Shown piece by piece: positions 1-64,000 of a stretch of 64,000 nt of DNA (within the stretch, counting starts at the first letter, position 1; every line of letters starts with the position of its first letter). The notes beneath the pieces are model-generated. The model searched no databases and was not told where the DNA came from. It saw only the letters and a list, made by a program, of their open reading frames with translations. Source of the DNA: Stylophora pistillata (taxonomy: Eukaryota); contig NW_019218183.1 of assembly GCF_002571385.2 (NCBI RefSeq), positions 227,993-291,992 on the forward strand. Direction: 5' to 3'. Made by a program: the position numbers and the translations under genes.

Positions 1-282
1 CATGTAAGACAGTGTAAGTGTTTAAATAAAAACGAGACTACAGCAAAACCTTCTTCGGCGTTTCCTCCATCAAGAAACTACGATCAAATGCAGAATTTGA
101 AAACGCGGGAAAAGCGATATTGATTACAATCTCTTGTGCTCTGATTGGTCACATAAGAAACGATGTCAGTGATCTCATTGGTGCAAAGACAACAAAGGGA
201 AAGGAATGTTGTTCGAATGTGAGCAGCCGTTTGTGGGGAGGAGCGTTGCGTGACGAGACTAAAAACGGCTGCGAGGGAGAAC
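1..282. mobile_element. Right end of an Academ-like non-autonomous DNA transposon in a SYMPK intron (left end outside window)
   Basis: 233-282 (GGGGAGGAGCGTTGCGTGACGAGACTAAAAACGGCTGCGAGGGAGAAC) matches the right TIR of the elements at 22677-22791 and 51023-51955. Confidence 0.55.
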
Positions 283-570
283 CTTCATCTCTAAGCTCAC
301 GCAATACTCATCACTAAGCTCACGCAATACCACCAACTTCGTAGGCTGAATCAGATAGCTAGAATACTATGCATTGGGCGGTTCCTCCTTTGCTCTTTAA
401 ACAGACTGTTCGTGCTTCCAAAGAGGATTTTAAAATTTCGTTTCAAAACGGTTTGTTTGGGGGGACTAAATCTCCTTAATAGGTTATTGGGGAAAAAAAA
501 CAATTTCATTGGAAGTCACAAAGGATAAATATATTTACTTGAGCTGCTTTTGTCTTTGTCTGTCTTGCAG

Positions 571-3500
571 AAGTAGCTCCGGGCGAGTGGACAGATGACA
601 CGATCAAACTCTGTCTTTATTTATACCTGGCATTGCTTCCGCAAAACCACAAGCTGTTTCATGAGTAAGTCAGTCACTAACATATAACAGTAATATACGT
701 AGATACGTTGGAGGAGAGTTGTAACACAACAAGGGCCCTCTGGGATTCTTGAAGTTGCATAGCTTGGGTAGGCTTTTAATGATTTGAGGTGTAGTAAAGA
801 GTCCGGAAAACAGTTATTTGGGGGTCGAAATATTTGCAGAGGACACTCAAGAAAAAAAAAAAAAAAGTTATTTCTTCATAACCAAAAGGTTATCTCTGTC
901 GTTCTTTTATCATGGTATGAATAATATTTAAAAAGAGAAGCAGTGTAAATATATCTTATTAACCAAGCGCAAGGGCCGTACTGGGAGAATATCGGCCCGA
1001 GGTCTTGACAGTACGGCAGCGAGGTCCGTGCAATAAAGACCCAGGGCCGATATTCTTCCAGTACGGTCCCGAGCAAGCTAAATTAATAAGAGATTTATTA
1101 TACGACTAAAGTTCAAAGGGATACAAGTGCGGTATCATTCGGGACCATTCGGGACAGTGCCCGGTCCAATACTGAGAGAATATCGACCGGCAATAGAACA
1201 TTTTGATTGGTTGATTTTAGTTATTGGCCCTCTGACTGCCCGAGTCGTGTAATAAATCCTCTTATTTCGCGATCTCTTTTTCAAAGCTTTACAGGGAATC
1301 TCCTTTCTTTATACTACTGAACCTTAGGTGATAGTTTAGTCATTGCCAGGCAGGTACTCTCCCCATTCCCAAAACCTAAACTTACTTGTCTGTACTTTTC
1401 CTGTCCTTTCTAGGCTGGCCAAAGTATACACAGCTTCCTCGCAAATCATAAAAAGGATCATTCTTAGACACCTTGAACATCCCGTAAGTATCTTTAATCC
1501 GTCAAACGTATTTTGGCAAAACGACTCTTTGTTGCCAAAGCGTACCTTTTATTGCGCGAAAGAGGCGTAGCTTTTACAAGGGACTTCAGTCTTGTAAGTT
1601 CCTTCAGTACTGTTCCTGGGTCGATACGGAGTTGTTTCGTTAAATCTCGGCCCCGTTATAACCACCTTATGCACGCTTTGCATTCAGATGTGTTTTATTT
1701 ATATTTTCCCCTGAAATCTTTCAGGTTCGTGCAATCGGTATGGCTTCTCCTGAGCTCTTGCAGTTGGTGGAGAACTGTCCAACGGGCGCTGAAACACTTA
1801 TAGCCAGGATCTTGAACATAATTACTGACAAAGGTAGTGCGATGATTTGTTTATTGAGAAATCAAACTTCAGTTTAACTCGTAACGTGAGAAATACGAAG
1901 TATTTCATAGCTACTGATAGGAGATTGGCTTGAAAACATTGAAAACAAATTTACGGCAGTGCAGGATTGCTCGCTATCTTGTCTCTTAAAAGAAACGATA
2001 AATCGAAGGGGTAATACTCTCTATTAAGGGGGGGGGGGTGGTTCAAAGGCGAGAGAAAGAAGAGGGCTCCAACACAAATAAAACAAACTTTTTACAACGC
2101 TGAAGGTGAATTTCTTAACTTTAAAGACAATAATCTCTTCTTGCCTATCCTTAATCTTTGACATTTAGTCTCTAAACGTTCCTGAGAATTAAAGTAATGA
2201 TGCGCGCAGGTTGGAGGCGAAACTCTGTTAATCAATGCTCATTTTGGTTTTCTCTTTGGTTTCCAGCGGTGCCCACGGATGAACTGGTGAAGCGAGTCAA
2301 GGAGCTGTACCATAAGCGCGTGTCTGATGTGCGATTCCTGATTCCAGTACTTACCGGATTGAAGAAGCAAGAGATCATCGCTGTGCTGCCCAAACTGATC
2401 AAACAGTCGCCCAGTGTTGTCAAAGAAGTGTTTAACAGGCTGCTAGGATGCTTCCATAGTGAGTACAGTGCATCGCTGGTATTGATGTAAACACAAGCTT
2501 GCTTGAGATCGTAAGCGCGGAGTATGTGAAGTTGTAACGCATCATTTACCACTCCATCATTGTATCACTACAGCCGCATCGCACAAGTGTGCCATAGTTG
2601 TATCTCTGTGTATTTTTATGTAGTATGTTTTTGATGCATGGCTATGTGAAGAGTGTCGGGGAAAAAAAAAAAAGAAAAATGGAGGTACTTTTGTTTGTTT
2701 CATAAGAGAAATATTAATGTATTATTTTCCTTATCAGGTGATTCTAAAGTATCTGCCACCAGTCCTCTCAGTCCGTCCGAACTCCTGGTCGCTCTTCACC
2801 AGATCGAGGCTAAGAGTGACATGAAGTCTGTTATGAAAGGTAATCCAGTATTCAAAGATGTTGTTTGGTAAAGAGAAATTTGGATGAGATGTTAACGATC
2901 TTTCCTTTGTGAGCAAGGATAAAGTCGAGTTTCCATTATCGGTCTGGGTTTGTGCTTTCTTTTTTAACCTGTGATAGAGAGCAAATGCCGTTATTATGCA
3001 TAAAATACTTGCATTTCATGAAAAAGTGAATAGAGATTCAGAAGGGCCATAACACGTTTTTAACAAGCATGTGTTTCATTCCTCTCTCAGCCAGCAGCTT
3101 GTGTTTTGCGGAGAAGACCATTTACACTCAAGAGGTGCTAGCAGTGGTTTTACATCAGCTTATGGAAATGAATCCCCTTCCTACTCTATTTATGAGAACG
3201 GTAAATTTCTTTTTGACAATGTAAATTCTTCTCTTTTCCCCTTACATTTTCTTCTTTCTCTCCCAAGTATGAGACAGGCTCATTTTGGACTGACATTTTA
3301 TGCCACTAGAACATAATCGTAAATATTCAGCTGCAAATTATGTCTCCATCACCTCTGTATCACAGACCGTTCTATTGTGTTGTAACAAGTACACCTGTAA
3401 TAAGAAACTATTATCTTATTGTGGCATTGTCAAGCGACTTCCTTTGTATCTTCACCCTGTAGGTGATCCAGTCTCTCAGCATTTGTCCTCGGTTAGTCGG

Positions 3501-6136
3501 TTTTGTCATGAACATTCTCGCCAAACTTATCACAAAACAGGTGAGTAAAATCAGCCCACAATGTTTTCGTAATCGCCGAAGAGTGGACTAAATATAGACA
3601 CTAGTGTTCGATTCTAGATACTGAGTTTTTTGCGTCCGATATTAAACAATTGTGACTGACTAAGACACTAGAGTCCGACGTTAGACACTATTGTCTATAA
3701 TCAGACACTATTGTCTAAAATCAGTCACAAGTGTCGAAGATCGAACAGTAGTGTCTAAAACTGGACACTAGCATCAAAATCGGTCCTGTCGCTACTGTCG
3801 GATTTTAGACGCCAGTGTTTGATTGGAGATACCACTGTCCGATTTTTGACACTTGTGTTTGATCATAGACACTAGTGTCCGGTTTTGGACACTAGTGTTA
3901 ACTAGACACTAGTGTTAGCGCTATCTACTGCGAGGATCGTGCATCATACGTATCTAATACCGCAGTTCAAAATATATGATCTTCATATATTCATTGTATC
4001 TCAGTGTTAAATTTGGACACTTGTGTCCGACTTCAAGACTGAAGTGTCCGATTTTAAGGTGTGTATTCAGCCTCTTTTTATTCTTTTTTGTCCAAGGTGT
4101 GGAAACAGCCAAAAGTGTGGCAGGGATTTGTGAAGTGTTGTCAGGTAATTTCCAAATTCTCAAAATTATAATTTATTAGGTCTAATGATCATATCTTGGC
4201 TGAACAACTGCGTACCTACCCCCTCACCCTTCCTTAACCCAACATTAGCCCTAACATGTTATTAGTGGACTGTTGTTGGGTTAGGGAGGGGGGAGGGGTG
4301 GGTACGTAGTTTGGTCCAATACTGACTTTGATCTTATTTATACATCGTCTTTTCAGAAACATGTATTAGTATTTTAGTAGACGCTAATAAGCACAGTTTT
4401 GTACACAACTGGAGTGATCAATAAAAAATTTTAAGAAAAGGCCTTGGTTTGACCGGTGCTGATTTTCCTTCAATTACAATGTTTTTTCTGCAGTTCAAAT
4501 AATTTAATTTTTAGTTATTGCCTTTGTAGATTTAGTGTCGAAAAATAATCGCCACGCTAATATTTGATACTTCTTTTTCTTATCAGATGACCAAGCCCCA
4601 GTCCTTCTCGGTCCTTCTTCAACTCCCTTCCCGACAGTTAGAGAGTGTGTTTGAGGTGAGACATTTTGAAAGTTCTCAGTCGTAAAGTTAATGTCCCTCT
4701 AGTGTTTGCCATTCCTTAGGTGAATTGTTAATGTAAATACGACAACACGTCATCTAGGTAGCGCCTTTTCCTTATCCTCCCTCGGGACCCCAGTCACCCC
4801 GTCTAGCGTGTCTTCCCCCCCCCTTCTCCTTACAACCCACATCAGAGAATCTTGTCTCGTGTCATCGCGGATTTTTTTACTCTTAAACAAACGTGCGTAA
4901 GATATAGATAAAAGTCTTGCGATGAATCACGTGTTTAATGAACACGTTGATGCGAATCCTACAGTAGGTAATTTTACTAAGTATTTTTTTTTTTTTTCAG
5001 TTTCCTCGGCGTACATATTTTATTATAATGTCGTAATGTTGTAATCGTATGATCTTTCAGATTTGCCCGGAGCTCAAAGAAAACCTGGTTTTGCATGTTC
5101 AGTCGTTCACTCCTCACCAGGTAAGCGCGGTTGATCATTGATAATCAATGCTTCAGATCAAGACAGTCAATTTTCAACAGCTCAGCTCTCAAGCACCAAA
5201 AGAGTTCCAAGGCTCGCACATTGAAACATCCACCTAAAGTCAAACTGTACCCCTTAATTACGAGAGGAAGTTTAAATATAGAGAACAACCTGAATATTAT
5301 GGAAGTTTGTACATTTGCTTCGCATTTGTGTTCACATTTTGATGTAAAAGCATATTATAGGTAAGAGATTGAAAGAAACGTAAAGCGTTTTCAAGGGCAT
5401 CTTCATAATTTTAGATAGATGTCCGCTAAAATTTGCGTTACTTTTCGTTTTAAAATGCCTTTAAATGGTCGGATTTTCTTTCTCCTTCATCGCCTAATTT
5501 TGAGGTTACACCTCGTTGGGGCCTGAACAGGAAAAAAAAAAAACAAGAAAACTGACGAGAGCTAGGGCGATATTTTCGTGCACCGTATAAATCCTGCCAG
5601 AGTTGAAATCTTCCCCTATAAGTGCGATTTCTGTTCTCCTCAACGAGAGCGCTCTTCAGAGCAACTTAGAAACTTCAATTAAAATATTATTAGACATTAA
5701 CTACAGAAAGAGCACTGAAATTTAGGACAACCACCCCACTCAGAAAAGTTTAAGTAAGCAGTGAGCAGTGTAAGATAGCAACTGTTTTGACAGCGCCGTT
5801 TTATTTTTGTCTTTTTGTTTTTTTTCCTTCCAGCGAGCTCACATACCGAGATCTCTGTTGCAAATCTTAGAAAAGGACGGAAAGAAAGACGAGAAGAAAC
5901 CGAAACCAGAAAAACCAGACAAGGAACAGATCGACCCAGAAGAAGAGGAGGAGGAAGGAGAAGAAGACGACTCGACGAAGGGCGACAAATCTCCGAAGCG
6001 GACACGATTGCACACGAGGGAGGCGCTCAAAGATAAACGGAAATCACGAAGATCGCGCTCCCGCTCCAGGTCACCGCGGAAGAAACGGGAGAAAAGTGCT
6101 GGTGAAGAAAGCGCAAGCGAAGGGGAAATCAATTAG
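571..6136 (+). CDS. SYMPK: Symplekin, 3' part (12 coding exons; 5' end outside window)
   Basis: GT-AG exons 571-664, 1414-1483, 1725-1833, 2267-2458, 2738-2839, 3091-3200, 3463-3540, 4097-4144, 4587-4655, 5061-5120 and 5834-6136 (11 read here) splice in frame. They give [31 protein letters not shown]...[41 protein letters not shown]...[23 protein letters not shown]...[14 protein letters not shown], the symplekin C-terminal domain. Confidence 0.96.
956..1255. mobile_element. MITE-like palindromic repeat in SYMPK intron
   Basis: Imperfect hairpin 956-1090 (TTATTAA...GGGCCGTACTGGGAGAATATCGGCCC...GGGCCGATATTCTTCCAGTACGGTCC...TTAATAA) followed by a second TTATTA...TAATAA module. Confidence 0.5.
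3590..3915. repeat. Degenerate ~21-22 bp minisatellite with palindromic core GACACTAGTGTC
   Basis: Repeated variants of (TA/CG)GACACTAGTGTC(C/T)GATT across the intron, with further degenerate units at ~4000-4065. Confidence 0.75.
4187..4333. mobile_element. Short MITE-like element
   Basis: Inverted arms GATCA...AACTGCGTACCTACCCC...CCTTAACCCAACA / TGTTGGGTTAGGG...GGGTGGGTACGTAGTT...TGATC. Confidence 0.45.
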
Positions 6137-6602
6137 ATGATTAAGGATGGACACTGCACTCTGAAGATCACGACGTGTATAGAATGGTGGTAGACACCAT
6201 TTTGTTAATTTTAAAACTCAACCTTGCTCCCAGACCATCTGTTCTTCCTGCTTCCTGGATCAAGACATCCGAGGAACGAAGTTGGAAAAGAGCCTGCTGT
6301 GTAAAAAGGACACTATCATGATGGTTACCACAAGTGTATTTATGGTAGATTGTGATTAACCATGTGGTCCTGCAGAGGGAAAACACTGAAAGAGAGGAAT
6401 TCCCAAAGCTAGTTACAGTTTCTCAATCTCAGAAAATAGAACCTAAATTTTGAAAATTCGTCATTTTAAATCGGTGTCAATCTTTTTTAATCGTCCTAGT
6501 TCCCTCGTGGTTATTGTCTCTTCTGTCTTGTTCTTTCTTAGTTATTTGGTCCTCTTCGTATATCTATGTACATAAGGCATCGGCCAGAGAACGAAATTGT
6601 AA

Positions 6603-6608
6603 AATAAA
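6603..6608 (+). terminator. Candidate polyadenylation signal of SYMPK
   Basis: AATAAA ~470 nt after the stop codon. Confidence 0.45.
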
Positions 6609-6714
6609 CGAGAAAACGTGACGACGAGTGGGTCGAGGTTATCTTCTCAGCGTATGGAAGATCTCTGCTCTTCGATCGCAAACTTTCGAACTGAAGTATT
6701 CAATCTATCAAAGA

Positions 6715-6960
6715 TATTTTGTTTATTCAACTGAGTTGACAAAGCGAACTGTCCACCGTAGAGGGATTCTAAACCTCGCCTTTTCAGTGTTAGTCCTTCG
6801 AGTGATTTGGCCCGACGAAGGAGTAACACTCGAAACGTAATTTGTAAAATCTCTCTACAGTGGCCAATTCACATTAACAACTCGGTTGAAAAAACCAAAT
6901 TATCCTGTGATACCCCACGCCGATGCAGCACTACATTGTTTTAGAAACCTACCCTCTTAT
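6715..6960. mobile_element. Penelope-like-element-derived repeat with a decayed minimal hammerhead motif
   Basis: Inverted arms (TCAACTGAGTTG...CCACCGTAGAG / CTCTACAGTGG...CAACTCGGTTGA) flank CCGACGA-AG-GAGT-AAC-ACTC-GAAAC-GTA at 6812-6839. A related piece lies at ~48893-48970. Confidence 0.45.
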
Positions 6961-7595
6961 TACTCTGTTTACGCAGATTTATATTAGATAAAATACGATT
7001 GCTGATGTGAATCTAAGATCCCAGCGTTGTACGTGCATATCGTTTTAATAAATTGTTTGATGTTCCGTTAAATAACATGAAATTCATTAAAGCTGAGAGT
7101 TAGGATTTTAGTCGAAGACGCCTGTCATCTCTAATCCAATTGGGAAACGTTGGCAGAGGCTGCCAACAGTTATCAGACATTTTTTGTGTGATCAGTTGTC
7201 AAAATGTGTGCTTTACCATCGTTTTTGAACAACTATTTGCTATGTAGAACCAGTCAGAGAGGAAAGTCTCTCTTTTCTAATGAATTGCAGCCCCTTATTC
7301 ACGGTAATAAACAAAAGTAACGTTCACAAAAAACTGAATAAAACGTCTCATATTTCCATTCCCCCAAGGACAAGACTAATAATCCAATGATTTTGAGAAC
7401 TTATTCGACGATGAAAAAAAAGAAGTTAAAAAAGGGGCTGCATTAGAGGCCTTTGTACAGGTGCAGAACTGCCTTTTATGTAAATAAAATAATCTATTAT
7501 TAATCAGCCTTATTGACGGTTTCGATTGACTATAGATGCCATTTATATTGTGAACGTGCTTCGAGGCTGCAGAAGCTAAAGAAAAGCGCACGAAC

Positions 7596-8534
7596 ATGGC
7601 CACAACCAATTTGACTCACGAAGACAAACGAACTGGGTCTTTCGAAGAACTTCGCTGCTCGAGCACTTTCACCAGTGGAATACACCAGCATCTGATTTGG
7701 ATTTCAGCAATGAATACCTTTCTTTCTATTATTTCTGTTGTTGGCAATTTTCTCATTTTAGCCGCCCTTCGAAGGGAATCTTCTGTTCACCCGCCATCAA
7801 AACTTTTTCTACGTTGTCTGGCCGTAAGTGACTTGAGCGTTGGTCTTCTTGCAGAACCTCTTAACGTTATCTACTGGATGTCACTGGTTTATCAAAACTG
7901 GGATCTTTGCCGGTTCGCGTCGGCCGCATCGTTTATGGTGGGCTATGTATTAGCTTCAGTTTCCTTGTTCACGCTGACTGCGATAAGCGTGGATAGACTT
8001 CTCGCTCTGCTACTAAGCTTAAGGTACAAATATGTTGTGACTATAAAGCGAACATACATAGTCGTTGGTATCTTTTGGGGATTATCCACTGCCGCAGCAG
8101 TATCATCCCTTCGAACGCACCTTATTACCTTTTGGTACAGCCGTATAGGAATATCATTATGTCTAACAACGTCGATTCTTTCTTACACGAAGATTTTCAT
8201 TACACTTCTTCGTCGTCGAGCGCAAGTTCGCGTTGAAATTGAACAACCCGTGCCTAGCGATCAAAGTGTGCTTAACATTGCACGGTACAAAAAGGCTGTG
8301 TACTCTGCGCTTTGGATACAAATGGCGCTAGTTGCTTGTTATCTCCCTTACAGTGTAGTAACAGCCTTGCTTAGTTACAGAAGGCCGTCTCAGTCTTTTT
8401 TTCTTGCTTGGGTCATAGCAGTGAGTTTGGTTTACGTAAACTCTTCCTTAAATCCAATTCTTTATTGCTGGAAGATTACTGAAGTGAGGCGAGCAGTAAA
8501 GGAGACGATCAGAAATTTACTCTGCTGCAGATAA
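7596..8534 (+). CDS. Intronless orphan class A (rhodopsin-like) GPCR, 312 aa; cnidarian adenosine/melanocortin-receptor-like type
   Basis: Seven hydrophobic segments. GN in TM1 (VVGNFLI), LAVSD in TM2, SVDRL (DRY-like) after TM3, CYLPY in TM6, NSSLNPILY (NPxxY) in TM7, helix 8 and terminal CC. N-terminal N-glycosylation sequon NLT. Confidence 0.93.
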   Translation: MATTNLTHEDKRTGSFEELRCSSTFTSGIHQHLIWISAMNTFLSIISVVGNFLILAALRRESSVHPPSKLFLRCLAVSDLSVGLLAEPLNVIYWMSLVYQNWDLCRFASAASFMVGYVLASVSLFTLTAISVDRLLALLLSLRYKYVVTIKRTYIVVGIFWGLSTAAAVSSLRTHLITFWYSRIGISLCLTTSILSYTKIFITLLRRRAQVRVEIEQPVPSDQSVLNIARYKKAVYSALWIQMALVACYLPYSVVTALLSYRRPSQSFFLAWVIAVSLVYVNSSLNPILYCWKITEVRRAVKETIRNLLCCR

Positions 8535-10469
8535 TCACAGAGTTGAATAATTGCCGCATTAAAAGAGTAAAAATATAGAGAAATATTTATAACTTTGTTT
8601 AGAAAATAGCATGAATATAAAATAGCCTGGAAAAGTTGTTCTCTGCCCTACAGACCCCGTTTTTTTGCTCAGAAAAAAAAAAAAAAAAAAGTTCTACCAG
8701 AAGTATTGTATATTAATTAATCTAAGTATGGTTAAGTCGACAGTTCGGTCCTTTTTTTTTTCGAGATCGTTTTGCAATCCTGAGTGATATCTATCATTGG
8801 ACTACAACAACGGATAAGATTGTTATCGTTCATACTGGAAAGATCCATTAAGCTTTATGTAATTAGCTAAAAGCTTTCAATCAATCAAACAGACGATTTT
8901 TACTAATACAACCTGCCTTATAAGAAGCGATAAATTATTTTTAGCATGTATACACCGTACAGTTGATCGGTACTTTTCGCACAAGCTGATTGGCTGGTAC
9001 GGAGGTGACTAGCAAGTACAATTCACCGCCGAGCAGCTGATGAGACCGTTAAAACTTTTTTTTTTTTTTTCTTGGTTGATGGTTGGTTTCTGTGCGGTAA
9101 ACACTAAATTAATTATTCACCTCCACGATGAAAATAATTTTTGACAATAGACGGTGAGAGAGAAAATTTCATTCAACTTTTTTGAAAATCGTTATTTTTA
9201 ATGAAAGAAACTTTAATAGAAAGGATGCCACTAATCCATAGTAGATGATTTTAGATACATATACTCAGTTTAAAAGAAACGTACAACTTTCCAAGAATAA
9301 ATTATGCTCGCATCAATATCATGAACACTTTGTATTTAATCAAGAGAGAGTTTATGATTCCCTCAATCTAATTTGATAATTAGAGTCAAGATACATCTTG
9401 ACCACACACAAAGTTTTGCATGTTCACTCCTGACGCAGCTTCTTGTAGTGTCTCGAATGGGTTTAGGCATTAGTAAAAATTAGTAAAAAAGTGACACATT
9501 TTAACCGTCAGTCGCAAAAAGAGTTCACTGCCAAGTTTTTTCCGTCTACTTCGTGTCATTTTGTATCATTTTTGGCAAGAGAATATATACCATCTTGTTT
9601 TTGGTTAACCGCTAGCCGCTAAATGGCCAATATTTAAACCGTTAGCCGTAAAAGCCATCTTCCCCATTGAGATCCTCTATTTAGTAAATAAACCATTTCA
9701 GGTGGCTGGTATGTTGGCTGTTAATGTCTTCGGCAGAGAGATTGTCTGAAAACGAATATTTAGCCGAGCAACGAAGCTCCCCGGGGCAAATGAGAAATTT
9801 CAAGACATTTCCAATGTGAATTTCATTGTTCGTTTGTTTTTTTTGCACTAGCTTTACATATTTTTGACAGAAACAATCGGAGCGCAAATATCAACGCAGA
9901 CGGGGTTATTGCGAGATAACTGTTCTGTGCTTTTGTACCACGTGATTCTTCCCTCCCTAATTCCTGTTCCTTTTGTCGACATTTAATATTGAAGTGGAGC
10001 ACGTGGGTGTCGTAACACATCTGACTGCTAGCGACACAAGTTACTCAAATAAACCAACACAATTTATTACTGCTCTTTAAAGGCATTCTAGTCTTATTTG
10101 TACACAGACCTTTTTTTTTTTTTTAGAAATCTTCCGTTGGAAAATAGAGTTTTCATAGCAGAAATATATAACCACAATGCGATTTAAGCCCATGATTTCA
10201 TCCAACAAATTTTGCCGCTGTCCATCAACGCGTTCTCTTGATATAGTCTGTGCATCACAGGAACGCGCGTAATTTGTAGAAAGCTAGCTATCAAAATGAA
10301 AAGAATGTTTAGTTAGAAAAAGTAAACGCGCATGATCTACTAAATACAACATGTCACCTTTTTTTTTAATACTAACCAGAAATACAATTTTGACATAGAA
10401 GCAGTACCATATAAACACTTGTTCTTAGACCATCGTAGCTTGATTAAGAAAATAACACAAACAGCGGGG

Positions 10470-10762
10470 ATAAACATTGTATTCCAATGCATTTTATATA
10501 GAACTGGACGTTTCGTATGCTAGTCAACATACATTTACAAAAGTGAACCGTTACAATTGTTGAAAACTATATAAAGTGAATGTAAGAGGTCTGGAACCTA
10601 GACTGAGACAAAAAAAGAATCTACAGCAGGATATGTCTGGACTAATGAGAGGTACCGGGAAAAACTGACTTTCATTGTAAAATTAAAGAGACTTTGTTCA
10701 TTCGAGAGCTAAAGCCTTCCTTTAATGTCAATGTTATTAGTGAGAAGTTGTTATTATTTTAG
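10470..10762 (+). mobile_element. Penelope-like element fragment (GIY-YIG C-terminus plus inverted pLTR piece)
   Basis: 10654-10762 translates TGKTDFHCKIKETLFIRELKPSFNVNVISEKLLLF*, a typical PLE endonuclease end. An upstream inverted segment carries a hammerhead-like GTATG..CATAC-GAAAC-GTC on the - strand (~10507-10545). Confidence 0.65.
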
Positions 10763-11100
10763 CCAGTACTTCTATTGTTCTTAAAGAGAAAACCGGGATT
10801 AAAAAAAACCGCTTAAATCAAGTTAAGTCGGTAAAATAACGACACCAGGAGCAAACAACACACGTATGGAATAAGGTAAGCCATTTTTATTTAATATTTT
10901 CACTTTTAACCATCTCCATGGATATCTTGTAGAAAATCGCATACAAATCCTTCTAAATCGATATGCAAATTGCGTTCCTTGTGTGGTTCTTAAAGTGAGC
11001 TTGGGCCGCCTGTGGAGCGAGGTACGAGCGAGTGAGGGCTTTTAACACAAGCAACGAGTGAATAAAACCCCGTACAAAGCACTTTCTATGTCGTGAGCTG

Positions 11101-11539
11101 TTTATTGCACATAACGCGAGAATTTTCTGAACCCAAATTAGAAACAAAAACTCACTAACAATGCAAATTTAATGGCAATGGAAAATATCGCAGTAAATGT
11201 ACATCAAGGGACTAAGTGCTGAACGAAAAACTGCACTTACAAAAGTTTTTTTTTTTAATCTAAGTACGACATCAATAAAACGATTCGAGCAAAGTCCAAA
11301 ATTTACTTTTAAATTGAGAATCACGAGCATGCGAGCAGTTGCAAAAATTTTGCAAGCACGAGCAAGCGAGCGCCCGTGTAATTCTTTCGAGCAATTCGAT
11401 TGGTTACACTTCGACACGTGAAATAGCTGTATGCCATTTTGATTGGCTGTATGGGCTTTTTTCATATGTGAAAATAAAGCCTATAGATTTCTACAAATGA
11501 ACTTTATGGAATAAAATTTCTCGTGTTATGTGCAATAAA
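11101..11539. mobile_element. MITE with ~26 bp TIRs
   Basis: TTTATTGCACATAACGCGAGAATTTT at 11101 and AAAATTTCTCGTGTTATGTGCAATAAA ending at 11539. Not present in the paralogous unit near 22.2 kb. Confidence 0.65.
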
Positions 11540-12801
11540 TACATATGTATATACCCAATAATTCCTTGATTTACTATCCTCACTGTGTTCTGCGGCTGAA
11601 AGTGTATTGCGCTTGATAAAATAGCCTTCAACTTTCTGTGAGTTTACCAGTCAAGGTTAACCAATCAGGGCGCTCGCTGTTTCTCAATCATTTACAAATA
11701 GAAATAGTCGACAATTTCGGATTTGTCACCATCGCTCGACTCAAAAACACGTTTCCAGTGTCCCTCATTCCTTAGATTGTGACTTCCGGGGACATAATAT
11801 CACGACAAACCAAGATCGACGAGAAGACACAATATGGAGCATGAATGTTGGAAGGAGGAAACGAAAAAAACATTATTTTTAAACTTGTGCCGAAGAGTGC
11901 CAAAGATGTCAAAGAGATGCTCACTCCTGTGGAAAGGAGAGCCTGTAAGTTACTGATGCAGATGGGTGGATGGCCAATGGCTTCATGACTGCTGGTGAAT
12001 ATCGAAAATTCCCTTATCTCTTTATTTAAACAATTTTCTTTCTCAAATGATCGAGAAAATAAAATTCGATGTTATGAGCGGGGAGGGGGTTGGGGGGTAA
12101 GGATACTAGTACAACTGAAAATTGTTTTAAGGTTTAAATATATTTTGGAGATGACCTCGGGTAAGAATGAGGATACATGATGGTGATTGCATTGGGTGAA
12201 GAGTAATTTGGTCTGAGATAATACACTTCTCTTTGCAAGACTTGATCACGTGATCAACTTTCGGTGAACACGAAAACAGTTCACTTTTGAAAAATTTTGT
12301 CAGCACAAGCTGAAAGCGCATATTAAAGTTAGATAACCTGACAATTTTCAGCCGTATATTCGAGCATTATATGGCTCAAATCTCCTTTTAATTCAAAACA
12401 GGCAATTTGAGCCCTTAAGAGAAAGATTTAACGACAGTTTTAAAAAATTGGAGTTTACAGGAATTTGTATGAAAAACCATGTCAGCGGACTGGGTGGCAA
12501 AAGTTGTTTTTCTCATACAAATCCTTCTAACTTTCGGCGGCCGTTGCTATCGCAATCGTGACTGGGTGACAATCGATAATTTTGAGATTCTGGTTTTAGC
12601 GTTTATCCCAAATTATAGCGTACTGATTGTTCGCAACAAATGCAACATTGCGTTTAATTATGAATTATAAATTTGACTTCCTAAGACAACAACTCACTAA
12701 CATCGAGGATCGAAACGCGCCAATCCCAGCTGTAAAATAACAACCAATCACAGCGGAGCATCCTGCTTAAAAAGAAGACCCGAAACCATGCAGTCTCCGT
12801 T

Positions 12802-12845
12802 ATCGCATGATGAAGACTAGCAGCATAAAGTCGATACGTCGCGAT
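12802..12845 (+). ncRNA. Decayed minimal type I hammerhead ribozyme (Penelope-associated)
   Basis: Stem I ATCGC/GCGAT, core ATGATGA (for CTGATGA), stem II GACT/AGTC, GATAC (for GAAAC), GTC cleavage triplet. Two core substitutions, so probably inactive. Confidence 0.55.
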
Positions 12846-13639
12846 CCCCATTATGAGTAACTATGTCATGAGACAAACCATAATTTTTAATGATTATTGA
12901 AGGGGGTTTAATTACAAAAAGCGGAAAAAAGCAAATAAACCTCCACAATAATTTACTACCTTCTTGGCATTTTATTTGTTCGGATACAGGTTTTTTTTAT
13001 TACAAATTGGGTGTAAACACACAGGGTCAGTTATTTACACAGGGTTTAACCCAAAAAGTTTTTAACCAAGGTAACTCTTTACTACATTGAATAAAGATAT
13101 TTTACATTGACAACACAACAATGTAATGTATAACCTAGAACTGAAACGGAGCAAACCGTTATTAGATACAAGATAAAAAAAATGTCTTGTTGTCCTTCCT
13201 TCCTTCCTTCCTTCCTTTACGGTGGCGGCATCTGCTTTCTCTTGATACATCAGTTCATCATAGGGACGCGAGCAATTTGTAGAAAGCTATGAAAAAAAAA
13301 ATGAATGCTCAGTCCGCACAAGTACTAAATTCTTAGCAAGCATCAACTGGCTATTTTTAGAATAGTTAACAACTATTCGCCGATCACCTTAGGCTACTGG
13401 TGGATAGTCATCGAACCGTATCTGGTTTGTTGTGTTGAATACAGCTTGGCCAATAGCCACTATTAACACTCTCCACTTAGGTGAATAGTAAGTAATTTAT
13501 AAGTTACTGAACACAAGATCACGTCAAGCTAAGAAAGGCGACAAGTGACAAGATGGAGCTTGGATGGTCGAGGAGGTGAAAACAGACAAAAAGAATTTTC
13601 GAGTTTTACTGAAACATAAAGGACAATTTTCTTACTTTG

Positions 13640-13942
13640 TCACTCAAAACGCTCGTCGTGTATCTGTGGATATCGTCGTATCCTTTGTGCCCCGTACTCC
13701 TGGTAGATCGTATTTATATAACATGGACTGCGTTGTTCTGCACTTCCCTCAGCTCTACGAAAATAAACTGTAGGCTCTCTCTCTGCTGCTAAGGCTCTCT
13801 GATTTTCTCCGGCGAACGCAACACGAGCTCTTTCATTACCTGATGGTCGGATGACTTTTACCATGTTGTAGATTTTTATAAGACAGCAAACATCAACAAC
13901 TAACAGGACGAAACACGCAAAACTGACAAACTCAGCAATCAT
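13640..13942 (-). CDS. Small tandem-family protein copy 1 (100 aa; N-terminal hydrophobic segment; ends RRYPQIHDERFE)
   Basis: Intact ORF, collinear with four paralogues. Minus-strand AATAAA at 12996-13001 and 12971-12976 is conserved with the other units. Confidence 0.75.
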   Translation of the reverse strand: MIAEFVSFACFVLLVVDVCCLIKIYNMVKVIRPSGNERARVAFAGENQRALAAEREPTVYFRRAEGSAEQRSPCYINTIYQEYGAQRIRRYPQIHDERFE

Positions 13943-15291
13943 TACTGGGGAATTAGCACCAGAGTCTAGGTTTCTTCGCTTCGACTAGCGGCATTCGCTC
14001 GTCGCCAGGGTTTATGTTCATAGGCAAAGGTAGATTCAAGTGTGACAGTAACATGTTTGAAGACGAGGTTTTATCCAAGTCGAGCACGTGGGTGTAGTCA
14101 AGCATCCGACAAATATTTACTTTTCCCTCTTGTCCAATGGTGTTTTTCCCTTGGTAAGGCTTGTGTTTAGCCGAGATCACCTTTATTATGGGAAAGCCTC
14201 AACGCCGATTGACTTCGATGAATTGACATACATTACAGATATTCTATAAATAGACACAACAAGTGATACGTCACGCCTCTTGTGCCAATCATAAGCTCGC
14301 ATTTTTTGCTGCGCCATGGAAACATCAAACAAATAGAAAATTCTGGTAGGCCTGGTTTTTTCAGATAATCAACCCTTTTACGTCTCCGCGTATTCGTCGG
14401 ATTGCTCTTACTTTCTAGCTTGAATTTGGAAATAAATGTTCTTATGGAAGAGAGCCGTGACGCCAGAGAAGTTTTTCTTTCGATGTTATCAAGGTTTCCG
14501 CGTTTCCAGAAGCATCACGCAAAACTTTCTAAAATCCTATAGCTAACGGTGTGATATAAGCTAATCCCTTATCAGACGCCAGATCGCGGTTATCGATCGA
14601 TAATATGTTTACCACAAATCAGCTGATACTGATTGTTCGCAAAAAGTGCAACGTTGCTTTTGAAAATGAATTTAAACGCACTTGAACTAACCTAAGAAGT
14701 CTTGAAGTCACGGCCTGACGCCACAGTTGCATTCAAATCTGAATTAATTTCATAGAAAGCTGTGTAAACGAAAAACAAAACAAAAAAAAATGCCAGCGGT
14801 GGGAGGTTTAATTACAAAAAGGGGCAAGTAACAAATAGACCGCAACATTGATTGTCTACTTTCTTGACATTTTATGTATTCGGACTCAGACTTTTTTATT
14901 ACAAATTGACTATAAAAATACAGTTTTCAAAGTAGAGTACACGATCACAATGTTAAGTATAACCTAGGAGGGAAACGATATGTACATGTATACATATAGA
15001 TATAATATTTATAAAGTACTGTTGTCCTTTCATACAGTGCCGGCATTCGCATTCTCCGTTAGCGGAAGTACTAATTTCTTATCATGCAAAATAAACAGAA
15101 GCGTACTATTATTTATTCATTGACTTCGCTTGACTGCTGGCATTTTAAGAATGGCCAGAAACAACTATTTACCTCAGTGACGGTGGCTAATGGTGTATAC
15201 TCTAGTGGCTTGGATGACTGAAGAAGGTGAAAACAGTCGAAAACGAAATTTCGAGTTTTACTGAAACATATAGGAATTTTTTCTTACTTTG

Positions 15292-15594
15292 TCACCCAAA
15301 ACGCTCGTCATGAATTTGTGGATATCGTCGTATCCTTTGTGCCCCGTACTCCATGTAGGTGGCATTTATATAACATGGACTGCGTTGTTCTGCACTTTCC
15401 TCAGCTCTGAGAAAAAAAACTGTAGGTTCCCTCTCTGCGGCTAAGGCTCCCTGATCCGCTCTGGGGTATTCCACACGAATTCTTTCATTCCCTGATGTTC
15501 GGATGACTTTTACCATGTTGTAGATTTTCATCATACAGCAAATAACAACAACCAACGAGAGGAAACAAGCAAAACTGACAAACTCAGCGATCAT
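15292..15594 (-). CDS. Small tandem-family protein copy 2 (100 aa; ends RRYPQIHDERFG; candidate RFamide precursor)
   Basis: First ATG (GCCATG) at 15594. Upstream splice acceptor TTTCTTTTCAG at ~15635. Conserved AATAAA at 14895-14900 (-). Confidence 0.78.
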   Translation of the reverse strand: MIAEFVSFACFLSLVVVICCMMKIYNMVKVIRTSGNERIRVEYPRADQGALAAEREPTVFFLRAEESAEQRSPCYINATYMEYGAQRIRRYPQIHDERFG

Positions 15595-15714
15595 GGCTAA
15601 GAAATGAGCTCCAACTATGATTTTCCACAAGCGTCTGAAAAGAAATAGATTAGAGCCGACAAGGAAGTGCTTTGTTCAGTTAATGATCCTCCGCCAAAAA
15701 TATATTTGTTTGGA

Positions 15715-15965
15715 TCCGCTCTGCTTGTGTTGTCGAATGGGGTTTCAGCCTCCGCGTGACTCAAAATTAGTCAGGTTCTCATTTCCGCTCTGCTTGTGTT
15801 GTCGAATGGGGTCTCAGCTTCCACGTGACTCAAAATTGGTCAGGTTCTCATTTCCGCTCTGCTTGTGTTGTCGCATGGGGTTTCAGCCTCCACCTGACTC
15901 AAAATTAGTCAGGTTCTCATTTCCGCTCTGCTGAATGGAGTCTGAGCCTCAACGTGACTTAAAAT
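15715..15965. repeat. 69-bp tandem repeat (~3.5 units)
   Basis: Unit TCCGCTCTGCTTGTGTTGTCGAATGGGGTTTCAGCCTCCGCGTGACTCAAAATTAGTCAGGTTCTCATT starts at 15715, 15784, 15853 and (partial) 15922. Confidence 0.92.
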
Positions 15966-18859
15966 TATGGAAATGTTTGTTTTGAAGCGGTTTTGAAGTG
16001 GTTGACTTTGAGCATATATTACTTTGGGGGATCCAAATCCACTGTGACATTTCCTAATTGATTTGAGATGAAAAGATTTTTGACTAAAATCCTTACTCTC
16101 AGCTTTAATGAATTTCTTGTTATTTTAGCAGAGTATCAAACAATTTCTGTAAGCGATGCACATGTACGACGTTGAGATCTTAGATTAGGGACAACATCGA
16201 GAAAGAATGGTAGGAGATTAAAAAAAAAAAAAAATTTGATAATTTTAAGGTTGGACTGAAGATGACGAGTGCTGGTTTCACCAATATAAACAATTCCCCC
16301 TTGATTAAAAATCGCTTATGATTATCAAGGCAACACGTCGTTTCTTATCCTCGCCCCGCATTTAAAAAAAAACATATGGAAGAATCTTCTTATATTTTAA
16401 TGTCAAGATCCTCATGCTCTCATTTCTTTGCTCTCACAACTTCAGCCGTGACAGTTTTTTTCCCGGTGTTTTTCTTAGAATTCCTTTGATTACACGTTGA
16501 TTACATCCTTCAGACACCGACACCAGATATCTGATGACAAATTGACCATTTACTCAAACGATTCCTTTCGTTTCGAAGGGGAAATTAAAGATGGCAATGG
16601 GCCTACTTGGACACAAAATCGGAGATGACGTAAAACGTTCGACAGCAAATGCTACCCCAGCAATGCATCGAGATTGATTCTGTCTTATTGGTTCTTTTTT
16701 TCTGTTTCATCGCCGCGCCAACTCAAATTTCACTTTTATTCGAGTTTTCTGTCCTGATCTTACACCAAGCTCTAAGAAAAATAATCTGCCGGTACGTCCC
16801 TGCATAGCCCGGATGCTATTTACCATATTAAAGATTTTGATTACACAGCACATAACGAAAGGTGTGACTAAGCAATTCGGCATTCATGACCACCGGTCTC
16901 GAATTCCTAAGACGATGTTTTTTCAAGCCTACAACAATAGGGCCAACAATTGACTGAAATAATTACTGAAAAAATCAAATTAGGACTTCCTAGTACCTAA
17001 AGTGATCAAGTTGTACTTCTTTGGTCTTCACATTTATGTTAAGGCTTAAGTCTTAAAATAACTGTTCTCTAGATGAATGACCAGTAGGATATATGAATTC
17101 CAATGAGTCAGGATGGGTCGGTCAGTGCGATTGGCAACGAGTCTCACAAACACATGACGTGCGTACCATCGCTTTTTGTGACTGTGAAGGAAACAAGAAA
17201 AAATATAAAAAATCCAGAAGGTCTCGAGACCTGTCTTGCATTACAACACGCATTAACCTACAAGTTGTTCCTTATTTTCACGTATTATTTAAAGTCAGGG
17301 TCAAGTGCTGGAAGAACACGTATGATGTGATGGTTTCATACAAGTCGATTCTGTGGGTGTAGACACGTGTCTGACCTCAAGCTTCACAAGTTACATTATT
17401 ACCTTGAGCGGAAAAACACAAAAATATCAACACAGTTAGTTACTTCTTTTAAGGCCATCTAGTTTTATTTCTACAGAGACCTTTCTTTCACAAATTAGTT
17501 GTTAAAAAAAAATAAGGTTTTCATGGTAAAGTATACGAGTATAAAGTATAAAGTGTAAGCGGTTTTTCATTTATAAGAATTATTACTGTTGTCCATCGAT
17601 ACAATGTAATTCACTTTTCCTTGATAAAACCAGCTCATAACAGGAACTCGGACAACTTGTAGAAATCTGTTAAAAAGAATGAACGTTCAGTTAGCCAAAT
17701 TAAACACTTACTGAATGATAATGAGATTCGTTATCTTAATTATCAGTCAATCTTCATGTCGTCCCAACACATGGGTGATCTCAGAAAATGAAACCATTTC
17801 AAATTTCGAGGCGCACAATAAAATGGAAATTTCTAAAATACTTTAAAAAAAGGATGACTTTCTCGCACTAAACTCCTTAGAAGATAATTAGGAGGGGCAA
17901 GCCGGAAAGACTTTTGCCGTGTGTGTGCCTTTAACTCGGTCGTCAGAGATAGTATTCATTCGTCCTTTTCTGATGAGTGAACTGCTGGAAAGCCCGCAAG
18001 TTCGTTGAGTTTGCTGCCATGTTCCACCACGATGCAGTTAAGCGGTGCAATTAAAAGGACACACGCTTCAGAGATTTTTGCGAGACAAAACACCTAGTAT
18101 TTAACGTTCTTTTCTCGAAGTTGTTTTAGCAAAATTGCGCGAACTTCTTTGCCAGCAATAAGAGCTTCCAGAGCCTCAGCCAGTCTGCTCCAATTTTCAG
18201 CGAAACTGCAAGTCATCAGCCATCTGAAGCGTTGGCCGATAGTTAGTTATATTTTTGTGTTGTGAGTGCAAAGCATAATTATCTGCGTCACTTCAGGAGT
18301 TCCTTACGGCGCGCTAACAATAATTTTTTTTCTCTTAATTTTTTCAACTCGCACGACGGAGTTCGCCGAAAGGAGGTACCGCTCGTGGTCTAGTGTTCCC
18401 CCTGGCCGGTAATATTTTCCTAGTGATCTAGAATGCTATTGGCCGGAGGGATAACATGAAGGAACTTTGATTTGGGGGATCATCCGAATTAATAGCATAA
18501 GATAACAATGCATGCTCTCTCAAGACTAGGATATCATAAAGATTTGTTTACCTTAATAAATCTACAAACATGTACCCGGCGTTCACAGTAAGCTGTAGCT
18601 CTAAATGTTTTAAAATTTACGAACGTACATGTTGATTTGTAGAGTTGATTAAAGACAAGAGTACTAAGCGGCAAGCAAAGAGTACTAAAATTCTAGAACA
18701 CAACTGCTATGTTTATTTCACCTGATGGTCTCTCGTTACATAAGGTAATTTGTTCTGACAACCAGATGAGATAGCCAATCAACAGTACAGGGAANAAGAA
18801 AAAATTAAAAAATTAACTTCAAGTATTGTATAAGACATAAGGAAATTGTTCTTACTTTG

Positions 18860-19120
18860 TCACTCAAAGCGCTCGTCGTGTATTTGTGGCTGGCGTCGTA
18901 ATCCCCTGTAGGTTGTACTGTTACATGTACCACATTGTCGCGCACTTCCCTCAGCTATTGGAAGCCAAGGCTCTCCCTGACCCGCTCTGGGGTACTCCAC
19001 ACGAGCTCTTTCATTCCCTGATGGTCGGATAACTTTTACCATGTTGTAGATTTTCATCATACAGCAAATAACAACAACCAACAGGAGGAAACAAGCAGAA
19101 CTGAGCATCTCGGCGATCAT
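18860..19120 (-). CDS. Small tandem-family protein copy 3 (86 aa; ends RRQPQIHDERFE)
   Basis: GCCATG at 19120 and acceptor TTTCTGTTTAG at ~19147. Internal deletions relative to the paralogues keep the C-terminal frame. Confidence 0.72.
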   Translation of the reverse strand: MIAEMLSSACFLLLVVVICCMMKIYNMVKVIRPSGNERARVEYPRAGQGEPWLPIAEGSARQCGTCNSTTYRGLRRQPQIHDERFE

Positions 19121-20762
19121 GGCTGGGGAATGAGCTCTAGAAGCCTCTAAACAGAAATACGGCCAACGTACAAGTTGCTTTGGTCTAGAATTGCTCTTCC
19201 GCAAAAAATAAGGCGCTACTGATTTAGAAGATTAAAGATGTGGTACAGTTACGTAAGTCGAGCAAGTGTAGTCAAGTATCAGACAAAGATTTACTTTTCG
19301 CGCGCGCAATTGTGTTTTCGCCCTGATGAGGCTTGTGTTTGGCTGAAATCACCTTTGGTTGTTGTTATTCCATTGTCCTCGATGAATTAACATATATTTC
19401 AGATGTCCTAAAACTAGAGACGACAACTGACTACGTCACGCCTCTTGTGCCAATCATAAGCTTGCAAATTTTGCTGCGCTATGGAAACATCAAACAAACA
19501 TGAAACATGAACATGAAACTTGAAACATCGAACAAACAGGAAATCCGGGAGGCGTGGAAAGTATTTACCCTCGTACAATTTCCAATACACTCGCCTCTCC
19601 TGCGGTTTGCTCAAAATTTTATGTTTGAATTTTTAAAATAAATCTTCTTTTAAAGGAATCAGGATTCCTCGAGACTTTTCTTTCGATTTTATGAAGGTTT
19701 CAGCGTTTACAGAAGCATTACGCCGAACAGTTTAGAACCTCAGTGGCGCGTGACAGACGCAAGCGAAATAAATTATTCAACGTCAAAGCTCTCCCCCAGC
19801 AGATTACATTCCAAATATACATCCTGCGCAACACAATCTGCGTTCAGCCTGCGAGTCACCGGCTTTACGGTCAATTGCCTGTAGTACGGAAAACCTCCTA
19901 CAAACCCGCAGTCGCTAGTCCATGAATATATCACGCCGAAAAATGCCGTCCATCATGAGTCTCTTGTCAAAGACAAAACAACACCACTTTGGCAGAGGGT
20001 GATATCATGCTCACTCGTTGTGGAAAGGAAACTGTAATTTGCTGATGGATGGCAATATACAAAAATCCACTTACTTAACGATTTACTGAAACAGTTTACC
20101 TTAATAGAAGGTTGAGATGAAAAAATAAAACTACGATGATACAGGATGGTTGTGGTGATAGTATCTCTAATTTCTTTAAATTATCGATGAAAACTTAAGT
20201 TGTCTTGAGGTTAAGTTTTGGCCATGACCTCGGACTCAGGCTCAAGAACAAGATGAGGATACCTAATGGTATTTGAACGAAGTGAAATACAATTTGTATT
20301 TCAAAGCAATCTCATGATTTCGTGGACCTCGAGTGTAGTTTGGGATAATTCACTGACGAGTCGTGTTTATTTTGTGTCATGGTTCACAGCTTCGGCCGCT
20401 TAAATTGCCTTTGTCTTAAATTTCCGGAGTACTCAGGGCTTTTCCCTAAGAACTTGCTTCGATCTTTTCACCTTTCTGTTTCGAATAATCGAGCGTTTGC
20501 ACTCTTTCTCAGTTAGATTCTATTTAATCATGAGACAGTTTACATTCTCTTGATTTAATTTGATGATTAGAGTCATGATCACACGCAAACTTCTGTATAA
20601 TGCCACAATTTCTTTGAGAGGGTCTCAAAGCGGTTTAAGCATAAAAATTGACACATTTTTCAACCGTTAGTCGTAAAAAAGGTTCACTGTTAAAATGTTC
20701 CCGTCTATTTCGTATCATTTTGTATCATTTTTGGCTAGAGAACATATTAACAAGAGAACATA

Positions 20763-20978
20763 TTAAACGCAATCTTCTGTATCAAAAATAGATCTGGTTT
20801 AGCCTAAAAAAGAAAGCTGACACGTCATTTTAGTATATCAAGTGTGGTTACTTTTGCTAACTAAACATTTGTTTCATTTTTGATAGCTAGCTTTGTACAA
20901 ATTACCCGCGTTCCTGAGCTGTACAGACTATATCAAGAATACGCGAATGACATTGTTTTGATGGACAGCGGCAAAAAT
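20763..20978 (-). repeat. Inverted local duplication of 21618-21837
   Basis: Near-identical reverse complement. Flanked by repeated CAAGAGAACATAT motifs. Absent from the paralogous site at ~9575-9600. Confidence 0.88.
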
Positions 20979-22577
20979 GGAGAGCAGCAACAATAGCAAG
21001 AGAACATATCTTGTTTTTGGTTAATTAACCGTAAAATGGCCAAAATATAAACGTTTGCCGTAAAAGTCTCACCCCCTCCCCCCTTTCATAGTGGCTGGTA
21101 TGTCGGCTGATGATGTCCTTAACGGATCCGTAGAGAATGTCTGAAAAATGAATATTTGACCGAGGAGGAAAGCTTCAAGGGCAACTGAAAAATTTTGAGA
21201 AATTTCAGAAGTGAATTTTATTGTTTGTTTGTAAACGCAGACGGGGTTATCGCGTGTAATGTAACTGGTCTGTGATTTTGTACCGCGTGACGTAAAGACG
21301 CCAATAAAATCGTGCGAAAATTAATGGGTGGGGTTAAAACTCATTTTACTTTTGTTTATGAAGCTTCCTTACTGACTCCTGTTAATCAGCGATGTCGAGC
21401 ACGTGGGTGTTGTTATGCATCTTACTGCCGGCGACACAAGTCACACAAATAAACCTTTTAAGGCCAGCTGGTTTTATTTTTTACAAAGAGCTTTTTTTTC
21501 ATTTAAAAATTGGCTGTTAAAAAATTAAGTTTTCAGAGCAGAAATGATATGATCACAATGTGACTTATAACCGATTTGAATTGAAACGGAATAAAGCTCA
21601 ATGATTTTATCCAACAAATTTTTGCCGCTGTCCATCAAAACAATGTCATTCGGGTCGTCTTGTTATAGTCTGTACAGCTCAGGAACGCGGGCAATTTGTA
21701 AAAAGCTAGCTATCACAAATGAAACATTGAAATGTTTAGTTAGCAAAAGTAACCACACATGATATACTAAAATGACGTGTCAGCTTTCTTTTTTTGGCTA
21801 AACCAGATCTATTTTTGATACAGAAGATTGCGTTTAATTCAAAAAGGGAAGAGGTAGACGGTCGTGCCGAAAATTCTAAATCCCAGCGTCTAGAAAGAAA
21901 ACCGAGGGGTACTAGAAATGAGTTTTCGCGTCGAGAGAACGTGAAAATATACTTTTAGGGTGATTCCAGAGTAACTTTTGTAAAACTAAAGAGTGATGCG
22001 GAAAAGTATTCTATCAATCAAGCCGTAAATTAAGTCTTAAAAAAAGAACTGAAAATAAACTCTAACTGTCAGGCAAATCTAAGAATCGAGTGCGGTTTCG
22101 AATTTTTCCCCAAAAATATGACATTTTACGCATTCAAGCACATAAAAATTCACATCTGTTTTAATAACCTCACAGCAACAGTCAGAAAGCATTTTTTTCT
22201 TATATATGCCAAATAATTCCTTGATTTACTCTCTCTCCCCTCTGCGTTTGGCGGCTGGACGCTTATTACGTATTGCGTTTAATGAAATAACCTTCAATTT
22301 TATGTGGGTTTACCAGTCAGGGTTAACCAATCAGGACGCTCGTTGTATCTCAGTTATTTTCAAATAGGAATAGTCCACAATTTCTGATTTCTCATCATCG
22401 CTCGACTCCAGTATTCCTTGTTCCTTAGAATGAAACTTTCGGGAACATAATATCACGACAAGCCAAGATCGACGAGAAGACACATTATAGAGCATACATA
22501 TTTATGGCCGGAGGAAACGAACAAAAAACATTTTTTTCAAGTTGTACTGAAGAAATGTTGAACGTTTTCTTACTTTA

Positions 22578-23041
22578 TCACCCAAAACGCTCGTCATTTA
22601 TTTGTGGCTGTCGTCGTCTCGCTTGAGATCCACTGTGGGGTGTATGATAACATAAACCACGTTGCCCATGTCCGGGTAGTCTCCCTCGCAGCCGTTTTTT
22701 CGGATGTCACGCAACGCTCCCCCAGAAAGAACTTTCTTTCTTTTGGGGGAGCGTTGCGTGACATCCGAAAAAACGGCTGCGAGGGGGACTAATGTCCGGG
22801 GTGTATTATAACATAAACCACGTTGTTCATGTCCTGCACTACTCTCGGCTATAGGTAAAAAATCTGTAAGCTCCCTCTCTGCTGGTAGAGCTCTCCCTGA
22901 CCCGCTCTGGTGAACTCCACACGAGGTCTTTCATTCCCTGATGGTTGGATGTTTTTTACCATGTTGTAAAATTTTAATCATGCAGCAGATTTCAGCAATC
23001 ATCAAGACGAAAGAAGCAACACTGATAAACTCCGCAATCAT
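22578..23041 (-). pseudogene. Small tandem-family copy 4, pseudogene (would end RRRQPQINDERFG)
   Basis: MIAEFISVASFVLMIAEICCMIKI is followed by a +1 frameshift (~22968), further frameshifts, a 37-bp internal duplication and a MITE insertion at 22677-22791. The C-terminal codons still read ...SQARRRQPQINDERFG*. Confidence 0.82.
22677..22791. mobile_element. 115-bp palindromic MITE (Academ-like, TAG...CTA ends) with 9-bp TSD
   Basis: Almost entirely TIR. TSD ATGTCCGGG at 22668-22676 and 22792-22800. Confidence 0.9.
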
Positions 23042-25317
23042 AACTTGGGCATAAGTTTCAACTTAGATGTTGTCACGACCGCCTGAATAGACGAGGGCCA
23101 AAAAGTACGGCGATTCGCCTTTGCCAATCAACATACGTTTCCGGTTATTCTGGCGATACAGAAACCAAGTCGGCACGTTACAAGTCACGAGTCAATAAAA
23201 AACTCGTGGTTTTTCCTTTCCATGGACACACCGTGAAAAAAATATAGAAAAATAGAGAGTCTTCTAACACTGAATCAACTCTGCTGATTATCCGCCAATA
23301 ATTCGCCTCTCCCTCGGATTGCTTGATTTTTCCCATTCAAGCTTATTCAAACCTTAAAGAATAAATCTTCTTTTGAAGGAAACAGGGATGTCTCAAAACT
23401 TTTTCTGTCGATTTCATTACGTTTTCAGCATATGCGGTAAAACATCATGCAAAACTTGACATTCTAGAACTCGATCGATGGCATGGTGATACATTGTAAA
23501 CGCATATTGGTGTCAAAGAGATGCTCACTCATGTGAAAAGGAGAGTCTGTAAACTTTTTAAACTGCTAATGCAGAAGGGCGGATGGCGAACGGCCTCACG
23601 ACTGCTGGTAGACATTGAAAATTTCCTCGTCTCTTAATTTAAACAGTTTGCTTTCTCAAATGATTGAGGAAAAAATTCTATTTAGTAGGGGGAGCGGGTT
23701 GGGATGATAGTACAACTGAAATTTTCTGACATTTATCCGAAAGTTGTCTTAAGATTTTAAACCTCGGACAAGAATAAGGATGAAATAATGGTGATTGCAC
23801 TGAGTGGAGTGTAATTTTTTCTGAAATCATACACGTTCATACCACTCTACTGATTCCTTTATTTATTTTTTTTTTTTCACGGTTACCATAATTTAGTATA
23901 CTGATTGTTTGCAAAAAATGCAACAGTGCGGCTGAATATGAATTGAAACACGCGCGTGATCTAAACTGAGAGGGGGTATGACGTCACGGCTTAGTTCCCT
24001 TTAATTCTGAATTGTTTTCATCGAAAGCTGGGTAATAATAATAATAATGATGATAGAAAAACTGCCAGCGAAGGAGGTTTCATTACAAAAAGCGGCAAGA
24101 AATAAATAAACCTCGACAACAATTTACTACTTTCTTGGCATTTTATTTTTGGACAAAGTTTTTTCTTTTATTACAAATTGGCTGTAAACATACAGGGCCG
24201 GTTATTTACACAAAACGCGCTTTTGCGCAAACGGTGGGACTCAGGGATTCTCCGGCTATAAGATGATTGATTTAATTAAATGAATGCCCGTCCACTTTTA
24301 GCTTTCGGCCCTCTTGACACTGTTCACAAGAATAAATGTTCAGATAAAAGGTTAACGTTCGGCTAAATTGAAGATAACTTAGAGCGCGGTTCTGTGAACA
24401 ACACCAGCTAACCCGCCCGCAGTTTTCAAAGTGACGACAATGTAATCTATAAATTAGAACTTAAACGAAACAAAGCGTTATTAGATACAAGTATTTATAT
24501 GAAACATCATCTCTTTGAAAATTTACTGAGCTATTTTTATAAGTTTTTCTTTACCTATGTTATTAAAAAATGACAATTGTTTTTCTTTTTTTCTTTTTTT
24601 GTTATACTGGCGTAACTTAAGGGGTACAATATTAGTTTGTTGGGACGTGCATTCCTATGTACAATGCGGCTTAATTTAATTGGTGTAATTTTGTATTGTA
24701 AGTTTTCTTTCCTTGAAACTTTTATATCTTTTGCTTTACTTTTCAGCTTGTATCTGATTCTGCTAAGGTTTGGAGAAATAAATAAATGAAATAAAAATGA
24801 AATAAATGAAGTATTTATATAAAATGTACTGTTGTCCTCCCATACAGTGGCGGCATTTTTCGCATTCTCTTGATATAGTCAGTTCATCATAGGAACACGA
24901 ACAATTTGTTGAAAGCTATCAAAAAAAAAAAAAAATGAATGTTCAGTTCGCACAAGTACTAAATTCTTATCATGCAAGGTAAATAGAAACGAATTTTGTT
25001 ATTTGTTCATCGACTTTGCTTGACTACTGGCATTTTTAGAACAGTTAACAACTATTCACCCTAGTGGTGGATATCCACCGACCCGTATCCGGGTGTTTGT
25101 GTTGAATACGGCTCGGCCAGTATCCGCCACCAACAATCTCCACTTTGGTGAAGAGTAAGCAATATAATGTACTGAACACAAGATCACGTCAAGCTAAAAA
25201 AAAACGACAAGTGACAAGATGAAGCTTGGAGGGTCGAGGAGGTGAAAACAAATTAAACAAACTGAAAAATTTTCGAGTTTTACTGACTGAAACATATAGG
25301 ACATCTTTCTTACTCTG

Positions 25318-25620
25318 TCACCCAAAACGCTCGTCATGTATCTGTGGATATCGTCGTAACTTTTGTGCCCCGTACTCCTTGTGGGACGTATTCATATTAC
25401 ATGGACTGCGTTGTTCTGCACTTCCCTCAGCTCTAAGAAAATAACCTGTGGGCTCCCTCTCTGCTGCTAAGGCTCTCTGATTCTCTCTGGCGAACGCAAC
25501 ACGAGCTCTTTCGTTCCCTGATGGTCGGATGTCTCTTACCATGTTGTAGATTTTCATCATACAGCAAAGAACAACAACCAACAGGAGGAGACAAGCAGAA
25601 CTGACAAACTCAGCAATCAT
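25318..25620 (-). CDS. Small tandem-family protein copy 5 (100 aa; ends RRYPQIHDERFG; candidate RFamide precursor)
   Basis: Intact ORF. An in-frame stop upstream fixes the start. Acceptor TTTCTTTTCAG at ~25664. AATAAA (-) at 24167-24172 and 24142-24147. Confidence 0.78.
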   Translation of the reverse strand: MIAEFVSSACLLLLVVVLCCMMKIYNMVRDIRPSGNERARVAFARENQRALAAEREPTGYFLRAEGSAEQRSPCNMNTSHKEYGAQKLRRYPQIHDERFG

Positions 25621-26080
25621 GATTGGCGCGAATGAGCTCCAGCTACCATGTCTTCACAAGCTTCTGAAAAGAAATAGATTAGAGCCGCTAAGACAAGGAA
25701 GCCGCCGGCTTTGTTCAATTAATCACCCTTTCGCCCAGATAACTTTGATCCACTCTGCTCGTTGAAAACGTGGGAAATGTTGTTTATAGTATATAGGAGT
25801 CTTAACCTTATGTATTTTGAGTACGTGAGTGTAGTTTAGTTAAAGTACTCAAGCATCAGACATATATTAATTTAGGTAGTTTCTCCTTTTTTCTAGATCT
25901 TTTTAAAGCGGTTAATTGCCTTTACATATCACGACTCGTGACTCGTGACTCGCGACTCATGATTCCGGTACTCGCCGCCCACCAATCGCTGGCCGTCGCT
26001 CGCCAATCAAACGATGCTGGTGAGATTACCAAAGTTATCTTAAATTCTGGGAAAACCCCCATGACGTAATTTCGTGAATA

Positions 26081-26184
26081 CCTAACACTAACACCTAACA
26101 TCTAACACCCAACACCTAACACCTAACACCTAACACCTAACACCTAACACCTAACACCTAACACCCAATACCTAACACCTAACA
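26081..26184. repeat. Heptamer microsatellite (CCTAACA)n
   Basis: About 14-15 units of CCTAACA with a few variants. A short (GACTCGT)n run lies at ~25931-25962. Confidence 0.9.
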
Positions 26185-26390
26185 GCAATATTTTCACTGC
26201 CACCATTTCACGAGCTGTCACCATTAGTCATTCATCATGCGGGTGGCAAAGTATAAACTATACCACTATGACAGAGGGCAATATAGTGGCATCAAAGAAA
26301 TGCGCATTTATTGTGGAAAGGAGAATATAGATTGCTCACTCGACAGAGGGCAGTTGACGAACGGCTAACGGCGGATGGTGGAAATAAAAA

Positions 26391-26525
26391 NNNNNNNNNN
26401 NNNNNNNNNNNNNNNNNNNNNNNNNNNNNNNNNNNNNNNNNNNNNNNNNNNNNNNNNNNNNNNNNNNNNNNNNNNNNNNNNNNNNNNNNNNNNNNNNNNN
26501 NNNNNNNNNNNNNNNNNNNNNNNNN
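26391..26525. other. Assembly gap (N run)
   Basis: Run of N. Confidence 0.99.
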
Positions 26526-26851
26526 CACAGACGGACAGCCAGTTTTTTTTTCTGAATGTGAGTTAGCTAAAACGCTACTTTGCAGGTAATGAAATATAAA
26601 CAAGTTCGTAGTTTTTCAATTGCGTTTTTAACTTTCCAATTAACAATTCTGACGAGTTTCTACAAGTGGCTTCGTTTCGCAATGTTTGTTATTTCTATTT
26701 ATATTTTCCGTGTCCGCCATCTGTTGAACTCGTTACAAATCATTCGTTACCATGGTAACGCGATGGCTTTTTAAAAACATCCTTGACCTTCAATTAGTCT
26801 TCTTCCGACTGTGCTCGGCAACTTTTGAGCAACTTTTGGCGTTTGAAGCTT

Positions 26852-26883
<32 letters not shown>

Positions 26884-27998
26884 TTTTGCGGTTCAGGCAA
26901 CATCGAGCAAGTTTTGCGTTTCTTGCATGAGCAATTTCTGAACAATATTTTGGTTTAGAACGCGTTTCAAGCACGCTTAGTCAACGATTTCATAGAAGAC
27001 TTGAATTCGTGCGAACTTTTTTATGTTTATCAACCTTTAAAACACATAAGTGGCAAATTGACAACGTTTCGCAAGCCTATTATCTAATTTCAGAACTGAT
27101 AACCGGTTAAAAATACGCACAAAAAAAGCCATATTTGTTAATTTATTTTTCAGCGATTTTGTTTCAAGCTATTTTTGTTGAACGACGTTAGTAATTCTTG
27201 CGAAAAACGAAAACGTATTTTTTTAATTATTTTTAATTTAAAGATATCGAGAAATTCAGGCAGGAAATTGTGAAATTTAGCAAGCAACTTTTTCGATTTA
27301 TCCTTGCCATTTTTTAGCATGCGATTTACGAGCACAATCATCATTTTATATTTTTATCTATTCATCCCGCTTCCACACGGTGAGGGTATCGGTACGTACC
27401 ACTTAGTCCCACTAAAAAGTGGTCGTTCGTTACCATAACAACGCAAGCGCCTTTAATAAACATCCTTGAGCCGGTTCCTCGTGATCAATCAACATCGATC
27501 CCTCAAGTTTTTCATGATGATTAACCAAAAACGGATAAACTTAAGTGGACTAATCAAAGGGTCGTGAGGGTGATATAACAAAGATATTGCCTTTCAGACT
27601 TGCTTCATCCTGTCTGCAAAACCCCTGAGCGATTTGGCACGAACACGAGCAGTCTCCTTACTAAACAAACATTATCTGTGGATTGTAAAGGATCTGACCA
27701 ATTAACAGGAATTAAGAAATTAAAGGAAATATAACAATACCCACTACTTTATTGGTAGTTATTTCGGATATTTTTCTTCCTCAAGGCGAGGTTCTTAAAG
27801 TACATTCCTGAGGGCGTCACTTGACCAATCATCTCGCGCGTGTATCGTTCCATCTAATGGGATCACTGAATTTGGACATAGGCCGTTTATATCCGGTTTT
27901 ATCCGTAGTTAAACAGAGCACTCAAGTCAAGATTTGCTGTCATTTCCCTTGAGATTACAAACCAGTTGTGTTTGATTTCGCTGGCGCGTGTTTCAAGA

Positions 27999-28886
27999 AT
28001 GAGGTTTACGACCAAAGTGTCGTCTACGCAGGAGACAAGAGTTGCTGAATCGGCGACATCCGATCAGACTTTAACATTCTCCGTTAAGAAATCGGAGGTC
28101 TCTAATGGCGCGACTATCACAGATTCGGAGAGCGAGGGAGCTGTCGGCGGAGTACCGCTCAAAAAATCAAGTACACTCAACGTAAACCGCGAACAAATTG
28201 AAGATTTCACCCGCGTCCGCGACAAAATATTCCCTGTGATCAAAGCGCGCTCTTGGATAGACGCCACGAAGGATTTACTCGTCAGAATAGATCCCAAGAA
28301 CAAAGCGGGTGTCTTGTTCACGCCACTGAAGAATATTCCTGGTGCAAAACTTGGTTACACGCTAGCGATCGTCGACGACAGTCAAAGCACCGATTCACTT
28401 AAATATATCTCGACGAGCCATTTAGAAGCGTGGATCACCTCGGAGAGTGTTCTTCAAGAGGTGGCGCTAAAAAATCTAGAACAAAAGCTGGACGATCGGG
28501 GAGAACATCTCTGGGCTCAGAGTAAGGCAGGTATTCACTACATTGATAATTTGGGAGCGATATCAGCATCTGTTGTCTTACTCCCGCGTTTCATAGCACG
28601 TTTGGATGTGGAGATTGGCGACGCTGTCATTGTGGTGCCTTCGAGTGATCTCTGCATGGTTGTGGGATCTAAAATGGAGACGCGGCTCTGCATCGTAGGA
28701 GAAATGTCCCTTCGATATTCCAGTGATCCGCATCATTTGAACGCGATCCTTCGTTTGAACAAGTCAAGAATGGTAATTGCAATATACACACCGAAATCTT
28801 ACGCCGGAGAATTTCCCGTCCCCTCGACTCTCGAAGAAGTCGCTGGCCTAAAATTAAGGGTACCTCTGATTAAAAGAAAAAAATAA
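27999..28886 (+). CDS. Intronless uncharacterised protein (295 aa) resembling the bacterial DUF1444/YtpQ (UPF0354) family
   Basis: First ATG at 27999. After a low-complexity N-terminus, the blocks KIFPVIKARSW, AIVDD..DSLKYISTSHLEAW..SESVLQEVALKNL, YIDNLGAISASVVLLPRFI and GDAVIVVPSSDLCMVVGS follow the order I recall for DUF1444 (IYPVIR..; D...YRLI...IREMALFN; NDGYDASRIL; GEM.VAVP.QDVLII). The family call is by eye. Confidence 0.7.
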   Translation: MRFTTKVSSTQETRVAESATSDQTLTFSVKKSEVSNGATITDSESEGAVGGVPLKKSSTLNVNREQIEDFTRVRDKIFPVIKARSWIDATKDLLVRIDPKNKAGVLFTPLKNIPGAKLGYTLAIVDDSQSTDSLKYISTSHLEAWITSESVLQEVALKNLEQKLDDRGEHLWAQSKAGIHYIDNLGAISASVVLLPRFIARLDVEIGDAVIVVPSSDLCMVVGSKMETRLCIVGEMSLRYSSDPHHLNAILRLNKSRMVIAIYTPKSYAGEFPVPSTLEEVAGLKLRVPLIKRKK

Positions 28887-29964
28887 TTCGTAGAAATGCA
28901 TCTTAATTGAGATTTCCACTTTATTTGGTAATAAACACTGCTAGAAATAACAAAGGCCACACAATGGGCATTGTGTAAACACTTGAAGCCAGCCCCTACT
29001 TCGTATCGTATCACGCTCTGTGTATACGTTGCTTAACTAAACTTAAGTATTATGAACCAGGTTTAAATTGGCTGATAAAGTAGAGAACATTCTGTCTGCT
29101 GAGAAATTTTTGAAATTTTAACGGCAAACCGATGACCTTAACTTTTTTTAAATTGAATAAGACACAAATCACTTGCAAACATCTTGTCAATTTACTTAAT
29201 ATGCTAAATCTGAAAATAGCGTCAGCGACCTGCTGGGTCCGAAGGGATTTGAAAGGTGTACAAAGGAATTATTATTTTGTCTTGTTCACAGTGTCTCTAC
29301 CAATTTTAATGGTTCTGATTCCTTATACAGTGCGGCTTGAAACATGACAATAATTAAGATTAAACTAGACATTTTGCTTCAACTTTTTCCTGAGGCTTAG
29401 TCGACATCCTTTCCTAAAATATGAAAGCTCTTGTAATCCTTCCTTGTGACTGTAACTAAGACTGTTCGCAGGGATTGCGTCACCGAGACAGTCATGTAAC
29501 GCAACCTCGCTGTTAGGGGTTTCTCCGTTAGCTTTCAAGATGGCGGCTGATCACGTGAGAAAATGTTTGAGAAACCTCGACGATCTCGACGGGGGAGGTT
29601 GTGCAATTTATTTGCTCGAGCACCGTGTAATACTGAGTAGGCGCCTTTGCAGTCTGAGGGAGGGGTTGGCGATAAAAAAACAGTTACGGGAGGGTGGATA
29701 TTCGGTAGATTTCAGGAAGAGTAATTTAAAGAGAGAGATGCAGCAGAGTTTCTTTCTGTGACAATAAGCACTTAATTACCAACAATGTCTTGCATGCCAC
29801 GACCATTCTCAAAAAGCAATGAATACAGAAGCTCTCCTTCTTAATTCTGCGCAGGATACAAATCATTTCAGTGGCCCCTTTAAACTAGCAGTTTCGTCCT
29901 CGAGATCGTAACCGTGACAAGAAAAAGTTGTAGTCTGTTCATCGCCCACTATGTTGTATCTTAA

Positions 29965-30839
29965 GGACCATCCACAACACACACAAAGCTGCGACACTGT
30001 CCTTTTAAAACCAAAGATAATTCAATACTGGTAAATCAGTTCAATTAAACACAAGGAGTAAACTTTCTATCCTACCTGATGTCTCGTATTGACAGTCTTT
30101 ACAGTCAATGGGATTGCGTTGGGGGCTGTTTGGGAGACTGGCATCCTTTGACTACGCTACAAATGTTCTTGTGTCAAAATTCTGGCTTCGCTTGTGGATA
30201 AAACTCGTTAGTTTGAGCCAACGGCTATCAGTTTTGATAGCTAAGGTGAAATCTCCCTAGCCGGCTACTCATTCATTTTTTTTCAAGCGCGTAGACCAAA
30301 AGGGGGAAAAGAGTCAACTTGAAGAATCACAAATGAGAGGATGGGCTGGAAGAATTGTCCTTCTTTTTTCAGCAACCGGGTTAAAAATTCCCCAAATGAG
30401 CAAAATTTGTTTCACTAACCATGAGAGAACACAGCAGTCACACGCCAGCGCATGAGCGAACGTTGTAATGATTAGGGTGTCCTGCCAGGCTTTCAGAACC
30501 ATGTCGCCTTATACAAGGTACAAATGACCACGAGTAAGTTGCAGTGTTTTAAAAACGTAATTTTTCTGGTAAAACTAAAAAAAGGTAAATTAAGATATCC
30601 GAACTGCAATAAGTTTTGTTTTCCTTAAGTCTTGAGTTTTCTTTTCCCCTTCTTTTGTTTCCTCATACAGATTTCTATGAACATTTCAACTTTAATTTCT
30701 TTCGCATATTTTTCATCGACAGCGCTTGTTTCTTAGGCTTTTCTTTGGGATGTTGTGCGGGAAATTGGCGCGTGCGCGGCCAAAATTTATCGCCTCGCGC
30801 ATGCCCGATGTTTGACTTCTGTGTTATATGAAAGGGCCC
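29965..30839. mobile_element. Putative non-autonomous Kolobok-like DNA transposon
   Basis: TTAA on both sides (29961-64, 30840-43). GG...CC termini with imperfect ~24-bp TIRs (GGACCATCCACAACACACACAAAG / CTTCTGTGTTATATGAAAGGGCCC). Confidence 0.45.
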
Positions 30840-31087
30840 TTAATTGCAACTGTTAAGGAAATTAGAAAATTATTGAAACAGAAAGAAACTTAAACAAATT
30901 CATTGACTATTACTTAACGTTTAAAAATTATATTTATCTTCCACTTTAGACTTTTGCTGTTTGTTCAAAACTATACTTCCCAGTCTTAATCAAAGGAAGG
31001 GTTTGATTGAAGTTTTACAAATCTATATCAGTACAAAAAGAAATTAACACAGTTTTCCTAGAATTATCGACGTTGGACTTCTCTTGA

Positions 31088-33887
31088 CTACAATTCCTTT
31101 AGTTGTGCTAATGTTGTCTTCAGGAGATTCATATGCGCCTGAGGAAAAAAAAAAAGGAGATGGTTCGCGATATTTGCTCAGCCAGAGTTATGATCTGATG
31201 TAATTTGATGTCATAGCTTTTAATAGAGTCAACAAGCCCGGTTATATTGAAAAATAAGGGAAACCTTTGAGGTGCACTCACTGAAAAAAAAAAGCCCGCG
31301 CTGACAGCAATTCAGTGATGCAAGGGGAATCATTTCTTTTTCATAACCCAGTGCGATTCATCATTATTGCCTGCCAAGCCAGAAAGTAACCCTAAATAAT
31401 TGCACATCTACATAGAAGCAGCGAGAAAAAAAAGTCCTGCCTCAGAACCCAGGGACTACGCAATTAGGACTCCATTAGGACTACGCAAAACTGATTACTG
31501 ACTACTTGTTACAGAAAATGAGCAATTATTTCCCATCTAAATCCTTCATCATCTTTGCCTTCTTTGCTACTCAGCACTAATTGACACACTTGGTGGTTGG
31601 AATCATTGTATCTCTCCTAGTATGTGATCAATTGTCTTACCATTGACTTTGGAAGCAGAAGTCTGATAAAGAGAATGAAACGCAAAGTCTTAAAGAAGAC
31701 TGCAGAAATTTGAAATGATTCATTCAAAAGTACCTTAGCATGTTTGAGCTCCAGTTCTGCCCGTTCGGTCTGGAATAAGAAAAATTTGAAATGATGAGTT
31801 GTTGGTACTAAGGCAAGCTTTCTTGACACACAAATTGCCACTATCCGTGTAAAAAAACACATCAGTGTTAGTTAAATTGCTTTCACACCAGGAAACAGAG
31901 GAGTCATATTTGACTCCCGGATTGCATTAATGTTTTCTCCAGGAGGGCAACTGGCCAAACTTTTTGATCTGAAATTCTTTATAAGATAAACTTTGATGGT
32001 CAAACCAGGTGGGCAAAACCTTCCTTAAAAGTGGTCAATTTGCCCAGTGCCCAGTGCCCAGTGCCCAGCCCTTAACGAAACTCCTGTTTGACTTTCTTCT
32101 ACCTTTTTTGACATAAAAATTTCTTTCACTCATACAAACTACAATGCTGTTAGTTGAGTTGCTTTAGCAAAGAGAGTGAAGGAGTCATAATGACTGTCTT
32201 TCTACCTAAATTCACCCTACTATTGCTGCATGCCTTTTTTTGTTGATTGCCCCTTAATACAAGCAATTGTGTTGCAGGTCTATTTATACCCTATCCACTA
32301 TATGGCTCAACAGTGGTTAGCCCAGAAACCTTTTGGAATATGGCAAGCTTGCAATTTTCATCTTCTGGATTGGATTGCAATTGATGCATCAACTCTTCAA
32401 CTCCCAAAAGTAATTAAAATATAACTTTCCCAAAATATTAATGTATTATTCAGAAAACAAACAAAGAGAATATTCAGACTTATCAAGAACAAGTTGTCTT
32501 TACCTAACACCAAATTCTTGTAAATGTTTTACAAGAAAATGTGTAACATTTAGAAGGAAGAATTAGCAATGAGATCTTAAGAGTTAAAGGCTGTGCAATT
32601 GCATCTATTAGCATTCAATCCACATAACCAATTTGCAGTGCAGTTGTACTGGAAATAGAATCTATTTTCATAAAAGCATTATTTCAACACCTACTCACCA
32701 TGTTCTTTCTGAATTGTTGGACCCTTCTTGTTTTGAAGTCTGTCAGTTCTAATGAAGAAGTAAAACATCTAGTTGAAGATACAAGTTGACAAAGCCACTA
32801 TATCTGTTTACTTGGCTGAGAAAAAAAAAAACTGCATTCCCAGTGCTTTCCATAACATTTGCCACACATTTGGATTAACCCTTCACACTGTTACATCAGT
32901 ATGCATATTCTCTATACAGTTACTCTCTAAATTTCCTGAGTTGCTGACAAGGAGAATTTGTATGACAATCAAGAAGTTCTTTAGTTAGTGAACATTTCTT
33001 TTTTTCCTGTTACCTCAATGTTTGATTCAAGGATGACACTGTAAGGAGAAACTACATGTTAATCAGTCTTAGGAGCAAAGGATTACAGAACAAAAACAAG
33101 TGCAAGAGATGCCCTTCCTGGTTGTTGTAACCCTGAACTCCCACGAGTGATTAAGATGTAGTTTCTTCCTATGGTAACCATACATTATCCAGGATATAGG
33201 TAATGAGAATACTCAAACTTATCAGCTAAAAGATGTTATCTTGATCTTAAACCAAATTCTTGCAACTAATATATATGATATTATATATATACAAGGCTAA
33301 AAGATTAAGAAAAATTATTAATATGTTAAAACCAAACGTTTTCAGCTGTTTGCCATCATCAGGGTTGAAAGTGTTGACTGTCTGTACATACATATATATC
33401 TTATGTGATTCCCAATGGGAAAAGTTTGGAGACATAAGAAATAACTTGTTTGATCAAACTTGGGGCAGAATTGTTGGATCATTAGCCCCTCGGTGATCCT
33501 ACACTTGTGGAATGTTTCTGCTGAGGAGAGAATACGCCAAAATTTGAAGTGGCTAGAGAGGAAAATTAACAATCAGATGTTGGGCGTTGAAGAGTTTTAG
33601 TCCCTTCACTAGTTTATTTTCATTGACATCTGCTTTGCAAAATTATTTTAGAAATTTATATCAAGATTGCATGCAGTTACCTTGCTTGGCTACTTCTGAA
33701 ATGTGTTCAAATTTTTCACTTGCAGTCTGTTGGGCAGTTTCAGCCTGAAACAGAAAGCAAAAAGAAAACATTCCCTTATTTCAAGAAAAAAAACAAATCC
33801 ACAGATGTTTCTTTTTTTTCTTTCTCAAATCTAGCTGCTTTTAATCAAGTTTCCAGTTATAATTGCTTCCAGTTTGCTATCAATAGC

Positions 33888-33929
<42 letters not shown>

Positions 33930-35668
33930 TAATAATAATTTAAGGTGGCTCTTCTTTGCCACTGTTTCCAGGCCAATTGGAATTCAGAATGTCAGTTTTG
34001 TGGAGGGTGAAAATCTGTTGGAGCAAGGACAAGAACCACCAACAAACTCAACCCACATGTAATGCCCAATCTAGGAATCAAACCCAGACCATCACAAGCT
34101 CTCTTACCACTGCAACAACCCATCACTCAGCAAAAGGCAAAATGAAAGTTCTTAATTCACAACCATAGGTTGCATAAAATAATAAAAAAAAAAAACTGTT
34201 ATGATATTTTTTCAATTCTTATGTAAACTTGATGACTAACAATTTGAGAAATAAGACTAGACTCAAAGAGAGGGGTAGATGATAAGCTTTAACACTAAGG
34301 AGATCTCATAAAACATCAGTTCTCTGAGTACTTACAGCTGCAATTTCTTTACCCTTCACCCTTGCTTTGTCCAGAGCTTTATTAGCATTTTCATAATCAG
34401 CTAAACATCTTGCCCTGCGGTAAAGAAAGTTCTTGGCAGCATCTGTGTCTCGCACATAATATCTGAGCAAATCAGACGTTTTGAGATCTTGGTCAGAAGC
34501 CACACGGCCCTCCAACTTGCGAGCTTTTTCAAAATATTCAGACACCTGGGGAGAAAAACAAATGGTTAGGAATTATTTTACTTTGCTTGCATCATTGACA
34601 TGCTCTAAATAAGCATGGTTATGTTGGTTCCCTTGGTTGAATTATCAGGTTCCATTTGGAAAAAATTTTCCTTTCCATTGAATTACTTGATCGTCTTTAC
34701 CTCATGTATATCTAAAAGTCTGTATTGGTGTTCATTTAGATACTGTATGTTTTCAATTCAAGAAATGTATAAAGCATTTATCAAATCTGAATAAAACTTA
34801 AAAAGAAAAGAACAAAACAGAGATTCTCAAAAAGTTTAATGTAAGCTCTGACTCCAAAGTGAGCACAAGCTGCTGACAACCCTACTCCAAAAAATAATTA
34901 CCTTGTTCAGAAAGCGATCTATTTCCATGTATTCACTGGTGCCCATCTGGGAAATGCAGCTAGAAATCCTTATAAAAGAATCAGCCACATTCTTGTGAGT
35001 TTTTGTCATACGATCTGCGTGACGAGTAGAATCCTTTAACCTGCAAAAGAAAGTTACCAAAGAAAGCATTGGAGTAGAATAAAATAGCCATTATGTTTAC
35101 TTGAGATCTAATAACTGCACATGGCTGGACAGATTTAATATTTGCCACTCTTTCTACCCTAACATCAGTATACATATTCTCTATACAGTTCTCTATCAGG
35201 GCTGTGGTCGAGCAGCACCCTGAGGTCCCTGGTGCCTTACTTTTGCTCTTGGGCGACTCAGAAATCTTAGTTTTTTCATAAAAAGCATATGCTGGGCACC
35301 CTGGATTTCACAGTTTCAGAGCATTGGGCTCCCTTCAATTTTTCAAAGAGCACAGCCCTGTCTATGCATTTCTAAAGTGCTAACAAGGAGAATTTGCTTG
35401 ATGATCGAGAGCTTCTTTAGTTGGTGATTATTTCCTTTATTCTCATAACCATAACATTTGATTTAGGGCTGACAATGTTAAGAGAAATTAGATGCTAGTC
35501 ACTCTTGGGAGTCAAAGGGTTCAGTGGAATAATTGTTTTAAAAAAAATGTTAAATTAAATTATTAAATTTTATTAAATCATTCAGCTCCCTTTTAATTTA
35601 AGCTGAAGCATACGCTTACCATATTTGTAGATTATGGTATATTGACTCATATATCGTAACGGCTAAGT

Positions 35669-35708
<40 letters not shown>

Positions 35709-38700
35709 AATTATGATTATTATCCAACTACACCTCTGTAGAGTACAAATAACACCTAAGACAAGTACAAGTATCACACAATATTTGCACTCCAGAAATA
35801 TTTGTGAAATTCGCCCCCACAGAAATAAATATTTGGTGTGTTGGATAATAAATCTCTTATTAGACATTTTGTTGCATAGTATAGCTGAGTATTTTAACTC
35901 ATTGTTTATATTTAGACTTGCCCTACCCACTTGTCAAAATATGGCACAACTCGTACAAATACTCAGCAATACTACACAACAAAACGTCTAATAAGATATA
36001 TAAATAATTATATATTTTGTTTAGAGAGCTGCCACCTGATCAAATGAAATAATTTTCGGAGAATCAGCTAACAGACTCCTTCTATGCATGCAGCAGTTTT
36101 CACAAGTACAGTCACGTGACCCTTGTACTGGTTATACCCTGAAGCTTGGATTAAGTGTACAATTATTATAAGAACCAGAGTCAAAGTAATCAGATTGTTT
36201 GAAGTGGTGGCGAAAGATCTTTTTATACCAATCTAAAGTTGTAGAAACAAAAAACCAAAGGAAACCTGGGTAACTGTTTATACTCAGTTGAAAATGAAAA
36301 TACCTAATAAGTGACAAGAGCTTTCAAAATTCATGTACATGTACCTTTAACAATTTTCAGCGGTGCCAATCAAAGTAGGTGATCAAACTTACTTCATATT
36401 ATATTCCACTAAAAATTTCTTCTCGCCCTCAAAAAACTCATCTACATCCTACAACAAAACAAGAAAAGTTAGAAGGTGTGAAAAAGCTACAGTAATAAAA
36501 TAAAGAGGGAGTAATTGTTGTAGATCTGGAAAGACTTTCTTAACCAACTCATAATCCAGTAAAACAATGTGAAAAATGTAATAACATATGCATTTACCTA
36601 GGTGCATTTCCTCAGACTAAATCTGCATAAATTTGTTTTGCTGTATTGTCATTTCATATAATAATCAACTATTATTCACTGAAGTGGAGGTGAATGGTTG
36701 TGGATATTTACCTCACTGCTTTCGCAGCTCAGTTAAGTTCCATCACACCAACACTGCTTAAGGTTTTGTCTCTTCTCGCTGCTTGAACATGAATATTACT
36801 TGCTCATCAGCATGCACAAAAAAGCACCATTCATCTGGGTATACACTTCTTACAAATTGTTCAAAACAAAGACCTATCCTAAAATTCATACTAAGTTATA
36901 ATAATTTATTCAAACTATTGTCTGTGATAAGTTTTATCCACCTTTTGTGATGACAAAAGGACTTCGTCAACTCCTTTGGCGAGACCTTTGAAGAGACCTC
37001 CAAGTTTCTCCTTTTTGTTTTTGCCTCTAACATTTAGCTGGGATAAAGAAATAAAAAAAAAAAAAAATAGTTAATGCAACTGGAGAAAAAAAAAATAGGG
37101 TCTTAAATAAATCTTTTCAATCTCTATACTTGAGTTTAAATTCTCTTAACTGATGACTGTATATTGCTTTGTAAGCTTCCCATGTAAATCTTACGTCAGA
37201 TTGAAAACAGACAATCTTTTTTATTCTCTTTAACTGTCTGCTCACTGGTGAGCTAAAATTGAGAGGAGAATCTATTCATTGATCACTGATGGGGGTGAAT
37301 TTGTTGAAAGAGTTTTTATCACAGATCTCAGATAAATCTTCATGAACAAAAATGTTAGGATATCTAACTCTGTACCATTACTAGATCTTTCTTTTGAAAT
37401 GGTAAGACTGTATACAATGTACCTCTCCTTTAAATTCCAAAAACACATTAAAGTTGCTGTCTTTTCTCAGAGTTGGATGAGCAGCTACGCGTGTCAGGAA
37501 TACTTCATGCATGGCTACAGTTTTCTTGAAAGTGGCAAGATACTCTCTGAAATGCCAACAAGACATAAATATTAAAGACATAACTTTTAAAGAGGTAAAT
37601 AAATTAATAATGACCAATCCAAGTAATATTTGTCATGTTTTAATCATTTGTTTTGTTATGTTTTTTAACTAAATTACAGCTAGCTGGTGGAGTTTGAAGA
37701 AGGTAAGACCAACATTTTTCAAGTTAACCAAAAAAAGTGTAATCATTTTCAATCTTCTAATTTTTTTTTTTTTATGCAAAGCCATTTTTGGCCCTACCAT
37801 AATATATCTTAAGCTTTTATACAGTTTTAAAAAACAGTATTCCGAAAGTTGAACTACATGTGAGACTCTCTCATATATGTTGAGAAAAAGAGAAAAAGAG
37901 AAAAACTTGGTGGGAGAAAATCCTCTCTATGCAAGGTTTTCACCAGAAGTTAGTGATGAACCTATTTTTTAAAATTTGAAATGAAACAAGCTTCAATTCA
38001 CTTTTTCAGCCCACATATTATCTTATTGTAGCCTTCCCATTTCAAACCTGGACCCCAGCTTTATCTCTGCACTACACATGTTCTTGAAACAGAACAATAG
38101 CACTTTAACTTACGCTTCAAGTTCTTGTTTCATCTTTTGAAACTCCTCCTTTGTCATTGTATTTTCACCTAAATGAGAAACACAATTAATTCAAGAACCA
38201 GGATAAAATAACTTTCCCAGGAAATGCACGGCTACCATTGTTATACGGTTCACCAGTAAGAGTATATCACTCAAAACATTAACCATAAATCACATACCAC
38301 TGTAGCAACAAAAAAAAAAATTAAGGAAAAAGTAACTAATATCTTGCATTTACCTTCTCCAAGTTTCTGCAGCTTTTCACGAGACACATCAAAATCTGGC
38401 TTGGGAGGTGCTGGGGGAATCTAACAGGAACAATTTGTATCGTATTGTAAAATGAAAATGGCTGTAATTACAGAAACACACTCAGGTAAAAATAAATGTT
38501 TTCTCATTAATGAAATTCTGCACAGTGGTTACCCCTTCAACTCCTAAAAGAAAGAAAGTAAGCGAGTGAGTGAGTAAAGGGTTTATTAACAGTGTTTCCA
38601 CAGAGAGGCTCTTCACCTGTCACTAACTAAATACATTATAGGATCAACTAAAACCTATTTGATGTGAGTGAGTGAGTGAGTGAGTGAGTGAGTGAGTGAA

Positions 38701-40545
38701 TACTCTATTAATGTGTCAAGAGATTTAGCTACCAAGCTAATTGGGGACACTCCTATCTACAATATTTTTAAATGATATTCATAGAAATATATACAATAAA
38801 ATATAAAATCGGAGGAGATAAACAGACAATCATACACAGCAAAATGTATCCATCACATGCATATAAAATTTAGTTAATAAGAAGCTACTATGTAATACAG
38901 GCAATGCATTTGCATGACCCATCTAATAGGTTTGTAATATCAATTCTCCTGACAGCTTTCTTGAAGGCTTGAAGCCTATTTTTTCTATGAATATCTTGAC
39001 TTATTTTCCCCCATAAATAGGGGCCTAGATATTTAACACTATGTTTCCCATACTTCACCGTCCTGAATCTAGGAATGGGGAATTCTCCACATCTTAGATT
39101 ATAGTGTTTATCTTGCTTATAGAAAATTTCCCAAATGAGCTCAGGTGCCAAGGAGTTTTGGACCTTATACATTGGTATCAAAATGTCTTGAAGACACCTA
39201 TTTTCTAAACTAGGTAGACACCCCTTTTCCAATAATTCTCCATATTCAGTTTTCCTGTCGTTGAATACTGAGCGCAATGCCCTTTCTTGAATATTTTCTA
39301 GTTTTCTTTTCTCCTATGCTTTACAAAAATGCCACACAGTATGGCAATATGTGAGGTAAGGTAATATGGCCGATTTCAACAGCTGAAGCTTAGCTTCTAT
39401 AGGGATCATGCGCCCAAGACAAACAAGAGCATTAATTTTACTATTCTGCTAGCCTTCTTACAAATAGCACTAAAATGTGGACTAAATTCAAGCTTATTAT
39501 TGATAGTAACCCTTCATAGTTTCAGTGCGGGTACAGATGCAATGTTTCCCCATCACTGTCAACACTTATTGATTGTTCATCATTGTTCTTCTTTCCTATC
39601 AACATGGTATTATATTTCTCATGATTTCCAATTAAAAAGTTGTCTGTGTACCACCTAGAAATAGCATGTCCTCCCTCATCTAATGATTGCTCTACCACCT
39701 GTATCGAATTTCCTGTTACAAAAAGCTGGTGGTCATCTGCATACATAAACAGGTTCAAATTGCTAGGCGAACTATTGATTAACAAAGTTAAATCATTTGA
39801 AAAATATTCCACATAAGTGGCCCCAATGATAATCCTTGTGGACAACCTCTGATAGTATCCCTCCAACAGCTCATCTCTGAATCTAATTTGAATCTATTTT
39901 GTCGGTTAGTAAAGTATGACCTTATAAGGCAAAGCGCTTCCTCTGTGAAGCCATAAGCTTTGAATTTGTTTACCATGAGTGCCGGGTGAAGAGAATCGAA
40001 GGCTTTGGTCATGTCAGTTGATAGTATTCCTACATACTGTTTTGGAGTCAGCAGCCATTCTCCATTTCTCAGTCAAGCTCAGCAGTGTTGTTTCACAGCT
40101 ATACATTTTCAATCATAAATTTAAAATAGCAAAACATTCTAGTCTGTATACGCTTGCAACTTAAAAGTGATTAACATGTAACTTCTCTCTATGATATCCA
40201 TGCATTATTCAGCAAACAGGTAATGAGAATACTCAAACTTATCAGGTAGAATTTATCTATCGATCTAACACCAAATTCTTGTCAATAGTTTACAAGGAAA
40301 TGTGTAGCAACCATAGGGGAGAATTAACAATCAGGGCTACAGGGTAAACTGGCCAAACTTTGCTCTCATTTTTACCCTGATCTCTTATTCCGGCCAAATA
40401 ACTTTCAATACTCCAAACCAACTAATCATCCATAATCTAAGTAAATCATGAACCGAAAGGCTGGCCTGGGAGGGAGGGGAGAAGAGGTGGGTCCAGAGGG
40501 CATGAACTGAGGCAACATATGTGAGTGAAGTGAATGATGATGATA

Positions 40546-40617
<72 letters not shown>

Positions 40618-43600
40618 ATGGCTGTCTACACACAAGGAGTAACATTGGAAGGCTGTACTTGCCGAGAAAGGAAAGAGGAAGAGGACTGATTGGGATCGAA
40701 GAGTGTGTAAAGAGGGAGAGCAAATCCCTTCATGGTTATCTGAGTGAGAGCACAGAATGGATACTTCAAGCTGCATTGAAGGAGAAGATTATTGCTGAAA
40801 AAGAGAGCCTTCAGGACTATGAGAGGAGGAAGAAAGAAGAGAAAGTTAAAAACCGGAAGGAGAAAGCCCTACAGAGTGATTTCATCCAACAAATATCAGA
40901 TAAAGCTGGAGAGGAGTCCTGGAGATGGTTAAGGAATGGATTTTTTAAAAAAGGAGACAGAAAGTTTGATTCTGGCAGCTCAGGAACTGGCTATAAGAAC
41001 AAACTCAACCAGGTATAGCCTAGACAAGACTTCAGNTTTAAAGCTACATATCAATGACTGCAACCATCGTGTTGTATACAAACTTCGCAAACTTTAAAAC
41101 ATGTTCTCTAGTGATACCTGCGAAAGTATTCAGTTTAATTTCCGCTAAAATTTTCGCAGACAATCTGATCGATTTCTCCTACATTGTGTGCTGAGACTGA
41201 AACTTTTCACCACAAGCAAAGCTCCGTCGCACGGCCCAAACAAACATAGCGAGCAACTGAGCTATTAGTATTTGTCCGTGTTACAACACACGAAAGGACT
41301 CTAAAGTACACTTCACTCTGATTGGGCAGAAAAACACAAAGATTTTCTGGCACCAATCAGAGGGCAGAACAACTGCGACCGTTTGGAACTAGTCTTGTAA
41401 GACAATGTCCCCAGGGGCTCTTCATGCCCTAACTTGAAATCGACCCACAGACCCTGGGTCTCTGAGGATGGACATTACCCTAATTCATAAAGACAGGCAG
41501 AAATGGACACTTATTGACATAGCTGTGCCAGCGGATCAGAACACCACCTGGACCAAGGAGGAGAAGGTGGAAAAGTACCAGGAACTAGCATACGAAATCA
41601 GAAGGATCCATGGAACCTCGAAAGTCACAATGATACCAATCTTGATTGGTGCTCTTGGAAGCATATCAAAAAGATCAAAGGCCTGGTTTGGCAAGTTAGG
41701 TGTACCTGACTTCCTTAAAAGTGTTCAATTATCGGCCATCCTTGGAACTGTTCACCTGTTGCGAAAAGTGTTGTGTCTCTGAGCTACGGGAAGTTGCTGA
41801 GACACAAACAACGTTACCCAGTGGAACACCCGACAACTGGAGAGAATTGAAATAATAATAATAACAATAATAATAATAAATTTATTTAAGTGTCAAATGT
41901 GTTTAGCTGTACAACCACAAGCTAATTGGGGACACTAGTCTAATCAACAATTACAAATCAATTAACAATATAAATTCTAAAATCTTAAAAAATCTAACAT
42001 AAATTTCACAACCAACAGAGATTACAGCAGTCACTATTATTATCTAAAATACTCGCAATATCTAATTTAGGTATGGTGGTTTTAAACGACGGGGGGCTAG
42101 GTGATTGTTTGACCAGGTTGTCAAGTCTGTTCCATAGTGCAGGTCTGAAATAATGTATCGAGTGTTTCCTACAGTTAATAGTATTAAATCAAGGTAGATT
42201 AAAGTCTTTCTTTCTCAGATTGTAGCTTGATCTATTTAAGCTAAAAATTTCGGCAAGATTGGTGGGGGCAAGCTTAAGCTTAACTTATACATAAGGATAG
42301 CAATGTCTTGAAGTCTACGATTATACAGTGTAGGTAGTCGTGATCTTTTGAGCGGTGTCTCATAGGTATCTGACTTTGTTCTATACACTGCTCTAACGCT
42401 CGTTCTTGAAGGCGTCCAATTTTCCTGCAGTCAGAAGCCTGGCAAAAATGCCATATTACGTGACAATAAGCAAGGTAGGGAAGGATAGAGGACTTATAGA
42501 TGGTCAGCTTAGCTGGACGAGGAATGAGATTGTGCAGGTGCATAAGGACTCCCACTTCCTTGCTTGCTCTCTTACACAATTCAGACTAAAATCTATTCTA
42601 TTGTCGATGTGGATGCTGAGTATTTTGATATGATCTGTGTTAGTTATGACCTTTCCATTTATGCAAATATCAGTAAATTGTCTATCAACGTCCATATTTT
42701 TAGGATTGAAAATCATTGCTTGGGATTGAACAGGATTTGCTAATAGGGAATTATCTCGGTACCAAGACGTGGCTCGTTGTCCATTCTGCTCCAAGGTTTC
42801 CCTTATGATTTTATAAGTAGTCCAGTGGTCAGAGAGCTGGACCCTGGGTTGGATGGCCTGGGTTCAAGTCCTGGCTGGGGCACAACATTGTGACCAGAAG
42901 CAAGTCACTTGACTCACATTGCTTTGTCTTCTTGAATAAGATGTAAAGCTGTAGGTCACATCTTCTGCAGGGTTTGGGGTAGGAGATGTTAATTTCCCAC
43001 ACCCAAGATTACTGTGTGGTGGATGTCCTTCCCTGGGTGGGAAGGTGAGATTGCTACATGGACTGAAGCGGCTGCCAAAGGCGCCTGATAAAATGCTGAT
43101 GTCCGATCTCAACCTTACTACATTGAGGTTGAAAAGCCCCTTTAGGGGAGCTTCAATTAACATTGCACATAATCAGTTCCTTAGGTGTACATTTGATTGG
43201 TCATCAGCGTACATGCATAAGTTAGCAGAAGTTATAGCTCAGGGCAGATCATTCTGAAATACGTTCCACAGCAGGGGGCAAAAAGAGGACCCCTGAGGAC
43301 ACCCTCTAGTCATATGCTTCCAGCTGCTTTTCGTGTTTCCAATTCTTACGCTATTTTGCAATTATTGAAGAATGACCTCGTGAAGTCTAATGCTTTTGGC
43401 TCAAAGCCGTAAGCCTCAATCTTTTTCAGGGTCAATNNNNNNNNNNNNNNNNNNNNNNNNNNNNNNNNNNNNNNNNNNNNNNNNNNNNNNNNNNNNNNNN
43501 NNNNNNNNNNNNNNNNNNNNNNNNNNNNNNNNNNNNNNNNNNNNNNNNNNNNNNCCATTCGCCCATTTTCCAGTGAGTCAGTCAGCCAGTTGCTAGATTT

Positions 43601-44363
43601 AATGTATTCATTATATAGACTAGTCAGGGATGGTGCAATCAATGATCAAACCTGACGTTTAAAATCAAAATGACCATGAACTAAGATTGCACATAGCCCG
43701 ATGAGACTTTTGTTCTCCTAAAATTTGATAATATCGATCGCTACTCGGAGATAGCTGCTATTAAGACTATTATTCTTCCACGCGTGTTAGCTTAATTACT
43801 TACTATGATTCCGGCATATTCCTCATTTTCAACGTATCGATCGTGTAACCAAACAAACTCTTCGTGTTCCCTGACCACGGAAAATTCACCCTCCTTGAAA
43901 ACAGGCAGCGTGGTCTGGAAAGCAACAGAATTAATTGCCGTTAAACAGCGAGCAAAGACGATTAATTTCTCACTAAATGAAAGCTCAGTTTTGTTACCTT
44001 CGTATGAACCGTAAACTTGACACGCTCTCTTTCACTTAATGCATCGGAAATATCTACCACCAAGGATGTGTCTGTGTGCAAATCCACCGACTGAGTCCGT
44101 GTCTACAAAGAAATCGAAGTAATAACTCTGCGAAATCGAGAGAGAGAACAAATTGCTATCTTCGATTCCCAAAACTGCCACATTTAGGTACTGGATCAAA
44201 GATGAACAAAAGGCAACTCACTTTTTCATCTTCCAGCATGTCTGCGCTATCCGACGCGTCCTGTAGAGAATATCAAATAAAGATCAAAGTAATTTATTAT
44301 GTAGTGGTGAAAAATTCCTCTACTGCACAGCTGTTTTCCCACAATCATATGTCTTACCATCAT
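31088..44363 (-). CDS. SNX6: Sorting nexin 6-like (SNX5/6 PX-BAR), 15 coding exons
   Basis: Exons 44358-44363 (MM), 44222-44260, 43998-44102, 43804-43914, 38354-38420, 38114-38168, 37423-37546, 36942-37037, 36393-36448, 34902-35040, 34336-34545, 33681-33744, 32699-32748, 31734-31769 and 31088-31138 splice in frame. They give [86 protein letters not shown]. Confidence 0.96.
32875..33085. mobile_element. ~200-bp dispersed MITE family (piggyBac-like TTAACCC ends), one of several copies
   Basis: Starts TTAACCCTTCACAC...ATCAGTATGCATATTCTCTATAC. Related copies at ~35150-35522 (interrupted by a CAGGGCTGTG..CACAGCCCTG insert at ~35198-35359) and ~45447-45656 (inverted). A sister family occurs at ~32390-32590, ~33130-33305 and ~40165-40335. 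Confidence 0.55.
33888..33938. repeat. (AAT)n microsatellite
   Basis: Direct reading. Confidence 0.95.
38660..40100 (-). mobile_element. 5'-truncated, frameshifted CR1-group LINE (RT domain to 3' tail)
   Basis: [36 protein letters not shown] and [19 protein letters not shown]. The 3' tail GTGTCCCCAATTAGCTTG..GCTAAA..TTGACAC is followed by (TCAC)n. Confidence 0.88.
40545..40614. repeat. (ATA)n microsatellite
   Basis: Direct reading. Explains the poly-Ile and poly-Leu ORFs. Confidence 0.95.
40614..41850 (+). mobile_element. 5'-truncated R4/Dong-like non-LTR retrotransposon (RLE type), interrupted by other repeat sequence at ~41036-41468
   Basis: [25 protein letters not shown] (RT thumb). [44 protein letters not shown] (restriction-like endonuclease). 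Flanked on both sides by TAA repeats. Confidence 0.8.
41851..43642 (-). mobile_element. Second degraded CR1-group LINE fragment
   Basis: [38 protein letters not shown]. Shares the 3' tail GTGTCCCCAATTAGCTTG with the 38.7-40.1 kb copy and ends in (TTA)n. Contains a SINE and an N-gap (43437-43554). Confidence 0.82.
42817..43160 (+). mobile_element. tRNA-derived SINE
   Basis: A-box-like TAGTCCAGTGG and B-box GGTTCAAGTCC. The 3' body is shared with the SINE at 50008-50366. Confidence 0.7.
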
Positions 44364-44859
44364 GGTTGGTGCCGAACCGAGCCAATTACTTCTTTTGTCA
44401 CGTGACTAGCGGAACCGTGACAAAAAAAAATCTCCTTCTACACCCCACTCCACCCCACTAAGGTCACAGCTATAAAACAAGCGAGACCTTGTTACTGTTT
44501 ATATCGCTAGGAAAAACCTTGATTTGAAAAACAAAAACAATGGGAATCATTGATCTTTTTCTACAGCCCTAATTAAGTAATTTTACGCTGCTGCAGTACA
44601 AACTGTATTAAAGAACTCTTTTAAGGATTTTTTAAAAAAAGCAAGGACAGCAAAACAAAGTGAAACTCCAAAATTTAAAAGACTCAAAATCCTCAGTTTT
44701 CATTTAGAATATATGAATCTACTAATATTTTTATGGTAATAGCCTTATCTCAAACTTGGACCACCAAGAGCACAAATATCTCCTCACTACCCTAGTGAGT
44801 ACTTCTAGTCAATAATATCCCATTAGGCACTGGGTGCTTTACTTGGTAACAAGAGAAAC
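44364..44859. promoter_or_regulatory. Probable bidirectional promoter / 5' UTRs of SNX6 and DPY30
   Basis: Divergent ATGs only ~500 bp apart. GTCACGTGAC E-box at ~44397-44406. Confidence 0.6.
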
Positions 44860-47800
44860 ATGGCGGACGGTACTCCGACTGAAGGTTCTCCGTCTAATTA
44901 ACTTCTCTTTTGCTACCAACGACTCGCTAATGTACTGAAATATTTGTTTCTACATTTTTAGTAGCTCCACAAGAACAAGTTTCGTTGGTTCCTCCTGAAG
45001 AAAACAATCACAGCCAACCTGAGGTGAGGTGGCAAGCGTCAAATAATTTGATGACATGCATAGACATAATTTTGACTAATCCGTGTTGACGCTATCACTC
45101 ATTGGATTTTCGTAATTTCTGTTGCAAAGCAAATAGTTGTAATTATTTTCACGACTTATACCGCCCCTTCCACAAAAAAGAGAATTCATCTTCATTTCAT
45201 TCAAGACATTAGGGGTGATCAGCATAAAAAATGCTAACACTGTTATCGCATTGATTCTAGTTTTCTTGACTCTTTGTGAGCGGAAACTAAGCAACAAACG
45301 TTGATCAGTTATGTTGGAAATTTTATCACAATAAAATTTAATTTTGATCCAAGACCCACAAAAAAAATTTCACATCCCTAATTCCCACCCTCTACTGTTG
45401 GCTATTACTAAATGTAATAGAATGAAATAGAAATGAATAGAATGACTTGACCCTTATACCTCTGAAAGTGACAAGCCTCTAATTTCACCTGACAATATCA
45501 CACCTGAATCACATGCAATAGTCGTGAGAATAAAGGAAATGATCCCCATCTGAAGTAACTGTTGATTGTCTAATAAATTCTCCTTGTCAACTCTTTAGGA
45601 AAGGTGTAGAGAACAGTATAGAGAATATGCATACTGATGTTAGGGTTTAAAAGGTTACATTTTGTTCTGATACCTTAAGATGAGCACACTTTTCCTTTAT
45701 TTCAACTTAGATTTTTGCTCCTTCCACCCCTGTGCAAAATTCTGTTAATGGTGACATCATCTATGTTCCTGTCCTCCAATAGATTATCATTGAGAATCAA
45801 TCAAATAAGTGTTTACATAGCTTTATTCAAGTATACACTTTAATTGGCTAATACGCTCTGCCCACTTGCTTGTGAGTTGCCTGCTGCCTCAGTTTGTTTT
45901 GCTTATTTTCCTACACAAAGTGAAAGATGACTGAAAGTTTCAGTTTTATAAAAGAAGTGGTTTATGCGCAGTGTGAAACCATGAAATTATGGTACACTTG
46001 GGAGGTTTGCTAAGCACTTAGGAAGCTAGAGTTGTAATCAACTATCACCTCATGCAGCTCTTGTGTTTCTTATGTGCTTAGCATCCTCCCATGTGCATCC
46101 ATAACCTGCTGGTTGTATGCTAATTTTTTTTTTAAGTATGATTCAGCTGATGATGTAATAGGAAATTGATGACAAGTTTTCTGTTCTAATTAGGTTCCCC
46201 AGGAAACTTCTCCCCATGCTGAAATTGGTGTGACAGAAAATGTTCAGGTAAACTGTAGTGGGAATGGCTCATCTATCTTAGTGGTACAAACCAGAGAAAA
46301 TTATTAGAACTGGTTCTTTGTAGAACTTAGTCCTCTGTAACTTTCCTCTATTGTCTTATATTCTCTGTTGGAGACACACTGCCGCAGTCACTGGTTAGTA
46401 AGTAAGGCCGGGGCTCGACACTAACTTTTCAACTTACTAGCCAAGTGGCTGGTGACATCTTAGATGCTACAACAATGTCAATTTGTTTAATAGCCAAACT
46501 GGCTGGTGGAAACCGAAAACCACTGGCCAAAACTGAATTTCTACTAACCTGTGGCTAGTGTGCTACCGTTAATGCCGAGCCCTGTAAAGCTCCTGATCTT
46601 TAAGCCCTGGTCAGTTCATTTTGTTTTGTTTTTGGGAATGATTGTCATTTAGCTCGCATAGTGCTTTTCTTCGCACATGATTTGGCGGTATCCAACAGTC
46701 ACGAAAACCTGTCAAAATACTACCAGGGGGAGTGGAGAAGGGGGTGTAAAGGTGTGTGCAATGGGCTCGCATCTTATTTAGAAGTAACTATACTCCTAGA
46801 GGCTTCATGCCACAAAACTAGGGATCAGCTTCAGCAAGATATGTCCCCACAAACATCTAAAATGCAACCATTGATTGCCAAATTTATGCTTTATGCCCCC
46901 TTTTATCATCCACCCACTCCCTCCCTGTCTTTTCTCTCCCTCGTGTGGCATTTGTGGATTGGAATTGAACATCATTATTGGCAGAGCTGTCTATACCAAT
47001 TGGCAAATCGTTTTTGTTTCCTCCACAGAAAATGGTGGAGAAAGAGAAGGAGGCTACTGAAAAACCAACAAAACCAAAAGTAGAACTACAGTCATTACCA
47101 ACCAGAGCATACTTAGACCAGACAGTTGTGCCTATCCTTCTTCAAGGTCTCTCCACCCTGTCCAAGGAAAGGTAAGGATTTTCTTTCATCAGAATGCTTT
47201 GTGTTTATTTTTTAATATGCTTTTATACGCTTCTACTTCCTGAGTTTTCCAACCTCTTTGGAAGGCCTTGCTTGAAAGAAAACAAATTTACATTTTGGAT
47301 TTTACATTTGGATAATGGCTTTTACATTCTGTATGGAGTGACAAAATTCAATTTAAGCCCCTTTCACACTGTCTGTNNNNNNNNNNNNNNNNNNNNNNNN
47401 NNNNNNNNNNNNNNNNNNNNNNNNNNNNNNNNNNNNNNNNNNNNNNNNNNNNNNNNNNNNNNNNNNNNNNNNNNNNNNNNNNNNNNNNNNNNNNNNNNNN
47501 NNNNNNNNNNNNNNNNNNNNNNNNNNNNNNNNNNNNNNNNNNNNNNNNNNNNNNNNNNNNNNNNNNNNNNNNNNNNNNNNNNNNNNNNNNNNNNNNNNNN
47601 NNNNNNNNNNNNNNNNNNNNNNNNNNNNNNNNNNNNNNNNNNNNNNNNNNNNNNNNNNNNNNNNNNNNNNNNNNNNNNNNNNNNNNNNNNNNNNNNNNNN
47701 NNNNNNNNNNNNNNNNNNNNNNNNNNNNNNNNNNNNNNNNNNNNNNNNNNNNNNNNAATAATAATTGAGCATTTTATCTTTGTTTGTGTTTCAGGCCACC

Positions 47801-47864
47801 CAACCCTATTGAATACCTGGCAACATACTTGCTGAAAAACAAAGACCAGTATGAAGAAAGCTAG
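44860..47864 (+). CDS. DPY30: Protein dpy-30 homolog (COMPASS subunit), 5 coding exons
   Basis: Exons 44860-44884, 44962 (or 44965)-45023, 46194-46247, 47029-47171, 47795-47864. [54 protein letters not shown] is the Dpy-30 domain. Confidence 0.95.
46409..46584. mobile_element. ~175-bp MITE (CAGGGCTCGACACTAAC-type TIR)
   Basis: TIRs GGGCTCGACACTAAC / GTTAATGCCGAGCCCTG. An inverted sister copy lies at 54411-54586. Confidence 0.7.
47377..47756. other. Assembly gap (N run) in DPY30 intron
   Basis: Run of N. Confidence 0.99.
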
Positions 47865-48971
47865 TGACCATACCTTATATTCATATGATTGTAAATTTAT
47901 CACCTCGTAGGTAATATGTCACCACTGGATGCCATTATTAACCTAACTTTATAGAAAAAGTGACAGAAGACAAGACAGTTTAAGGAAGAAAAGAGGATTT
48001 TTACTGTCATTTGTGAATGTTGGTCAAGATGCATTAGGCTGGTTTTATTTGAAACAAAGCAATTTTGTCATTATGTTTATCATCTTTATCACTTATTAAT
48101 ATATTTATCCGGGTATTTCTGAGAAAGTCAATTATGTGATGTCATTAGCCTCCTCAAAGTTTGACTATAACCTTAACGCGTTTCAACTGTATGACTTTGT
48201 ATTGTATCTCTTGTGTTTCTCTTGTTTGTAAGGTACCTTCGACACTGAAATTAAAAAAACATTGTTGAGTGGTTGTTGTTGTTGTTATTTGTGGGTTGCA
48301 AGGGGAGGACTTGTAAGCTAATATGCAGTACCAGTCTCTATTGTATGTTTGTTTCTTTGTTTATTATTAGTTTTTAGAGCATTACTAGCAAATTTACACA
48401 ACCTGCATATAGCATTAGCTAGTTTTGGCAGGTATTAGTTATAAATAAGTAAATCCTACACATTGCAAGCTAAAGAAGCAGTTGATGACATTCTGACTAC
48501 TTTGTTTATCATATAAGGGGCGAAATTACTGAATTGTGATTGGTAAAGACAGGGGGCATTTTTTCTTAATTTTTGTAATTGCCCTCTACAAAATTACTTG
48601 AAAATGATTGGCTGAAAATCGTTTAGCAACGGCTGGCAAGGTAAAGAAATTTCTGTTTGTTTTGTAACAATGGCGTCCCGTTTTGAACGAGATCAGTAAG
48701 AAACATTTTGCCCCTTATATTATAAACAAGTAATCACATGGTTCCTCGTAAAATTAAGGATTAATATCACTGTGTTTTCGGAAGTTGCAGAAATTGCCCT
48801 TGTCGCTGTGCAACTCAGGCAATTTCAGCAACTTCCGAAAATGCGTGATATTTATCCTCAATTTTACTCGGCCCCATGCGATTACCTATACTTATTGGTT
48901 TTATCAACAAAGTTGAAATGGTAAATTGGCCACCGTAACGATTACAAAAGCTGACGTTTCGAGCGTTAGCG

Positions 48972-60365: not shown

Positions 60366-63300
60366 AAATTAAGTTTTTACTCAAAAATCAAGATGAAAGA
60401 CAAAAATCGCTAAATATTTTCGCATGCGTACAAATGGGCGTGCAGATCATATTTCAAAAGGGAATATGCAAATTTGTCCATGAGTGAAGAGATCTCAAGT
60501 TCAATGGAATATTCTATCAATGGGAAGCAAGACAAAAGTGACCAAGAAATATTTTGGGACAACAAATTTAATCAAAACAGTTTTTGATTTCCTGTTATAA
60601 GCGAAACACGTACAATTTTCTTACATGAACAAAGCCCACGCAGTACAATTCATCATGCTTAGATTGTTTTTACTTGCTTTCATGGCCAGAAAATTGCTCA
60701 GCGTTATGTCGAAAATTCTGAAAAAACTTCAATTTGATGCAAAATCTTCCATTAAACAATACTTTTTGAACACATTGTTACTCAAACATAATACCAACTG
60801 GGCCATTGAATCATCAAATTGTCACTAAGGCCCTGCTCGAAGTCCAAATGTTTGGTTTGCACTTTACGTTCATAATTTGCTTCGCCTTAGAGAATCATAG
60901 TGTCATTGACTCAAGAACTTATTGACTGTCACCTTTAAGACCTTGTTATCCATTATTTTCCAAGTGGAGTATTCTATAGCATTGCTACTTTACATTCTGA
61001 GTTCCACAAGGTCTAACTCAATCACAAATGAACAAAAACTCTGACCTGAAACTTTTGAGGGTTGGTCGCACAGGTGCCATATTTTCAAATTTGATAGAGG
61101 ACACATAGAATAATGCCCCTCTAGTACCCCCTAAAGCCATCAAAATATATGCACAAACAACGGATTCTGATTGGTTTATTGACCTCTAAAGCACTGAGGA
61201 AGTTTGGGGACAAAACTCTGCTTAGTAGGGGAGGTAGGGGGGAAAAGCCTTTTCACACGAGCCAATCGCGCCGTTCAGGCGGTTCAGGTGTCAATGTGTT
61301 AAATGTTATAATTACCAGAGAACCCCGGAACAGAGTCTCCATCCACTGGCATCATCTCTTGTGTGTCATTATAGGTGGTTAGATGATCTATTTCTGCTCC
61401 CTGTTGGTGAAAACAGGTATCAGTGTAATTATATATCATATTTTGTGACTTACTTGTCACAAAACAACTACACTTCAACTGCACTCACAGTGTAATATTA
61501 ACATTATCACAGAGTTTGACCTCAATGCAATGTTTAAGAAACTACCTGTACTCTGCAACTACAATTTTCCATTATTTACAATATATTGTGCGCAGTTACA
61601 TAGATTTTGAAGCAGACACTTAAATTTCAGACACCTTACCATAGACTGGATTCTTAGCCACATGTATGACTCTGAAAAAGAGAGTGTTACAATTAGAAGT
61701 ACAATCAACAAGACACCTGATTCACAACTTCATTTCCAGGAGCAAATTAGAGTGGCCAAAAAAGCATGTAGACAAAAAACATTGTCAATGTACCTGTCCC
61801 AAAATAGAGATTTAATTCTGCTCTGGGTGATTAAACCCTTATGTGTCAATACTGGATGATCCTTAAGGCTCATCAGCAGATTTTTTGTTTCCCTAAGGTG
61901 TTTCATCATTTCTGAACACCCATACTCCTAGTGGAGATGTTGTTTTCTGAGTTTGACTTGCCAGTTTGACTTACAGTTTCGAGAAGTGGACTCATCCCTT
62001 AACATAAGCTTGCCTTCTCATCTTGTCAGCTGTCTGTCGACCTCTTTTGACTTGTGGTTTTACAAGTTTGACTCATCTCATTGACAATATCCGTTTGTCT
62101 TCATATGTAGTTTGTTGTTTTACCCTTTCCTCATAGCATATTTTCATCATTTTGTTATGGCATTTCATTGTTTCAACTTGTTTGTGTAAACCACAAGACT
62201 GAATTGATCGACTTTAATCAACGAATACTTAATCAGAAACTTCTAACAGTGACAGAATAAAACGGGGCAGCCACGCTTAGTAAAACGACACAATGAGTAC
62301 ATAGCAAGTACAAGTTTCGACATGGCGGTTCTCTCATGCACTCGAGAACATGTTTTTTAACTGTCTCTGCGCATGTGCCGAATGCACACCGCAGGTTAAT
62401 AATATTGCGGTCTAGACTACTAGTCACCAGATTCCACATTGTTTGCTCAGAGGGGCTATAATTCAACTTAGATCACATGTGGTACGTGTTACTTTATTTC
62501 ATGCCCTTATACATGAGATATACATCCATATCTGCTCCACGCAGACTGAAAAATTTAAATTTGGCAAAATTTATACAGAGGCTGAATGCTAATAGCAAGT
62601 GCTTATACTAATGCTAGAAAACTTGAACTTCTACAAATTAGCAATAAATGACATCTTGACCTAGTGTTATTTGTCACATAATCCAAGATTTTAGCATGCA
62701 TGTTTTCCTTTGAATGTTTTGTAAAGATAAATGTGTAAGTGATGTTTTTTCATCCCAAGCCACAGGAATACTGACTTAGATAAATCAAACATTGGTGTAT
62801 AACAACAGTTAAAAAAAAAGACATATCAGTAAAATTAACTCAATTATCTGATGTAGCTATTAGGGAGTTAAATCTATAGCTATTAAATATATAGCTATTA
62901 GGGAGTTAACCTCTGGGTTTTAGTCCAGAGAAACTTCCCTTACCAAAAAAGATGGCCTTGAAGTATACTTTAAGTATACTACAAGTATACTGCATCAATA
63001 GTGGTTATACTGCAATCATACTTCAATAATACTTCAATAGTACTGCACTTACTTAAGTACATCTGCAGTACCCTTTCTGAAGTACACTTTAAGTATACTG
63101 CTCAAGTGAAAATCATTACTTTTTTTATTTATTTTTTCCTGGGTGCGGTGATAATAGAAAAGTTTCTATTTTTCTCGATCAGGCTCTTTGAACATCGCAG
63201 AAGTACGTTAGAAGTTGGATTCTGTGTGTGCCCTGGACGCCATGGTAAGAAAACTGAGAGCCTTGATCTGTTTTTACATTTGTCAATCAAACATGTAGTT

Positions 63301-63639
63301 TTTGCCAAAGCAACCTTTTTTCCAAGTTGGTTTTGAGCACATACATGCCTTTCTTCTACAATTCATGAAAAATAAAATCAGCTTAAGGTTACTACTTCCC
63401 ACTTTCGCACCGCAATGAAAACTCAAGCATGTGCTTTTGTTTGCAAAGTATTTGGCAACATTAGCTTTGTTCTTTTCAATGAGTTTGCGTTGGAGAAATT
63501 TACCGAATTGGCTCTGCTTTACGGCAAGAAGTGAAGGCTCTTTAACACAGCGACCACAAAATGTGATGGTTTCGCGAATTCTTCACACTCGCTGACGTCA
63601 TGCCCCCCAGCAGATCACTATCTTGCTGAAACCACCAAA

Positions 63640-64000
63640 AATACAAACTGCAAATGGAACAGCGTAATGTAGAATGGCACAGCGTACATACAAACAGTGT
63701 AGCGTTGCGTGAAATGGCCAAGCGTGATGTCGCATGGCACAGCGTACACACAAATGGTGTAGCATTAAGTCACTAAACCGTTTGTGTGTACGCTGTACCA
63801 TTCCACATTACGCTGAGCTATTTCACGCAACGCTACACTGTTTGTATGTACGCTGTACCATTTGATACTATGCCGTACCATTTGACATTAGGCTGAGCCA
63901 TTTTGCACAACGCTACACCATTTGTGTGTATGCTGTACCACTTCACATTACGCTGAGCCTTTTCATGCAAGGCTACACTGTTTGTATGTACGATGTACCA
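63640..64000. repeat. ~60-bp minisatellite in two opposite orientations
   Basis: TTTGTATGTACGCTGTACCATT(CC)ACATTACGCTGAGC..CACGCAACGCTACAC repeats from ~63780. Reverse-complement units lie at ~63645-63765. Runs off the window. Confidence 0.8.

What the first reader, a model, noticed from the sequence alone, without database searches (positions are those of the whole stretch)
27999..28886. Intronless DUF1444/YtpQ-like gene: candidate bacterium-to-cnidarian horizontal transfer
Seen: an intact 295-aa single-exon ORF embedded among animal genes and repeats, contiguous without a gap to the SNX6 3' end, with AATAAA ~45 nt after the stop. Recognised by eye: four sequence blocks in the order and spacing of DUF1444, a family I know from bacteria and whose function is unknown. 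The ~60-aa Ser/Thr-rich N-terminal extension looks like a eukaryotic addition. Inference: a domesticated bacterial gene.
Basis: partly seen in the sequence, partly recalled or inferred. Interest (0 to 1): 0.7.

Follow-up and report, generated by a model that had tools for sequence, protein, structure and literature searches.

The report
Ancient bacterial-type gene domesticated in corals
This is a real coral gene, found in messenger-RNA libraries and conserved in stony and soft corals, that is distantly related to the bacterial DUF1444/YtpQ family; it likely came from bacteria before those coral groups split, and it likely no longer does the heme-making reaction of its Bacillus relative but serves as an intracellular binding protein.

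Summary
The ORF (27999-28886, +, 295 aa, one exon, one copy found) is a genuine coral gene. It is covered by poly(A) contigs, has flank-level DNA depth, and its core dN/dS is 0.03-0.06. The DUF1444 call is right but remote: P0001 misses the Pfam and NCBIfam cut-offs. Profile-profile probability is 99.8, and a bacteria-only HMM scores it 94 bits (best of 500 shuffles 7.9). The family is no longer function-unknown: Bacillus YtpQ is CgoN, an FAD coproporphyrinogen oxidase. The gene is not coral-specific. An octocoral orthologue (26% identity) has a GT-AG intron and also lies beside symplekin, so the gene predates the hexacoral-octocoral split. Two further unnamed clades branch where jellyfish and hydrozoans would, and two odd unplaced homologues exist. 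Bacterial origin is likely; the donor is unresolved. The animal proteins lack YtpQ's N-terminal domain and have eroded its conserved acidic motif. The coral has HemF and no ChdC hit, so CgoN activity is unlikely. Best guess: a repurposed, tail-regulated intracellular binding protein with no close solved fold. Verdict: a real, apparently unreported animal branch of a bacterial family, a new variant of a known kind (anthozoan HGT).

The parts
27999..28886 (+). Single-exon gene, 295 aa (P0001), animal-type DUF1444/YtpQ-fold protein
27566..27998 (+). Transcribed leader, likely the 5' UTR (contig strand not known); one upstream ATG at 27857; last ~60 nt conserved in other corals
   Evidence: RNA contigs start at 27566 and 27625
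27999..28169 (+). Ser/Thr-rich N-terminal tail (res 1-57) in place of the YtpQ N-terminal domain; ends in a basophilic kinase-type site KKSS (res 55-58; motif pattern recalled, not tested)
   Evidence: 35% S+T, dN/dS 0.10-0.16 in 3 of 5 pairs; no homology before res ~64-66
28194..28796 (+). Core (res 66-266) homologous to the central and C-terminal domains of YtpQ/DUF1444
   Evidence: hhalign prob 99.8 and 99.7; AF2 model of res 58-295, pLDDT 93.7
28551..28574 (+). Eroded family motif: LGAISASV (res 185-192) where bacteria have N/G-D/G-x-Y-D/E-A-S-R/L
   Evidence: column table
28686..28703 (+). Animal-specific LCxxGE motif (L230 94%, C231 89%, G234 94%, E235 83% of 18 animal-type rows)
28797..28883 (+). 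Animal-specific C-terminal tail: E271 and P275, a predicted helix, and a polybasic end (6 K/R in the last 15 residues)
28920..28935 (.). Back-to-back poly(A) hexamers: minus-strand AATAAA at 28920-28925 and plus-strand AATAAA at 28930-28935 (use as signals inferred)
31088..38420 (-). Convergent neighbour SNX5/6 (3' exons; last coding exon about 31088-31137); same neighbour in a second coral
   Evidence: splice joint 31137-31733 in RNA
570..6028 (+). Symplekin 3' exons, 22 kb upstream; symplekin also flanks the octocoral orthologue

Best explanation
This is a conserved, transcribed, apparently single-copy coral gene for a two-domain protein of the DUF1444/YtpQ fold, likely acquired from a bacterium before stony and soft corals split and likely repurposed as a non-enzymatic intracellular binding protein rather than a heme enzyme. 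SHOWN: intact ORF, purifying selection, poly(A)-library cover, orthologues in both major stony-coral clades and in an octocoral, shared linkage to symplekin, an intron in the octocoral copy, homology limited to YtpQ's central and C-terminal domains, erosion of the bacterial acidic/aromatic motif, no signal peptide or clear transmembrane stretch. INFERRED: bacterial origin (about 0.8); entry at or before the cnidarian stem, because two unnamed clades branch as Medusozoa would (about 0.6); loss of CgoN chemistry (about 0.8). PREDICTED mechanism (about 0.5): the folded core, with its new conserved LCxxGE/Arg252/Tyr263/Glu271/Pro275 residues, binds a protein partner. The polybasic C-terminus would place it in the nucleus or on acidic membranes, and phosphorylation of the Ser/Thr tail would tune it.
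For: Host gene: DNA contig 26950-30073 at depth 26 like the flanks; RNA contigs cover 27566/27625 onward and none of 26950-27447; GC3 0.49 within the host range 0.39-0.55; core dN/dS 0.033-0.064 in 5 of 5 pairs. Orthologues named from Stylophora, Pocillopora, Montipora and Acropora. Octocoral locus L003: symplekin 91% identical to Paramuricea clavata, 105-nt GT-AG intron, symplekin linkage shared with the window. Bacterial kinship. Among 85 hits in 1.84 billion representatives, after the animal-type set come bacterial-type DUF1444 proteins (20 of 34 scanned pass the Pfam cut-off), with only two other eukaryote-like rows recognised. The 18 animal-type rows form one clade (SH-aLRT 99.7 without seven long branches) shaped ((hexacoral-type, octocoral),(B,C)). 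Against CgoN: the paper places the predicted FAD/substrate site at the N-domain interface (PMC10965808) and that domain is missing. The D/G-x-Y-D/E-A-S-R motif and the Asp of the YALD stretch are eroded. The coral has an exon-split HemF and no ChdC match. For a binding role: relatives are fused to Sel1 repeats, SEC-C and a MYND finger, and Gram-negative relatives have no conserved neighbour and no heme gene among 75 upstream neighbours.
Against: No partner, ligand or location was shown; the binding role rests on elimination and domain fusions. The catalytic residues of CgoN are not known, so motif erosion is indirect. C231/E235/H245/R252 could form a new active site. With long branches kept, support for the animal-type clade is only 73-79. 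The donor is unresolved: grouping with Bacilli YtpQ is not rejected (p-AU 0.61 and 0.59), and the quick searches missed better trees. Clades B and C and most hexacoral-type rows are unnamed. P0146 (MYND fusion, N-domain-like part kept) and P0151 may be non-cnidarian eukaryotes. The deep search used a coral-only profile, so divergent eukaryotic members may be missed. Most bacterial rows were picked by that same profile. RNA strand is unknown, and the SNX5/6 3' UTR may account for part of the cover.
Confidence: 0.55

Rival explanations
1. Retained flavin/porphyrin function: the protein still binds FAD or a tetrapyrrole and oxidises or buffers porphyrinogens (oxygen-independent step, detoxification or iron/heme homeostasis).
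For: The only characterised family member is CgoN (PMC10965808, parts 1, 3, 4, 5 read). B. subtilis ytpQ is tied to iron homeostasis (PMC3176815, title and start of abstract only). The core fold is kept under strong selection.
Against: The N-terminal domain that closes the predicted ligand site is absent, and the conserved acidic/aromatic motif is eroded. The coral has HemF and no ChdC hit, so coproporphyrin III would be a dead end (a no-match in a draft genome is weak). Gram-negative relatives are mostly leader-bearing (60 of 75 by a crude hydropathy test) and show no heme context.
Confidence: 0.15
2. New enzyme or redox sensor: the animal-specific Cys231/Glu235/His245/Arg252/Tyr263/Glu271 set forms a novel catalytic or thiol-switch site.
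For: These residues are 56-94% conserved in 18 animal-type rows at about 25% identity and absent in bacteria. True ytpQ sits behind a thioredoxin gene in 3 of 3 annotated loci.
Against: Whether these residues cluster on a surface was not tested. C231 is missing in one animal-type row of alignment A2 (P0127) and H245 is only 56% conserved. No fold match suggests a chemistry.
Confidence: 0.2
3. Not a transfer into the cnidarian line: an older eukaryotic gene, or one passed through a protist, that was kept in cnidarians and lost or diverged elsewhere.
For: P0146 (intronless MYND fusion on 0.7-0.8 Mb contigs) shares the LCxxGE motif and the tail and groups with the animal rows at 88-89; P0151 is intermediate. 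Their taxa are unknown.
Against: Only two such rows were recognised among 85 hits over 1.84 billion representatives, and no named fungal, plant, bilaterian or protist member appeared in the look-ups made. Vertical descent from early eukaryotes would need many losses.
Confidence: 0.2
4. Contaminant, recent insertion or non-coding antisense artefact inside the SNX5/6 3' UTR.
For: RNA contigs run continuously from the ORF into spliced SNX5/6, and their strand is unknown.
Against: DNA depth matches the flanks; core dN/dS is at most 0.064; synteny is conserved; the octocoral copy has an intron; orthologues are named in four genera.
Confidence: 0.01

Closest known systems
YtpQ / CgoN of Bacilli (Pfam PF07285 DUF1444; NCBIfam NF010189 PRK13668; PMC10965808)
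   Same: Homologous central and C-terminal domains: true YtpQs score E 1.8e-10 to 3.1e-6 (4-sequence database) on the animal profile from YtpQ residue 74-116 on. P79, K82, A156, N159, S191 and P214 are shared. The only confident Foldseek hit (BFVD A0A2H4PQY3, prob 0.99, TM 0.60 on a 139-aa target) has the length of a phage-record CDS 100% identical to staphylococcal YtpQ 134-270, so it is probably that fragment (accession mapping inferred).
   Different: No N-terminal domain, eroded NDGYDASR motif, added Ser/Thr and polybasic tails, below both curated cut-offs, no ytpP-ytpQ-ytpR operon, and the host shows no sign of the coproporphyrin pathway.
Gram-negative DUF1444-like proteins: the ~285-aa leader-bearing subfamily (Verrucomicrobiota, Bacteroidota, Pseudomonadota and others) and an unnamed ~400-aa subfamily (P0140, P0156, P0175, P0201 and others)
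   Same: hhalign probability 99.8 and 99.7 over the core. The 400-aa subfamily is the best-tree neighbour (SH-aLRT 86-92).
   Different: They keep the N-domain and the acidic motif. Many carry signal-peptide- or lipobox-like leaders or an extra C-terminal domain. Sister status is not established.
Anthozoan horizontally acquired genes (Bhattacharya et al. 2016, PMC4878875: 41 HGTs, 28 at the anthozoan ancestor)
   Same: Same class of event: a bacterial-type gene shared by several anthozoans, with a gene tree that follows the species tree.
   Different: No DUF1444 in the passages and Table 1 rows 1-28 that I saw. Three rows there are unnamed 'predicted' or 'hypothetical' proteins from A. digitifera that I could not map, so earlier listing is not excluded.

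Membership tests
DUF1444 (PF07285) | Score at or above the Pfam gathering cut-off (23.8 bits) | tested here: not met
   No hit for P0001; 13 of 26 orthologues hit, best E 1.6e-4; 0 of 13 distant animal-type proteins hit at E<=1e-3
DUF1444 (PF07285) | Homology to the core of proteins that pass the cut-off | tested here: met
   hhalign 99.8, E 2.3e-29, 185 columns; bacteria-only HMM 94.3 bits against at most 7.9 for 500 shuffles
YtpQ/CgoN equivalog (NF010189) | Full-length match above 221 bits | tested here: not met
   18.5 bits, residues 131-242 only
YtpQ/CgoN | Three-domain architecture including the N-terminal domain (res 1-78) | tested here: not met
   Homology starts at P0001 res 64-67, about YtpQ res 75-85; res 1-60 are a Ser/Thr-rich tail
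YtpQ/CgoN | Conserved N-D-G-Y-D-A-S-R motif and the Asp of the YALD stretch (conserved in the bacterial rows here; catalytic role unknown) | tested here: not met
   Only Ser (100%) and Ala (72%) are kept in 18 animal-type rows; Asp 33%
YtpQ/CgoN | Same fold | tested here: inconclusive
   Model pLDDT 93.7; no solved YtpQ to compare with; best BFVD hit is probably a YtpQ C-terminal fragment, E 0.011
YtpQ/CgoN | FAD-dependent oxidation of coproporphyrinogen III | not testable with these tools
   Needs purified protein
YtpQ/CgoN | Host with the coproporphyrin-dependent pathway (ChdC/HemQ) | tested here: inconclusive
   No PF06778 match, HemF present; draft genome, exon-wise search
Domesticated bacterial HGT gene in an animal | Physically in the host genome, flanked by host genes, host-like composition | tested here: met
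Domesticated bacterial HGT gene in an animal | Expressed and under purifying selection | tested here: met
   poly(A) contigs, strand unknown; dN/dS 0.03-0.06
Domesticated bacterial HGT gene in an animal | Nested with support inside a defined bacterial clade | tested here: inconclusive
   Best-tree sister at 86-92; alternative donors not rejected
Domesticated bacterial HGT gene in an animal | Absent from outgroup eukaryotes | tested here: inconclusive
   No named non-cnidarian hit, but P0146, P0151 and clades B and C are unplaced

The most novel reading that the evidence does not exclude
A bacterial CgoN-fold gene entered the cnidarian stem, was kept in single copy across Anthozoa and Medusozoa, and still handles flavin or porphyrinogens with its new tail standing in for the lost lid domain. 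That would give cnidarians an oxygen-independent tetrapyrrole-oxidising or -detoxifying activity unknown in animals, relevant to the nightly hypoxia and daytime photo-oxidative stress of corals.
Probability: 0.1. Interest if true: 0.8.

Novelty: new variant of a known kind. Interest (0 to 1): 0.5.

Why it matters
It extends a family described as bacterial (98% Bacillaceae for close YtpQ homologues in PMC10965808) to animals. The gene has been kept under strong selection since before the hexacoral-octocoral split, over 500 million years by my recalled dating, gaining an intron in one lineage and new tails in all. It is invisible to Pfam and NCBIfam cut-offs, so standard HGT screens and annotations would miss it. 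It gives a confident model with no close solved fold and a natural 'lid-less' test of how CgoN works. If clades B and C are medusozoan, it is a phylum-wide acquisition testable in Nematostella, Hydra or Clytia. It is not a new kind of system: ancient anthozoan HGT is known.

Tried and rejected
Direct Pfam scan: no DUF1444, only DUF5688 at E 0.037. PDB sequence searches empty. First AlphaFold run with 26 coral rows failed, pLDDT 32.6. Fold searches of the good model found no PDB match at E<=0.001 and best Z 2.9; this shows neither a new fold nor the absence of relatives, and single domains were not searched. Homodimer prediction gave 'no answer', score 0.00, which is no evidence either way. Viral origin: IMG/VR scans with A4, P0146 and P0151 found nothing, and A5 gave one 35-residue weak hit. 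Paralogues: one core locus only in the own genome; other P0146 hits are MYND fingers. An immunity-protein role was considered: 1 of 75 upstream neighbours is Imm35 and no conserved toxin neighbour was seen; the 78 downstream neighbours were not scanned. The ESM Atlas gave DUF1444-type and bacterial clusters but could not place clade B or P0146. Cluster look-ups gave no taxon names for clades B and C, P0121-P0123, P0146 or P0151. The bootstrap tree did not finish, and the test of separate origins for anthozoan and B/C rows did not finish. Trees used 80 rows after dropping 30 redundant ones, and 73 after dropping 7 long branches. Runs X11 and X12 give near-identical numbers and count as one. Earlier-findings look-ups by sequence, place and the combined words were empty.

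Full report
OBSERVATION. Window 27999-28886 (+) is an intact 295-codon ORF (P0001), with no upstream in-frame ATG and one match in the 398-Mb genome. AATAAA lies at 28930, 43 nt past the stop. The neighbour is a convergent SNX5/6 gene (exons read; Vps5/BAR domain in the orthologue) whose stop is about 2.2 kb away with no N between. Residues 1-60 are 35% Ser+Thr. The 90% cluster of P0001 holds a named Stylophora pistillata protein, so the host is very probably that coral.

IT IS A HOST GENE. A DNA run gives one contig over 26950-30073 at depth 26, like the flanks (20-30). Poly(A) RNA contigs from X6 and X11/X12 (the last two look like one data set) start at 27566 and 27625, cover the ORF with no joint, and leave 26950-27447 bare. 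The SNX5/6 intron is spliced (joint 31137-31733). Contigs give no strand, and they run on into SNX5/6 mRNA, so part of the cover may be its 3' UTR. Against five coral loci the core has dN/dS 0.033-0.064 (dS near saturation) and the tail 0.10-0.16 in the 3 of 5 pairs that could be computed. GC3 is 0.49 against 0.39-0.55 for three host genes. The first protein search gave 33 homologues at 49-98% identity among 1131 candidates, named from Stylophora, Pocillopora, Montipora and Acropora. In another coral (L005, 77% identity) the same contig holds the convergent, spliced SNX5/6.

IS IT DUF1444? Remotely, yes. P0001 has no PF07285 hit and 18.5 bits on PRK13668 against a cut-off of 221; 13 of 26 orthologues hit PF07285, best E 1.6e-4. 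A coral profile over 1.84 billion representatives gave 85 hits at E<=1e-3. Of the 47 I scanned, 13 were animal-type (no Pfam hit) and 34 were others, of which 20 pass the DUF1444 cut-off, 5 hit below it and 9 do not hit. Profile-profile comparison gives probability 99.8 (E 2.3e-29, 185 columns, P0001 res 66-266) with a ~285-aa Gram-negative subfamily and 99.7 with a ~400-aa subfamily. An HMM of 46 bacterial sequences scores P0001 at 94.3 bits, against at most 7.9 for 500 shuffles and 3.0 reversed; 42 of those 46 were first found with the coral profile. Four true YtpQs (three in thioredoxin-ytpQ-ytpR operons; one from an unannotated record) score E 1.8e-10 to 3.1e-6 on the animal profile in a 4-sequence database. 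AlphaFold of res 58-295 with 95 rows gives pLDDT 93.7, pTM 0.90. The one confident Foldseek hit (BFVD, 139 aa, prob 0.99, E 0.011) has the length of a phage-record CDS identical to staphylococcal YtpQ 134-270; that they are the same entry is my inference.

AGE AND RANGE. Metagenome loci L003/L004 (2 of 7 loci) encode a 26%-identical homologue split by a 105-nt phase-1 GT-AG intron, beside symplekin. Several other N-terminal halves stop at the same place. That symplekin is 91% identical to Paramuricea clavata, 87% to Dendronephthya and about 48-50% to stony corals, so the locus is octocoral. Symplekin also lies 22 kb upstream in the window (exons 570-6028), with the relative orientation inverted. 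The gene therefore predates the hexacoral-octocoral split. Trees of 80 core sequences (30 redundant rows dropped; SH-aLRT only) give ((hexacoral-type 97-98, octocoral-type) 96-97, (clade B 99, clade C 95-96) 92-93) under two models. This is the shape of Anthozoa plus Medusozoa, but clades B and C and most hexacoral-type rows carry no taxon name. The 18 animal-type rows are one clade at 73-79 with long branches and 99.7 without seven of them. P0146 (MYND fusion) and P0151 are unplaced and share parts of the animal signature. The best-tree neighbour is the 400-aa bacterial subfamily (86-92), but grouping with Bacilli YtpQ is not rejected (p-AU 0.61 and 0.59), so no donor can be named. Bacterial origin rests on the lopsided distribution, not on a supported nesting.

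HOW IT MOST LIKELY WORKS. YtpQ was described as CgoN, a monomeric FAD/menadione coproporphyrinogen III oxidase with three domains (1-78, 79-161, 162-270) and a predicted ligand site at the N-domain interface (PMC10965808; parts 1, 3, 4 and 5 of 7 read). The animal proteins match only from about YtpQ residue 75-85; a Ser/Thr tail replaces the N-domain. Structural residues are kept (P79, K82, A156, N159, S191, P214), but the bacterial D/G-x-Y-D/E-A-S-R motif reads LGAISASV, and the Asp found in 89-100% of bacterial rows falls to 33%. New conserved residues appear: W86, G119, Y136, LCxxGE 230-235, R252, Y263, E271, P275. The coral has exon-split HemF and no ChdC match, so coproporphyrin III would be a dead end. 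There is no signal peptide or clear transmembrane stretch; the C-terminus is polybasic in 12 of 12 proteins checked (3-7 K/R in the last 15 residues), and 9 of 12 have a basophilic kinase-type site before the core (the motif pattern is recalled). Gram-negative relatives of the 285-aa subfamily (best 80 of 241 loci) mostly carry hydrophobic leaders (60 of 75 scored, 27 with a lipobox-like Cys; crude test), share no neighbour family in more than 7-8 loci apart from overlapping-frame artefacts, and have no heme-synthesis family among 75 upstream neighbours. Other relatives are fused to Sel1, SEC-C or MYND. I therefore commit to a repurposed, intracellular, non-enzymatic binding protein, located by its basic tail and tuned by phosphorylation (about 0.5). 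A new Cys/Glu-based activity (0.2) and retained porphyrinogen/FAD chemistry (0.15) are the rivals. None of this function is shown.

WHAT IS KNOWN. Full-text searches for DUF1444 (3 papers), YtpQ (14), CgoN with coproporphyrinogen (8), the gene ids or PF07285 (0), and coral HGT terms showed no animal member in the listings; apart from the two papers named here I saw only listings and abstract starts. In PMC4878875 I saw 12 passages and Table 1 rows 1-28: 41 HGTs, 28 anthozoan, none named DUF1444, three unnamed and unmappable. Supplements of these papers and of the Stylophora cell atlas (PMC8162421, listing only) were not seen and could bear on prior listing and cell type. Earlier scan notes on E. 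coli yrdF (unchecked) only add that DUF1444 occurs outside Bacilli.

VERDICT. Observation confirmed; interpretation partly supported. It works like a lid-less YtpQ-fold protein and is not a member of the CgoN equivalog. It is an ancient, probably bacterial-derived, apparently unreported cnidarian gene family: a new variant of a known kind. Interest 0.5.

Noticed in passing
window 28131-31137 and L005:175-3898: RNA contigs run without a break from this ORF into spliced SNX5/6 mRNA in this species and in a second coral. Back-to-back poly(A) hexamers at 28920/28930 and another minus-strand one at 29607 suggest a conserved tail-to-tail 3' overlap.
   Followed up: partly
window 28773-29330: The GenBank model P0035 (266 aa; a source calls it 'POTRA domain-containing') splices out the conserved C-terminus at these places. 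No such joint is seen in the RNA contigs and no POTRA Pfam hit was found for P0001, so the model is probably wrong.
   Followed up: partly
L003:2970-5765 (-) vs window 570-6028 (+): Octocoral symplekin is an uninterrupted frame of at least 931 aa, whereas the stony-coral gene has 11 or more exons in the window; possible intron loss or retro-replacement in octocorals.
   Followed up: no
L003:2-1350: A flavin amine oxidase gene (PF01593) lies just upstream of the octocoral orthologue; no match to it in the window or the two adjoining stretches of the coral contig.
   Followed up: partly
protein P0146 (no locus held): Unplaced 487-aa homologue with an N-domain-like part, the animal-type motifs and a C-terminal MYND finger, on 0.7-0.8 Mb contigs; key to dating the transfer.
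   Followed up: partly
window 51925-52668 (+): Single-exon HAD-family hydrolase ORF (PF00702, E 2e-22); origin not examined.
   Followed up: no
window 7554-8534 (+); 48939-50000 (+); 59016-59624 (+): Single-exon rhodopsin-type GPCR; endonuclease and reverse-transcriptase fragments of retrotransposons.
   Followed up: no
L093, L097; hits H7-H12: Phage-labelled GenBank records carry ytpQ-like genes (two are identical over 137 aa), probably host DNA in the assemblies; one likely puts a YtpQ fragment into the BFVD viral structure library.
   Followed up: partly
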